From NCBI RefSeq assembly GCF_024502345.1, contig NZ_JALDNN010000001.1: a stretch of 64,000 bases of DNA; one strand, 5' to 3'. Of the stretch, positions 1 through 64,000 are shown one piece after another (position 1 is the stretch's first letter; each line of letters opens with the position of its first letter). Below the pieces are notes generated by a model. It had not been told where the DNA came from and made no database searches. It saw only the letters and a list, made by a program, of their open reading frames with translations. Origin of the DNA: Escherichia coli. GTDB taxonomy: Bacteria > Pseudomonadota > Gammaproteobacteria > Enterobacterales > Enterobacteriaceae. The translations under genes and the position numbers were made by a program.

Positions 1-92
1 AGGCCTGATAAGACGCGTCAGCGTCGCATCAGGCAACCGGCTCGGGCGTTAGATGTCGGATGCGGCGTGACCGCCTTATCCGACCTACGGGG
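1..92. repeat. REP/BIME-like palindromic units downstream of eco
   Basis: Two GC-rich imperfect palindromes of the 'gcctgatgcgacgctgacgcgtcttatcaggcct' / 'gccggatgcggcgtg..ccttatccggcctac' type typical of enterobacterial REP elements. Confidence 0.6.
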
Positions 93-111
93 TGACGCAC
101 TTCACAGCAGT

Positions 112-600
112 TTAGCGAACTACCGCGTTGTCAATTTTCTCTTCCGCCTTCCAGACGCGGTACTTCACATCTACATTGTCTGGCGTATACACCACGATCG
201 GCAGCTTGCTGTTGTAACGCAGCATTCCAGCATCGCCCAGATACGCGGTGACAAATTTCTTCTCTTTCTTGCCATCCGGGCAGGCCATCATCGTGGAAAC
301 CGGCGAGCTAACTTTATCAAAGACATAATAATCATAGCCCCAGCCTTCCAGCGTTTTGCTTTCCAGCTTCCCGCCGAGACGATGCAAATTGCAATCGACT
401 TCCAGCGTCTGACCGATTAACAGTTCTACTTTCAGGGTAGATTCATCTTCTTGCGGGGTTAACTGAATCACCTGACGCTTCATGCCTTTTTCAGCTTGTG
501 GATAAGGCGCGATTTTTTCCAGTGGCTGGACGCTCTCTGCCGCCCAGGCGGAAGTGGTGGCGAAAGCGGCAAACAATACTGCAGGTAGAATGGTCTTCAT
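112..600 (-). CDS. eco: ecotin, periplasmic serine protease inhibitor
   Basis: 162 aa ORF with signal peptide [20 protein letters not shown]; sequence recognised as ecotin. Confidence 0.95.
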
Positions 601-877
601 TTTTTGCTTTCCTTCTTCATTTATAGGTTTGCACCGATGATGTCGCTGAAGGTTAACATATTCATCAGATTTATTAATTTGCTTTATGAATAACTTAAAG
701 AATATTCAGACAATTTTACCTGCTCTTTTAGTGTTAAATTCTGATGAGAGAGCAAAACAGCAGAAATATCTCTGGTGAATTAATCGCTATATAAATATAT
801 TTATAACCATTTGAAATGTGAGCAAAAGCCCGTTTTTGCCACGCTTCCCGCCACTCTTTTGATCCTGCTACAGGTTT

Positions 878-893
878 TACCTCGATCGGGGTA
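878..893. promoter_or_regulatory. Candidate NarP/NarL 7-2-7 heptamer pair in napF control region
   Basis: tacctcg-at-cggggta inverted heptamers (TACYYMT type) about 115 bp upstream of napF start; matches recalled architecture of the napF promoter. Confidence 0.5.
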
Positions 894-1006
894 TGCATCT
901 TTGACACATCCTTTAATATCTTAGCGGCTATAAAAATGGCTTATTAATTATGCGGTTTATTTGGTCGCTCTCAATTTTCAGAGCGCGTTAATGATGGAAG
1001 GTCAAT

Positions 1007-1501
1007 GTGAAGATTGATGCATCCCGTCGGGGCATACTCACTGGTCGCTGGCGCAAAGCCAGTAACGGTATCCGTCCGCCCTGGTCCGGTGATGAATCTC
1101 ATTTTCTGACCCATTGCACCCGCTGCGACGCCTGTATTAATGCTTGTGAAAACAACATTCTGCAACGCGGCGCGGGCGGCTATCCGAGCGTTAATTTCAA
1201 AAATAACGAGTGCAGCTTCTGTTACGCCTGCGCGCAGGCTTGCCCCGAATCGCTATTTTCTCCGCGCCACACCAGGGCCTGGGATTTGCAGTTCACCATT
1301 GGGGACGCGTGCCTGGCGTATCAGTCAGTTGAATGCCGCCGCTGTCAGGATAGCTGTGAGCCAATGGCAATTATCTTTCGCCCGACGCTCTCCGGGATCT
1401 ACCAGCCGCAACTTAATAGCCAACTTTGCAACGGATGTGGAGCATGTGCAGCCAGCTGTCCGGTATCAGCCATAACTGCGGAGTATCTCCATGCACACTA
1501 A
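1007..1501 (+). CDS. napF: ferredoxin-type protein NapF (4Fe-4S clusters)
   Basis: 164 aa, multiple CxxCxxCxxxCP motifs; first gene of nap operon. Confidence 0.95.
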   Translation: MKIDASRRGILTGRWRKASNGIRPPWSGDESHFLTHCTRCDACINACENNILQRGAGGYPSVNFKNNECSFCYACAQACPESLFSPRHTRAWDLQFTIGDACLAYQSVECRRCQDSCEPMAIIFRPTLSGIYQPQLNSQLCNGCGACAASCPVSAITAEYLHAH

Positions 1502-1754
1502 CTGGCAAGTTTGCAGCCTGGTCGTGCAGGCCAAAAGCGAACGAATTTCAGACATCAGCACCCAACTGAACGCCTTTCCCGGCTGTGAAGTTGCTGTCAG
1601 CGACGCGCCGAGCGGTCAGTTGATTGTGGTGGTGGAAGCAGAAGACAGCGAAACGCTGATCCAAACCATTGAGTCAGTACGCAACGTAGAGGGCGTGCTG
1701 GCGGTGTCGCTGGTTTATCACCAGCAGGAAGAGCAAGGTGAGGAAACACCATGA
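1491..1754 (+). CDS. napD: NapA chaperone NapD
   Basis: 87 aa ORF overlapping napF stop and napA start; recognised sequence. Confidence 0.9.
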
Positions 1755-4237
1755 AACTCAGTCGTCGTAGCTTTATGAAAGCTAACGCCGTTGCGGCCGC
1801 TGCGGCGGCTGCCGGTCTCAGCGTGCCGGGCGTTGCCCGCGCCGTTGTTGGTCAGCAGGAAGCCATCAAATGGGATAAAGCGCCGTGCCGTTTCTGCGGT
1901 ACTGGTTGCGGCGTTCTGGTCGGAACGCAGCAGGGGCGTGTGGTGGCCTGTCAGGGCGACCCGGACGCACCGGTTAACCGTGGCCTGAACTGCATTAAGG
2001 GCTATTTCCTGCCCAAGATCATGTACGGTAAAGACCGTTTGACGCAGCCGCTGCTGCGTATGAAAAACGGTAAATATGACAAAGAAGGCGAATTTACCCC
2101 AATCACCTGGGATCAGGCCTTCGATGTGATGGAAGAGAAATTCAAAACCGCCCTGAAAGAAAAAGGGCCGGAATCGATCGGTATGTTCGGTTCTGGTCAG
2201 TGGACTATCTGGGAAGGTTATGCCGCGTCCAAGCTGTTTAAAGCGGGCTTCCGTTCGAACAACATCGACCCGAACGCGCGTCACTGTATGGCGTCGGCAG
2301 TAGTTGGCTTTATGCGTACCTTTGGTATGGATGAGCCGATGGGCTGCTATGACGACATCGAGCAGGCTGACGCGTTTGTGCTGTGGGGCGCAAACATGGC
2401 GGAGATGCACCCGATCCTCTGGTCACGCATCACTAACCGTCGTCTCTCTAACCAGGACGTCACCGTGGCGGTGCTTTCAACCTACCAGCATCGTAGCTTC
2501 GAGCTGGCGGATAACGGCATCATCTTTACGCCACAGTCTGACCTGGTGATCCTGAACTACATCGCCAACTATATCATTCAAAACAATGCGATAAATCAGG
2601 ACTTCTTCAGCAAACACGTTAACCTGCGCAAAGGGGCGACGGACATCGGCTACGGTTTACGTCCGACCCATCCGCTGGAAAAAGCAGCGAAGAATCCGGG
2701 TTCTGACGCCTCCGAACCGATGAGCTTTGAAGATTACAAAGCCTTCGTTGCTGAGTATACGCTGGAAAAAACCGCTGAAATGACCGGCGTGCCGAAAGAC
2801 CAGTTAGAACAACTGGCGCAGCTGTATGCCGATCCGAACAAGAAAGTCATATCCTACTGGACGATGGGCTTCAACCAGCATACCCGTGGTGTGTGGGCCA
2901 ACAACCTGGTCTACAACCTGCACCTGCTGACCGGCAAAATTTCCCAGCCGGGTTGCGGTCCGTTCTCCCTGACCGGGCAGCCTTCCGCGTGTGGTACTGC
3001 GCGTGAAGTGGGCACCTTTGCTCACCGTCTGCCTGCGGACATGGTGGTAACTAACGAGAAACATCGTGATATCTGCGAGAAGAAGTGGAATATCCCGAGC
3101 GGCACCATTCCGGCGAAAATCGGTCTGCATGCGGTAGCACAAGACCGTGCGCTGAAAGACGGCAAGCTGAATGTTTACTGGACCATGTGTACCAACAACA
3201 TGCAGGCCGGGCCGAACATCAATGAAGAGCGTATGCCGGGCTGGCGCGATCCGCGCAACTTCATCATCGTCTCCGATCCGTATCCGACAGTCAGTGCGCT
3301 GGCCGCCGACTTGATCCTGCCGACCGCAATGTGGGTAGAGAAAGAGGGCGCTTACGGTAACGCCGAACGCCGTACTCAGTTCTGGCGTCAGCAGGTACAG
3401 GCGCCAGGCGAAGCGAAATCGGATCTCTGGCAGTTAGTCCAGTTCTCCCGCCGCTTCAAAACTGAAGAAGTATGGCCGGAAGAGCTGCTGGCGAAGAAAC
3501 CGGAACTGCGTGGCAAAACGCTGTACGAAGTTCTGTATGCCACCCCCGAAGTGAGCAAATTCCCGGTATCCGAACTGGCGGAAGATCAGCTGAACGATGA
3601 ATCCCGCGAGCTGGGCTTCTATCTGCAAAAAGGGCTGTTCGAAGAGTACGCATGGTTTGGTCGCGGTCACGGTCACGATCTCGCGCCGTTCGATGACTAC
3701 CACAAAGCGCGCGGTCTGCGCTGGCCGGTGGTGAACGGTAAAGAAACGCAGTGGCGTTACAGCGAAGGTAACGACCCGTACGTGAAAGCGGGCGAAGGCT
3801 ATAAGTTCTACGGTAAACCGGATGGTAAAGCGGTGATCTTCGCGCTGCCGTTCGAACCGGCGGCGGAAGCACCGGATGAAGAGTACGACCTGTGGCTCTC
3901 TACCGGACGCGTCCTGGAGCACTGGCACACCGGCAGTATGACTCGCCGTGTGCCGGAACTGCACCGTGCCTTCCCGGAAGCGGTCCTGTTTATTCACCCG
4001 CTGGATGCGAAAGCGCGCGATCTGCGCCGTGGCGACAAAGTGAAAGTGGTTTCTCGCCGTGGCGAAGTGATCTCGATTGTCGAAACGCGCGGTCGTAACC
4101 GTCCGCCGCAGGGCCTGGTGTACATGCCGTTCTTCGACGCCGCACAGCTGGTTAACAAACTAACGCTGGACGCGACCGATCCGCTCTCGAAAGAGACGGA
4201 CTTCAAGAAGTGCGCGGTCAAACTGGAGAAGGTGTAA
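1751..4237 (+). CDS. napA: periplasmic nitrate reductase catalytic subunit NapA (Tat signal, molybdopterin)
   Basis: 828 aa; N-terminal twin-arginine motif SRRSFMKA; CxxCxxxC cluster; recognised. Confidence 0.97.
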
Positions 4238-4243
4238 GCCATT

Positions 4244-4939
4244 ATGTCCCGGTCAGCGAAACCTCAAAATGGTCGCCGCCGCTTTCTGCGCGATGTCGTT
4301 CGCACAGCAGGCGGGCTGGCTGCCGTGGGTGTGGCGCTGGGGTTACAACAGCAAACCGCACGCGCATCTGGCGTGCGGTTGCGCCCGCCCGGAGCCATAA
4401 ACGAGAACGCCTTTGCCAGTGCCTGTGTGCGTTGCGGTCAGTGTGTTCAGGCTTGCCCTTACGACACCTTAAAACTGGCGACGCTGGCCTCTGGCCTGTC
4501 GGCGGGCACGCCATATTTTGTCGCACGGGATATTCCTTGCGAAATGTGTGAGGACATTCCGTGCGCCAAAGTGTGCCCGAGCGGTGCGCTGGATCGTGAG
4601 ATTGAATCGATCGACGACGCGCGGATGGGGCTGGCGGTACTGGTGGACCAGGAAAACTGTCTCAACTTTCAGGGGCTGCGCTGCGATGTTTGTTATCGCG
4701 AATGCCCGAAAATTGATGAGGCCATCACCCTGGAGCTGGAGCGCAACACGCGTACCGGTAAGCACGCCCGCTTTCTGCCGACGGTTCACAGCGACGCCTG
4801 TACCGGTTGCGGTAAGTGCGAAAAAGTATGCGTGCTGGAACAACCGGCAATCAAGGTGTTACCGCTGTCACTGGCGAAAGGGGAGTTAGGTCACCATTAC
4901 CGCTTCGGCTGGCTGGAGGGGAACAATGGCAAATCGTAA
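4244..4939 (+). CDS. napG: ferredoxin-type protein NapG
   Basis: 231 aa, Tat-like signal (RRRFLR), four Cys clusters. Confidence 0.95.
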
Positions 4940-5789
4940 ACGTGACGCCGGGCGCGAGGCGCTGGAGAAAAAAGGCTGGTGGCGCAGTCACCGTTGGCTG
5001 GTGTTACGTCGCCTTTGTCAGTTCTTCGTGCTGGGGATGTTTTTGAGCGGTCCGTGGTTTGGTGTGTGGATCTTGCACGGCAACTACAGCAGTAGCCTGT
5101 TATTCGACACCGTTCCGCTGACCGATCCGCTGATGACGCTGCAAAGTCTTGCCAGTGGTCATCTGCCTGCCACGGTGGCGTTGACCGGTGCGGTGATTAT
5201 CACCGTGCTCTACGCCCTGGCAGGAAAGCGATTATTTTGCAGCTGGGTCTGCCCGCTGAACCCGATTACCGACTTAGCGAACTGGTTACGCAGGCGCTTT
5301 GACCTCAATCAGTCTGCGACGATCCCTCGCCACATTCGCTACGTGCTGTTGGTGGTCATTCTGGTGGGATCTGCCTTAACTGGCACGCTCATCTGGGAAT
5401 GGATCAACCCCGTTTCCCTGATGGGGCGTAGCCTGGTAATGGGCTTCGGCAGCGGCGCGCTGCTTATTCTCGCGCTGTTTTTATTTGATCTACTGGTCGT
5501 TGAACACGGCTGGTGCGGGCACATTTGTCCGGTTGGCGCGCTGTATGGCGTGCTGGGTAGCAAAGGTGTGATTACCGTTGCGGCCAGCGATCGGCAGAAA
5601 TGTAACCGCTGTATGGATTGTTTTCATGTTTGCCCGGAACCGCATGTGCTACGTGCCCCGGTGCTGGATGAACAAAGCCCGGTGCAGGTCACCAGCCGCG
5701 ATTGCATGACGTGCGGTCGCTGCGTGGATGTCTGTTCTGAGGATGTATTTACAATAACTACACGATGGAGTTCGGGAGCGAAATCATGA
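4926..5789 (+). CDS. napH: membrane ferredoxin-type protein NapH
   Basis: 287 aa, TM helices plus C-terminal Cys clusters. Confidence 0.95.
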
Positions 5790-6229
5790 AAAGCCATGAC
5801 CTGAAGAAAGCGCTGTGTCAATGGACGGCGATGCTGGCCCTGGTGGTAAGCGGCGCGGTTTGGGCGGCTAATGGCGTCGATTTTAGCCAGTCGCCGGAAG
5901 TATCCGGGACGCAGGAAGGGGCCATTCGGATGCCAAAAGAGCAGGATCGGATGCCGCTGAACTATGTGAATCAGCCGCCAATGATCCCGCATAGCGTTGA
6001 AGGTTATCAGGTAACGACCAATACCAACCGCTGCTTGCAGTGCCACGGTGTCGAAAGCTATCGCACCACTGGCGCGCCGCGTATCAGTCCTACTCACTTT
6101 ATGGACAGCGACGGCAAAGTGGGCGCGGAAGTGGCTCCGCGTCGTTATTTCTGTCTGCAATGTCACGTACCGCAGGCCGATACCGCGCCAATCGTGGGGA
6201 ATACCTTTACCCCATCAAATACCGAATGA
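5786..6229 (+). CDS. napB: dihaem cytochrome c NapB, with C-terminus altered by a novel joint
   Basis: [13 protein letters not shown]...; two CxxCH haem motifs; the last residues (..TPSNTE) differ from the recalled K-12 C-terminus (..TPSKGYGK). Confidence 0.9.
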   Translation: MKSHDLKKALCQWTAMLALVVSGAVWAANGVDFSQSPEVSGTQEGAIRMPKEQDRMPLNYVNQPPMIPHSVEGYQVTTNTNRCLQCHGVESYRTTGAPRISPTHFMDSDGKVGAEVAPRRYFCLQCHVPQADTAPIVGNTFTPSNTE

Positions 6230-6671
6230 AGTGGACTATCGAAAATTGCAGGAACTGTTCACGCGGATCGCCATCGATAAACATATTCAGCAAAAGCTTG
6301 AACATCCTCACCACCAGCTGGTGGCTACCTACCAGTCATTAAACCGCAAGTATTCAGAATTGCTGGAGGAATACAAAATCCTTCGGCGCTGCTTCTCTGT
6401 TTCCGCTCTTGTTCCTTATACCGACGTATGGACACATAAGCCTGTTCAGTTTTATCCAGGCAAACATCCATGCGAAAAACCTGCCGACATGCTGAAACAG
6501 ATCATTAGCGCCAGCAGCAGACCGGGGGATATCGTTGCCGATTTCTTTATGGGCTCTGGTTCAACTGTGAAAGCTGCAATAGAACTTGGCCGTCGGGCGA
6601 TCGGCGTAGAACTGGAGGCAGACAGGTTTATACAGACCACCGAAGAGGTGGAAAAACTGAAAAAATCATAA
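6220..6671 (+). pseudogene. 5'-truncated N6-adenine/N4-cytosine DNA methyltransferase (C-terminal fragment only)
   Basis: Translation contains HPCEKP then DIVADFFMGSGSTVKAAIELGRRAIGVE (SAM-binding FxGxG block of beta-class MTases); no start codon and no N-terminal DPPY catalytic motif; reading frame begins at the napB joint. Confidence 0.7.
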
Positions 6672-6816
6672 CGATCACCACGCTCCCCCGTTGCTGTGGT
6701 GATCACCATCTTCAGGCACCGGGAATCATCCTTAATTTTTACTTGAACATAAGAGCCCGGTTGCCTGATCCCCTTCAATCACACACAGCGCCATCCGAAC
6801 TATCGGAGGTGAGGCT

Positions 6817-7095
6817 ATGACCAGAATGAGCACCATTTACAGCAGACTTTCATATGGATCAGGAACCACGCTTGCCGGCTGCGGTGTATCAGCGAAGGCA
6901 TATGCCGAAACAGCTAAAACAGCAAAAGAGGTGTCCTGGATGTTGGCCGACAGAATTGCAGGGTTAAGCCTGAGTGACTGGGCAATTATTGTCGGTATCG
7001 CATGCACAGTTATCACCTGTGCAGTGAACTGGTATTACAGGAAAAAGGAAAGGGAGGACCGGCTTAATGGCAATGTCACCAAAGCAGAAGAATAA
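6817..7095 (+). CDS. phage holin
   Basis: 92 aa, hydrophobic helix WAIIVGIACTVITCAVNWYY, charged C-terminus, immediately upstream of endolysin. Confidence 0.7.
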   Translation: MTRMSTIYSRLSYGSGTTLAGCGVSAKAYAETAKTAKEVSWMLADRIAGLSLSDWAIIVGIACTVITCAVNWYYRKKEREDRLNGNVTKAEE

Positions 7096-7615
7096 ACTGA
7101 GCGCAGCGGTCGTTGGGTTAATTCTTGCCGGGGCTTCCGCACCCGTGATTCTCGATCAGTTTCTGGATGAGAAAGAGGGTAACAGCACAACAGCGTACAA
7201 GGACGGCTCTGGTATATGGACCATTTGTCGTGGCGCTACGATGGTTGATGGCAAGCCAGTAGTTCAGGGCATGAAGCTGTCTGCTGAGAAATGTTCCAAG
7301 GTGAACGCCATAGAACGCGACAAGGCGCTGGCGTGGGTCGAGCGAAACATCAAGGTGCCACTGACCGAACCACAGAAAGCCGGGATCGCGTCTTTCTGCC
7401 CATATAACATCGGTCCCGGAAAATGTTTCCCATCTACGTTCTATAAGCGAATAAATGCTGGCGACCGTGAAGGTGCCTGTGAAGCGATCCGCTGGTGGAT
7501 AAAAGACGGTGGTCGCGATTGTCGTCTGACCAAAGGGCAGAAGAACGGTTGCTATGGTCAGGTTGAACGGCGAGACCAGGAAAGCGCGTTGACGTGCTGG
7601 GGGATAGACCAGTGA
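7067..7615 (+). CDS. phage endolysin, lysozyme family with N-terminal signal-anchor (SAR-type)
   Basis: 182 aa; N-terminal hydrophobic [18 protein letters not shown] followed by lysozyme-like body; position between holin and Rz. Confidence 0.8.
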
Positions 7616-8127
7616 GCCTGCGCTATCAGTTCATTGTTATTTTGTTGCTGGTGGCCGTTGCATTCTTCGCGGGTAGTGTATGGAGCAGCCGCGGTTGGGA
7701 AAAGAAGTGGGCCGAGCGTGACAGCGTAGAATCATCGCAAACAGCGAACGCACAGACCGCCGCTCGCATGATTGAACAAGGGCGTATTATTGCCCGTGAT
7801 GAGGCTGTAAAAGATGCACAAGCACAAGCCGCTAAATCCGCTGCCACTGCTGCTGGCCTGTCTGCCACTGTTAACCAGCTGCGTACCGAAGCAACAAAGC
7901 TTGCCACTCGCCTGGACGCCGCAAAGCACACCGCAGATCTTGCCACTGCCGTCAGAAGCAAAACAGCCGGAGCCGACGCCGCAGTGCTCGCCGACATGCT
8001 CGGACGCCTTGCAGAAGAAGCTCGATATTATGCTGAGCGATCTGACGAAAGCTACCGGGCAGGAATGACGTGTGAGCGCATTTACGACTCAGTGAGGCAG
8101 TCAAACAACAACAGGGTTAGAAGATGA
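7594..8127 (+). CDS. i-spanin (Rz-like); true start may be GTG at 7612
   Basis: N-terminal TM ([15 protein letters not shown]), coiled-coil Ala/Gln-rich periplasmic domain; Rz1 nested in +1 frame. Confidence 0.8.
7814..8068 (+). CDS. o-spanin (Rz1-like lipoprotein) nested inside Rz
   Basis: Signal peptide with lipobox LLTSC, proline-rich mature region; entirely embedded in Rz in another frame. Confidence 0.75.
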
Positions 8128-8354
8128 ACGCAGAAAACCTAAGTGAAGCGTATTACCTCAATAACGATATAAAAGAACTACAACTTCAGAAAAGCATACT
8201 GGAAAGTGGTGCCGGACTTGGTGTGACAATCCAGTCTACCTATCAGGATAACGCCTTTCTTGATGCCATACGCCCGCATGCAGTGGCTGAACTTGATCGC
8301 CGTATTGTGGAGAAGAAAAAAAACCTCTCCACTCTGGGTGTTACATTCTCTTAA
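8124..8354 (+). CDS. hypothetical protein, start overlaps Rz stop (ATGA)
   Basis: 76 aa ORF translationally coupled to Rz; no recognisable motif. Confidence 0.45.
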
Positions 8355-8701
8355 ATGAGAACAACAATAAAAGGTTATGTCTGCTTTGCCACATTCTGAG
8401 AGTATGAGTTTTATTTGGTAGTCAATCAGTTACTTTATTGGTTTGCTTTCCGATGGAAGATAGATGTTTCCACAGAAGGGGCAAATTAACGTTATATTGT
8501 TTTTTATTCTCGACAGACTGTGCTTTGACTGGCGGGAGCAATGAGGACAAGTACTTTTCACATGGCGTAAAGTACGCATCTTGATATCTTTGAGTATCGA
8601 CATGTTGATTGTCCTGGTGGGCGGTTAACAACCATACACCACATGTTGGCTAATAGCTTCTTTTATAACCGTTACGATGTAGTCGTTAGCCATAATCAAT
8701 C

Positions 8702-8727
8702 AAGCCTCGCAATAGCGGGGCTTTTTA
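8702..8727 (+). terminator. possible hairpin plus T-run
   Basis: agcctcgc-aata-gcggggct followed by ttttt. Confidence 0.35.
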
Positions 8728-8738
8728 ACAACTGAGGA

Positions 8739-8942
8739 ATGAGCATTACAGTAGTTCTTACAGCTAAGCAGATTGAAGACCTGGCTGCCTTCGCAAAAGA
8801 AGATGGCCAGCCACAATATACCATCACTACCGGAACAATCCCTGAGTTCGAAGCGGATGATGGCGAGGTTATCCCTGAGTACACCGGGCTGATTGCCTAT
8901 TCCGAGTCGCTAGAGCATAGCGTTCTACAGCTCGATAACTAA
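8739..8942 (+). CDS. hypothetical small acidic protein
   Basis: 67 aa, Asp/Glu-rich, SD-like gaggaa upstream; a degenerate copy of its 3' end recurs at 10.8-10.96 kb. Confidence 0.5.
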   Translation: MSITVVLTAKQIEDLAAFAKEDGQPQYTITTGTIPEFEADDGEVIPEYTGLIAYSESLEHSVLQLDN

Positions 8943-8969
8943 CGAATCAACATAACTTTCCATCCGCCA

Positions 8970-9135
8970 TGACACCACAATGCTCGTAGACATGCCAGGA
9001 AGCCTGGCAGAAGAAGCTCGATACCATGCTGAACGCGCTGATGAAAACTACCGAGCAGGAATGACATGTGAGCGGATTTATGAGTCCGTAAAAATACTAA
9101 CAATGAACCGTAGAGGAAAAATAATAGCTCTATAA
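8970..9135 (+). pseudogene. duplicated 3' fragment of the Rz gene
   Basis: 9006-9092 is an imperfect direct repeat of 8011-8097 (gcagaagaagctcgata..gcaggaatgac.tgtgagcg..attta); would encode ..[27 protein letters not shown].. Confidence 0.7.
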
Positions 9136-9514
9136 ATTAAGATGTTGACGGTTTTCGTGGATAAATTTGTGAATTTTTACTATGAAGGAAATACGACTCT
9201 TCCTTGAGTCAAAATCCCTGACAACTTAGGGTGATAGATAAAGGTCTTACGCAGCATGACATAATTTTCGATTTAAGCTATTTAAATTAATTTTTAAGAT
9301 CAAAACCCACTGAGATTTACTTACAAAACTAAACCTTGCTATGTCTGGTTAATCATGCGTTAATGAATGTCTGGTTTGTAACGAATTTATCTGAAGCAGT
9401 CGCTGTAATAATTTTATTCCTTGTTCCTGTTGAGATTTCCTTGTTAGCTTTTCTCTCTGATAAATTTTTTTCGGACCATTCTGCCCAAGGGCTTACTCAA
9501 TAAAGGTAATGTTT

Positions 9515-9727
9515 ATGTCTAATAAAATGACTGGTTTAGTTAAATGGTTTAATCCTGAAAAAGGTTTTGGTTTTATCACTCCAAAAGATGGTAGTAAAGA
9601 TGTGTTTGTTCACTTCTCTGCTATCCAGAGTAATGATTTCAAGACGTTGAATGAGAATCAGGAAGTTGAATTTAGTGTTGAACAGGGACCTAAAGGCCCC
9701 ACGGCAGTTAATGTCGTGGCTGTATAA
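9515..9727 (+). CDS. cold-shock protein (CspA family), prophage-borne
   Basis: 70 aa [23 protein letters not shown]...; long AT-rich 5' leader typical of csp genes. Confidence 0.9.
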
Positions 9728-9931
9728 GGTAACTGTTATTACTAATAATATTCACTTCAGATGTCCGTGTTGCCACGGATCTCAGTACCGAACGTCAAAC
9801 TTTGATGTTACTGAAAAAAATCCTTTCGGAGCAAAATGTATTTTTTGCAAATCAACAATGATTACATTTGATAATATTGCACTGTACATTCGTTCTGGTC
9901 AGTCTTCGTTAGAATTCAGAAAATAAATTTC

Positions 9932-9955
9932 AGGCTCCTTATGGAGCCTTTTTTG
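9932..9955 (+). terminator. rho-independent terminator
   Basis: aggctcc-ttat-ggagcct followed by tttttt. Confidence 0.7.
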
Positions 9956-9999
9956 TATGCTGAACCGACAATCTCTGTAAGAGACATCACGGTAAAATT

Positions 10000-10230
10000 A
10001 TGAAAAAAGTCATCGTTTTTTTTAATGCAGAACCAGCAGTTGTTGTAACCGTAATGAAAGGTATTACTACGATAATGCGTGAGTTTCCCAATGGGGAAAA
10101 AGCACACCTACCCGTGATGTCAGCGGGATTTCCATCTCTGACAGGAGACCATAAAATAGTTTATGTAGCCTCTGATCGTGATGTCAGTTCAGAAGAGATC
10201 CTCGAGGCAGCCTCGAAGCTTTTGAAATGA
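10000..10230 (+). CDS. hypothetical protein
   Basis: 76 aa ORF; weak RBS; no recognisable motif. Confidence 0.35.
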   Translation: MKKVIVFFNAEPAVVVTVMKGITTIMREFPNGEKAHLPVMSAGFPSLTGDHKIVYVASDRDVSSEEILEAASKLLK

Positions 10231-10434
10231 GATCTGGTTGTTTCGTGACCGACCCGGATTTTAGTACAGTGGTTTGTGTGGTCGCGAGCTCTTTTGCATG
10301 AAGATTGTACTGCAAACTATTGATAATTGAGTCTTTCTATTCTATCTTTTAAACATATCAGCGCTTATACAAGTGCTCTACGGGGAATGTAACATGCCTG
10401 GCGTTGATACGTTAGAGATCAAGAGAGGTAAACA

Positions 10435-10608
10435 ATGAACGTCGAAGATTTAAAAAGAAAAACTGAAGCGGATATTTCTGAATTCATCACAAAAAAAATT
10501 ATTGAACTCAAAAAAAAGACAGGAAAAGAAGTTTCCGATATCCAGTTTAATGCTCGTGAAAAAATGACTGGGCTTGAAAGCTATGATATTAAAATCACAT
10601 TAATCTAA
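10435..10608 (+). CDS. GnsA/GnsB-family small protein
   Basis: 57 aa MNVEDLKRKTEADISEFITKKIIELKKKTGKEVSDIQFNAREKMTGLESYDIKITLI; strong similarity to recalled GnsA/GnsB; below the 60-aa cutoff of the ORF track. Confidence 0.8.
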   Translation: MNVEDLKRKTEADISEFITKKIIELKKKTGKEVSDIQFNAREKMTGLESYDIKITLI

Positions 10609-10632
10609 TTGTTATAAGACTCAGTTCGAGTG

Positions 10633-10667
10633 AAAAAGCATTATCTTGAAAGGTAATGCTTTTTTAT
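10633..10667 (+). terminator. rho-independent terminator after gns-like gene
   Basis: aaagcatta-tcttgaaagg-taatgcttt followed by tttatttc. Confidence 0.7.
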
Positions 10668-10760
10668 TTCTGTCATAAAATTTAGAACGTTGTCAAAGCC
10701 TTCACTTCTAACCACAGATTTTCTGCTTACCTTTTAACGGGTCCTCCTTGACGATTCTGA

Positions 10761-10964
10761 CCATCGAGGGGCAGCAGCGGCGCGGGATTTGGAGCATTTT
10801 TGATTCTTCACGCAACCATTTCAGCATTTGATGCTGATGACGGAACACTATCCCCGAATACACTGGGTTTGTTGCATTCTCTGATTCAAAAGAACACGGT
10901 GTGCTTCAACTTGGCTGAGCAGGCATTACAGCAGACATTCACTGAGTGCCTGCGACAAAGTTAA
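10761..10964 (+). pseudogene. start-less 3' remnant related to the 8739-8942 gene
   Basis: Frame encodes ..FDADDGTLSPNTLGLL.. resembling ..FEADDGEVIPEYTGLI.. of the 8739 ORF; no in-frame start codon after the upstream stop. Confidence 0.45.
10921..10958 (+). repeat. ~35-bp boundary repeat, copy 1
   Basis: cattacagcagacattcactgagtgcctgcgacaa; near-identical copy at 11311-11343. Confidence 0.6.
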
Positions 10965-11049
10965 ATGGCATCAAGCATGCGATGATGATTGATTAATAAT
11001 TGAGCTATGCATGGTATAATAAGCCCCATTCATTGAAAGGTTAACCACC

Positions 11050-11214
11050 ATGTCATTTTTCGATTATGCAATGCAGCGTGTTGGGCTTGCAGCCAATACG
11101 ACTGTCATGTGCCCGATATGCGGACATAAATCCACACACTCGACCACGAAAGTACGCCAACAACAGGCGTTACTTTGCCCTAAATGTAAATCGCTGTTTG
11201 TCATTCACAGATAA
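11050..11214 (+). CDS. small zinc-ribbon protein (CxxC...CxxC)
   Basis: 54 aa MSFFDYAMQRVGLAANTTVMCPICGH...LCPKCKSLFVIHR; upstream -10 tataat at ~11015; two terminators downstream. Confidence 0.6.
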   Translation: MSFFDYAMQRVGLAANTTVMCPICGHKSTHSTTKVRQQQALLCPKCKSLFVIHR

Positions 11215-11232
11215 CATGCGACCTGCTGAATA

Positions 11233-11257
11233 TAACCGCCTACGGGCGGTTTTTTAT
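11233..11257 (+). terminator. rho-independent terminator
   Basis: accgcctacgggcggt followed by tttttt. Confidence 0.75.
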
Positions 11258-11268
11258 TGCCATCACAA

Positions 11269-11293
11269 AGGCCACTTTCGAGTGGCTTTTTTA
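11269..11293 (+). terminator. second rho-independent terminator
   Basis: gccactttcgagtggc followed by ttttttaa. Confidence 0.65.
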
Positions 11294-11310
11294 ATGGTCA
11301 TCACGACGGG

Positions 11311-11343
11311 TATTACAGCAGGAATTACTGAGTGCCTGCGATA
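11311..11343 (+). repeat. ~35-bp boundary repeat, copy 2
   Basis: tattacagcaggaattactgagtgcctgcgataat; matches 10921-10958. Confidence 0.6.
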
Positions 11344-11370
11344 ATGCTCAATATTTTTATCGGAGTGAAT

Positions 11371-11559
11371 ATGCCACCGCGCACACCGAAGGCCGGCCTG
11401 AAAGGGGCGATACAAAAAAGGGAAAAAATGAAAAGACATAAGCGAAATAAAAAAGCCACCACATCTGCAAATGTGATGGCTGGCATTCGGATTAATTCAG
11501 GTTGGCTGAATAAGTTAGCCGCAGATATTACTAAAATAATTAATGAAGCATGTCCCTAA
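11371..11559 (+). CDS. hypothetical small basic protein
   Basis: 62 aa from ATG with ggag SD; Lys/Arg-rich; no known motif. Confidence 0.3.
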   Translation: MPPRTPKAGLKGAIQKREKMKRHKRNKKATTSANVMAGIRINSGWLNKLAADITKIINEACP

Positions 11560-11956
11560 TCTCATCTGAGATATCTCTTGGCCCTGCAGGCTGAGGCGCA
11601 ACCAACCGGGTCGGAAGTCTCTCGAAGAAACCACCACCACCATGATGATGAAAACCCCGGTTATTTTTATAACTATTGAAGTTACTGTCGGTAGTGAGAA
11701 GGATGTTGCACTGGTGCGAGCAGTCAACAACAACGACATCACCTGCATTCAGGTGCATTCGTTTGTGAAGAAATTGCATAAGTCTCCTTATCAAGAGGCA
11801 ATCAGCACTCCTCTCAAGGCTGGTACGCCAACGTCCCACCGCTGACGGGCTGAGCCATTACCTTACCCAGACTCAACGATAAGTAACATCCTGATATTCA
11901 GACAGTAACTGTAATCGATAATGCTGAAGAATAGGCAGTAAATACAGGTGACTGAT

Positions 11957-12595
11957 ATGGCAACACTGAAGGATTTATCAAACCAGTTAAAGCAACTGCA
12001 AAAGCAAATCCCGTTTGCCACAGCTCAGGCGATGACAAAAGTTGTACGCCAGATTGAGTTGGCTCAGAAGACGGCATTCGAACGACATCTGGAGAGCCCC
12101 ACGCCGTTTACCGTTAAATCAGTTGGTTCGGTGGCGGCAAGAAAGAACAATCTGACCGCAAAGGTTTTTGTCCGTGATACCGCTGCTGGTTATCTGGAAC
12201 CATTCGAGTTTGGCGGAGAGCACAAGCTCAATAGCCAGGCTCTATTAAATCCCAAGAACGTTAAGCTAAACAAATACGGCAACATGCCGCGTAATAAGCT
12301 CTCACAGCTTAAAGCAAAGGAAAATGTATTCGTAGGTGAGGTTGATGGCGTTAACGCTGTCTGGCAGCGTAAGAAGCCGATGAAAGCTAAGAAGCGACGG
12401 GCCAAACGTTCCGCTAACGGGACGCGAAGACCGAAACGCAAACAGCGTTCTCCAAAGCTTTTGATCCGGTTTGGTGATGCGCTACCTGTGACTCCAGTGC
12501 TGGGGTATATGGATAGGGCCCGTACCATGGCGAACGCACTGCTACCGTCTGCTTTAAATCAGGCGATAGCAGAAGCCATCAGGACGGCAAAATAA
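11957..12595 (+). CDS. hypothetical phage protein with highly basic segment
   Basis: 213 aa (alternative GTG start at 11948); SD aggtga; region RKKPMKAKKRRAKRSANGTRRPKRKQRSPK suggests nucleic-acid binding. Confidence 0.6.
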   Translation: MATLKDLSNQLKQLQKQIPFATAQAMTKVVRQIELAQKTAFERHLESPTPFTVKSVGSVAARKNNLTAKVFVRDTAAGYLEPFEFGGEHKLNSQALLNPKNVKLNKYGNMPRNKLSQLKAKENVFVGEVDGVNAVWQRKKPMKAKKRRAKRSANGTRRPKRKQRSPKLLIRFGDALPVTPVLGYMDRARTMANALLPSALNQAIAEAIRTAK

Positions 12596-12605
12596 AAGCA
12601 GTAAC

Positions 12606-13109
12606 TTATAAGTTAATTTCGCAAGCTTTTATGAAGCTGTTTACTGCAGTTGTCGATCCAGAAACATTGGCTGACATGGAATGCTGGTTTCCGCCATCCT
12701 TTGTTTGCACACCAACTAACACTTTGGATTTCGCCCCCTGAAGCTGCTTAAGCACTGTTTTCAGTTGGTCCGTGTCATCCGATTGAATCTGGAGGCTCTG
12801 AACATTACGTCTTGAAAGGGTAGCATCGAGCTTCACTGCGGTATTCCCGTCGACCTTCATTATCAGGTCCATTGGTACCTCTGATAGTGATTCGGTGCTT
12901 TTATCCATTTCAACGTATGCCGCCGATAGCTTTTCTTTAGTGCAGTCAAACACAATGGCGCCATTGTCGGATGAAACCTCGCCAAGCATCATTGCTTTCT
13001 TACCACCAGAGAAAAGGTCATCTTCAGTATTAGTTACCCACTGGGCATGAGCAATTGGTGATGCCAGCACTGCGGCTACGAAAGTTATTTTGATTATATT
13101 GTTACCCAT
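12606..13109 (-). CDS. secreted/periplasmic protein of unknown function (opposite-strand cargo gene)
   Basis: 168 aa; strong SD aaggagaatgta; signal peptide MGNNIIKITFVAAVLASPIAHA|QW; convergent with and 10 bp from the preceding gene. Confidence 0.6.
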   Translation of the reverse strand: MGNNIIKITFVAAVLASPIAHAQWVTNTEDDLFSGGKKAMMLGEVSSDNGAIVFDCTKEKLSAAYVEMDKSTESLSEVPMDLIMKVDGNTAVKLDATLSRRNVQSLQIQSDDTDQLKTVLKQLQGAKSKVLVGVQTKDGGNQHSMSANVSGSTTAVNSFIKACEINL

Positions 13110-13252
13110 TACATTCTCCTTGTATTGAATAGGAATAATCATAGTCGGAGCGAATGGTCGAAGCCATTAAAAAAATGGGTCCTTCCTGAGACTTTTGTAA
13201 GGCACGGGCATTGCGCGCCGCGGTGTTTTCCTAGCTACAACTTTCAGATTTG

Positions 13253-13402
13253 TGTCCCATGTCCCACCTCTGGCGATCATTACGGACACCTCGCCAGCTC
13301 TGGCTATTCCAGTTTATTCCAGTGGGACATTCTGGTGGGACATGGCAAAAATGTCCCAGGCGAATGTCCCACCCCAGAAAATGTCCCAGGTGATGTCCCA
13401 TG
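13253..13402. repeat. Cluster of eight TGTCCCA/TGGGACA heptamer repeats immediately upstream of terminase small subunit
   Basis: Copies at 13253, 13260, 13323(rc), 13336(rc), 13352, 13365, 13382, 13394; the last overlaps the terS ATG. Confidence 0.7.
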
Positions 13403-13969
13403 ACCACGATGAACCAGAGTCAGTACGCACAACATTCAGGTGTGGATCGCAAAACAATTGGTCGGTGGATTAAAGCCGGGCGCTTCATTGTGATGGACGG
13501 AGACCTGATTGACGTAGAGGCCAGCGATGCGGCATTGAAGAAAAACCGCGATGGCAAAGACCCGCGCGCCTCGAACGCGAAGAAAAAGAAAACTCCCGTC
13601 GTTAGCGATAACGATGATGACGGTGATGAAATCAATAAAACTGTCCGCCAGATAATGCTCACTGAAGGGGCAGATCTTTCGAGAGAGGAAGCGGGACGTA
13701 TCCGCGAGAATTACATGGCCCTGCAGGCAAAGCTGCAGTATGAAAAAGACAGCGGCCAGCTTATTGAGCTGACAGCAGCCGAGGAGGTTTTATTCAACGC
13801 CTTTCGCCAACAGCGTGATGCCTGGCTTAACTGGCCGTCCAGGGTGGCGCCGCTAATGGCTGCTGATCTGGATGTACCGGCGGACAGGATGACAGAGGTG
13901 CTGATTGAACATGTCCACAAACACATCTCAGTCCTCGGAGAGCCAGAGTTTAACCCGGCAGAAGATTGA
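13400..13969 (+). CDS. terminase small subunit (Nu1-like, N-terminal HTH)
   Basis: 189 aa; N-terminal ..VDRKTIGRWIKAGRF.. winged-helix pattern as in lambda Nu1; followed by large terminase. Confidence 0.7.
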   Translation: MTTMNQSQYAQHSGVDRKTIGRWIKAGRFIVMDGDLIDVEASDAALKKNRDGKDPRASNAKKKKTPVVSDNDDDGDEINKTVRQIMLTEGADLSREEAGRIRENYMALQAKLQYEKDSGQLIELTAAEEVLFNAFRQQRDAWLNWPSRVAPLMAADLDVPADRMTEVLIEHVHKHISVLGEPEFNPAED

Positions 13970-16034
13970 GCGTCTTGAATTAAGCGTCCGCAAAGGCTGG
14001 ACACCCCCGCCGCGTATCAGTGTGCCGCAGTGGGCAGATGACTATCGTAAGCTGGCAAAAGAGGCTGGGAGCACTTCGGGAAACTGGGAAACATCGACGG
14101 TAGAAATTGCCCGCGGACCGATGCTTGCCGCGACGGAGTCCGGGGTTCATATCATCACTGTAATGTGCTGTACCCAGTTGATGAAGACAGCACTGCTGGA
14201 AAACCTTTTTGGCTATTTTGCCCACCTCGATCCTTGTCCGATACTGCTGCTGCAGCCGAAAGAAGAAGCCGCTGAACAGTTTTCGAAAGAGCGTATTAGC
14301 CCGCTGGTAAGGGTGACGCCGGTACTGCGTAAAATCATCGGTGATTCGAAACAGAAAAGCTCGAAAGAAACCATTCTTTACAAGGCATTCACTGGCGGAT
14401 TTCTGGCGCTGGCGGGTGCTGGTAGCCCTGATAACCTTGCGCGTCGTCCGATTCGTGTCCTGCTGGCGGATGAAGTGGACAAGTACCCGATAACCCGCGA
14501 AGGCGATCCAATTGCGCTGGCCGAAGAGCGTACAGCGACATTTGGCCTGACCTGGCTGTCTGTACGCGCCTGTTCGCCGACGGTGGAGGATGAGAGCCGC
14601 ATTGCTGACAGCTACGCCGACTCCGATCAGCGCCGGGCATCTGTGGTTTGCCCGCACTGTGGCCACCGCCAGTTCCCCGACTTTTTCAAACACGTTCAGT
14701 GGCCGAAAGAGGGAGATAAACACCTGACTAAATCGGCGATGCTCTATTGCGAATGCTGTGGTAGTGGCTGGTCCGAAGGACAGCGCCTCAGAGCTCTGCA
14801 CACTATTCGATGGCATCAGACGCGCCCATTTGAGTGCTGCGGGGAGCGGCACTCACCGCTGATGGATTATGACCTTGCCTGGCGGGCGGCAGACGAGGGC
14901 AGCGTTGAAAAGGTCTGGCAATGGTCAGAGTCGGAACGGCATGCGGTCTATCGCGCAATCTGCCCCTCCTGTGGAAAGGAGGCAGTCGATAACCACCACG
15001 CGGGGTACCAGGCATCCAAGCTTTTCAGCCCCTGGCAAAAAGATAAGCCGTCGGATATTGCGAAAAAATATATCGATGCGAAGGGCGATCCGGATAAGGA
15101 ACAGGCGTGGTGGAATACCCAGATGGGGCTTCCGCACCGACCTAATCATGGGAAACAGCTCCCTGTTGATGTTCTGCTGGCGCGCCGGGAAATATTTCCG
15201 GCCGTCGTTCCGGACGGGGTGGCATTGTTAACAGCTGGAGTTGATACCCAGGACGATCGCTTCGAAATTACGATCACCGGCTGGGGGAGAGATGAAGAAT
15301 CGTGGTCGGTCGCGCATGACGTTATTTATGGTGACCTTGAGACGGAAGAACCCTGGAAGCGACTGGATGCATACCTGAAACAGATCTGGCGACGTGGTGA
15401 CGGGCGCGGCCTGAATATCATGGCAACGTGCATGGACTCCGGTGGCCACCATACGCAGAAGGTATACGAATTCGCCAAAGAGCGTCTTGGCCGTCGTGTC
15501 TGGGCAATTAAGGGGGAGTCTGCACAGGGAGGTAAACGCAATCCTGTCTGGCCGACCAAACGACCATCATCGAAAAGCAAAGCCAGTTTCCGCCCTGTCA
15601 TTCTGGGGGTTAACTCAGCGAAAGACGTGATACGCGGTCGCCTGCATCTTGAGCCACCCAAACCTGGCGCCGCCGCTGCGGGTTATATGCATTTTCCTGA
15701 CGATCGCGATCTCGGGTACTTCAATCAGCTGCTGGCGGAGCGACTGGTTTACAAAGTCATTTCCGGGCAGCGGTACAGTATCTGGGAAGCAATACCAGGA
15801 CGAGCTAACGAAGCGCTTGACTGCCTCGTTTACAGCTATGCCGCGCTGTGCGGTCTCAAACATATGGGGTTAAAACTCAACGTCCGGGCCGCCAACCTCG
15901 AAGCCGATCCGGATAAGTTCCTGCCAGCGCCAGTTGGACAGGAAGAAAAAATCAATTACGAGCTGCCGGGTGCGGTTATTGAAGAACCAGCGCCGGTCAA
16001 ACGTAAGCGAATATCGCAACTCCTGCCGAAATAA
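13905..16034 (+). CDS. terminase large subunit (lambda gpA-like)
   Basis: 709 aa, position and size; overlaps terS 3' end as in lambda Nu1/A. Confidence 0.8.
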   Translation: MNMSTNTSQSSESQSLTRQKIERLELSVRKGWTPPPRISVPQWADDYRKLAKEAGSTSGNWETSTVEIARGPMLAATESGVHIITVMCCTQLMKTALLENLFGYFAHLDPCPILLLQPKEEAAEQFSKERISPLVRVTPVLRKIIGDSKQKSSKETILYKAFTGGFLALAGAGSPDNLARRPIRVLLADEVDKYPITREGDPIALAEERTATFGLTWLSVRACSPTVEDESRIADSYADSDQRRASVVCPHCGHRQFPDFFKHVQWPKEGDKHLTKSAMLYCECCGSGWSEGQRLRALHTIRWHQTRPFECCGERHSPLMDYDLAWRAADEGSVEKVWQWSESERHAVYRAICPSCGKEAVDNHHAGYQASKLFSPWQKDKPSDIAKKYIDAKGDPDKEQAWWNTQMGLPHRPNHGKQLPVDVLLARREIFPAVVPDGVALLTAGVDTQDDRFEITITGWGRDEESWSVAHDVIYGDLETEEPWKRLDAYLKQIWRRGDGRGLNIMATCMDSGGHHTQKVYEFAKERLGRRVWAIKGESAQGGKRNPVWPTKRPSSKSKASFRPVILGVNSAKDVIRGRLHLEPPKPGAAAAGYMHFPDDRDLGYFNQLLAERLVYKVISGQRYSIWEAIPGRANEALDCLVYSYAALCGLKHMGLKLNVRAANLEADPDKFLPAPVGQEEKINYELPGAVIEEPAPVKRKRISQLLPK

Positions 16035-16042
16035 GGAAAATC

Positions 16043-16306
16043 ATGTTCAACCGGAACACCAGCCTGCTTGCCGGCGCAATGACTGACGATCAGCTCAGGG
16101 ATGCGCTTGCGAAAGCTCAGCAGGCGTACATTGATTTAGCAACCGGGAGCCACGGTGTTTCGTTTTCCTATACGCAGGGAGACGGGACGCGATCAGTGTC
16201 CTATCAGCAAAGCACCCTGGCTGATCTGCTGGCCCTGATTCAACTTCTGCAGGCGCAACTGGGGATTATCTCTCGTCCCCGGAAACCAGCGAGGTTTAGA
16301 TTCTGA
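16043..16306 (+). CDS. head-tail joining protein (gpW-like)
   Basis: 87 aa, position between terminase and portal, C-terminal ..RPRKPARFRF. Confidence 0.6.
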   Translation: MFNRNTSLLAGAMTDDQLRDALAKAQQAYIDLATGSHGVSFSYTQGDGTRSVSYQQSTLADLLALIQLLQAQLGIISRPRKPARFRF

Positions 16307-17943
16307 TGAATAAAGTACAGATACTGGGCTCTGATGGGCAGCCGTTGCGACAGCAGCGTCCCTCTATGCTGGTGGGGGGGAGCCGCGTACCTTATGACGC
16401 AGCTGACTCTTTCAGCGATCAACTGGCGAACTGGCAACCCGCGCTGTGGTCCCCGGACAATGAAATTAACATTTACCGGGATCGCATCGTGTCCCGCGCA
16501 CGCGATCTGGTCCGTAATGACGGCTGGGCAAACGGTGCGGTCACACGTCTGCTGGATAATGCGGTTGGTGCCAACTTCCGCCCCATCATGAAACCCGATT
16601 ACCGTGTTCTCAGAATGATCACCGGAAACAAGGCGTTTGATGCGTCCTGGGCGGAAGAGTACGGAAAAGCACTGGACGGGCACTGGCGGACCTGGAGTAA
16701 CGATCCTGGCCGGTATTGTGATGTTGAACGAAAACTCACCGTGTCGCAGATGTTACGCCTGGGATTTCGTCACAAGCTTATTGACGGGGATGCTCTGGCC
16801 ATTCTCCAGTACAGAACTGACAGGCTTGGTCCCGGAAGAGGGCGTTACGCCACCACGGTACAGATTGTCGATCCTGACCGCCTCAGTAATCCTCAGCAGA
16901 ATTTCGATATGCCAAATGTCCGTGGTGGCGTTGAAATTGATGCGGACGGTGCGCCGGTTGCTTACCACATCAGGGAGGCCCATATCGGTGACTGGTGGAG
17001 CGGGGCTAAAACCATGACGTGGCAGCGTATCCCGCGTGAAACTGACTGGGGCCGCCCGCATGTGGTTCACGATTTTGATCATGAGCGTGGCGCGCAGCAC
17101 CGTGGTAACGGCATCCTGACTCCGGTTATTCAGCGTCTGAAAATGCTGGTGAAGTATGACCAGAGTGAGCTTGAGGCAGCAATTCTTAATGCCATATTTG
17201 CCGCTTACATTGAGTCACCCTATGACCCTGCGATGGTTCAGTCTGCCCTGGGCGAGACCTATGACGAGTCGGAGTTAGGCACTTATCAGGACGGGCGTGT
17301 TGAGTTCCATAACGATCGGCGTCTGACACTTCAGAATGGTGCCCGAATGCCCATTCTTTATCCTGGTGAGAAAATCACGACGGTTAACGCGGCGCGGCCC
17401 TACAGCAATTTTGAAGTCTTCGAATCTGCTGTTCTCCGTAATTTTTCTTCAGGAACAGGGTTGTCCCCACAGCAGGTCACCCAGGACTGGTCTGACGTTA
17501 ACTACAGTTCTGCACGCTCCTCGTTGCTGGAGGCATGGAAAACACTGACTCGCCGCCGGGACGATTTTTCTACCGGCTTCGCTCAGCCCATTCTCACCGC
17601 CTTTGTTGAAGAAGTTCACGACAATGAGGATTTACCCCTGCCCGCAGGCGCACCTGATTTTGTTGACGCCAGAGCCGCGTATTCTCGCGCGCGCTGGATG
17701 GGGCCAGGGCGCGGCTGGGTGGATCCGGTTGCAGAGAAAAAAGGCGCCATTCTTGGTCTGGATGCCGGACTTTCCACCCTCGAGATTGAGGTGGGTGAAA
17801 ACGTCGGTGAAGACTGGGAAGAAGTGCTTGATCAGCGCCAGAGAGAAATTGAGTCATGTCTTAAACGCGGATTACCGCTTCCGAGCTGGGCACAGGCTGA
17901 CCAGTTTGCGAGCCAGACCATTACCGATCCGGAGGAAAAGTGA
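16306..17943 (+). CDS. portal protein (lambda gpB-like)
   Basis: 545 aa, gene order. Confidence 0.8.
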   Translation: MNKVQILGSDGQPLRQQRPSMLVGGSRVPYDAADSFSDQLANWQPALWSPDNEINIYRDRIVSRARDLVRNDGWANGAVTRLLDNAVGANFRPIMKPDYRVLRMITGNKAFDASWAEEYGKALDGHWRTWSNDPGRYCDVERKLTVSQMLRLGFRHKLIDGDALAILQYRTDRLGPGRGRYATTVQIVDPDRLSNPQQNFDMPNVRGGVEIDADGAPVAYHIREAHIGDWWSGAKTMTWQRIPRETDWGRPHVVHDFDHERGAQHRGNGILTPVIQRLKMLVKYDQSELEAAILNAIFAAYIESPYDPAMVQSALGETYDESELGTYQDGRVEFHNDRRLTLQNGARMPILYPGEKITTVNAARPYSNFEVFESAVLRNFSSGTGLSPQQVTQDWSDVNYSSARSSLLEAWKTLTRRRDDFSTGFAQPILTAFVEEVHDNEDLPLPAGAPDFVDARAAYSRARWMGPGRGWVDPVAEKKGAILGLDAGLSTLEIEVGENVGEDWEEVLDQRQREIESCLKRGLPLPSWAQADQFASQTITDPEEK

Positions 17944-18806
17944 ATCTACCCCATCTGGCCCAGCGATTATTTAACACCCCGCTGGCGCTGCACCCGAGTA
18001 AAGCCGAAGTCATCATGGCATCCGTAATGGACCGATTTGGTATCAGTAAAATCGAATCTTCTCTTGCCATGGAGGATGACTGGTACGGATATGACGATAA
18101 CCGGGGACGTGAATCCCGTAGTGATCCGGGTTATGACAATGTGCTGGGTGTCGCCGTCATCCCGATATGCGGAACGCTGGTGCAAAAACTGGGCAGTCTG
18201 CGTCCGTACAGTGGAATGACAGGGTATGACGGCATTCGTCAGGCGTTTCTTACTGCGATGGAAGATCCCGACATTTCGGGCATTTGCCTGGATATCGACT
18301 CACCCGGCGGCGAGGTCGCTGGATGCTTCGATCTGGTTGATGTCATTTACGGCTCCCGGGGGAAAAAGCCTATCCATGCCATTCTGACGGAAAGCGCTTA
18401 TTCCGCTGCGTATGCCATTGCCAGTGCAGCGGACCGGATTTCTGTTCCGCGCACCGGCGGAGTGGGTTCTGTGGGTGTGATCACCATGCACCTTGACTGG
18501 ACGCAGCGGATTAAAGATGACGGTCTTAAAGTTACGATCATCACCTATGGATCCCGCAAGGCTGAAGGTTCGCCGCTGAGAGAGTTGTCAGATGAAGCTC
18601 TGGCCGCCATCCAGCAGGACATTAACACCATGGGCGAATTGTTTGTGAACACTGTTGCCAGAAACCGGGGGATTAGCGCAAAGGTTATAAAAAGTACCCA
18701 GGCCGCCTGTTTTATGGCTGCTGATGGCGTTGAAATTGGACTGGCTGATGAGGTGTGTCCTCCTGACGCTGCGTTCAAAAACTTACTTGAAAAAACAGGA
18801 GCCTGA
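17940..18806 (+). CDS. head maturation protease (S49/ClpP-like)
   Basis: 288 aa, gene order after portal. Confidence 0.7.
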   Translation: MNLPHLAQRLFNTPLALHPSKAEVIMASVMDRFGISKIESSLAMEDDWYGYDDNRGRESRSDPGYDNVLGVAVIPICGTLVQKLGSLRPYSGMTGYDGIRQAFLTAMEDPDISGICLDIDSPGGEVAGCFDLVDVIYGSRGKKPIHAILTESAYSAAYAIASAADRISVPRTGGVGSVGVITMHLDWTQRIKDDGLKVTIITYGSRKAEGSPLRELSDEALAAIQQDINTMGELFVNTVARNRGISAKVIKSTQAACFMAADGVEIGLADEVCPPDAAFKNLLEKTGA

Positions 18807-18807
18807 A

Positions 18808-19398
18808 ATGGCAAAGAAAAAGACGTTTAGTTTTGCTCACCTCATTGGTCTTGGCCCTTCCGCTTCTGAGGAAGAAGAGGATAAAAAAGCCAAAAAAGCG
18901 AAAGCCCGTCGCGCGGAAGAGGACGAGCGCGAAGATGATGCCGATGATGATGAGCGCGACGACGACGCGGAAGAAGACGAACGCGACGATGATGCTGAAG
19001 ATGACGGCGATGATCCGGATGCGTCAGAAGATGATGATTCTGAAGACGACGGCGACGACGATCGCAAAGAGAGTAAGGCGGTAAAAAATGCACGCGCTGC
19101 TGAGCGTAAACGCTGCGCCCGTATTTTCGGCAGTAAGCATGCAGCTGCGAATCCTTCACTGGCCGCGTCACTGGCTTTCAATACCGGGATGAGTTCTGCG
19201 GCAGCAATTAATGTCCTAGCCTCTTCGGCTCCGGCCGCAGCCGCATCTCAGCCATCCCGTAAACGCTCTCTCGATCAGCGTATGCAGGAAAGCCACCAGG
19301 TCCGGCTTAATCCGGATAGCGGACAGAAAGAGACCGGAAAGTCTGCGCTGGTAAGTAAAATGACCGGCCTCTACAACTCCACAAGAGGAGAGAAATAA
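18808..19398 (+). CDS. putative scaffolding protein with long acidic low-complexity tract
   Basis: 196 aa; SD aggagc; ~70-residue run of D/E (DDADDDERDDDAEEDERDDDAEDDGDD...). Confidence 0.6.
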   Translation: MAKKKTFSFAHLIGLGPSASEEEEDKKAKKAKARRAEEDEREDDADDDERDDDAEEDERDDDAEDDGDDPDASEDDDSEDDGDDDRKESKAVKNARAAERKRCARIFGSKHAAANPSLAASLAFNTGMSSAAAINVLASSAPAAAASQPSRKRSLDQRMQESHQVRLNPDSGQKETGKSALVSKMTGLYNSTRGEK

Positions 19399-19802
19399 TG
19401 GATCAGTTTGGTCAGAATGCGTTTGCGCCTGGCATGAAGAGCGCGCTGTTTGTTCCGGATCAGCTTGTCGCTGGCACGCTCCAGCTGGTGACTGACACCG
19501 GGATCATTACGGGCGGTGCCTTTAAGCGTGGTACTGTCCTGGGCCTGGTGGCTGCCAGCGGGAAATACACGCAATGTGTGAAAACGGCTGAAGATGGCAG
19601 TCAGTTACCCGTTGCTATTCTGGTTGATGATGTTGATGCATCGTCTTCCGATCAGAACGGCGGCCTGTATCTGATGGGGGAATTCAACCAGCACCGAATT
19701 ATTTTTGATAACTCCTGGACGACCGCTGACCTGAAAAAAGCGCTCCGACCGCTGGCTATCTTCCTGAAAGACAGTGACCAGGCACCTGTAACCACCTCCT
19801 GA
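19398..19802 (+). CDS. head decoration protein (gpD-like)
   Basis: 134 aa, gene order immediately before major capsid. Confidence 0.7.
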   Translation: MDQFGQNAFAPGMKSALFVPDQLVAGTLQLVTDTGIITGGAFKRGTVLGLVAASGKYTQCVKTAEDGSQLPVAILVDDVDASSSDQNGGLYLMGEFNQHRIIFDNSWTTADLKKALRPLAIFLKDSDQAPVTTS

Positions 19803-19899
19803 TTTCCCCCACGGCTCTCCTGACGAATGCTTTAACCGGCAGGGGCTGGCTCGTTTAAATTTTTTGCCAGCTGCGGCTGGCACTATCAAGAGACTGAAT

Positions 19900-20949
19900 A
19901 TGGAAAATATTTTTGATACCAGCGTGCTGGTGCAGGTTGTTCCTAACCTGAAAACCAGTCAGAACTGGCTGCTCGATCGCTTCTTCCCGAATGTCGTGAC
20001 TTACGAGACTGAAGAAGTGGCGATTGATGTTGATGTCGGCCTGCGTCGTATGGCGCCGTTCGTCTCCCCGCTGGTGGAAGGTAAGCTGGTCGAATCCCGT
20101 AAATACCAGACCAATACCTTCAAACCGGCATACATCAAAGATAAGCGCGCGCCGGACCTGCGCAAACCTATCCGCCGCCAGATTGGTGAGCGTATTGGCG
20201 GGGAATATACCGCTGCCGAGCGCGAAATGCTGAACCTTCAGTTTGAAATGACTGACCAGATTGACATGATCAACCGTCGTCTGGAATGGATGGCGGCGAG
20301 TGCGCTGGTGTCTGGGACCGTAACCGTCGCCGGGGAGGGCTATGAAACTAAGGTGGTGGATTTCGGGCGTGCTTCGGATCTGACCATCACTCTTAGCGGC
20401 TCGGATAAATGGCCACTGACCGTTGCAGCTGGCGCTACCAATACCCAGCCATCAGATGACATTGAAATCTGGCAGACTACTTTCCTGAAAGAGTCCGGCT
20501 CTGTCGCCACGGATCTGGTCTTTACGAATAAGTCATGGCGTGCATTCCGACTGGATACCACCATCAAGGATAACGCCATTACATTCCCGGCGCTGAGCCC
20601 GTTTGGTAACCAGATTAACGCCGGCCCACAGGTAATGAAGGGCGCAATTTATAAAGGGCGCTGGGGTAACTTTGACCTCTGGTTATATAACGACTGGTTT
20701 ATTGACCCGCTGGACAACGTCGAGAAGCCTATGATCCCCGATGGCGCTGTCATTATGAGTGGTGCCGATCTGATGGGTACCCGCGCCTTTGGCGTTATCC
20801 TGGACCCGGCTTTCAACTACGGTCCGCTGGCTTATGCGCCAAAATCCTGGGTGAAAGAAGATCCAGCCCAGCGTCTTATCCTGATGCAATCCTCCCCGCT
20901 GGTAATTCCGAGCCGGGTAAATGCATCCCTCTGCGCAACGGTGGTCTGA
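19900..20949 (+). CDS. major capsid protein (lambda gpE-like)
   Basis: 349 aa from MENIFDTSVLVQVVPNL; gene order. Confidence 0.8.
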   Translation: MENIFDTSVLVQVVPNLKTSQNWLLDRFFPNVVTYETEEVAIDVDVGLRRMAPFVSPLVEGKLVESRKYQTNTFKPAYIKDKRAPDLRKPIRRQIGERIGGEYTAAEREMLNLQFEMTDQIDMINRRLEWMAASALVSGTVTVAGEGYETKVVDFGRASDLTITLSGSDKWPLTVAAGATNTQPSDDIEIWQTTFLKESGSVATDLVFTNKSWRAFRLDTTIKDNAITFPALSPFGNQINAGPQVMKGAIYKGRWGNFDLWLYNDWFIDPLDNVEKPMIPDGAVIMSGADLMGTRAFGVILDPAFNYGPLAYAPKSWVKEDPAQRLILMQSSPLVIPSRVNASLCATVV

Positions 20950-20950
20950 T

Positions 20951-21331
20951 ATGGCAAAACAACCTAATACCGGGCTGGCTGATGATCTGAATGCAGAAGG
21001 ATCTGCCAAAGACGGCCTGAGCGTTGACAACCTGAATGCTGGCGATAACACCCAGGAAAAACAGCCTTTGAGCAAAACAGATGATGCCGAATTGTCTGTT
21101 GATGACGATGGTGGTGACGAAAAATCCGGAGACACTGAATCGCAGGAGTATGTGGTGTTGAAAGGGAATTGCATTCGTCATGACGGGGAGATGTACCGCG
21201 AAAATATGCGCATCCCTGTAACCGGCAAAGATGCTGAGCGTCTTCTGCAGTCCGGCGTTATTGCTGATGTTGATGTGCTTCGTAAGCGAGTTCTTGCTTC
21301 TCAGCCATCAGTTTCAGTTACGACAGGGTAA
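20951..21331 (+). CDS. hypothetical head-module protein
   Basis: 126 aa, acidic N-terminal half. Confidence 0.5.
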   Translation: MAKQPNTGLADDLNAEGSAKDGLSVDNLNAGDNTQEKQPLSKTDDAELSVDDDGGDEKSGDTESQEYVVLKGNCIRHDGEMYRENMRIPVTGKDAERLLQSGVIADVDVLRKRVLASQPSVSVTTG

Positions 21332-21335
21332 TGAC

Positions 21336-21695
21336 ATGGGCGTGGACTGGGATTCTCATCTTCTGAGTCCGCTGCATGATGTCTTTGGCGATGAGCACGA
21401 GTACCGTCCACGTAACGGTACTCCTTTTACAATTAACGGGATTTTTGACCGTGGTTATGCGCAGGTTGCTGAAAACCTTGATGGCGATTCAGAAATTAAC
21501 ACCTCCAGCCCGATGTTGGGTGTGCGCGATGCTGAATTTCGCAAGCTGGGTAAATCGCAACCTGCTGTATCTGACCGGGTATTTATAAAGACGGTCGGTG
21601 GTCACATCATCAATCAGTTATTTGTTGTGTCAAACGTCGAACCCGACAGTCATGGCGGATCTCGTCTTGTCCTCAATGTGGTAAAACCGCGATGA
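21336..21695 (+). CDS. putative head completion/head-tail connector protein
   Basis: 119 aa, position after capsid. Confidence 0.45.
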   Translation: MGVDWDSHLLSPLHDVFGDEHEYRPRNGTPFTINGIFDRGYAQVAENLDGDSEINTSSPMLGVRDAEFRKLGKSQPAVSDRVFIKTVGGHIINQLFVVSNVEPDSHGGSRLVLNVVKPR

Positions 21696-22237
21696 ATTCA
21701 GCAGCGATACGGCAAATGGTTGTCACTGCACTAACCGGGACAACCAGCGCGGGCGACCGCGTATTCTCTCCACGCGACTGGTCAACTTCACCAGATATGT
21801 ATCCTGTGTTGTTGGTTCAGACGCCTTTTGAACAGAAAAAATCACAGGGGCGTAATACCCCTGCTTTTACCACCCTCACCACTGTCAGGATCACTGGGCG
21901 CGTTCAGGAGTATGACGGCGATACAGTGGATGATGGAGCCATGCGGGCAGAGCTGGCGCTTGAAAGCCTTCGCGAGCAGGTGGAGCGCGCGGTGATCAAC
22001 AGCTACGAACTGACGCGGAATATTCAGAAATACGCGGAAGTTCGTTCAACCATCAATGTTGATTCAGAAGGAGAGGCCCATATGGGGCAGCTTCTTTTCG
22101 AGATCGATATAGAGCATTACCAGGGGCCGGAAGATTTTTATCCTGTCCAGTCGGTTCCCCTTGAGGGCATGGATATTGCGGTCGACATGCCAGACGGCAC
22201 AGTTAAACCGGGTATCAGCCTCAATCTTCAGGAGTAA
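21692..22237 (+). CDS. putative tail completion/terminator protein (Mu-like)
   Basis: 181 aa, directly upstream of sheath. Confidence 0.5.
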   Translation: MNSAAIRQMVVTALTGTTSAGDRVFSPRDWSTSPDMYPVLLVQTPFEQKKSQGRNTPAFTTLTTVRITGRVQEYDGDTVDDGAMRAELALESLREQVERAVINSYELTRNIQKYAEVRSTINVDSEGEAHMGQLLFEIDIEHYQGPEDFYPVQSVPLEGMDIAVDMPDGTVKPGISLNLQE

Positions 22238-22240
22238 TCC

Positions 22241-22438
22241 ATGTTTGTTAAGCCGAACAACGGGCTCAGCGTTCGCTGCCCCGTCAAGGGCATCCCATTG
22301 CCTAAAGAGGGTGCTGAAGTACCTGACAATATTTTCTGGCGTCGCCGTCTGAGCGATGGGGACGTGATCCTCTCTAAAAAGGATGAGGGCGCGCCAGAGA
22401 AACAATCATTACCTAAAAAAGCGGGAGAAAATGAATGA
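22241..22438 (+). CDS. small hypothetical tail-module protein
   Basis: 65 aa, overlaps sheath start. Confidence 0.45.
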   Translation: MFVKPNNGLSVRCPVKGIPLPKEGAEVPDNIFWRRRLSDGDVILSKKDEGAPEKQSLPKKAGENE

Positions 22439-23937
22439 CCGTACCTTTCGCTCGTGTTCCCGATAACCTGCGGGTAGGGCTTTTCTTCGTTGAGTTTGAT
22501 AACTCAATGGCGAATAACGCCACTGCCACGCAGCGCACCCTGCTTATCGGTGGGATGCTCAGTACCGGCTCAACCCTCCCTGGTATTCCGCAGCGAGTTT
22601 CCTCTTCGGATACCGTCGGTGAGCTGACAGGAAAAGGGGGAATTCTGCAGGCCATGATGGCGGCGTATCAGAAAAATGATACCGCAGCCGAAGTCTGGAT
22701 CCTGCCGCTGGAGGAAGACTCCGATTCCATGGTGGCTGCAACCGGCACCATTAGAGTGAGCAGCGCACCGACGGAAACCGGAGTGATCTCCCTTTATATT
22801 GCTGGTGAGCGCATTCAGTTGACCGTTGTAGCAACAGATACGGTGGCAGCGATCGCCACCTCTCTGGCCGCGGCGATTAACGCAAAAACCACGCTACCTG
22901 TAACCGCCAGTGCGACTACGGATACCGTAACCCTGACCGCGAAGAATCTTGGTGCTACGGGTAATGGGATCGACATTCGCCTGAACTTCCTCGGCTTACC
23001 TGGAGGCGAGTCCACACCTGCAGGCCTGGAACTGACGATTACTGCTATGTCTAACGGAGTCGGGGCTCCGGATATTACCGGCGAGCTGGCAAACCTGCAG
23101 GATCGGACATTCGATTTCATCATCAACCCTTACGACGATACAACCTCGTTGAATGTGATGAAGGAGTTCCTGTCAGACACTGGCGGTCGCTGGGCATGGG
23201 ACAAGCAGCTTTATGGCCATTCCTTTGGTACAACCACCGGGACTTACGCCCAGCTCGGTACCAAAGGTGAGCTGCGCAATAACCAGCATGAGACCCTGCT
23301 GGGCGTAAATAAATCGCCGTCCCCTTCCTGGGCATGGTCTGCAGCTTACACCGGCGCAGCTGCGGTGAGTCTGCGTAATGACCCCGGCCGCCCGCTACAG
23401 TCGCTCGCTGTTCAGGGGGTGCTTGCGCCAGAACTGCAGGATCGCTTTGAGCTGACCGAGCGTAACAATCTGCTGTACAGCGGCATTTCGACATTTACGG
23501 TCGATGACGATGGCACGGTGCGCATTGAAAACCTGATCACCACCTACCAGAAAAACAGCTATGGCGATGCAGATGACAGTTATCTGGAAGTGGAGACGCT
23601 GTTCAGCCTGATGTTTGTGACCCGCTACCTGCGCACAGCGGTGACCAGCAAGTTTGGCCGTATGAAGCTTGCTGCGGATGGAACCCGATTTGCACCTGGC
23701 GCGGCGATCGTCACGCCAAACATTATCAAGGCCGATCAGATTGCCGAGTACCAGACTCTGGTATGGAACGGTTATGCGCAGGATGCGGAGGCATTCGCAA
23801 AAAATATCATCGTCGAGCAGAACGCCAAAAATCCGAACCGCGTCGATGTGCTGTGGCCGGGAACCCTCATGAACCAGTTGCGCATTTTCGCGCTGCTCAA
23901 TCAGTTCCGCACTCGGGCTGAATCAACAGGAGCTTAA
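22435..23937 (+). CDS. contractile tail sheath protein (Mu gpL-like)
   Basis: 500 aa, followed by tube gene. Confidence 0.8.
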   Translation: MTVPFARVPDNLRVGLFFVEFDNSMANNATATQRTLLIGGMLSTGSTLPGIPQRVSSSDTVGELTGKGGILQAMMAAYQKNDTAAEVWILPLEEDSDSMVAATGTIRVSSAPTETGVISLYIAGERIQLTVVATDTVAAIATSLAAAINAKTTLPVTASATTDTVTLTAKNLGATGNGIDIRLNFLGLPGGESTPAGLELTITAMSNGVGAPDITGELANLQDRTFDFIINPYDDTTSLNVMKEFLSDTGGRWAWDKQLYGHSFGTTTGTYAQLGTKGELRNNQHETLLGVNKSPSPSWAWSAAYTGAAAVSLRNDPGRPLQSLAVQGVLAPELQDRFELTERNNLLYSGISTFTVDDDGTVRIENLITTYQKNSYGDADDSYLEVETLFSLMFVTRYLRTAVTSKFGRMKLAADGTRFAPGAAIVTPNIIKADQIAEYQTLVWNGYAQDAEAFAKNIIVEQNAKNPNRVDVLWPGTLMNQLRIFALLNQFRTRAESTGA

Positions 23938-23940
23938 ACG

Positions 23941-24312
23941 ATGGCAGGTGATACTACTAACCGCCTGGCGGGAACCGCCTATGTCACTGTTAACGGTGTG
24001 ACGGTAATGGTGGAGGGCTCGTTTAAATACCAGGCTGCCACCGTAAACCGTACCACCCTGACAGGGATGGATGGTGTGCACGGATATAAGGAAAAACCTG
24101 TGGCGCCATACATTTCTGCCCGACTGCGTGACAGTGGCGGAACGAATGTGCAGGGCTTTAACCAGCAGACGAACGTCAACGTGATCGCCGAGCTGGCTAA
24201 CGGGAAAACTATCATTGGCCGTTCACTCTGGACGGTCAACGTCCAGGAAGTGGAAAGCGAAGATGCAGTATTTGATGTTCGCTGGGAAGGCCGCGACGTA
24301 ACGGAGAACTAA
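23941..24312 (+). CDS. tail tube protein (Mu gpM-like)
   Basis: 123 aa, position. Confidence 0.75.
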   Translation: MAGDTTNRLAGTAYVTVNGVTVMVEGSFKYQAATVNRTTLTGMDGVHGYKEKPVAPYISARLRDSGGTNVQGFNQQTNVNVIAELANGKTIIGRSLWTVNVQEVESEDAVFDVRWEGRDVTEN

Positions 24313-24313
24313 G

Positions 24314-24592
24314 ATGGCTGAGATTGAACGCGTTAAAACCATTCCATTAACCGTAGCGCTGGATGATGCTGCGGAGAAGACCACTTATACGCAGCTGGAG
24401 CTGAAAGCACCCACGCTAAGCCAGGCTGAGCAGTTTTACGAGAAACAGGCTGCGTCAACGTCGCTCGCGGCGATGCGCCTGCTTATTGCGCTGGTTTCCG
24501 GTACGCGTGAAAGCGTACTGCAGCCGATGGATTTTCTCGACTTCCGTAAGTGTGAGGAGTATCTGCTCAGTTTTTTGACCTGGAAGCCCTGA
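24314..24592 (+). CDS. tail assembly chaperone (short form)
   Basis: 92 aa, immediately upstream of tape measure; contains slippery heptamer near 3' end. Confidence 0.7.
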   Translation: MAEIERVKTIPLTVALDDAAEKTTYTQLELKAPTLSQAEQFYEKQAASTSLAAMRLLIALVSGTRESVLQPMDFLDFRKCEEYLLSFLTWKP

Positions 24593-24741
24593 CAACCTGG
24601 CAGGAAATGGCCGCTGACGTCACCTTCTATTTCCGCTGGTCTGAGGACAGGGCGTGGGGAATGACCCGCGCCCGGCTGAAATGGTGGGTGGCGCAGGCAT
24701 CCCGGATAAACAAGCTTAGGAAACCTGAAGACGATGAGTAA
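24314..24741 (+). CDS. tail assembly chaperone, -1 frameshifted long form
   Basis: Zero-frame ORF to 24577 joined to -1 frame extension ..TWQEMAADVTFYFRWSEDRAWGMTRARLKWWVAQASRINKLRKPEDDE. Confidence 0.55.
24571..24577 (+). promoter_or_regulatory. Programmed -1 ribosomal frameshift slippery site T TTT TTG
   Basis: ttttttg with TTT TTG in the zero frame; the -1 frame stays open to 24741, overlapping the tape-measure start. Confidence 0.65.
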
Positions 24742-26662
24742 TTCTTTTGATTTTGAGCTGGTGGCCAGCGACCAGGTTAGCGAGGCTATAGACCGCATTA
24801 ATGAGGCTGTCCGTGACCTGGAGCCGAAGCTAGATAAAACTAAAGAAGGGCTCAAGTTAGGCGGTCAGGAAACAGCCGACGGACTGAGCGGTTTTATTTC
24901 TCGCCTCGAGAATATGTCGAAGAGCGCGCGGGATAACGTGCAGTTTATTGGCGACATGGTTCCCCCACTGAAAATGGTGGGGGAGCTCACGGGGAAGATG
25001 GGGGCGCTGGGGTTAGCCGGTGCTGCCGGCTACGGACTGAAACAGGTCGCTTATGGATTTCGGGAGGCATCCCGTCAGGCCTATAATCTTGATGTCTCGG
25101 CAAAAAATGCGGGAATGCGCGTTGACGATTTTACCCGACTTTCCGGGGCAATGCGTATTCTTGGGGCAGACAGCGAGAGCGCTAATGCATCAATAGAAGG
25201 TATTTTCAAAGCATTCAATGAGGCTGCCAGTGGTAAAAACGAGGGGGTTATGGCAGCGATGGCGCAAATTGGTGCTCAAATCCAAAAAAACAGCGATGGT
25301 TCAGTAAATACCCTTAAAACACTGGAGTCTATCGCAAAAATTTTTCCAACCTTGCGACCTGAACAGCAGAAGTCCGCCGCTGATGCACTTGGGCTGACGC
25401 CCGAATTGCTGGCGCTAATGCGTGACGGTGAGCGCATGAAAAAGCTGCTGGCGAAATCGGATGAATTTGGTCTGACTGTGGATCCGGCACTAAATCAGCA
25501 ATTGAGTGAAGTGAACGGCACTATGAATGAGCTCAGCGCATCCTGGGATGGTCTGTGGCAACGTTCAAAAAACAAGGCACTTAAGACCATTCTTTCGGAT
25601 GGTTCAGTCAAAGACGGCCTTGAAGGTGTTACCGATCTGTTCACTAATGGTGATTTTACTGGGCTGTCTCATGCTCTCGGTTTTATCAACAGCAATGATG
25701 CTGAGAAACTACGGCGCATTCAGAACGATAAGGAACTTTATAACAGCTTACCCCGCAGTGAACGTGGGCAGGTTGACGCGGGTTTCATGACTGATGCTGT
25801 AAGAAAGCGGTACGATGCGAATTACCGCGCGACCGATTCTGCGATTCAATTGCAGAATGACTTATCCGCTATCAGCCAGCCACAATCCAACGTTGCACGC
25901 GGCAATGTTCCTTACGGGGAAACAAGGAATAACGCAATTGGCTTCAGAAATAATAATCCCGGTAATTTGAGGGCTGCAGCAAACGCAACGGGTAAAAATG
26001 GCGGATTTTCTACCTTTGCGAATGATGCCGACGGAAGAGCTGCAATGGCGAGACAGCTGATGTTGTATGGTGACAGGGGGAATAATACTCTGGATGGGAT
26101 TATTCATACCTATGCTCCGCAATCAGAGAATAATACTCGTGCATATATTGATTCCGTATCAAAAAGTACTGGGTTTGGAGCGCAGCAGCGTATTAATCTC
26201 CACGATCCTGATGTGTTAAAAACACTGATGGCAGCAATGATTAAACATGAAAGCGGAGCACAGCCGTATACCGAAAATGAACTGAGCGATTCTGTCCGGA
26301 CGGCCATCATTGACGATCGGTGGAAGGGTTTACGTAGCCCGGAAGTTCTGGCTCAACAGCGATATGATATTATCTCAGGTTCGCAAACTGGAAATCGTGA
26401 CTCCAGCACTCTTAGTAACCCGAGTGATGAAACTGATATTCTCTCAGGCTCGCAGAACAGAAATCGGGAATCCATCATTCTGAGTGATACGGGTAAGAAA
26501 AGTGATGAAAGTGTACTCGGCGACAATCTGGCTAAGTCTCTTAAAGAGGCAATGTCAGAACAACCACTTAAGCTCGAAATCACAATGGTTAATGATAAGG
26601 GTGAGCGAAAAACCTATAATGCGGAAAATAATGGCAGAATAACAACGGCCATGAATTACTGA
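24734..26662 (+). CDS. tail tape measure protein
   Basis: 642 aa, helical-rich, position after chaperone pair; C-terminal imperfect tandem repeat (ISGSQTGNRDSS / LSGSQNRNRESI). Confidence 0.8.
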   Translation: MSNSFDFELVASDQVSEAIDRINEAVRDLEPKLDKTKEGLKLGGQETADGLSGFISRLENMSKSARDNVQFIGDMVPPLKMVGELTGKMGALGLAGAAGYGLKQVAYGFREASRQAYNLDVSAKNAGMRVDDFTRLSGAMRILGADSESANASIEGIFKAFNEAASGKNEGVMAAMAQIGAQIQKNSDGSVNTLKTLESIAKIFPTLRPEQQKSAADALGLTPELLALMRDGERMKKLLAKSDEFGLTVDPALNQQLSEVNGTMNELSASWDGLWQRSKNKALKTILSDGSVKDGLEGVTDLFTNGDFTGLSHALGFINSNDAEKLRRIQNDKELYNSLPRSERGQVDAGFMTDAVRKRYDANYRATDSAIQLQNDLSAISQPQSNVARGNVPYGETRNNAIGFRNNNPGNLRAAANATGKNGGFSTFANDADGRAAMARQLMLYGDRGNNTLDGIIHTYAPQSENNTRAYIDSVSKSTGFGAQQRINLHDPDVLKTLMAAMIKHESGAQPYTENELSDSVRTAIIDDRWKGLRSPEVLAQQRYDIISGSQTGNRDSSTLSNPSDETDILSGSQNRNRESIILSDTGKKSDESVLGDNLAKSLKEAMSEQPLKLEITMVNDKGERKTYNAENNGRITTAMNY

Positions 26663-26693
26663 TCACTGTCGTCATTTCGTTAAGGAAGAAGTT

Positions 26694-26942
26694 ATGAATG
26701 AAAAAGTTTTTGGAGCAAAAGCCATTTAGACTCCAAAGGTTTTTGCGCTTGTTTACCTGGTAATTGGCATTTTCCTCGTTTTTTCTGTTGTCTCAATGAA
26801 TTTCACGGCGATTACGATATCGGTGGTAAGTGCATTGCTTTTACGTGTGCTTTATGAGTTCCTAATGAACTCATTCAAGGCGACTGAGCATCTTTACAGG
26901 ATCGCCGAATCTCTTGACCGTAATGGATCCAGCGATAAATAG
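26694..26942 (+). pseudogene. small membrane protein ORF interrupted by an in-frame amber (TAG) codon at 26727-26729
   Basis: SD aaggaag then ATG; 11 codons, TAG, then the same frame stays open for 70 codons encoding a hydrophobic helix (VFALVYLVIGIFLVFSVVS...); internal ATG at 26796 has no SD. Confidence 0.5.
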
Positions 26943-26965
26943 ATAAGTCATTTCAGTGCATATGT

Positions 26966-26993
26966 AAACCGCCGACATGGCGGTTTTTTTATT
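26966..26993 (+). terminator. rho-independent terminator
   Basis: aaccgccgacatggcggtt followed by ttttttt. Confidence 0.8.
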
Positions 26994-27002
26994 TCCGGAG
27001 GC

Positions 27003-28409
27003 GTGATGCCGTCAATTATCCAGGACGCAATAACTTCTCTTTTGGGGGGAGATACCAGCGATGACTGGCAGGGGCAGTTACGGCCCAGCTCATTCAGAGG
27101 TGTGCCATTTGCAATTGTTGCTGAGGAAGGGAGCCACGGCCGACGCCAGGCGGTACATGAATATCCCTACCGTGATACAGCCTGGATAGAGGATATCGGG
27201 CGGGCAACACGGCGATTTGTTATTCGCGGTTTCTTGATCCAGAACAGCCAGGTTTACGGCGGCGGCGATGCTATCACGCAGCGCCAGTCACTGATTGAAG
27301 CCTGTGAACAAAAAGGTAGCGGTACGCTTGTCCATCCGACACTGGGCGAATTAACGGTTTCCATCCCTGAGAATGGTTTGCGTATTTCCGGTTCGATGGA
27401 GAACGGGCGAGTATTTGAATTTACCCTGATGGCAATTGAATCAGGGCTTAAAGTGTTTGCTGTCACGGGCAGTACCGTTGCAGGCGCCACGGTGAAAACC
27501 AACTATCTGAAACTGGTCAGCACTGCTGTGCTGAGCACGATTGCCAGAGTTAAGAGTGAAATCCGCGGTGTCACACAGGCTATAAACACCATCAGAGGCA
27601 CGGTCACGTTCTGGACTAACATGGTTGACAGCACCATCAGTCAGGTCACGAATCTCAGCAATGTCCTGAACTCCACGTTCGGGAATACCCGGTACGGACG
27701 TTACAGTAAAGGCTCTGTGGGCGGTAGTTCCTCTGCTGTTGCTGGCAAATCGTCAGTTGCTGATGTGGATGATGAGAGAGCACTGGCTGACAAGGTAACA
27801 GCCCAGTCGGTAATGGACCGGAAAAATGTTACCGACAGGTCGAGCCAGCTTAGCAGCTCCAACACACCTGATGAGTTTGTCCAGGGCGTCGCCGACGTGG
27901 TAAACGCAATTCTTAACAGCGCCGGCAGCGTTAATGACCGAATCACAGCGCTGGAAAAACTGGCTAATTCAATCAGCACGGAGTACCAGCAGTCCGACAG
28001 CAGCAAAGCGATTTCGGCGACCATGAACACGCTGATTGTTGTGCTATGTACTGGTGCCATGACCAGTGCCGCTGCGGACTCCAGACCAGCCAGTACAGAC
28101 GAGGCAGAAGAGTTAACTCAACGAGTTTCTGTGCAACTTGATACGGCGCTGGTTCTGGCTGGAGACCGCGCGGACGATGATATGTATAACGCGCTTCTCG
28201 CCGTCAGATCGGCATTCCTTTCTACGATGAGTGAGCGTGCTTCTGGTCTGAGCGAGCTTCTGCAGGTTACTACCGCTCAGCCGCTTCCGGCGCTGACGCT
28301 GGCAAACCGATTATACCAGGATGCCACCCGTGCAGATGAACTGGTACAGGAAGCGCGCGTACCGCATCCGGCGTTTATGCCGACAACCATGAAGGTACTG
28401 AGGCAATGA
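27003..28409 (+). CDS. Mu gpN-like DNA circulation protein
   Basis: 468 aa; N-terminal ..SSFRGVPFAIV.. region; gene order. Confidence 0.7.
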   Translation: MMPSIIQDAITSLLGGDTSDDWQGQLRPSSFRGVPFAIVAEEGSHGRRQAVHEYPYRDTAWIEDIGRATRRFVIRGFLIQNSQVYGGGDAITQRQSLIEACEQKGSGTLVHPTLGELTVSIPENGLRISGSMENGRVFEFTLMAIESGLKVFAVTGSTVAGATVKTNYLKLVSTAVLSTIARVKSEIRGVTQAINTIRGTVTFWTNMVDSTISQVTNLSNVLNSTFGNTRYGRYSKGSVGGSSSAVAGKSSVADVDDERALADKVTAQSVMDRKNVTDRSSQLSSSNTPDEFVQGVADVVNAILNSAGSVNDRITALEKLANSISTEYQQSDSSKAISATMNTLIVVLCTGAMTSAAADSRPASTDEAEELTQRVSVQLDTALVLAGDRADDDMYNALLAVRSAFLSTMSERASGLSELLQVTTAQPLPALTLANRLYQDATRADELVQEARVPHPAFMPTTMKVLRQ

Positions 28410-29491
28410 ATGCAGACAGCGATCTGGATGTTGTTTCTTTGACGGTCGACGGCAAAATCATCGAGGGGTGGGATTCTGTCCGGGTAACGCGGGGTATTGA
28501 GCGTTTTCCCTCTGATTTCGATCTTGGGCTAATGGATTACTTCCCTGGCAACGAAGATCGTCAACTCGTTGAAGAGGGAATGTCTTGTGAAGTTCGTATC
28601 GGAGATGATCTGACACTGACGGGATATGTTGATGACTGGGAACCCGCACTATCGCGCTCCCGCCATGAGGTCCGCGCCACGGGCAGGAGCAGATGTCAGG
28701 ACCTGGTGGATTGCTCAGCCGAGTGGCCTAACAACGTCATCAATGCCAGTAATGCGCTTGAAATTGCTTCTCGCCTGGCATCCTACTACGGCATCACCGT
28801 AACCACGGATGTTGATGAACTTGTGAAGGTACCCCAGTTCACTCTGAACTGGGGTGAGTCTCCGCAAGAAGTCATCGATCGGGTGGCCAGATGGTCTGCT
28901 CTGCTTTACTACGATCAGCCCGATGGAAACCTGTTACTGACCCGGGTGGGAACACGTCGTGCGGCAAGTGGGATAGCCGAAGGGGTAAATGTCGAGCAGG
29001 CATACTACCGCAAATCGATGGCTGACAGGTTTTCAGATTATGTCGGTGTATCAATGAGCGTTTCTCCAATTGCAGGGTATTCGCCTGATACGGCCTATGA
29101 CGCTGTGACTCTGGCAACGGCGAGAGATCCGGAGGCCGCCCGCATGCGGTACCGAAAACATATATCGATTGTGGAAAGTACCCTGATGGCTACTCAACAG
29201 GCACAAAGTGCGATCGACTGGGAAATGAACCGGCGGTACGGACGTTCAAAACAGCTCTCGGTAACCATCGATTCCTGGCGGGATAAAGACGGGAAACTGT
29301 GGGAACCAAACACATTGATCCCCGTTGATCTTCCCACCTTACGGTTGCCGAAGACTGAATTGCTACTGGCAGAAGTCACCTATATGCGCGATGACTACGG
29401 CACCCATGCACGCATGACGCTGATGCCGCCTGAAGCATTCTCCGTTCAGCCATATGCCTTCTACCAGAACCTGGCGGGATTCAATACATGA
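28406..29491 (+). CDS. Mu gpP-like tail/baseplate protein
   Basis: 361 aa; gene order. Confidence 0.7.
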   Translation: MNADSDLDVVSLTVDGKIIEGWDSVRVTRGIERFPSDFDLGLMDYFPGNEDRQLVEEGMSCEVRIGDDLTLTGYVDDWEPALSRSRHEVRATGRSRCQDLVDCSAEWPNNVINASNALEIASRLASYYGITVTTDVDELVKVPQFTLNWGESPQEVIDRVARWSALLYYDQPDGNLLLTRVGTRRAASGIAEGVNVEQAYYRKSMADRFSDYVGVSMSVSPIAGYSPDTAYDAVTLATARDPEAARMRYRKHISIVESTLMATQQAQSAIDWEMNRRYGRSKQLSVTIDSWRDKDGKLWEPNTLIPVDLPTLRLPKTELLLAEVTYMRDDYGTHARMTLMPPEAFSVQPYAFYQNLAGFNT

Positions 29492-30072
29492 AGCAACTAT
29501 TTAAACATGCAGCGACCAGGATCGCCGGCATGCTGGGGATTGGCCGGATCACGGCTATGAAAGATGGTGGGGTGGTGCAGTCTATCCAGTACCAGACTCC
29601 GCTGGAGGTGGCCAGCGCTCCGCGGATGGCAGAATTTGGCTTTTCATCCGGCCTGCCGTCAGGGACTGACGTGGTTCTGGCTTTTATTGGCGGTGATCGT
29701 TCCAGCGCGGTGGTAATTGCGTCCAACCATCAGGGGTTCCGTCATACAGGCCTGAAAGCGGGCGAAACGGTCATGTATAACCAGTGGGGCCTTAATATTC
29801 TCCTGACGGAGAAGGGGATCTTCCTGGATGCAAAGGGCCAGAATGTTGAGGTCAATAACGCCACTAACGTGACCATCAATGCCAGCCAGGGGATCCTTGC
29901 AAATACCCCGATCCTGAGGTGCACGGGTGACATTGTTGATAACTGTGAAACCAATACCCGAACACTGAAAGAGCTGCGGGATGCACATAATGACCATGAT
30001 CATGTGGTTAAAAATGCCCAGAGTGGCAATGACAATATCCGCAGCCAAAAAACAGAGGATCAGGTGACATGA
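29488..30072 (+). CDS. baseplate assembly/spike protein (gpV-like)
   Basis: 194 aa; gene order. Confidence 0.65.
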   Translation: MKQLFKHAATRIAGMLGIGRITAMKDGGVVQSIQYQTPLEVASAPRMAEFGFSSGLPSGTDVVLAFIGGDRSSAVVIASNHQGFRHTGLKAGETVMYNQWGLNILLTEKGIFLDAKGQNVEVNNATNVTINASQGILANTPILRCTGDIVDNCETNTRTLKELRDAHNDHDHVVKNAQSGNDNIRSQKTEDQVT

Positions 30073-30506
30073 GTGACATCGCTTCATTCTGGAATGTGGA
30101 TGAGATGTTTGCTGACTGGCAGAAAGGGCTGGGTGAACTCACCACGGGGAACGATTTACAGACTGCAATACTGGACAGCCTGTTTACCGACAGGCTGGCG
30201 CGCGCTGACGATGATTATGAGGATAGCGATCGCCGCGGCTGGTGGGGGGATTCCGGGGAGGAATCCCAACTGGGATCCCGGCTGTGGCTGCTACGGCGGA
30301 AAAAACTGACCCCGGATGTAGCAAAAAAAGCGGAGGAATACTCGAGTGAAGCGCTCAACTGGTTAAAGGTTGATGGCGTTGTCAGCGAGGTTATTCCTGT
30401 TGCAAGGATCGTCCTGCCTGACCGGCTCAATCTCATTATCCGCTATCAGGCACCGGGGAAGGACTGGCAGGAATTCAGGTTTTACTGGATATGGGAGCAA
30501 CGTTAA
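30069..30506 (+). CDS. baseplate protein (Mu gp46 / gpW-like)
   Basis: 145 aa; gene order. Confidence 0.65.
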   Translation: MSDIASFWNVDEMFADWQKGLGELTTGNDLQTAILDSLFTDRLARADDDYEDSDRRGWWGDSGEESQLGSRLWLLRRKKLTPDVAKKAEEYSSEALNWLKVDGVVSEVIPVARIVLPDRLNLIIRYQAPGKDWQEFRFYWIWEQR

Positions 30507-30507
30507 T

Positions 30508-31650
30508 ATGCCGTTTAAACGACCGACGCTGAGCGAACTCCGCGACGGAAACCGGAAATTTATGCAGGCGGAGCTTGAGGATGTTGGTGCGCTCCTGCGC
30601 TTCGCGAACCTGAAGGTACTGGCTGACATGGATGCGGGGATGGGGCATCTGCATTACGCCTACCTTGACTATATTGCCCTGCAGACAAACCCGTTTACCT
30701 CTACCGATGAGTATCTCGCCGGGTGGATGGCCCTTAAGCAGGTATTCAGAAAACCAGCTGCAGCGGCGAAGTCGCCTGCGGTACAGGCTAGTGGCAGTGT
30801 TGACTGTATTATCCCTGTTGGCTCGATCATTAACCGCGGGGACGGATACCAGTACCGGACGGATGCAGATCTTAAAATTCAGGCAGATGGATTTGGTATC
30901 GTCGCGGTGACGGCCATACTGCCGGATATTACCAGTGATGTAACGGGTGGAGGCGCGCGCGGTAACGCTGATGCCGGGACCATAATGACCCTGGACGCGA
31001 ATATTGCTGGCGTGGATCCACAGGTAACGTTACTGTCCGCTGCGACCGGCGGAGCCGATATTGAAACGGAAGAGGATTTTCGCAGTCGTGGCTTGCTGGC
31101 ATGGCAGAATCCGCCTCAGGGTGGAAGCGACGCCGATTATAAAAAATGGGCGCTTGAGGTTTCGGGCGTCACCCGCGCGTGGGTAAAGCGGCGTCTGAAC
31201 GGGGCCGGGACCGTTGGCGTGTATATCATGTGTGATCGGAATGACAATGGTGGGTTTCCGGTCGGTACCGACGGAATATCCCAACTTGAGGACTGGGGGG
31301 CTGTTAAAGCCACCGGAGACCAGCTCGCTGTCGCCGACCACATCTATCCGCAGCAGACAGACACTGCCATTGTTTTCGTATGTTCCCCGATCAAGAAAGT
31401 CATCAATATTGAAATCTCTGGGATCAAAAATGCCGACAGCACCACAGTTCAGGGGATAAAAGACGCGCTGACGGCGCTGTTTTTTGATGAAGCTAACCCT
31501 GATGGTTCCGGGAAAGTTTACCTCTCTGATATTAACGGGAGTATCGGCGGTGTTAGCGGCACGACGGGCTATATTCTTAACTCTCCGACGGCCAATATCA
31601 CCTTTGCTGTTGGCGAAATTCCGGTGCTTGGCGGGGTGAATTTTGTATGA
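30508..31650 (+). CDS. baseplate J-like protein (Mu gp47-like)
   Basis: 380 aa; gene order. Confidence 0.7.
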   Translation: MPFKRPTLSELRDGNRKFMQAELEDVGALLRFANLKVLADMDAGMGHLHYAYLDYIALQTNPFTSTDEYLAGWMALKQVFRKPAAAAKSPAVQASGSVDCIIPVGSIINRGDGYQYRTDADLKIQADGFGIVAVTAILPDITSDVTGGGARGNADAGTIMTLDANIAGVDPQVTLLSAATGGADIETEEDFRSRGLLAWQNPPQGGSDADYKKWALEVSGVTRAWVKRRLNGAGTVGVYIMCDRNDNGGFPVGTDGISQLEDWGAVKATGDQLAVADHIYPQQTDTAIVFVCSPIKKVINIEISGIKNADSTTVQGIKDALTALFFDEANPDGSGKVYLSDINGSIGGVSGTTGYILNSPTANITFAVGEIPVLGGVNFV

Positions 31651-32240
31651 GCCTCTTTTCAAAAAATGATTATGCCGGTGCGCTTGGTGCGCTGCTACCG
31701 ACGGGCAGGGCGTGGCCCCGGTCGCAAAGAACGGTACAGGCTGCGGTATTACGGGCACTGGGCAGCGCGTTTCAGCGTTCTGACAACGATGCGCAAAGCC
31801 TGATTACTGGTGCTTTTCCCCCTACAGCGACGGTAATGTTGTCAGAATGGGAAAGCTCTCTGGGGTTACCAGATGATTGTGCGATTGGTGAATCCGGTGG
31901 CGTCAGCGATCGCCAGCGCGCCGTGGTGGCAAAGTTAATCAGCACCGGCGGCCTGAACCGCGATTATTACATCCGGGTGGCTGCAGCTCTTGGTTATACC
32001 ATCACTATCACACAGTTCCGGCCCGCTATGAGTGGCATGTCAGTATGCGGTGATGCGCTTAACGGTGACGAGTGGCCATTTACCTGGCGGATAAATGCGC
32101 CACAAACAACGATCAAGTATTCGCTTGCTGGCGCGTCCTACTGCGGAGATCCGCTCGCATCGTGGGGCAATAAACAACTGGAGTGTTCAATCAACAAAAT
32201 TGCCCCATCCCATCTGAACATCATTTTCAATTATTCATAA
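31647..32240 (+). CDS. tail protein of the YmfQ / Mu gp48 family
   Basis: 197 aa, position before tail fibre; resembles e14 YmfQ by recall. Confidence 0.65.
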   Translation: MSLFSKNDYAGALGALLPTGRAWPRSQRTVQAAVLRALGSAFQRSDNDAQSLITGAFPPTATVMLSEWESSLGLPDDCAIGESGGVSDRQRAVVAKLISTGGLNRDYYIRVAAALGYTITITQFRPAMSGMSVCGDALNGDEWPFTWRINAPQTTIKYSLAGASYCGDPLASWGNKQLECSINKIAPSHLNIIFNYS

Positions 32241-32291
32241 CTGATATTTCCCCCTCTGATTTTATCGCTTAACACTAAGTGAGGATTAACT

Positions 32292-32924
32292 ATGCTCCGA
32301 ATCGGGCAAGTCGAAGCCACTGCAACGCAGGATGGCAAATATACTGATGGAAGTGTTGCTGGTGGTATTGCCGCAACGAGGCTGCGGGCAGCAGCGTTTA
32401 ATGCCATGCAGGAAGAGTTAGCGCATATCGTAGAGTCAGCAGGATTGGCGCTCGACATTAACGATATGACTCAGGTTTTAAAAGCCATTCAAAAACTCAC
32501 ACTGAGCCGTGCAAACCCATTTGCCGATATCAAATCAGATGGTGCAGCGGCGATTTCTACGGCTCTCACAAACCTTGGATTGGGCGAAGCGGCGAAATGT
32601 AACGTTGGAACTAGTGCTAACCAGATCCCCGATATGTCGTTTTTCACATATTCAAACGGTGTTTATAGATTCCCCAATGGGCTGATTCTGCAAATATTTA
32701 ACAGGGTAACATCAACTACAGATACAACTACAGCATTTACTTTCCCTACGGTTTTTCCTGATTCATGCCACGGCATTTTTTCGACATATAACTCGGGGAC
32801 AGCAGGTAACTACTACACGTTCAATAATGTGACTCCTGCGGGTGCAAATATGCAGGCGTTTCTCGGGTCGCCCACACCTACCAAGGGCGGCAGTACTGCA
32901 ACAATAGTTGCGTTCGGGAGGTAA
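32292..32924 (+). CDS. side tail fibre protein (e14 StfP-like)
   Basis: 210 aa, Gly/Thr/Ser-rich C-terminus, followed by tail fibre assembly gene. Confidence 0.7.
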   Translation: MLRIGQVEATATQDGKYTDGSVAGGIAATRLRAAAFNAMQEELAHIVESAGLALDINDMTQVLKAIQKLTLSRANPFADIKSDGAAAISTALTNLGLGEAAKCNVGTSANQIPDMSFFTYSNGVYRFPNGLILQIFNRVTSTTDTTTAFTFPTVFPDSCHGIFSTYNSGTAGNYYTFNNVTPAGANMQAFLGSPTPTKGGSTATIVAFGR

Positions 32925-32926
32925 TA

Positions 32927-33352
32927 ATGCAATACGCCTATAGCCAGTCGCAGAATCTGTTTTATGTGCGTGAGTGGGAGCGTGACTACGGGGATTCATG
33001 GCCTCAAGATTGCCTTGATGTATCCGACGAGCAATTCAGAGAGTTCAGTGTTGAGCAAGCACCTGGAAAGGTTCGCTCACCAGGTATTGATGGTCTTCCA
33101 TGCTGGATTGACGTGCCACCGCCAACGCAAGACGAATTAATCGCTATAGCTGCTGCAGAAAAACAGCGACTGATTGCTGCTGCTAACGAATTTATGAATG
33201 GGAAGCAATGGCCCGGTAAGGCGGCAATTGGTCGGCTGAAAGGCGATGAGTTGTCGCAGTACAACTTGTGGCTGGATTATCTCGACGCCCTAGAAGCGGT
33301 CGACACCTCCAGCGCACCAGATATCAACTGGCCTATTCAGCCGGAAGTGTAG
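32927..33352 (+). CDS. tail fibre assembly protein (TfaP-like)
   Basis: 141 aa; strong SD gggagg; position. Confidence 0.7.
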   Translation: MQYAYSQSQNLFYVREWERDYGDSWPQDCLDVSDEQFREFSVEQAPGKVRSPGIDGLPCWIDVPPPTQDELIAIAAAEKQRLIAAANEFMNGKQWPGKAAIGRLKGDELSQYNLWLDYLDALEAVDTSSAPDINWPIQPEV

Positions 33353-33492
33353 GCCATTCCGGGTCTGCTGTATCAACGTGCATCAGCAGCACCCGGTATT
33401 TCTTTCACTCGCTTAGAGCGGTGGTTTCTTCCTCCGTCGCAATACCTGCATCAACAGCATCCTGACGCCGGTCAATCTCTGAGTCTGCCTGC

Positions 33493-33518
33493 GCTCGTAA
33501 ACCAACCTTTTTTATAAC
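33493..33518. promoter_or_regulatory. Candidate invertase crossover site (gix/hix-like)
   Basis: gctcgtaaacc-aa-ccttttttataa resembles the 26-bp gix (ttcctgtaaacc-ga-ggttttggataa) and hix sites; ~60 bp upstream of pin, as in Mu gixR/gin. Confidence 0.4.
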
Positions 33519-33576
33519 CATCAAAAATCTGGTGATGCTTCGCCGTTTCTCCTGTTTTCATAACAGGAGAAATCCC

Positions 33577-34131
33577 ATGATTTACGGTTATGCCCGAGTA
33601 TCAACAAACCACCAGGACACTGAATTGCAACTAACGGCGCTCAAGTCAGCGGGTTGTGAGAAAATTTTTGAAGAGCATGCCAGCGGGAGGAAATCGAATC
33701 GGCCGGTTCTAAAACGGCTCATCGCCACTATGCAGCCGGGGGATGAACTGGTGGTATGGAAACTAGATCGCCTCGGGCGAAGCATGCGAAATTTAGTGCT
33801 GCTGGTCGACGAACTCCGACAGCGGGGCATTCACTTTAAGAGCCTCACGGACAGCATTGATACATCAAGTCCAATGGGGCGTTTTATATTTCACATCATG
33901 TCAGCGCTGGCGGAAATGGAAAGAGAGTTAATCGTCGAACGCACCCGGGCTGGATTAGCGGCTGCGCGGGAAAAAGGGAGAATAGGTGGCAGACGTCCAA
34001 AATTAACTCCCGAGCAATGGGCACAGGCTGGGAGATTAATATTAAACGGCGTGGATAGAAAACAAGTGGCAATAATTTATGATGTCGCTGTATGCACGCT
34101 TTATAAAAAATTTCCGGTGGGGCAGGCTTAA
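33577..34131 (+). CDS. pin: serine-recombinase DNA invertase (Pin/Gin/Hin family)
   Basis: 184 aa MIYGYARVSTNHQD... with catalytic Ser near N-terminus and C-terminal HTH. Confidence 0.9.
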   Translation: MIYGYARVSTNHQDTELQLTALKSAGCEKIFEEHASGRKSNRPVLKRLIATMQPGDELVVWKLDRLGRSMRNLVLLVDELRQRGIHFKSLTDSIDTSSPMGRFIFHIMSALAEMERELIVERTRAGLAAAREKGRIGGRRPKLTPEQWAQAGRLILNGVDRKQVAIIYDVAVCTLYKKFPVGQA

Positions 34132-34132
34132 A

Positions 34133-34167
34133 TGATAAAAGGGCAGCTGCTAGATAGGCTGCCCGTC
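34133..34167 (-). terminator. hairpin downstream of the dinI-like gene
   Basis: gggcagc-tgctagatagg-ctgccc with A-run on the plus strand (T-run on minus). Confidence 0.5.
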
Positions 34168-34173
34168 AAAGTA

Positions 34174-34437
34174 TTATCCATTTTGCCGGACAGTTGGAAA
34201 TTCAGACGTCAGCCACATGTCAGATTCATCAAACATTTCCTCCAGCATACGGTTCAGCTTTTCCCGATCACTTTTGCTGGCATCACTATTTAAGCCGTTC
34301 GCCTGCATCGGCTTTACCTTCACTTCGGCATCAGGAAAAATCTGGTGCACCCGCTTCGTTAGTTCAGCCAGGATGATCTCTCTGGCCCCTTGGAGTCCTT
34401 CAACATTTCGCTTGTCATAAACCAGTTCAACAAACAT
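34174..34437 (-). CDS. DinI-family protein
   Basis: 87 aa MFVELVYDK...AELTKRVHQIFPDAEVKVKP...ESDMWLTSE; SD gagagga; LexA box upstream. Confidence 0.8.
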   Translation of the reverse strand: MFVELVYDKRNVEGLQGAREIILAELTKRVHQIFPDAEVKVKPMQANGLNSDASKSDREKLNRMLEEMFDESDMWLTSEFPTVRQNG

Positions 34438-34493
34438 ACCGATCCTCTCATAAGTGAAAATTGCCTGTGCTTGATCTGTTTTTATAAAAATAC

Positions 34494-34513
34494 TACTGTA
34501 TATGCATACAGTC
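34494..34513. promoter_or_regulatory. LexA (SOS) box between divergent genes
   Basis: tactgtatatgcatacagtc fits CTGT-N8-ACAG; 57 bp upstream of dinI-like start and 24 bp upstream of the 34537 ORF. Confidence 0.8.
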
Positions 34514-34536
34514 AATAAGCGAGTGAGGGTGCGTTC

Positions 34537-34776
34537 ATGCCTCGTCAACCGGATATTCGTGCTGCTTTTATTGCGGCCATACAGCAAAACCCGAAGGGCT
34601 ATCTCTGCCTGCATACAGACAGATTCATCGCTGAACTGCAGGAGAGGCGCTGGCACTTCAGCCAGGCGGATGCAAATTCATGGATCGAACGATACCAGCC
34701 AGACTTCGCCGATAAGACGACAAACGGAAGTGAGAACCGATACTGGATCCTGCGTAACATGGGGAGGGTTTTCTAA
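34537..34776 (+). CDS. hypothetical protein, first gene of SOS-box-associated pair
   Basis: 79 aa; SD gagggtg; stop overlaps next start (TAATG). Confidence 0.65.
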   Translation: MPRQPDIRAAFIAAIQQNPKGYLCLHTDRFIAELQERRWHFSQADANSWIERYQPDFADKTTNGSENRYWILRNMGRVF

Positions 34777-35096
34777 TGGGGTTTCCATCGCCAGCCATGG
34801 ATTACCAGGAGCAGCGCATGACAATAGATGTTATCTGTGGTGTAGATAACAACTGCCGGGTTATTGAAACTTCATGCGGCTGGGCCGTTATAAACGTCAG
34901 TCTTAAGCCAGAAGGAGGGGATACGTTGCTGGTTAGCATGGACGGGAGAAACCAGTTCGTGAAGCTAATGGGCCACGCGCTGATCACTCAAGATGGTGAA
35001 GCGATAGAAGGGGAAGCTTTGAATGACGTAACGGTACACGGCGTTCTAACACATACACTTAACCAAGTTAAGGACGATAAATCGCCTGTAATGTAG
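34776..35096 (+). CDS. hypothetical protein, second gene of pair
   Basis: 106 aa; translationally coupled; followed by bidirectional terminator. Confidence 0.6.
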   Translation: MGFPSPAMDYQEQRMTIDVICGVDNNCRVIETSCGWAVINVSLKPEGGDTLLVSMDGRNQFVKLMGHALITQDGEAIEGEALNDVTVHGVLTHTLNQVKDDKSPVM

Positions 35097-35164
35097 CGTG
35101 TAAATGTCGGGGGTTATTCCCCCATTTTTCCCCAATGATTCCCCGTACAAATTTCAAACATAAA

Positions 35165-35190
35165 AAAACCAGCCGTAAGAGGCTGGTTTT
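35165..35190. terminator. bidirectional rho-independent terminator (proL and the 34776 gene)
   Basis: aaaaaaa-ccagcc-gtaaga-ggctgg-tttt. Confidence 0.8.
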
Positions 35191-35201
35191 CAATGTGTTT
35201 T

Positions 35202-35278
35202 TGGTCGGCACGAGAGGATTTGAACCTCCGACCCCCGACACCCCATGACGGTGCGCTACCAGGCTGCGCTACGTGCCG
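35202..35278 (-). tRNA. proL: tRNA-Pro
   Basis: 77 nt; reverse complement reads CGGCACGTAGCGCAGCCTGGTAGCGCACCGTCATGGGGTGTCGGGGGTCGGAGGTTCAAATCCTCTCGTGCCGACCA. Confidence 0.95.
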
Positions 35279-35352
35279 ACTCGTGGCTGCTAATACTACC
35301 GTTTTCCACACCGATTGCAAGTAAGATATTTCGCTAACTGATTTATAATTAA

Positions 35353-37113
35353 TCAGTTAGCGATAAAACGCTTCTCGTCTGTCAGTACTTGCAATAACAA
35401 ACTTAACTGTGGTTTTTCATCTTTCACTCTTTCACCACGTAAGTTGTAAGTGCGGTATTTACCGTTATTGTTCAGCACCAGCGTCTTTTTCGGAGTGGTA
35501 ATTGCCAGCGTATCGTTATCCGCTGCGGTAACCCAGTAATGACGGCGTTGAGGGTTGAACAAATCCTGACCTTGCGAATATTCGCTGGCAGGTGTGCTGA
35601 CATGTAGCAGGCGTTGCATCAGCGTCGTCATCAGATCGGTATGATCAGTCAGAGCATTAATACGCTGCGCCGGCGTGCCTGGCCAGTGAATCACTAATGG
35701 CACCTGCAGATGACCGTGGGACCAGTCAAAGGTTTCTTCCTCTTCGCTCAGTGGAATACCCCGAGCGGCAGTGATAATCACCACCGTATTGTCCAGTTTG
35801 CCAGAATCACGCAGTGCATTGAGCACACGGTTGATCTGGTCATCGACATTGCCTGCCGCCCGGCTATATTTCCGTGCAAATGCCTGCTGATTGCTGTCGT
35901 CAATGTTAGTACCATTGAAAGAGACCCACGAGAACCAGCGGTTATCTTCTTGTGCGTAGCGTCCCAGCCAGTTGATCCACTGCGTGGCGGTCTGCTCGTC
36001 GGATTGGGTGCGTACGCTCGGCATCGAGAAATCTGACAACAATGCCTGGCGATACAGCGGGCTGGTAAAGCCATCTGATGAGAATAACCCCAGCTGATAG
36101 CCTTGCTGATTAAGCGCAGTAATTAATGCCGCAGGCGTACGGGTCGACAGAATGCCGTCCATATAGCTCGGCGAGATGCCATAGAACAGGCCAAAGATGC
36201 CGTTGTCTGTAGTGTTGCCGGAGCTCATATGGCGCGTGAACGAAATATTTTGCTCAGCAAAACCTGCCAGCGCAGGCATCTGCTTCTCGAAGCGTGAGTA
36301 GTTCAGGCCATCGACAGTAATCAACAGCACATTCTGCCCGGTGCCCATATCGCGATAGCGCAGTTCGCTTAACGGATACTGAACGGAAACGGCGTCTGGA
36401 TTACCTTGCTCAATAAGACGGCGTTGATACTCCTGCGCATCAAGCAGGCCATGCTTCTCAAGAAAACGTCGCGCCGTCATCGGGTACGAAAGCGGCAGGT
36501 TAGCGCGCTGCATGGTGATAGGGCGATAGAAGTTGGCATCGGCCCAGATATACACCACATGCGAGGCGATAAAGGCGATAAATAAGAATGCGGCCAGCGG
36601 GCGCGCGAAGCGTCGACGACGCGTCAGGCTGCGCAGCTTTTGCCAGCTCCACGTCGCAAACACCAGTTCAAGCAATAAAATAACCGGCACGCTGATGAAC
36701 ATCAGCTGCCAGTCGCGCGCCATCTCATTTTCGTCTGGGTTGATAACCAGTTGCCAGACGATGGGATTAAGATGGAGATGGAAACGAGTAAAGACTTCGC
36801 TATCGATCAGTAATAGCGTCATTCCCGCCGTTGCCAGAATGACGGACAAAAACCTCATCAGCCTCTGGGAGCCGACGATAAAGGTCAGCGGGAAGAGGAT
36901 CAGCAAGTAGGTGGCGAACACCAGGAAGCTGAAATGGCCGATAATGCTTACGTAGGAATAAATGCGACCAGCAAGCGTGGTCGGCCAGTCGGCGATAAAC
37001 AGGTAACGGCTGCCAATGACGAGCGAAAGCAGAATATTGAACAGTGCAAACCAGTGCCCCCAACTGACCATCTGGGAGACTTTTTCACGGTAGCGCTGAC
37101 GATGAGTTACCAT
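35353..37113 (-). CDS. yejM: inner-membrane cardiolipin transport / LPS regulator protein YejM (PbgA)
   Basis: 586 aa, N-terminal TM helices plus sulfatase-like periplasmic domain; recognised. Confidence 0.95.
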   Translation of the reverse strand: MVTHRQRYREKVSQMVSWGHWFALFNILLSLVIGSRYLFIADWPTTLAGRIYSYVSIIGHFSFLVFATYLLILFPLTFIVGSQRLMRFLSVILATAGMTLLLIDSEVFTRFHLHLNPIVWQLVINPDENEMARDWQLMFISVPVILLLELVFATWSWQKLRSLTRRRRFARPLAAFLFIAFIASHVVYIWADANFYRPITMQRANLPLSYPMTARRFLEKHGLLDAQEYQRRLIEQGNPDAVSVQYPLSELRYRDMGTGQNVLLITVDGLNYSRFEKQMPALAGFAEQNISFTRHMSSGNTTDNGIFGLFYGISPSYMDGILSTRTPAALITALNQQGYQLGLFSSDGFTSPLYRQALLSDFSMPSVRTQSDEQTATQWINWLGRYAQEDNRWFSWVSFNGTNIDDSNQQAFARKYSRAAGNVDDQINRVLNALRDSGKLDNTVVIITAARGIPLSEEEETFDWSHGHLQVPLVIHWPGTPAQRINALTDHTDLMTTLMQRLLHVSTPASEYSQGQDLFNPQRRHYWVTAADNDTLAITTPKKTLVLNNNGKYRTYNLRGERVKDEKPQLSLLLQVLTDEKRFIAN

Positions 37114-37132
37114 AACCTGTTATCTGTTTCCC

Positions 37133-37360
37133 TTAGTGCGCTTTGTCTTCGTTGATAGAGGACTGTAATGCGCGGGCAAAAGAGTTGGCAATTGCCTGGC
37201 GTTGGGCCGGGGCAATGCTGGTGTTGATAAGGTTAGTGACCATGTTGCCTAACACCATCAGGGAAAGGTCGGTCGGAGCCTTATGTTTTTCCAGTACGTT
37301 GAGCAGCTCTGCGAGCAATTGTTCAACCTGTTCATCACTGTAGCGGGAAATTTGTGGCAT
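37133..37360 (-). CDS. yejL: UPF0352 protein YejL
   Basis: 75 aa [27 protein letters not shown]... Confidence 0.9.
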
Positions 37361-37541
37361 AAATCGAAATCAGTTAGTTGATGAAAGGGCAACATATTAC
37401 CGTAGCAACGGTTTTTTTTCTGCTTTTTTATGCGTTAAATCATTCTCGTTACGCTGCCTTCTGTAAAATGACCGCCATCTTTTATTGCGTCGCTTAACCG
37501 GCGGTGGTTGAATACCGCCCGGTCTTAAAGGAGAGTTTATC

Positions 37542-38549
37542 ATGAGTCTGGATATCAACCAGATTGCTCTGCACCAGCTTATCAAGCGTAATGAGCAGAA
37601 CCTTGAGCTGGTGTTGCGCGATTCATTGCTGGAACCGACAGAAACCGTCGTTGAGATGGTGGCAGAACTGCATCGGGTCTATAGCACCAAAAATAAAGCT
37701 TACGGCTTGTTTAGCGAAGAGAGTGAACTGGCGCAGACGCTGCGCTTACAGCGTCAGGGCGAAGAGGACTTTCTGGCATTTAGCCGCGCGGCAACCGGTC
37801 GCCTGCGTGACGAATTAGCGAAATATCCTTTTGCTGACGGTGGATTCGTGCTGTTTTGTCACTACCGTTATCTGGCGGTGGAGTATTTGCTGGTGGCAGT
37901 TCTGAGCAACCTGAGCAGTATGCGCGTTAACGAAAATCTCGACATCAACCCAACCCATTATCTTGATATCAATCATGCGGATATTGTTGCGCGTATCGAT
38001 TTAACCGAATGGGAAACCAATCCAGAGTCCACCCGCTATCTCACTTTCCTGAAAGGGCGAGTAGGGCGCAAAGTGGCGGATTTCTTTATGGATTTCCTCG
38101 GGGCCAGCGAAGGTTTAAACGCGAAAGCGCAAAACCGTGGGCTGTTGCAAGCGGTTGATGATTTCACTGCCGAAGCACAACTGGATAAAGCAGAGCGACA
38201 GAACGTGCGCCAGCAGGTTTATAGCTACTGTAATGGGCAGCTGCAGGCAGGCGAAGAGATCGAACTGGAGTCGCTGTCGAAAGAGCTGGCAGGCGTCAGC
38301 GAAGTGAGCTTCACGGAGTTTGCGGCTGAAAAAGGCTACGAACTGGAAGAGAGCTTCCCGACAGACCGTAGCACACTGCGTCAGTTGACGAAGTTTGCCG
38401 GTAGCGGCGGTGGCTTGACTATTAACTTTGATGCGATGCTGTTAGGTGAACGCATCTTCTGGGATCCAGCAACCGATACCTTGACCATTAAAGGCACGCC
38501 GCCGAATTTGCGCGACCAATTGCAGCGCCGGACGTCTGGCGGCAATTAA
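37542..38549 (+). CDS. yejK: nucleoid-associated protein YejK (NdpA)
   Basis: 335 aa [19 protein letters not shown]... Confidence 0.95.
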
Positions 38550-38568
38550 TCGGTTTTGTGTTCTGAAT

Positions 38569-38599
38569 GCCAGATGCGGCGTGAACGCCTTATCTGGCC
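38569..38599. repeat. REP element
   Basis: gccagatgcggcgtgaacgccttatctggcc. Confidence 0.6.
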
Positions 38600-38642
38600 T
38601 GCAAAAAATAGCAATACCGTAATCAGCATAATCTGCAGATAC

Positions 38643-38670
38643 AAAAAACCCCGCCGGAGCGGGGTTTTTT
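38643..38670. terminator. bidirectional rho-independent terminator between yejK and rplY
   Basis: aaaaaa-ccccgccggagcgggg-tttttt. Confidence 0.85.
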
Positions 38671-38686
38671 ACAACTTATTCAGCAA

Positions 38687-39079
<393 letters not shown>

Positions 39080-39095
39080 TCAATCAAAACTACCA

Positions 39096-40856
39096 TTAAC
39101 CGCGTAATTCGTGCGCCCGACGAAAACGACCTTCGTAATCGAACACTTTTTCACGCACTTGCCAGTACTGACCTTTCATGCGGGCGACGACAAAATCCGG
39201 ATGTCGCAGTAAGGCTTGCTGGGCGAGGATATCGGCGGCGGTGATCCAGCGCAGAGGGATGCCCGGTGTGCGCGTATGCGGGCGGATAAAAAGCTGCTCG
39301 AAGGCAGTTCGCTGGGCGGGCGTTTGCAGACGGAAACGCTCACTCACATCCGCGCCGTCTTCATCGTAATAGGTGATTTTCAACCATTCGCCTTTCTCGT
39401 CGTGCCCATGCTGCAAAGACATGCCGCTACAGCGTAATACCAGCGCGTCTTTCAGTCGTAGCGCCGCTTTTAACATATCGTCAGGATCAACCAGTACCGT
39501 GTCACATTCGCGGCAGCGGCGAGCGGCAATATCATTTTCTGCGTTACATTGCGGGCAATTTTTAAAACGGAAACGGAAGTCACACTGTTCGCGATGACCG
39601 TCGTCATCTTCAAACCATCCCTGGCAGCGGCGACCAAAGTGTTCAATCAATGTTCCGTCAGCGGTCGTTTTCCCCCAAAAGGTGTTAGCAAAGCCGCAGG
39701 CAGGGCAGAAAACCTGTACCGGAACGTTGTCACTTTTGCCTTTCGGTGTACCAACTTCCGGCGCGTAGAGGTCGTGAGGATTACCCGCATAATCAAGAAT
39801 TAAGCAATCAGTCTTGCCAGGAGCGAGACGCAGACCGCGCCCGACAATCTGTTGGTAAAGACTCACTGATTCGGTAGGGCGCAGAATGGCGATAAGATCG
39901 ACGTGCGGGGCGTCAAATCCGGTGGTCAGTACCGCGACGTTGACCAGATAGCGAAAACGCTGGGCTTTAAAATTTTCAATTAACACATCGCGCTCAGCGC
40001 CGGGGGTGTCGCCAGTAATCAGTGCAGCATCTTCGGCGGGTAGTAATCCCACAATCTCTTTTGCGTGTTCAACGGTGGCGGCGAAAATCATCACCCCTTT
40101 GCGCGTTGCAGCAAACTCCATAATCTGGCTGATGATGTGCGGGGTAATACGTTGTTGTTTTTTTAGCTCGCGGTTGAGATCGGCTTCGCTGAACAGCCCA
40201 TTACTCTGTGCCTGCAAGCGGCTGAAATCGTATTGCACTACTGGCATATCCAGTCGTTCTGGCGGCGTCAGATAGCCGTGTTTAATCATATAACGCAGCG
40301 GCAGTTCATAAATGCAGTCACGGAAAAGGGCTTTCTCATCGCCGCGTACCATGCCGTGATAATGGAACTGGTAGATCCAGCCTTTGCCCAGTCGAAAAGG
40401 CGTGGCAGTCAGCCCCAGCAGGCGTAAGTGGGGATTCACTTTTGTCAGGTGAGTGAGGATTTGCTGATACTGGCTCTCTTCATCGTCACCAATACGGTGA
40501 CATTCATCGACAATCAACAGCGAAAATTCACCCTGAAAGGCATCAAGATTACGGGCGACCGACTGCACGCTGCCAAATACCACTTTACCGTGGCTCTCTT
40601 TGCGCTTTAGCCCGGCGGCAAAAATATCGGCTTCCAGCCCCAGCGCCTGATACTTTGCATGGTTTTGCGCCACCAGTTCTTTAACGTGTGCCAGCACCAG
40701 TACGCGACCACGAGCCAGCCGTGCCAGTTCCGCTATCACCAGGCTTTTACCTGCGCCGGTGGGCAGCACGATAACGGCAGGGGTTTTATGACGACGAAAA
40801 TGGTTGAGCGTGGCATCCACGGCTTCTTGCTGATATGGGCGAAGTGTAAAAATCAT
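39096..40856 (-). CDS. radD: ATP-dependent DNA repair helicase RadD (YejH)
   Basis: 586 aa, helicase motifs (GAGKS, DECH), C-terminal zinc-finger cysteines. Confidence 0.95.
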
Positions 40857-41005
40857 GGTCTCGCGTAGGTAGATTATTCTGCTAATAGTATGCCACGGAT
40901 CTTTTTCCCTTGAGGGATGTTATTAGACCGCTATACTGGGCAGACAACAGTTCAGATTTTCGGGTCATTACCCGACCTCCGTTTTTTACAGGCAAAATCA
41001 CACAC

Positions 41006-41701
41006 ATGCGACTTGATAAATTTATCGCACAGCAACTCGGTGTTAGCCGTGCTATTGCCGGGCGTGAAATCCGCGGCAATCGTGTCACCGTTGATGGCGA
41101 AATCGTCCGCAATGCAGCGTTCAAACTGCTCCCTGAACACGATGTTGCTTATGATGGCAATCCGCTGGTGCAGCAACACGGCCCACGTTATTTCATGCTC
41201 AACAAGCCCCAGGGCTATGTTTGCTCAACTGATGACCCGGATCACCCAACGGTGCTCTATTTTCTGGATGAACCTGTGGCGTGGAAACTGCACGCGGCGG
41301 GGCGGTTGGATATTGATACCACCGGTCTGGTGCTGATGACTGACGACGGTCAGTGGTCGCATCGCATTACTTCTCCGCGTCATCATTGCGAGAAGACCTA
41401 TCTGGTGACGCTGGAATCACCCGTAGCTGACGATACGGCAGAGCAATTTGCCAAAGGCGTACAGCTGCATAACGAAAAAGATCTCACTAAGCCAGCGGTG
41501 CTGGAAGTGATTACCCCTACGCAGGTCCGTCTGACCATCAGCGAAGGGCGTTATCATCAGGTGAAACGCATGTTCGCCGCTGTGGGTAACCATGTGGTTG
41601 AGCTGCATCGTGAACGTATTGGCGGTATTACGCTGGATGCTGATTTAGCCCCCGGTGAATATCGTCCGTTAACTGAAGAAGAAATTGCCAGCGTCGTCTA
41701 A
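41006..41701 (+). CDS. rsuA: 16S rRNA pseudouridine(516) synthase
   Basis: 231 aa [16 protein letters not shown]..., S4 domain plus pseudouridine synthase. Confidence 0.95.
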
Positions 41702-41728
41702 CTTTTCCATGACTTTCAGGAGCCCGTT

Positions 41729-42919
41729 GTGACCACCCGACAGCATTCGTCGTTTGCTATTGTTTTTATCCTTGGCCTGCTGGCCATGTTGATGCCGCTG
41801 TCGATTGATATGTATCTGCCCGCGCTACCGGTAATTTCAGCGCAGTTTGGCGTACCTGCGGGCAGTACGCAGATGACCCTCAGTACTTATATTCTGGGCT
41901 TTGCGTTGGGGCAGTTAATCTACGGGCCGATGGCAGACAGCTTTGGGCGTAAGCCGGTGGTTCTTGGCGGTACGCTGGTGTTTGCCGCCGCCGCGGTGGC
42001 GTGTGCGTTGGCACAAACCATCGATCAGCTGATTGTGATGCGTTTCTTCCACGGGCTGGCGGCGGCTGCGGCCAGCGTGGTTATCAACGCTTTGATGCGT
42101 GATATCTACCCGAAAGAAGAGTTCTCGCGGATGATGTCGTTTGTCATGCTGGTGACGACCATTGCACCGCTGATGGCACCGATAGTTGGCGGCTGGGTGC
42201 TGGTGTGGCTGAGCTGGCATTACATCTTCTGGATCCTCGCCGTGGCGGCGATTCTGGCTTCGGCAATGATCTTCTTTCTGATCAAAGAAACCTTACCACC
42301 GGAGCGTCGCCAGCCTTTTCACATTCGTACCACTATTGGTAACTTTGCGGCGCTGTTCCGTCATAAGCGTGTCCTGAGTTATATGCTTGCCAGTGGTTTC
42401 AGCTTTGCCGGGATGTTCTCGTTCTTAAGCGCCGGACCGTTTGTCTACATTGAAATTAACCACGTCGCGCCGGAAAACTTTGGTTATTACTTTGCACTAA
42501 ACATTGTTTTCCTGTTCGTGATGACCATTTTTAACAGCCGCTTCGTCCGCCGTATTGGCGCGTTAAATATGTTCCGCTCGGGGTTGTGGATACAGTTTAT
42601 TATGGCGGCGTGGATGGTCATCAGTGCGCTGCTGGGGCTGGGATTCTGGTCGCTGGTGGTTGGCGTTGCGGCGTTTGTGGGCTGCGTGTCGATGGTGTCA
42701 TCCAATGCGATGGCGGTCATTCTTGATGAGTTTCCCCATATGGCGGGAACGGCATCTTCGCTGGCAGGAACCTTCCGTTTTGGCATAGGGGCAATTGTTG
42801 GCGCATTGCTTTCTCTTGCGACCTTTAACTCTGCATGGCCGATGATTTGGTCAATTGCATTCTGCGCAAGCAGCTCCATTCTCTTCTGTCTGTACGCCAG
42901 TCGACCGAAAAAACGGTGA
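41729..42919 (+). CDS. bcr: MFS efflux transporter (bicyclomycin resistance protein)
   Basis: 396 aa, 12-TM MFS profile. Confidence 0.95.
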
Positions 42920-43251
42920 TCTATTGCACAACGAGGAAGCTAAAAGGCTTTCTTTGTTGATGCATGTCAACCACAAATCTATCATTCCCCCGATATATGT
43001 TTATTTTATGTAAAATCAATTTATGTAAAAAGTCACATCATTGTAGTTAAAAAGGTTGAGTTAGATCGCAGAAACGGGTACATATAGCCCCGCAAACGTG
43101 ACCACGCCCGCAGATATTACTTAAATCAGAGCCATAGAGGCCACGCAGGCGAGGCATCAATCTTTACGATCTGTATAAAGACGGATTGTTGATGATGTGT
43201 TAAAATTGATGTAAACAAATTGTGAAGTGAATGTGCTTCCGGGGAAAATAA

Positions 43252-43596
43252 GTGACTTCATTACAACTCTCAATCGTCCATCGACTGCCGCAGAACTATC
43301 GCTGGTCTGCTGGTTTCGCAGGTTCGAAGGTTGAACCGATTCCGCAAAATGGACCGTGCGGTGACAACAGCCTGGTGGCGCTTAAATTGCTTAGCCCGGA
43401 TGGTGATAATGCATGGTCGGTGATGTATAAACTAAGCCAGGCGTTAAGCGACATCGAAGTTCCATGTTCGGTGCTGGAGTGTGAAGGTGAGCCGTGCCTG
43501 TTTGTAAATCGCCAGGACGAGTTTGCTGCAACATGCCGATTGAAAAATTTTGGTGTGGCAATTGCCGAACCCTTTTCAAACTACAATCCTTTTTAA
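43252..43596 (+). CDS. yejG: uncharacterised protein YejG
   Basis: 114 aa; conserved position between bcr and yejF. Confidence 0.85.
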
Positions 43597-43599
43597 GCG

Positions 43600-45189
43600 T
43601 CAGCTCAACGCCAGTAGCTGACGCGTATACTCCTGCTGCGGTGTGGCAAACACGCGCGCGCACGGTCCTTGTTCCACTACTTCCCCTTGTCGCAGTACGA
43701 TAACCTGATGACATAACGCGCGGACAACGTGCAAATCGTGGCTGATAAACAAATAGGCCAGTTGATGCTTTTGTTGCAATGATTTCAATAGCGTCAATAT
43801 TTGCGCCTGTACCGTTTTGTCGAGTGATGATGTCGGTTCATCAAGTATGATCAGCGAGGGCTTAAGAATTAATGCCCTGGCAATCGCAATACGTTGTCGC
43901 TGACCACCAGAGAACTCCGCCGGATAACGGTGGCGTGTTTCAGGATCTAATCCCACTTCATGCATCACGGCTATCACTTGTTGTTCGCGTTGTGCGGCAG
44001 AAAGCGTCGGCTGGTGAACCCGTAAGCCTTCCTCAATAATCTGCAAAACGTTGAGTCGTGGGTTGAGCGAGGAGTTTGGATCCTGAAATACCACCTGAAT
44101 GCGATGACGAATAGGTAACAGCTGGCGGCGATTTAAATTTTGCAGTGGCTGACCGTCAAAGATGATGCTGCCCTGAGAATTAATCAGTCGCAGCAGCGCC
44201 AGTCCCGTCGTACTTTTCCCGGAACCGGACTCGCCCACTAAACCCAGTGTTTCACCCGCTCGTAGCGTAAAACTGATGTTTTTCACCACCACATTATGAT
44301 CCACAATGCGCTTCAAAATCCCTTTGCGAATGGGGAAGGCAACCTGAAGCTGTTCAACATCCAGCAACGTTGAGGCAGGTTCTGGCAACGGCACTGGATC
44401 GCCTGACGATTCACTGTTGAGTAGCTTTTGTGTGTAAGGATGAGTGGGTGAGGCAAATAGCGTAGCGGCGTAATTTTGCTCGACACAGCGACCGTTTTGC
44501 ATTACCGCCACGCGGTGGGCCAGTTTTCTGACAATGCTGAGGTTATGAGTAATAAACAGCATGCCCATATTCAGCTCGCCTTGCAGTTCGCGCAACAGCT
44601 GTAAAATCTGCGCCTGGACAGAGACGTCCAGTGCGGTGGTCGGTTCATCGGCAATTAATAATTCCGGTCGCGTTAACAGCGCCATCGCAATCATCACCCG
44701 CTGGCGTTCGCCGCCGGAGAGCTGATGCGGATAATCTGTCAGCCGTTTTGCCGCCTGGCGGATACCAACGCGATCAAGGCAGTTAAGAATTTCGCCACGA
44801 GCCGCTTCCCGACGCATCCCGCGGTGGAGTGAAAGCACTTCATAAAGCTGTTTTTCCAGGGTATGCAATGGATTTAACGACACCATCGGCTCCTGAAAAA
44901 TCATGGCGATCTTATTACCACGTACGCCGCGCAACGTTTGATCGCTGGCATGAAGCAGCGATTCGCCATGAAAACGAATATCGCCGGAGAGATATTCAAC
45001 CGGCGGGGAAGGGAGCAGGCGTAAAATTGACAGCGCGGTAACGCTTTTGCCTGAACCAGACTCACCCACCAGCGCCAGCGTTTCGCCAGCCTCAATCTGT
45101 AGTGAAACATCATTTACTACTGTACGTACGGTTTGCTGATGGCGAAAACCCACCGACAAATCTTCAATCGCTAACAGAGTTTGCGTCAT
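43600..45189 (-). CDS. yejF: microcin C/peptide ABC transporter ATP-binding protein (duplicated ATPase)
   Basis: 529 aa from [11 protein letters not shown]; two Walker A motifs (GESGSGKS). Confidence 0.95.
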
Positions 45190-45190
45190 G

Positions 45191-46216
45191 CTACACCGCC
45201 TTATTAGGATCAAATGCGTCGCGGACGGCTTCACCAATAAAGATCAGCAAAGACAATAATATCGCCACCGACAAGAAGGCGGTGATCCCAAGCCACGGGG
45301 CCTGAAGGTTATTTTTCCCTTGTAACAGCAGTTCACCGAGTGACGGTGAACCGAGCGGCAGACCGAAGCCGAGGAAATCGAGTGAGGTCAGGGTGGTGAT
45401 CGAACTACATAAAATAAACGGTAAAAAGGTGAGGGTCGCGACCATGGCATTAGGCAACATATGACGCAGGATGATACTGCGATCGCTGACGCCAAGCGCC
45501 TGCGCCGCACGAATGTAGTCGAAATTACGGGTACGTAAAAACTCCGCCCGCACCACGCCGACCAGACTCATCCAGCCAAACAAGACAGTAATTGCCAGCA
45601 GCCACCAGAAGTTAGGCTGTACGACGCTGGAAAGTAAAATAATCAAAAACAGCGTCGGCATCCCCGACCATACTTCAATAAAGCGTTGTCCCCAGAGATC
45701 GACTTTACCGCCGTAATAGCCTTGTAGCGCCCCCGCCAGCACGCCCATCACGCTGGAACAGAGAGTCAGCATCAGGCCAAACAGAACCGAGATCCGCGTG
45801 CCATAGAGAATACGTGCCAGCACATCGCCGCCGTTGGCATCCGTTCCCAGCCAGTTTTGCCGGGAGGGTGGAGAAGGGAAGGGCTTATCGGTAGCAAAGT
45901 TGATACTGGTAGCACCAAAGCGAATCGGTGCCCACAGTACCCAGCCGTTATTTTCCAGCCGTTGTTTCAGCCACGGGTCCTGATAATCAGCCTGACTTGC
46001 CAGAGGGCCGCCAAAATCGCTTTCACTGTAATTTTTCAACAACGGAAAATACCAACTGCCGTCATAACGCACCAGCAACGGTTTATCGTTGGCGATAAGT
46101 TCAGAACACAAACTCAAACCAAACAAAACGAGGAAAATCCATAACGACCAGTAGCCGCGACGGTTATGGCGAAAACGCGCCCAACGGGCCTGATTGACGG
46201 GGCTGAGTCGCGACAT
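45191..46216 (-). CDS. yejE: peptide ABC transporter permease
   Basis: 341 aa, TM permease. Confidence 0.95.
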   Translation of the reverse strand: MSRLSPVNQARWARFRHNRRGYWSLWIFLVLFGLSLCSELIANDKPLLVRYDGSWYFPLLKNYSESDFGGPLASQADYQDPWLKQRLENNGWVLWAPIRFGATSINFATDKPFPSPPSRQNWLGTDANGGDVLARILYGTRISVLFGLMLTLCSSVMGVLAGALQGYYGGKVDLWGQRFIEVWSGMPTLFLIILLSSVVQPNFWWLLAITVLFGWMSLVGVVRAEFLRTRNFDYIRAAQALGVSDRSIILRHMLPNAMVATLTFLPFILCSSITTLTSLDFLGFGLPLGSPSLGELLLQGKNNLQAPWLGITAFLSVAILLSLLIFIGEAVRDAFDPNKAV

Positions 46217-47310
46217 TAACGTCCCTCAAAATCTATACGCGGATCGACCAGCGTATAGCTGATATCACTGACAATATTCAGCAGCAGGCCAATCAGGGTG
46301 AAAATATACAAGGTACCAAACATTACAGGATAATCGCGCGAGACGGTCGCTTCGTAGCCCAGTAAGCCAAGACCATTGAGTGAAAACATCACCTCAATCA
46401 GCAGCGAGCCGGTAAAAAACATGCTGATAAACGTCGCCGGAAAACCGGCAATCACCAGCAGCATGGCGTTGCGGAACACATGTTTCCAGAGAATATTTTT
46501 TTCACTTACCCCTTTCGCACGCGCGGTCACCACGTATTGCTTGCGTACTTCATCAAGGAATGAGTTTTTTGTCAGCATAGTCAGCGCCGCAAAGCCACCA
46601 ATCACCGTCGCCAGCACCGGCAGCGTGATATGCCACAGATAATCGGTGATTTTCTGATACCACGGCAGCGAATCAAAGTTAGCGGAAACCAGGCCGCGTA
46701 GAGGGAACAGGTCGAAATAGCTGCCGCCTGCGAAGAAGACAATCAGCAGGATGGCAAACAAAAAGGCCGGAATGGCGTAGCCGATGATGATAAATGCGCT
46801 ACTCCAGACGTCAAAGCGGCTCCCATTATAAACAGCTTTGCGAATGCCTAACGGAATCGACACCAGATAGATAATCAGCGTGCTCCATAATCCGAGGGTG
46901 ATGGAAACCGGCAGACTGTCTTTAATCAGCGTCAGCACCGAGGCGCTGCGAAACAGGCTATCGCCAAAATCAAAGCGGATGTAGTCCCAGAGCATTTTGA
47001 AGTAACGTTCGTGGATCGGCTTATCGAAACCGTAGCGATGAGTGATCTCGGCGATCACTTCTGGATCTAATCCGCGTCCGCCACGGTAATTACTGTCGCT
47101 GATATTGCCGACACCCGTTTGCGCATGGCTGGCACGAACACCTTCACCGCCTGCGCCGGGTAATACTCCGGCATTACCAAACTCAATGGCGGCGATGGCC
47201 TGGTCGATCGGACCGCCAGGCGCAATTTGCACGATGAAAAAGTTGATAGTGATAATCGCCCATAACGTTGGGATCACCAGCAACAGACGGCGAATCAGAT
47301 AAGCGCCCAT
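46216..47310 (-). CDS. yejB: peptide ABC transporter permease
   Basis: 364 aa, TM permease. Confidence 0.95.
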
Positions 47311-49125
47311 CTACTCTCCCTGTTGCCTGGCTGACGGCAGTTTGGCCGCTTTATTAACGTCATACCACCAGGTATCGATACCCAGGCTGTAAACAGGGCG
47401 TACAGCGGGTTGGGAGAATTTATCCCACCAGGCGAGACGGTCTTCCGCCATGTACCACATTGGCAGCATGTAATAATTCCACGTTAATACGCGATCCAGT
47501 GCTCGCCCTAACGGCAGTAATTTTTCTTTATTTCCCTGCGCGGCAATAATTTGGTTGATCAGCGAGTCGATAACCGGGCTTTGCACGCCGGGGGCATTAT
47601 AAGTGGAATTGATATATTCCGATGACCAGGAAATCTGTAAATCGGAACTGGGCCACGGCATCGCCCGCCATACGCGCGGCATCATGTCATAGTCGCGACT
47701 GCGCATGCGGTTGGTGATTTGCGAGTTATCCACCTTGCGAATGTCCATGTTGATACCCAGCCGTTGCAGGCTGTGCTGGAACGGCAATACCCACTGACTA
47801 TTGCTGCTTGCAGGAAGCAATAATTCAAAGCTGAGTGGCTGACCCGTTGTGGCATTAACGCGTTGCTGACCCTTCAGCACCCAGCCCGCTTCGTTGAGAA
47901 GTTTGTCGGCTTTTAACAGGTTGTCACGATCGTAGCCATCGCCTTTAGATACCGGCGGCTGGTAGATTTGTGTGAAGACTTCTGACGGTAGATCTTTTTT
48001 CATTGGTGCCAGAAGCACCAGCTCCGCGGCGTCGGGGTAATTTCTGGCCGCGTATTCGGTATTCTGAAAATAACTGTTCGTGCGACTCCAGGCATTGTAA
48101 AACAACGCCTTGTTCATCCATTCAAAGTCAAAGGCGAGGGTGATTGCTTCGCGGACCCGGCGATCGCTGAATACCGGACGTTGGATATTAAACGCCAGCC
48201 AGCGCGTATCCTGGGCTGATTCGTTCTTTTGCTCATCTTTGATGATGTATTTTTTATCGAAATTTTTACCGGTATAACGCGTGGCCCAGTTTTTAGCGTC
48301 GTTTTCCATACGCAAATCAAAGGCACCTGCTTTAAACGCTTCAAAGGCGACATTATCATCGAGGTAATAATCGTAGCGAATGGTGTCGAAATTCCAGCGT
48401 CCACGGTTTACCGGTAAGTTTGCTGCCCAGTAATCTTTCACGCGGGAATAGACAATATTTTGCCCCATTTTCCAGGACGTAATTCGGTACGGACCACTGG
48501 CAAGCGGAGGCGTGGCGAGTGGATCGCTAAGTTTGTGATCCTTCCAGTACTTTTCTGGAAATACCGGCAGCGAAAACAGACTCAACATATCTTCTTTGCC
48601 GGGTTTAGCTAACTCAATGCGCACGGTTAACGGCGCAATGGCTTTGACGGTGGTGCCTTTGTAGACCAGACGAAATTGCGGCACGCCTTCGGTCATAAAT
48701 TTTTGAAAAGTAAACTCTACATCGCGGGCAGTAATGGGCGAACCATCATGAAAACGGGCGCGCGGATTAATAGCTACCTCCACCCAGGAATAATCGTCAG
48801 CATAGCGTGCACTTTCAGCAATCAGCGGGTAATAACTGCCTGGTTCGTCATCGGAAGTCGTAAATAGCGTGTCGTACAGCTGCTCGGTGCGTGCGCCCGG
48901 GTTGCCGCGCAGTGCATAGCGGTTGAAATTATCGAAGGTGCCGAGGGCTGACAACGTTATCTGCCCACCTTTTGGCGCGGCGGGGTTCACATAATCAAAA
49001 TGGTTGAAATTAAACGCGTACCGGGGTTCGCCCAGCACGGCAAAGGCATAGCTTTCCTTGATAGCCTGCGCCTGCGCACCAAAGGTGAACAGAGCGATAA
49101 ACAGCAGCAGTATGCGCACAATCAT
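47311..49125 (-). CDS. yejA: peptide ABC transporter periplasmic substrate-binding protein
   Basis: 604 aa with signal peptide. Confidence 0.95.
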   Translation of the reverse strand: MIVRILLLFIALFTFGAQAQAIKESYAFAVLGEPRYAFNFNHFDYVNPAAPKGGQITLSALGTFDNFNRYALRGNPGARTEQLYDTLFTTSDDEPGSYYPLIAESARYADDYSWVEVAINPRARFHDGSPITARDVEFTFQKFMTEGVPQFRLVYKGTTVKAIAPLTVRIELAKPGKEDMLSLFSLPVFPEKYWKDHKLSDPLATPPLASGPYRITSWKMGQNIVYSRVKDYWAANLPVNRGRWNFDTIRYDYYLDDNVAFEAFKAGAFDLRMENDAKNWATRYTGKNFDKKYIIKDEQKNESAQDTRWLAFNIQRPVFSDRRVREAITLAFDFEWMNKALFYNAWSRTNSYFQNTEYAARNYPDAAELVLLAPMKKDLPSEVFTQIYQPPVSKGDGYDRDNLLKADKLLNEAGWVLKGQQRVNATTGQPLSFELLLPASSNSQWVLPFQHSLQRLGINMDIRKVDNSQITNRMRSRDYDMMPRVWRAMPWPSSDLQISWSSEYINSTYNAPGVQSPVIDSLINQIIAAQGNKEKLLPLGRALDRVLTWNYYMLPMWYMAEDRLAWWDKFSQPAVRPVYSLGIDTWWYDVNKAAKLPSARQQGE

Positions 49126-49206
49126 CTGCAACGGATTTCCTTTTACTCATCATTAGCCGCAATCCGGCATGCTTTCACTATGAATAATAAGGGACGTAAG
49201 CACACC

Positions 49207-50763
49207 TTACCACTGCGGCGTATACGGTTTCTTCAGCCAGCGGACAAAATCGTCCAGCGGTAACGGGCGACTAATCCAGTAGCCTTGCATGAAATTAACG
49301 CCGCGTTCGCTTAGCCATCGCGCCTGTTCCGGCGTTTCGACCCCTTCAGCAACCGTCAGCATATTGAGGCGTTTCGCCAGCGTCAGCACCGCGTCAAGTA
49401 CGGGTGAAGTGATCGTTTCCGTACCGATGGCGTTGATAAATCCACGGTCAATTTTCAGATAATCGAGCGTAAAACGCTCAAGATAGATAAGCGCGCTGTG
49501 CCCGGTGCCGAAGTCATCAATAGCAATTTCTATGCCGACCGAGTGCAGCCAGGCGAAGAGTTGTGTGGCTTCTTGCTCTTTCAGCATATCGCGCTCGGTA
49601 ATTTCCAGCACAATCTGGAAATGGTGTGCGGGCAGGGAAGTGAGCAGTTTCTGGATATCTGCTTTAAAGCTTTCGCTGTGCAGATGGTCCGGCGCAATGT
49701 TAATACCAAATTTGACGCCTACCGGCAGCACTTTTTCTAATTCTGCGGCATCGCGGGCAATTAACTCAAACAGGTGCTGAGTCAGCGGCACAATCATCTT
49801 TTGAGATTCGGCAAAGTTAATGAAGGCATCCGGGGGAATTTCTCCCGCGACAGGATGCCGCCAGCGTAGCAGTACTTCCAGGCCCGTTACTCGCAAAGCT
49901 TGTGTATCCACCACCGGTTGATACGCCACGTAAAATTGTTCGCGCTTGATGGCGGTCATGATTTCTCTGCCGGGGCGCATACGTACGCTCATCAGGTAAT
50001 AGCAGAGCAGGCCAACGACAGTTCCACTCATGCCGCCCAGTAAAAATGCGTACCACACATCGTTCCATGTCCAGTCATCTGCATAAAGCCGAACGGTCAG
50101 AGGAATGCCCGCAATTTTAGTTTCACGGACTGGCATGTCGGTTAATTCATTAACGTTCATCAAACGTGAAGAAAAGGTAGATAGCGCAGTATTACCAATA
50201 ATGAGGGCGACGCCATCGTAATCTTCCTGCCTTGAACTATAAAAGAGAGAAGGCGTCAGGTTGAGATTCAGAGCGGCAAAGACGCCGCTATTTTTCAGCA
50301 AAGGGTTGCGATACCAGATGACGATTGCGGGTTTGTTCGGCACCATCGGCGTGCCGGGTAAGATCGCCATATCGACGTTTTTATTAATGTCGAGCGCCGG
50401 AATCAATTCATTGAGTGGAATGTCCATCTCACCGGTCGCAGATGAACAGAATGTTTTTTTATCTTTCACCAGCACAAACGTACGGACATTCATGCTAAAC
50501 GCCGCGCGGGCGGTCAGTTCGGGGTTAGCCTGCTGGCAGGTATCTAAGGTCAGCGGCTGGAGCCGGTCAGTAGTGGATTTCAGGTCGGCAAAATAGGTAT
50601 CGAGATACTTTTGTACGTCGGTAATCAGTGTGTCGTATTTGACTTCGTGCTTATGCCAGGCCACTAAAAACTGAAGGCAACTCACCAGTATCGCAATCAT
50701 TACGCCTGCAACAATGCAGGTAAGCAGGAGCTTACGTCCAGAATTGGGAGCGCGTATGAACAT
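49207..50763 (-). CDS. pdeN: c-di-GMP phosphodiesterase with EAL domain (Rtn/PdeN)
   Basis: 518 aa; two TM helices flanking a periplasmic domain, C-terminal EAL domain. Confidence 0.9.
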   Translation of the reverse strand: MFIRAPNSGRKLLLTCIVAGVMIAILVSCLQFLVAWHKHEVKYDTLITDVQKYLDTYFADLKSTTDRLQPLTLDTCQQANPELTARAAFSMNVRTFVLVKDKKTFCSSATGEMDIPLNELIPALDINKNVDMAILPGTPMVPNKPAIVIWYRNPLLKNSGVFAALNLNLTPSLFYSSRQEDYDGVALIIGNTALSTFSSRLMNVNELTDMPVRETKIAGIPLTVRLYADDWTWNDVWYAFLLGGMSGTVVGLLCYYLMSVRMRPGREIMTAIKREQFYVAYQPVVDTQALRVTGLEVLLRWRHPVAGEIPPDAFINFAESQKMIVPLTQHLFELIARDAAELEKVLPVGVKFGINIAPDHLHSESFKADIQKLLTSLPAHHFQIVLEITERDMLKEQEATQLFAWLHSVGIEIAIDDFGTGHSALIYLERFTLDYLKIDRGFINAIGTETITSPVLDAVLTLAKRLNMLTVAEGVETPEQARWLSERGVNFMQGYWISRPLPLDDFVRWLKKPYTPQW

Positions 50764-50943
50764 GATTCCGTTAATTTCCTGAAATTACGACAACATTTAA
50801 AAGATAACAATGACCGGACTATAGCCTGGATCAAGACGCGGAAACATCATTTTCTCTGATGAATGAAAACAAAAAAGCACTGCCTAAGCAGTGCTTTCAG
50901 TTAACTCGTCAGGATAGCCAAGGGATTGCATCCAAACGGTTTA

Positions 50944-51510
50944 TTAGCTGCGGCTGAGAACCCGGCGTGCTTCGTTGTAACGCTTCTTCCAGTACGGTTC
51001 ATTCATGCTGGAAATAATAACACCACTGCTGGTGGAAGCATGGACAAACTGATTGTTGCCGATATAAATACCGACATGGCGTCCCGTTGAACCGGCACGG
51101 AACAGAACTAAATCACCCGTACGCAAATTACTGCGGGAAACAGATTTACCCATTTCCTGCTGTTCGTAAGTCGAACGCGGAAGTTCTAAGCCAAATTGCT
51201 CACGGAATGTACGCTGTACAAAACCAGAACAATCGATACCTTTTTTAGTGCTGCCGCCCAGACGATAACGTACGCCTTTCCAGTCAGCATACTGATCCAT
51301 AATTCGCGATTTTACGTCGACATTACGAACCAGGTTTTCAAATTCATCCTGAGAAGCTTGCAGTGATGATGTTTCACTACCCACTGCACGTGTCTCAGGA
51401 TGCATATTCTTTGCGGTGTTATTTGCACTACATGCAGAAAGCAGAACCGCTACTGCAATCGCGGGGATCCCGCGCAAGATATATCTCAAAATCGGTTGAG
51501 ATTTGACCAT
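50944..51510 (-). CDS. mepS: murein DD-endopeptidase MepS (Spr), NlpC/P60 lipoprotein
   Basis: 188 aa; lipobox LSAC; NlpC/P60 Cys-His residues. Confidence 0.95.
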
Positions 51511-51921
51511 GTTGTTTGTTTTCCCTTGAAGTCCTTAACGACAAATATCGTTATAAAAAAATGCCAAGCGACACGAGACTAATTACCTGGGCATGTTGAA
51601 ACAATTCCTTAAGGCCAAATCTGTGGACTAACGCACAAAATTATATGCTGTGAGGATAATCTACCGCCGAGGCAAAACGAGTTCGAGATTACCCGATTGG
51701 TGCGGTCTTGGCGAGCGGTTTTACATGATTTTTTATAAGAAAAAGTGATACAGAAAGTTAATAAGCGGGATTGGTCAATTAAAGTACGATTGAGTGAAAC
51801 GCATGCAATCCATTCATTTACTTAGAGAATGATTTTTGCTTTCGATGGATGAAAGCACGGTGCGCATCATCAGGATTATCCTCACTATAAAAATAAACCT
51901 GATGATGTTAATTACTGTGAG

Positions 51922-52635
51922 TTATTTGTTTTGGAAATGTTTGTTTTTTCCCGGTAGTGATTTGTCAAAAAAAGTGATTAATCGATCACTTAATGGCGTC
52001 AGCAACACCCAGGGCAAACCGATCAATATCACGGTCATCGAACCGACAATGATGTCAGTAAACCAGTGTGCGCCAATCATTACTCTGGGAAACGCAAAAA
52101 CCACAAAAATAATAAGGGCGATAAGACCTGCAACTTTGCCGAAATAACGCCACATGAATGCCGAAAAAATAAGCAGCATCATGCCGTGATCGCCGGGAAA
52201 GCTATCTCGTGAGGCATCTTTCGTGGGAACAGAGAGCAGTTCGCTGACGCGGTTAATATCGGTAAAAGTCAATGTTGGGCTGGCCCGTTTTACAGGAATT
52301 AATGCCTGACCCAGCTGGTTTAATACCACTGCAGTTAATAGCATGACCAGACCAATAATCACGATACGTCGTCTGCCAGGGGCGTTTTCTTTCAGCCAGA
52401 AACTCAGCATCAACATACCCATCGCCAGCAGTGAACAACCGTCGAAGGCGCGATTGTTGGTCAATGCAACCAGCCACAAAAAGGCCTTACTTTCGACCAG
52501 TTTCTGATTAAAGAAATAAAAAATATCCGCATCAATCGGCAACCAGAATCCATGATTAACGGGAATATACCAGGAAAGAAACAGCGCGAGGCCGACAATA
52601 TTCAACAACACTATTTGCGGCAAATTTTTAATCAT
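51922..52635 (-). CDS. lpxT: lipid A 1-diphosphate synthase (undecaprenyl-PP phosphotransferase)
   Basis: 237 aa from MIKNLPQIVLLN; PAP2 family membrane protein. Confidence 0.9.
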   Translation of the reverse strand: MIKNLPQIVLLNIVGLALFLSWYIPVNHGFWLPIDADIFYFFNQKLVESKAFLWLVALTNNRAFDGCSLLAMGMLMLSFWLKENAPGRRRIVIIGLVMLLTAVVLNQLGQALIPVKRASPTLTFTDINRVSELLSVPTKDASRDSFPGDHGMMLLIFSAFMWRYFGKVAGLIALIIFVVFAFPRVMIGAHWFTDIIVGSMTVILIGLPWVLLTPLSDRLITFFDKSLPGKNKHFQNK

Positions 52636-52673
52636 ATTTTCTCTAATTATCTTACTGAAAAACGCAGGCAACC

Positions 52674-53660
52674 TTACGCGGTAGTCGCTAAACGAAGCTT
52701 CAACAGCGCGCTCTGCAAGGCATTCCAGTCAGCTTCGCTGCTGGAAATCAGCTCAATACGACTGTCCGGTGGCGCAACGTTTTGCGTTTCAATGTGCAGG
52801 TCATCGCCCTGACGGTTGATTCGCACCAGCCCTTCGGGAATACGCAGCACGCCTTTGACGCGTTCCACCGGTGCAAGTCGCGCCCATTCCAGAATGCCAA
52901 TGGTGTCGAATACCGTATCAGCGTCGAATATCCAGCCGCAGGCCTGATGTCCTTGTCCACTGTTCAGACTGCGACGCCAGCGTTGATGCTCTGGCAGGCT
53001 TAACGCTGCTAACCCTTTTTTCACGACATGCTGATGAGAATGCGCGGCGCTGGCGGGCAACTCGGCTAAATTGCGACGCGGCAAATCCAGAAGATGACCG
53101 TCAACTTTCCCATGCTCACTGTGAATTAATTGCCGATCGCCACCATTTTGCTGCCACCAGCGCTGTAGCGCTTGCTCGCTTTCAGGTGTCGCACGGTCGG
53201 ATTTATTGGCGACAATGATGTCTGCGGCAGCCAGCTGGTCACGGAAGTTTTCATTGCTGGCGCTTTTTTCGTCCAGCAGCAGGCGTGGATCGAGAATGCA
53301 CAACGTGGCGCGTAGATCTATCCACGGTTCATAGACTGGTGCGGTTAAGAGATCGAGGATCTGTTTCGGATGGCCCAGCCCGGTCGGCTCTATCAACAAG
53401 CGGTCTGGTTTTCCCTGACGCAGTAAGGTATTCAACCCTACCTGCATGGGTAAACCATTAACGCAGCACATGCAGCCGCCGGGGATCTCTTTCAGCAGTG
53501 CGCCGCTATCGGCGAGCAAAGCACCATCAATTCCGACTTCCCCAAATTCATTAACCAGTACCGCCCATTTTTCGTTGGGATCTTTATGGGCTAACAGATG
53601 AAGAATCGACGTGGTTTTCCCGCTGCCGAGAAAACCGGTGATGAGGTTGGTCCTGGTCAC
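52674..53660 (-). CDS. yeiR: zinc-binding GTPase of the CobW/COG0523 family
   Basis: 328 aa; GFLGSGKTT P-loop; CxCC motif. Confidence 0.9.
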   Translation of the reverse strand: MTRTNLITGFLGSGKTTSILHLLAHKDPNEKWAVLVNEFGEVGIDGALLADSGALLKEIPGGCMCCVNGLPMQVGLNTLLRQGKPDRLLIEPTGLGHPKQILDLLTAPVYEPWIDLRATLCILDPRLLLDEKSASNENFRDQLAAADIIVANKSDRATPESEQALQRWWQQNGGDRQLIHSEHGKVDGHLLDLPRRNLAELPASAAHSHQHVVKKGLAALSLPEHQRWRRSLNSGQGHQACGWIFDADTVFDTIGILEWARLAPVERVKGVLRIPEGLVRINRQGDDLHIETQNVAPPDSRIELISSSEADWNALQSALLKLRLATTA

Positions 53661-53777
53661 AACGGCTCCGCAATACTCTGGTAAGTTAACTGAGCGTTAA
53701 TCCTGGCTAAAAACGGCAGAAAAGAGAAGGGGAGAGCGGACTAAGGCGAGCTTCATCCGCTTTAACCGCAGAAATCG

Positions 53778-55244
53778 TTAAATTTTGAGGGTGTTTAATA
53801 GCGCCTGATGCGCGCCGAATTGTGCGATTTGTTGCCAGGCTTGTTCGATGGCCTGCACAAAATGCGGGTTATCTGGCAGATCATCACCGAAAACTTCACG
53901 CAGGGAAAGCAGGGCGGTGACGCGTTGTTCACTGCTGCTGCCCGCAACAAGTTCGCGAATTTTATCGCTAAGCGGATCGCGAACATCAATGGCATTTCCG
54001 GCATCATCAACGCCGCTGACGTAACGCATCCAGCCTGCAACGCCTAATGCCAGCAACGACCAGTCCGTTTCGCGCCCCAGATGTATGCGAATACCTGCCA
54101 GCATGCGTTGCGGTAATTTCTGGCTGCCATCCATCGCGATTTGCCAGGTCTTATGTTTCAGCGCCGGATTAGCAAAACGTGCAATTAACTTATCCGCATA
54201 TTGTGTTAAATCGACATCTTTAATCCGCAGTGTCGGCGCTTGCTCATCCAGCATTAATGTTCTGTCGGCATGGCGAAATGCGCGATCCTGCATGCAATCA
54301 CTGATATGGGCGAATCCTGAGAGGTAACCCAGATAAGCGAGAAAAGAGTGGCTGCCATTAAGCATCCGCAGTTTCATCTCTTCCCATGGCAGGACATCAT
54401 TCACCATTTGTACACCTGCGACTTCCCAGGCAGGACGCCCAGCGACGAAGTTATCTTCCACTACCCACTGGATAAACGGTTCGCAGCTAATCGCGCAGGG
54501 ATCATTCACCCCCAGATGCTGGCTGATTTCCGCCAGTGATTCGTCGGTTGCAGCCGGAACAATGCGGTCGACCATGGTTCCCGGAAAACTGACGTGTTCT
54601 TTTATCCACCCGGCGAGTTCTGGCGAACGTTTTTCTGCCATTCCCAGCACCGCGTTTTTCACCACATGGCCATTGTCGGGAATATTGTCGCAGGAGAGCA
54701 CGGTAAACGGTGTAAGGCCGCGCTCACGGCGGCGTTTCAGTGCTTCGACGAGAATACCCGGTGCGGAGTGAGGTTCTTCAGGGGTTTGTAGATCGTGAAT
54801 AATCCGCGGATTGCTGGTGTCGAGTGCACCGGTGGCCGGGTCAATACAATAGCCTTTTTCGGTAATCGTCAGGGAAACAATTGCCACCTGTGGCTCGCAA
54901 AATTTCTCAATAATTGCCGCTAAGGAATCCAGTTTTGCATTCAGGCATTCGTGAACGGCACCGACAATTATCGCCTGATTGCCGTCCGCCCCTTTCTCCA
55001 GCACGGTGTATAAATGGTTCTGTGCGCGGAGCTGGCTCATCAGTTGATCACCGCTGAACAAGCTGATTTCACAGATCCCCCAGTCACCGCCCTGGGCATT
55101 CAGCACACGATCGGTCAGTAACGCCTGATGTGCGCGGTGAAAGGCTCCAAAGCCAAAATGAACGATACGTGATTGCAACTGCTGGCGATCGTAGCGTGGA
55201 GCGTGTACATGATGCGGGAGCGTAACGGAGGCGATTGTATTCAT
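53778..55244 (-). CDS. yeiQ: mannitol dehydrogenase-family oxidoreductase
   Basis: 488 aa from MNTIASV; N-terminal Rossmann GFGAFHRAHQA. Confidence 0.9.
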   Translation of the reverse strand: MNTIASVTLPHHVHAPRYDRQQLQSRIVHFGFGAFHRAHQALLTDRVLNAQGGDWGICEISLFSGDQLMSQLRAQNHLYTVLEKGADGNQAIIVGAVHECLNAKLDSLAAIIEKFCEPQVAIVSLTITEKGYCIDPATGALDTSNPRIIHDLQTPEEPHSAPGILVEALKRRRERGLTPFTVLSCDNIPDNGHVVKNAVLGMAEKRSPELAGWIKEHVSFPGTMVDRIVPAATDESLAEISQHLGVNDPCAISCEPFIQWVVEDNFVAGRPAWEVAGVQMVNDVLPWEEMKLRMLNGSHSFLAYLGYLSGFAHISDCMQDRAFRHADRTLMLDEQAPTLRIKDVDLTQYADKLIARFANPALKHKTWQIAMDGSQKLPQRMLAGIRIHLGRETDWSLLALGVAGWMRYVSGVDDAGNAIDVRDPLSDKIRELVAGSSSEQRVTALLSLREVFGDDLPDNPHFVQAIEQAWQQIAQFGAHQALLNTLKI

Positions 55245-55466
55245 AGGAGTCACGTCTTAGTAACGATTAATTAACAATAACAGTGTAAAGTTATATGACA
55301 GCAATTGAAATTGGTCTGGATTGTTAATGCGATGAAGTGTGAGGGCGATCAATCAACGAGTGAATATTGCGGGCGTAAGGTGTTCAGGAAGCGCAAAATA
55401 GAAGATTGGTATAATAAATTAAAAAAGGGACAGCCTGAGCTATCCCTTTTCTGCATGCGGCTGAAG

Positions 55467-56039
55467 TTAGTCAGCACGCCCCATATAACGGCGTTCTTCG
55501 ATATGGATACGAATTTTTTCGCCCGGGCTTAAGTATTCTGGTACCTGAATCACCAGACCAGTGCTCAATGTCGCCGGTTTGTTACGGGCGCTGGCAGATG
55601 CCCCTTTGATGCCTGGTGCGGTTTCAACGATTTCCAGATCAACGGTCTGCGGCAGCTCAAGCGCCAGCAGTTGACCGTCCCAGGTCAGCACCTGCATGTC
55701 CGGCATGCCGCCCTCTGGCATAAACAGCAACTCTTCTTCAATCTGATCTTTGGTGAAGGTATACGGGGTATAGTCTTCTTTATCCATAAAGACATATTCG
55801 TTGCCATCGACATAGGAGAAGTCAACGTAACGGCGGGTCAGCGTCACGGTGTCAACGATATCATCTCCTTTGAAACGCTCTTCTACTTTCAGCCCGGTAC
55901 GGACATCAGAAAAACGCATTTTGTACAGCGTAGCGGCACCGCGGGCAGTGGGCGACTGAATATCAATGTCCTTAACCAGCAGCAGTTTGCCGTTGTAATT
56001 CAGTACCATACCTTTTTTAATTTCGTTCGCTCTTGGCAT
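55467..56039 (-). CDS. yeiP: elongation factor P-like protein
   Basis: 190 aa [22 protein letters not shown]... Confidence 0.95.
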
Positions 56040-56193
56040 CGAAAAATTCCTGTAGTCGAAAATGTCAAAAATATCGCGACAAAGTACTCGCGACGGGCCT
56101 TTCGGGCAAGTGGTATTCGCACTTTTGCTGGTGCAAAAAAGGTGGTACTGTGCGCGCTCATCAATCCGGTGGTTAACCTTAAGAGAACAACGT

Positions 56194-56448
56194 ATGGAAT
56201 GCCGTCCGGGTTGCGGGGCGTGTTGCACTGCCCCTTCAATTTCCAGCCCTATTCCCGGTATGCCAGATGGCAAGCCCGCCAATACGCCCTGCATTCAGCT
56301 TGATGAACAGCAACGCTGTAAAATTTTCACCTCGCCACTGCGGCCGAAAGTCTGTGCAGGCTTACAAGCCAGCGCTGAAATGTGCGGTAACTCGCGTCAG
56401 CAGGCAATGACCTGGCTTATCGATCTGGAAATGCTGACTGCGCCTTAA
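56194..56448 (+). CDS. yeiW: UPF0153 cysteine-cluster protein YeiW
   Basis: 84 aa [18 protein letters not shown]... Confidence 0.85.
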
Positions 56449-57626
56449 ACATCTTTAATCCGCAGTAAGCAAAACAGAGTGGCGATAATCATCACCATCG
56501 CAAACCAGAACACAGCGTGATAATTCCAGATCTCGGCGACGATGCCCGCCACAGATCCTGCGATGATCCAGCCCACGCGCGACGTGTTGGTATAGAGCGT
56601 GGTGGCTGAACCTGCCTGACCGGGCATCAAATCCTGAAAATAGAGCATCCCGATGCCGCCCAGAATGCCAATAAAAATAGCATTTAGCAGCTGCAAGCCC
56701 AACAGAATGGCAGGTGAATGCGCCATCAGCATTCCTGCGTAAAAACAGACGCCACCCACGGCGGCAACGCGCATTAAGAAGCGCTTACCCAGACGTTTGG
56801 CAAAATATCCGGCAATCAACATGGTCGGGATTTCCAGCCCGGCGGCGGTCCCCATCATCACACCGGCCAGTTTCTCGGGAAGATGCAGTTCGTTGATAAT
56901 AAATAGCGGCATGTTGATGATGTACAGGCTGTTCGAGCCCCACATCAATGTACAAATGACAAACAGCAGCAGCGTATCGCGACGGTTACGGCGCGGCGCT
57001 TCAACCGTGCCGGTCGCCAGCGGAAGCTCTTTTTGCATCGACGGTAAAAACAGCCACACCATCACGCCGCAAACAATAAATGCTACCGCTGCGCTCAGAT
57101 ACATTACCGTAAAGCTGAAACCCATCGCTAAGGCATAAGCCAGCGGTGGGCCAATGACCCATGCCAGTGAAACCTGAGCGCGTAAAAAAGAGCTGAACAT
57201 CACCGCCTCACGTCCGGTTTTGTCGGCATGTTCACGGGCAAGGGCAAACATTTGCGGGTTAGCGGTCGAGCCAAAGCTGCTAAGAAAGACGCCAACGAAT
57301 AGCAAAACAAAGTAGTTGCGATTCCAGGCAAAAAGGGTGCAGGCCAGCACGCCTAACAGGCAGCAAAAGACAATCAGCGATTTGCGATCGCCGCGCTTAT
57401 CAGAGCGCCCGGCGAGAAACTGACTCACCAGAATCCCAATGACAGCGCTGCCGGTAAAGAAGAATCCCACCATCGCCGGACGGGCATGTACTTCATCGGT
57501 AAGAAAAATACTGAGTATCGGGGTTTGCAGAGCGCCCGCAATACCGGTGAGAAAGGCAACGATTAAAAACGCCGTCGAGGTCAGGTCAAACGATTTCGCG
57601 CTGGAGACTGCGGGGGAGTTATGCAT
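56445..57626 (-). CDS. setB: sugar efflux MFS transporter SetB
   Basis: 393 aa, 12-TM MFS. Confidence 0.95.
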
Positions 57627-57891
57627 GCTGGTCGATCACTGGAAGAGGAAGACGCGGAGTTTACGCTGCTTGTCAGAAAATAAACAGACAGCGAAATCAA
57701 AAGCGCCACGAATAATCAAAATGCCATTTCACTGTTGCTGATTGGCTGCTGACGCTGCTGAAATGAAATTGCTGATAACGGATTTTCCCATCAGCAATTC
57801 GGAAAAATGACAAAAAATTGTGCAGCACATCAAACTTTTGCTCATAACTTTACGGCTTTCCTTGCGTGCTGAAACAGAAGTATTATGCTTT

Positions 57892-57907
57892 CTTGAAACG
57901 TTTCAGC
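57892..57907. promoter_or_regulatory. Cra (FruR) operator 1 of the fruBKA promoter
   Basis: cttgaaacgtttcagc palindrome matching the Cra consensus. Confidence 0.75.
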
Positions 57908-57958
57908 GCGATCTTGTCTTTAACCCTAAGCCAGGTTGGCGCTTTTTTTCTCATAGAA

Positions 57959-57979
57959 GCTGAATCGTTTCAATTCAGC
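57959..57979. promoter_or_regulatory. Cra (FruR) operator 2
   Basis: gctgaatcgtttcaattcagc just upstream of fruB SD. Confidence 0.7.
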
Positions 57980-57993
57980 AAGAGAGGAGAACT

Positions 57994-59124
57994 ATGTTCC
58001 AGTTATCCGTACAGGACATCCATCCGGGCGAAAAGGCCGGAGACAAAGAAGAGGCGATTCGCCAGGTCGCTGCGGCGCTGGTGCAGGCCGGTAATGTAGC
58101 AGAAGGCTACGTCAATGGCATGCTGGCGCGCGAACAGCAAACCTCAACGTTCCTCGGCAATGGTATTGCTATTCCACACGGCACTACCGACACCCGCGAT
58201 CAGGTGCTGAAAACCGGCGTTCAGGTATTTCAGTTCCCGGAAGGCGTCACTTGGGGTGACGGTCAGGTAGCGTACGTAGCGATCGGTATTGCTGCCAGCT
58301 CGGATGAGCATCTGGGCCTGCTACGCCAGCTGACCCACGTACTGAGCGATGATTCCGTTGCTGAACAACTGAAGTCAGCAACAACAGCAGAAGAACTTCG
58401 CGCATTGCTGATGGGCGAAAAGCAGAGTGAGCAGCTGAAGCTCGACAACGAAATGCTGACGCTGGATATCGTCGCCAGCGATCTGCTGACTCTTCAGGCG
58501 CTGAACGCTGCGCGTCTGAAAGAAGCGGGGGCAGTTGACGCCACTTTCGTCACCAAAGCCATCAATGAACAACCGCTGAACCTCGGACAGGGCATCTGGC
58601 TGAGCGATAGCGCCGAAGGCAATTTGCGTAGCGCGATTGCTGTAAGCCGTGCGGCAAATGCTTTTGATGTGGACGGCGAAACGGCAGCCATGCTGGTGAG
58701 TGTGGCGATGAATGACGATCAGCCCATTGCGGTTCTTAAGCGTCTCGCTGATTTGTTGCTCGACAATAAAGCTGACCGCTTGCTGAAAGCGGATGCGGCA
58801 ACGTTGCTGGCGCTGCTGACCAGCGATGATGCGCCGACCGACGACGTGTTAAGCGCGGAGTTTGTGGTGCGCAATGAACACGGCCTGCATGCTCGTCCAG
58901 GTACCATGCTGGTCAACACCATTAAACAATTTAACAGTGATATTACCGTGACAAACCTTGATGGCACCGGCAAACCGGCAAACGGACGTAGTCTGATGAA
59001 AGTTGTGGCACTTGGCGTTAAGAAAGGTCATCGCCTACGCTTTACCGCCCAGGGTGCAGATGCTGAACAGGCGCTGAAAGCAATCGGCGACGCTATCGCT
59101 GCTGGTCTTGGGGAGGGCGCATAA
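57994..59124 (+). CDS. fruB: fructose PTS diphosphoryl transfer protein (EIIA-M-HPr fusion)
   Basis: 376 aa. Confidence 0.95.
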
Positions 59125-60062
59125 TGAGCAGACGTGTTGCTACTATCACCCTTAATCCGGCTTATGACCTTGTTGGTTTCTGCCCGGAAATTGAACGCGG
59201 CGAAGTGAACCTGGTGAAAACCACCGGTCTGCATGCGGCGGGTAAAGGCATCAACGTGGCCAAAGTATTAAAAGACCTGGGAATTGATGTCACCGTTGGC
59301 GGCTTCCTCGGTAAAGACAATCAGGATGGTTTTCAGCAACTGTTCAGCGAGCTGGGCATTGCCAACCGTTTCCAGGTTGTACAGGGGCGCACCCGAATTA
59401 ACGTTAAGCTGACGGAAAAAGACGGCGAAGTGACCGACTTCAACTTCTCGGGTTTTGAAGTCACTCCCGCCGACTGGGAACGCTTTGTGACTGATTCTCT
59501 GAGCTGGCTCGGTCAGTTCGATATGGTCTGTGTCAGCGGAAGCTTACCGTCAGGCGTCAGCCCGGAAGCGTTCACCGACTGGATGACTCGCCTGCGTAGT
59601 CAGTGCCCTTGCATTATCTTTGATAGTAGCCGTGAAGCGTTAGTAGCAGGTTTGAAAGCGGCACCGTGGCTGGTGAAACCTAATCGCCGCGAGCTGGAAA
59701 TCTGGGCAGGCCGTAAACTGCCTGAAATGAAAGATGTGATTGAAGCTGCGCATGCGCTGCGTGAACAAGGTATTGCGCATGTCGTTATTTCACTGGGTGC
59801 CGAAGGCGCGCTTTGGGTTAATGCCTCCGGCGAATGGATCGCCAAACCACCGTCAGTCGATGTCGTAAGCACCGTTGGCGCAGGGGATTCTATGGTTGGT
59901 GGCCTGATTTATGGCTTGCTAATGCGTGAATCCAGTGAACACACACTGCGTCTGGCGACTGCTGTTGCAGCCCTGGCGGTAAGTCAAAGCAATGTGGGTA
60001 TTACCGATCGTCCGCAGTTGGCCGCAATGATGGCGCGCGTCGACTTACAACCTTTTAACTGA
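59124..60062 (+). CDS. fruK: 1-phosphofructokinase
   Basis: 312 aa, PfkB family. Confidence 0.95.
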   Translation: MSRRVATITLNPAYDLVGFCPEIERGEVNLVKTTGLHAAGKGINVAKVLKDLGIDVTVGGFLGKDNQDGFQQLFSELGIANRFQVVQGRTRINVKLTEKDGEVTDFNFSGFEVTPADWERFVTDSLSWLGQFDMVCVSGSLPSGVSPEAFTDWMTRLRSQCPCIIFDSSREALVAGLKAAPWLVKPNRRELEIWAGRKLPEMKDVIEAAHALREQGIAHVVISLGAEGALWVNASGEWIAKPPSVDVVSTVGAGDSMVGGLIYGLLMRESSEHTLRLATAVAALAVSQSNVGITDRPQLAAMMARVDLQPFN

Positions 60063-60078
60063 CAGCAGGAGAGGCATA

Positions 60079-61770
60079 ATGAAAACGCTGCTGATTATTG
60101 ACGCTAATCTCGGTCAGGCACGCGCCTATATGGCGAAGACCCTGCTGGGCGCGGCGGCGCGAAAAGCAAAACTGGAAATCATCGACAATCCGAACGACGC
60201 AGAAATGGCGATTGTTCTCGGTGATTCCATCCCGAACGACAGCGCGCTGAACGGTAAAAATATCTGGCTGGGCGATATTTCCCGGGCAGTTGCGCACCCT
60301 GAGCTGTTCCTGAGTGAAGCCAAAGGCCATGCGAAACCTTACACTGCGCCGGTCGCTGCGACAGCACCGGTTGCCGCCAGCGGTCCGAAACGCGTAGTTG
60401 CGGTGACTGCTTGCCCGACTGGCGTAGCACACACCTTTATGGCGGCTGAAGCCATTGAAACCGAAGCGAAAAAACGTGGCTGGTGGGTGAAAGTTGAAAC
60501 CCGTGGTTCTGTTGGTGCGGGTAATGCAATCACTCCCGAAGAAGTAGCCGCAGCGGATCTGGTGATTGTGGCGGCAGATATCGAAGTGGATCTGGCGAAA
60601 TTTGCTGGTAAACCGATGTATCGTACCTCTACCGGTCTGGCGCTGAAGAAAACCGCGCAGGAACTGGATAAAGCGGTTGCTGAAGCAACGCCGTATGAAC
60701 CGGCGGGCAAAGCTCAAACGGCGACCTCTGAAGGTAAGAAAGAGAGTGCAGGCGCATACCGTCACTTGCTGACGGGCGTCTCTTACATGCTGCCGATGGT
60801 CGTTGCAGGTGGTCTGTGTATCGCGCTTTCTTTTGCTTTTGGTATCGAAGCGTTTAAAGAGCCGGGTACGTTGGCAGCGGCGCTGATGCAGATTGGTGGT
60901 GGTTCAGCCTTTGCGCTGATGGTGCCGGTACTGGCAGGTTACATTGCCTTCTCCATTGCCGATCGTCCGGGCCTCACGCCGGGTCTGATTGGCGGTATGC
61001 TGGCGGTCAGCACCGGTTCTGGCTTTATTGGCGGTATTATTGCGGGCTTCCTGGCTGGTTACATTGCGAAGTTAATTAGTACGCAACTGAAACTGCCACA
61101 GAGTATGGAGGCGCTGAAACCAATCCTGATCATTCCGCTAATTTCCAGTCTGGTGGTCGGTCTGGCGATGATCTACCTGATCGGTAAACCAGTTGCTGGC
61201 ATTCTCGAAGGGTTGACTCACTGGCTGCAGACCATGGGGACTGCGAATGCGGTTCTGCTGGGGGCGATCCTCGGTGGCATGATGTGTACTGACATGGGCG
61301 GTCCGGTAAATAAAGCAGCGTACGCATTCGGTGTGGGTCTGCTGAGTACTCAAACCTATGGCCCGATGGCGGCGATTATGGCGGCAGGTATGGTGCCACC
61401 GCTGGCAATGGGCCTGGCAACAATGGTGGCGCGTCGCAAATTCGACAAAGCGCAGCAGGAAGGTGGCAAAGCCGCTCTGGTACTGGGACTGTGCTTTATT
61501 TCGGAAGGTGCAATTCCGTTTGCTGCTCGTGATCCGATGCGTGTGCTGCCGTGCTGTATCGTGGGTGGGGCGCTGACTGGCGCAATCTCAATGGCGATTG
61601 GTGCGAAACTGATGGCACCGCACGGTGGTCTGTTTGTTCTGCTGATCCCTGGCGCTATTACGCCGGTACTGGGTTACCTGGTAGCAATTATTGCCGGTAC
61701 GCTGGTGGCGGGTTTGGCCTATGCCTTCCTGAAACGTCCGGAAGTGGACGCAGTAGCGAAAGCCGCGTAA
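60079..61770 (+). CDS. fruA: fructose PTS EIIB'BC component
   Basis: 563 aa. Confidence 0.95.
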   Translation: MKTLLIIDANLGQARAYMAKTLLGAAARKAKLEIIDNPNDAEMAIVLGDSIPNDSALNGKNIWLGDISRAVAHPELFLSEAKGHAKPYTAPVAATAPVAASGPKRVVAVTACPTGVAHTFMAAEAIETEAKKRGWWVKVETRGSVGAGNAITPEEVAAADLVIVAADIEVDLAKFAGKPMYRTSTGLALKKTAQELDKAVAEATPYEPAGKAQTATSEGKKESAGAYRHLLTGVSYMLPMVVAGGLCIALSFAFGIEAFKEPGTLAAALMQIGGGSAFALMVPVLAGYIAFSIADRPGLTPGLIGGMLAVSTGSGFIGGIIAGFLAGYIAKLISTQLKLPQSMEALKPILIIPLISSLVVGLAMIYLIGKPVAGILEGLTHWLQTMGTANAVLLGAILGGMMCTDMGGPVNKAAYAFGVGLLSTQTYGPMAAIMAAGMVPPLAMGLATMVARRKFDKAQQEGGKAALVLGLCFISEGAIPFAARDPMRVLPCCIVGGALTGAISMAIGAKLMAPHGGLFVLLIPGAITPVLGYLVAIIAGTLVAGLAYAFLKRPEVDAVAKAA

Positions 61771-61783
61771 TAAAAGGTGTGTT

Positions 61784-61812
61784 ACAGGGCAGAAATTTAC
61801 TGCCCTGTATCA
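61784..61812 (+). terminator. hairpin terminator after fruA
   Basis: acagggca-gaaatttac-tgccctgt. Confidence 0.5.
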
Positions 61813-62092
61813 TTGGATGAGCGCAAAGAGAATGACCGGTTTGTGAATGTAATTTTATGAATTTAAATGGTTTTATCTTTCAGTAGAAACCTGAAACGTT
61901 CATCAAATACTAAGGTTATTTCCTCAAGGGCAGATTCTTTTCTGCCCTTTTTTAGTGTTCATGTTCTGTGCATCCCGTCACAAATTCCTCGCTTTTGTAA
62001 TTCAGGCATTTAATCGCATTTTGTGAGCCTGCTCAAATCTGCCCATTTTGCCTCTCTGGCGGTAATTTACTTTACGTAAAACATGCATACTA

Positions 62093-62126
62093 TGAGCACA
62101 TGTTTAAATATGAACACATGTTTAAA
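62093..62126. repeat. Tandem 16-bp direct repeat upstream of psuK (possible operator)
   Basis: tgagcacatgtttaaa-ta-tgaacacatgtttaaa; each unit has a palindromic ACATGT core. Confidence 0.5.
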
Positions 62127-62193
62127 CCGTCTTTGCAGTATCTATATTCTTGTGGATTGACAGGGTTGGTAATTTTTTACCAGAGGACGTGCT

Positions 62194-63135
62194 ATGCGCG
62201 AAAAGGATTATGTCGTAATTATAGGTTCGGCGAATATTGATGTCGCCGGATATTCACATGAATCATTAAATTATGCGGATTCAAATCCAGGTAAAATAAA
62301 ATTTACGCCTGGTGGGGTAGGGCGAAATATTGCACAAAACCTGGCGTTGCTGGGTAACAAAGCCTGGCTACTGAGCGCAGTAGGCAGTGATTTTTATGGT
62401 CAATCGCTGCTAACGCAAACCAATCAATCTGGCGTTTATGTCGATAAATGCCTGATTGTGCCGGGAGAAAATACGTCGAGCTATTTATCATTACTCAATA
62501 ATACCGGTGAAATGCTGGTTGCTATAAATGACATGAATATTAGCAACGCTATTACAGCTGAATATCTCGCACAGCACCGTGAATTTATTCAGAGGGCAAA
62601 GGTCATTGTCGCGGACTGTAATATCAGTGAAGAGGCACTGGCATGGATTCTGGATAATGCTGCCAACGTACCCGTATTTGTCGATCCGGTTTCAGCGTGG
62701 AAATGTGTCAAAGTGCGCGACCGTCTAAATCAGATCCACACTCTCAAGCCAAACCGCCTTGAAGCGGAAACCCTGAGTGGGATTGCGCTGTCAGGGCGTG
62801 AAGATGTGGCAAAAGTTGCTGCCTGGTTCCATCAACATGGCCTGAACCGACTGGTATTGAGCATGGGCGGCGATGGCGTTTATTACAGTGATATCAGCGG
62901 TGAAAGTGGCTGGTCTGCCCCGATCAAAACCAATGTTATTAATGTTACCGGAGCGGGCGATGCCATGATGGCGGGACTTGCTTCGTGTTGGGTAGACGGA
63001 ATGCCGTTTGCCGAATCTGTTCGTTTCGCACAGGGATGTTCGTCAATGGCGCTCTCCTGTGAATACACCAATAACCCCGATTTATCGATTGCCAACGTTA
63101 TATCGTTAGTGGAGAACGCAGAATGTCTGAATTAA
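62194..63135 (+). CDS. psuK: pseudouridine kinase
   Basis: 313 aa, PfkB-family carbohydrate kinase. Confidence 0.9.
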   Translation: MREKDYVVIIGSANIDVAGYSHESLNYADSNPGKIKFTPGGVGRNIAQNLALLGNKAWLLSAVGSDFYGQSLLTQTNQSGVYVDKCLIVPGENTSSYLSLLNNTGEMLVAINDMNISNAITAEYLAQHREFIQRAKVIVADCNISEEALAWILDNAANVPVFVDPVSAWKCVKVRDRLNQIHTLKPNRLEAETLSGIALSGREDVAKVAAWFHQHGLNRLVLSMGGDGVYYSDISGESGWSAPIKTNVINVTGAGDAMMAGLASCWVDGMPFAESVRFAQGCSSMALSCEYTNNPDLSIANVISLVENAECLN

Positions 63136-64000
63136 AAATTTCCCCTGAATTATTACAAATTTCCCCGGAAGTGCAGGACGCTTTAAAAAACAAAAAACCG
63201 GTTGTGGCGCTGGAATCGACCATTATTTCTCACGGGATGCCGTTCCCACAAAATGCCCAGACCGCAATTGAAGTAGAAGAAACTATTCGTAAACAGGGCG
63301 CAGTACCTGCCACTATCGCAATTATTGGCGGCGTGATGAAAGTGGGTTTAAGCAAAGAAGAAATTGAATTACTGGGTCGTGAAGGGCATAACGTGACCAA
63401 AGTTAGTCGTCGCGATTTACCTTTTGTTGTTGCCGCCGGAAAAAATGGCGCAACCACTGTGGCTTCAACGATGATTATTGCGGCGCTTGCCGGAATTAAA
63501 GTATTTGCCACCGGGGGAATTGGTGGTGTGCATCGCGGGGCGGAACATACCTTCGATATTTCTGCCGATTTGCAAGAACTGGCAAATACTAATGTCACCG
63601 TTGTTTGTGCCGGGGCGAAATCTATTCTCGATTTAGGATTAACCACTGAGTATTTAGAAACCTTCGGTGTGCCGTTAATTGGCTATCAGACTAAAGCGCT
63701 GCCTGCGTTTTTCTGCCGTACCAGCTCGTTTGACGTCAGCATTCGTCTCGACAGCGCCAGTGAAATTGCCCGTGCAATGGCGGTGAAATGGCAAAGCGGG
63801 CTGAACGGTGGCCTCGTGGTAGCGAACCCGATCCCGGAACAGTTTGCGATGCCGGAGGAATCTATCAATGCAGCCATAGATCAAGCCGTCGCCGAAGCCG
63901 AAGAGCAGGGCGTTATTGGTAAAGAAAGTACACCGTTCCTGCTGGCGCGCGTTGCTGAGCTGACCGGCGGTGACAGCCTGAAATCCAATATCCAGCTGGT
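63123..64000 (+). CDS. psuG: pseudouridine-5'-phosphate glycosidase (partial, runs off window end)
   Basis: [40 protein letters not shown]...; overlaps psuK stop. Confidence 0.9.
   Translation, partial: [292 protein letters not shown]

Follow-up and report, generated by a model that had tools for sequence, protein, structure and literature searches.

The ROK repressors NagC and Mlc of Escherichia coli combine an N-terminal winged helix-turn-helix (wHTH) domain with a metabolite sensor that has a sugar-kinase fold. In BirA, NadR and the archaeal RbkR, a helix-turn-helix (HTH) domain and an enzyme of the repressed pathway are held in one polypeptide, an arrangement that also appears to exist in the HTH-PsuK proteins described below, those of Yersinia, Serratia and Shewanella among them. 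Among palindromic DNA sites, the 'Cheo box' of Gram-positive LexA/DinR is CGAAC-N4-GTTCG. No psuK regulator is known to us in RegulonDB or EcoCyc. A literature search for a psuK regulator, a function of YeiI, a YeiL motif, 'PsuR' or an HTH-PfkB regulator returned nothing, in agreement with an earlier note on this DNA, which knew of no assigned regulator for the repeat that is the subject of this report.

The repeat lies upstream of psuK in a 64-kb stretch of E. coli DNA, here called the window. The computational investigation presented here points, with a probability of about 0.6, to a pair of operators in the transcription start region of psuK, bound by the protein YeiI, which would repress psuKGT until pseudouridine relieves the repression.

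Structure and genomic context of the psuK repeat

The gene order in the window is fruB-fruK-fruA followed by psuK. The features on which the description of the repeat depends are as follows.

62194 to 63135, plus strand: psuK, pseudouridine kinase, first gene of psuK-psuG-psuT (open reading frame list; K-12 RefSeq annotation; NCBIfam NF007355, 713 bits)
62091 to 62108: repeat unit 1, TATGAGCACATGTTTAAA (Tandem Repeats Finder and repeat search)
62109 to 62126: repeat unit 2, TATGAACACATGTTTAAA (Tandem Repeats Finder and repeat search)
62094 to 62105: putative operator O1, a 12-bp imperfect palindrome, GAGCA-CA-TGTTT, with half-sites kept in 15 lineages
62112 to 62123: putative operator O2, GAACA-CA-TGTTT, its centre 18 bp from that of O1

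Two tandem copies of TATGARCACATGTTTAAA make up 62091-62126, 68 bp 5' of the psuK ATG at 62194. They form the sole array reported by Tandem Repeats Finder (period 18, 2.0 copies, 94% matches, score 65), and in the repeat search the two units are identical at 17 of 18 positions. The tandem direct repeat with ACATGT cores (62098-62103 and 62116-62121) that the earlier note placed about 70 bp upstream of psuK is thus recovered by both repeat-finding methods at very nearly that distance; only its dimensions change, and trivially so, since the 16-bp unit with a 2-bp linker becomes a unit of 18 bp that encloses the 16-mers first described (62093-62108 and 62111-62126). On sequence grounds the operative element is the 12-bp palindrome RAACA-YR-TGTTY, one per repeat unit, rather than the 16-mer. 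Four half-sites therefore run across O1 and O2 with spacings of N2, N6 and N2.

The pair score observed upstream of psuK was reached in none of 2000 dinucleotide shuffles of that region, and the degenerate 16-mer has no further exact match in the 64-kb window. When the window was scanned for two RAACAnnTGTTY-like sites 17-20 bp apart, one other comparable pair was found, at 46474; it is weaker than the psuK pair (9+7 versus 8+9) and, since it falls in what appears to be coding sequence, was put down to chance. The match at 46474 and one at position 18247 of locus L001 both fall within coding sequence, and no convincing additional site was found upstream of nfo-yeiI, rihB or nupX or across the window.

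Downstream of psuK the K-12 chromosome continues with psuG, psuT, yeiL (opposite strand), rihB, nupX and then yeiI and nfo (opposite strand). Beyond E. coli and the cryptic clades, a convergent yeiI-nfo directly follows psuT, and yeiL, rihB and nupX are absent. Because NupX is 87-89% identical to PsuT, the yeiL-rihB-nupX block (L001:12705-15824) looks like a local duplication and insertion between psuT and yeiI. In the nfo-yeiI interval gSELEX has placed a constitutive sigma-70 promoter, which fits a regulator that is made constitutively, and a motif scan of the locus found no site upstream of yeiI itself. On the other side of the repeat, two hairpins lie 3' of fruA (61780-61812 and 61926-61949), of which only the second was scored as terminator-like by the scan. 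The stretch of about 110 bp between them is AT-rich, and a small hypothetical protein is annotated there in some RefSeq genomes.

Conservation of the site pair

The repeat stretch is identical in K-12 MG1655, and of 5426 complete E. coli genomes 2752 match the 76-bp segment that holds it at 100%, with one to three differences in another 1460. In the E. coli variants that were inspected the changes fall in the spacer or flanks, and the half-sites are spared. A second allele of the fruA-psuK spacer, E. albertii-like and too diverged for megablast, is carried by approximately 22% of E. coli genomes; it is only about 60% identical to the window, yet it keeps ATTTAC...TATGAACAyrTGTTTAAATATGAACAC. 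The same block is found at 11 orthologous loci in a species-level genome collection (Escherichia spp., E. albertii, Citrobacter, Buttiauxella and a metagenome-assembled genome, or MAG, of Raoultella) and in the psu loci of Pluralibacter and Affinibrenneria. Across the E. coli alleles and the enteric genera, the best-conserved part of the psuK upstream region is the series of four half-sites GAACA-N2-TGTTT-N6-GAACA-N2-TGYTY. The earlier note had named footprinting across Enterobacteriaceae as the check on its proposal of a two-site palindromic operator for a regulator of pseudouridine catabolism, with loss of the motif in orthologous spacers as the result that would speak against it; the sites are conserved, and the half-sites shared across genera support the proposed operator.

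The K-12-type allele of the spacer and the 5' end of psuK (window 61744-62700; L003, L007) is present in approximately 78% of the 5426 genomes. The near identity of the 22% allele to that of E. albertii suggests that the two deeply diverged E. coli spacer alleles reflect an old polymorphism or recombination. In two unrelated E. coli strains psuK is broken by IS1 (L003:10356-11053 and L024:2544-3241), and in L024 both operators and the 5' half of psuK are deleted as well.

The same site pair is found 5' of pseudouridine operons in Yersinia, Serratia, Pasteurella, Shewanella (TTAAACAAAAGTTTGCCTTGCAAACATATGTTTGC), Aliivibrio (CAAACAATAGTTAGTTTAGTGAACATATGTTTGC) and a Burkholderiaceae MAG, and the spacing of the pair is 18-19 bp in every lineage. 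Thirty sites from 15 lineages give the consensus wwY-RAACA-YR-TGTTY-raa, which was refined on the same sequences that were later scored, although the enteric motif had already been settled when the four most distant taxa, Pasteurella, Shewanella, Aliivibrio and the Burkholderiaceae MAG, were looked at, so that these served as an independent test. Position 4 of the palindrome is C in all 30 sites and position 9 is G in 29. In nine regions tested, the pair score was reached by 0-5 of 2000 dinucleotide shuffles each. No second pair of that quality was present in the two loci of about 15 kb that were scanned whole (L025 and L026), and other pairs in the 18-kb K-12 locus and the 64-kb window reach only lower scores.

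This distribution bears on an alternative in which the repeat is a functionless local duplication that arose by replication slippage in an AT-rich spacer. Such an origin is suggested by there being only two, almost identical copies, and by the K-12-type units being more alike than those of any other lineage (11-12 of 18 positions elsewhere), a likeness that indicates some recent homogenisation in the K-12-type allele. However, both sites are older than the divergence of the Enterobacterales families, the pair recurs in Vibrionales, Alteromonadales, Pasteurellales and Burkholderiales, and variation within E. coli avoids the half-sites, so that a functionless duplication is very improbable.

A protein with HTH_24 and PfkB domains is encoded beside or behind the sites in all 22 psu loci examined, either as the first gene of the operon or as the convergent yeiI after psuT, and a recognisable pair is present in 21 of the 22, the exception being Xenorhabdus with its degenerate proximal pair. 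In Yersinia, Serratia, Xenorhabdus, Pasteurella testudinis, Shewanella, Aliivibrio and the Burkholderiaceae MAG the YeiI homologue is the first gene of the operon, and in these distant operons HTH-PfkB is joined by psuG and usually by a nucleoside transporter of the NupC or ABC type.

In Yersinia and Serratia the site pair overlaps the annotated ATG of HTH-PsuK. The called start in these genera is an ATG inside the operator (MFKNKQVSxM...; L015:6001-6030 and L016:6001-6030), whose E. coli counterpart opens a spurious 46-codon open reading frame, MFKYEHMFK... (window 62100-62240). The true start is probably the second Met, which aligns with MxxREKQIL of other homologues. A single distal palindrome, CCAAACAnnTGTTTGG, is also found about 250-285 bp 5' of the HTH-psuK start in Yersinia (L015), Serratia (L016) and Xenorhabdus (L017, at about -284), where it may serve as a third operator for looping.

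The same survey weighs on the identity of the binding protein. Some other factor might bind the repeat, whether YeiL, a CRP/FNR-family protein encoded nearby, at the central TGTTT-N6-GAACA, a nucleoside regulator of global scope such as CytR, or CRP; the arms of the central inverted repeat are N6 apart, as in sites of the CRP/FNR type, and yeiL is 5 kb away in E. coli. Against this, the sites are kept in eight loci and in distant taxa whose psu locus is without yeiL, the outer half-sites are conserved too, and the yeiL-rihB spacer has no similar site. CRP needs the G of TGTGA, and the consensus for a CytR pair is GTTGCATT. TGTTT is without that fourth-position G, and no GTTGCATT pair is present. 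Binding by such a factor is accordingly considered unlikely. E. albertii, Citrobacter, Buttiauxella, Raoultella and Pluralibacter all keep the sites in psu loci that have no gene for YeiL, a protein that would have to recognise a TGTTY half-site and not one of the TGTGA or TTGAT type; since yeiL-rihB-nupX is missing where the sites persist, YeiL is not the conserved partner. When their consensus sequences were compared with the half-sites, none of CRP, CytR, ArcA, NsrR, Fis, Fur and NrdR fitted.

The probable psuK promoter and leader

The following elements surround the site pair.

62022 to 62037: CRP-like site, TGTGAgcctgcTCAAA (TGTGA-N6-TCAAA), centred at about -70.5 from the putative transcription start, a class I position
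62066 to 62071, plus strand: putative -35 hexamer, TTTACT, kept as TTTACW in enterics
62088 to 62093, plus strand: putative -10 hexamer, TACTAT, after a 16-nt spacer and abutting O1; TAYYAT or TAGATT in enterics
62166 to 62183, plus strand: leader hairpin UUGGUAA-UUUU-UUACCAG in the minimum free energy fold, immediately 5' of the Shine-Dalgarno sequence GAGGA (62183-62187)

The first of these resembles the CRP consensus, and TGTGA-N6-TCATA stands at a constant 28 bp before TTTACT in the second E. coli allele, Citrobacter, Buttiauxella and Pluralibacter. The first site also has a -10-like hexamer directly before it in Aliivibrio, Affinibrenneria and the Burkholderiaceae MAG. With 8 of 12 matches, TTTACT-N16-TACTAT falls under the threshold of the promoter scan (9 of 12), which favours TTTAAA-N16-TATATT at 62121-62148 with 9 of 12. 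The latter was rejected as the psuK promoter, as it is unconserved and a natural 11-bp deletion breaks its spacing in one Escherichia genome.

Adaptive mutations provide a further constraint on the promoter. According to four reports (PMC7518454, PMC9509342, PMC6731689, PMC10340439), a psuK/fruA substitution, 2257444 A>C, arises repeatedly across many K-12-colonised mice; in the text consulted it is termed only a promoter-region mutation, and its authors describe changed psuK expression and growth. In a study of long-term stationary phase (PMC7858067), a psuK/fruA A>C substitution, a single allele, appears in three of four populations, at a coordinate that was not matched to 2257444. The offset between the two versions of the K-12 reference was calibrated on four srlR mutations listed in the mouse-gut tables, for which only +1978 yields all four amino-acid changes. 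The mouse-gut mutation is thereby located at position 2259422 of NC_000913.3, which is position 62068 of the window, 126 nt 5' of the psuK ATG. On the psuK strand it is a T to G change that turns the -35 hexamer TTTACT into TTGACT.

Because the adaptive mutation improves the -35 at 62066-62071, and because the promoter elements are conserved, psuK transcription probably starts near 62100, at about position 2259390 on the minus strand of NC_000913.3. With a start there, O1 would cover about -6 to +6 and O2 about +13 to +24, which is the position of a repressor. The recurrent sweeps would also be explained at the level of a base pair, by the creation of a near-consensus -35 just 5' of the operators.

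A different polarity was also considered, in which the operators are real but YeiI or HTH-PsuK activates, or has a dual role, from roughly -35 to -65 relative to a promoter further downstream, for example TTTAAA-N16-TATATT. The preference of the scan for 62121-62148 speaks for this arrangement, as does the fact that loss of yeiI function is never reported in the available text of the evolution experiments, though knock-outs of repressors are common there for other pathways. The downstream promoter, however, has no conserved counterpart in the diverged allele or other genera and has its spacing ruined by the natural 11-bp deletion, whereas the adaptive mutation strengthens the upstream -35 instead; in distant taxa, moreover, the sites are flanked by a -10-like hexamer on one side and by the start codon on the other. 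Activation from these sites is judged to be rather unlikely, and repression from O1 and O2 remains the preferred reading.

If transcription starts near 62100, the repeat is itself transcribed, and it could then act in RNA, by forming a hairpin in the 5' leader that alters how stable the mRNA is or how well it is translated. The K-12-type leader does fold with an 11-bp stem from the repeat (z = -2.85 for the whole leader), and Alifold draws a nine-pair stem between the inner half-sites. Yet the 11-bp stem is limited to the K-12-type allele, and adjacent palindromes inevitably yield inverted repeats of this kind. The sequence of the half-sites is itself conserved, beyond complementarity; the central dinucleotides are always Y-R, so that they pair by chance in three of four combinations, and they are unpaired in this window. 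Finally, no Rfam model matches 62060-62200 at E <= 1. A function of the repeat in RNA is quite improbable.

The separate hairpin before the Shine-Dalgarno sequence may nevertheless influence translation or mRNA stability. In the Alifold alignment its pair 82/92 is CG in seven sequences, UA in two and UG in one, which amounts to one compensatory event; elsewhere the hairpin reads UGGCAA...UUGCCA, and E. albertii has the U-G intermediate. The corresponding DNA, TGGCAA-N5-TTGCC, was considered as a sigma-54 promoter and rejected in favour of an RNA hairpin, because the GG-GC spacing varies between 11 and 12 and because a start at that point would leave no leader.

YeiI and the HTH-PsuK proteins

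YeiI is labelled only 'sugar kinase' by the NCBI annotation model and is described as uncharacterised in papers. A profile search places HTH_24 in residues 1-48 (E = 1.2e-10; 41 bits, the cut-off being 21.9), followed by a PfkB domain that is the closest paralogue of PsuK, YeiI and PsuK being 38-39% identical. In an AlphaFold2 model of YeiI with a mean pLDDT of 90.8, three helices and a wing (the wHTH, at pLDDT 79-93) precede a kinase domain that superposes on the solved structure of E. coli PsuK with a TM score of 0.95. The PDB has no entry for an HTH-PfkB fusion. Among 48 aligned homologues there is little or no variation in the recognition helix (ISRSxVAxHIM) and the wing (KGxIKGKGY), with their residues R31, S30, S32, H37, K44, G45, G49, K50, G51 and Y52, and this near-invariance matches the constancy of the half-site.

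The kinase domains of the distant HTH-PfkB proteins are 53-59% identical to E. coli PsuK in Enterobacterales and Pasteurella and 41-44% in the others, and these proteins are therefore PsuK orthologues with an HTH. E. coli PsuK is without the HTH that its neighbouring paralogue YeiI possesses. The N-terminus of PsuK, MREKDYVVIIG (62194-62226), resembles both ends of the N-terminal region of HTH-PsuK (M..REKQIL ... YVVVIG); it is speculative, resting on three shared residues, that the HTH of PsuK was lost by an in-frame deletion.

The two clades differ in the catalytic anion-hole motif of PfkB kinases. The HTH-PsuK clade has the canonical GAGD in every cluster that bears the motif (42 of 42), whereas GADD or GADE replaces it in all 43 such clusters of the YeiI clade, and YeiI itself carries GADD in place of the intact GAGD expected of an active PfkB pseudouridine kinase. 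Further kinase motifs are also changed in YeiI, and its score against the PsuK equivalog model (256 bits) is below the cut-off of 540 bits. In contrast to the altered motif, S30, N143 and K170 (PsuK numbering), which determine pseudouridine affinity and substrate-induced closure (PMC9061257), are invariant in both clades. From these residues being kept while GAGD has become GADD, we infer that YeiI probably still binds pseudouridine yet is a poor kinase or none. A poor or absent kinase activity fits the finding that a psuK mutant in which yeiI is present cannot use pseudouridine (PMC12506659).

Proposed mechanism

The psuKGT promoter would be ordered as a CRP-like site near -70, the -35 TTTACT, the -10 TACTAT and then O1 and O2, with one YeiI dimer on each palindrome. 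Bound YeiI would block initiation or promoter escape at a promoter that is weak and probably CRP-assisted, and pseudouridine or its 5'-phosphate, on binding to the kinase-like domain, would release it. In most of the gamma- and beta-proteobacteria examined, a single HTH-PsuK fusion encoded behind these sites would act as both the kinase and its own regulator. In the Escherichia/Citrobacter/Enterobacter lineage, these roles would be split between a PsuK without the HTH and a YeiI that has the HTH and the pseudouridine contacts but in which GAGD has become GADD.

A broader proposition, to which we give roughly even odds, is that YeiI and HTH-PsuK form a regulator family that senses through a PfkB domain. 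Its members would be kinase-autorepressors in most proteobacteria and would have been divided by duplication in the E. coli lineage into the enzyme PsuK and the pseudokinase repressor YeiI, with the repeat as operator pair and the weak CRP-dependent promoter as a recurrent target of adaptation.

Several observations count against the model of repression by YeiI, among them the preference of the promoter scan for a promoter downstream of O2, the degenerate proximal pair of Xenorhabdus and the lack of a site upstream of yeiI. With a spacing of 18 bp, the two dimers would sit on different faces of the helix. In addition, other pathways adapt in the same evolution experiments by knock-outs of repressors (frlR, srlR, dgoR, glpR), whereas the accessible portions of those reports record no yeiI or operator mutations at the psu locus and only the -35 mutation recurs. 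Loss of YeiI may thus be insufficient or not beneficial under those conditions, or YeiI may be no simple repressor; it is also possible that the promoter is limiting even when derepressed, or that the operon is already induced there.

The model would give the orphan K-12 gene yeiI a candidate function and psuKGT a candidate regulator, and the motif could serve in annotating the pseudouridine regulons of proteobacteria. If true, it would also provide a clean case of enzyme and regulator functions parting after duplication. On the practical side, strains that produce pseudouridine for mRNA therapeutics are manipulated in psuK and psuG, and knowledge of the native control would be useful for them.

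Comparison with known systems

The palindrome invites comparison with several described sites. The core of the Cheo box, GAACA-NN-TGTTC, is the same palindrome as that of the psuK sites; E. coli LexA, however, recognises CTGT-N8-ACAG, and the context of psuK is catabolic and without a link to the SOS response, so that the likeness is a coincidence of sequence and not a sign of membership. With regard to the sites of CRP, FNR and YeiL, the inner TGTTT-N6-GAACA has the spacing of a CRP site, and a separate and better CRP-like site, TGTGA-N6-TCAAA, lies 70 bp upstream. The psuK half-site also differs from the TGTGA and TTGAT of CRP and FNR, and conservation extends to the outer half-sites.

NagC and Mlc resemble the YeiI model in having palindromic operators, often two per promoter and placed over the core promoter, and in coexisting with active kinase paralogues. 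They differ in that their sensor has the ASKHA (actin-like) kinase fold, as opposed to the PfkB/ribokinase fold of YeiI, and in that their operators are unrelated in sequence to O1 and O2. ROK repressors often loop between sites about 90 bp apart, whereas the psuK sites are 18 bp apart, and a possible distal third site comparable to the ROK looping sites is seen only in Yersinia, Serratia and Xenorhabdus.

The enzymes joined to the HTH in BirA, NadR and RbkR are a ligase, an adenylyltransferase and a riboflavin kinase, respectively, and not PfkB kinases. Unlike these proteins, moreover, the enzyme and HTH functions are apparently separated in E. coli, between PsuK and YeiI. The proposed system is of a familiar kind, in which a local repressor binds palindromic operators in pairs and answers to a metabolite through a sensor derived from an enzyme, as in NagC/Mlc, BirA and NadR; the use of a PfkB kinase as the sensor, together with the split into an enzyme and a pseudokinase regulator, would, if true, be new.
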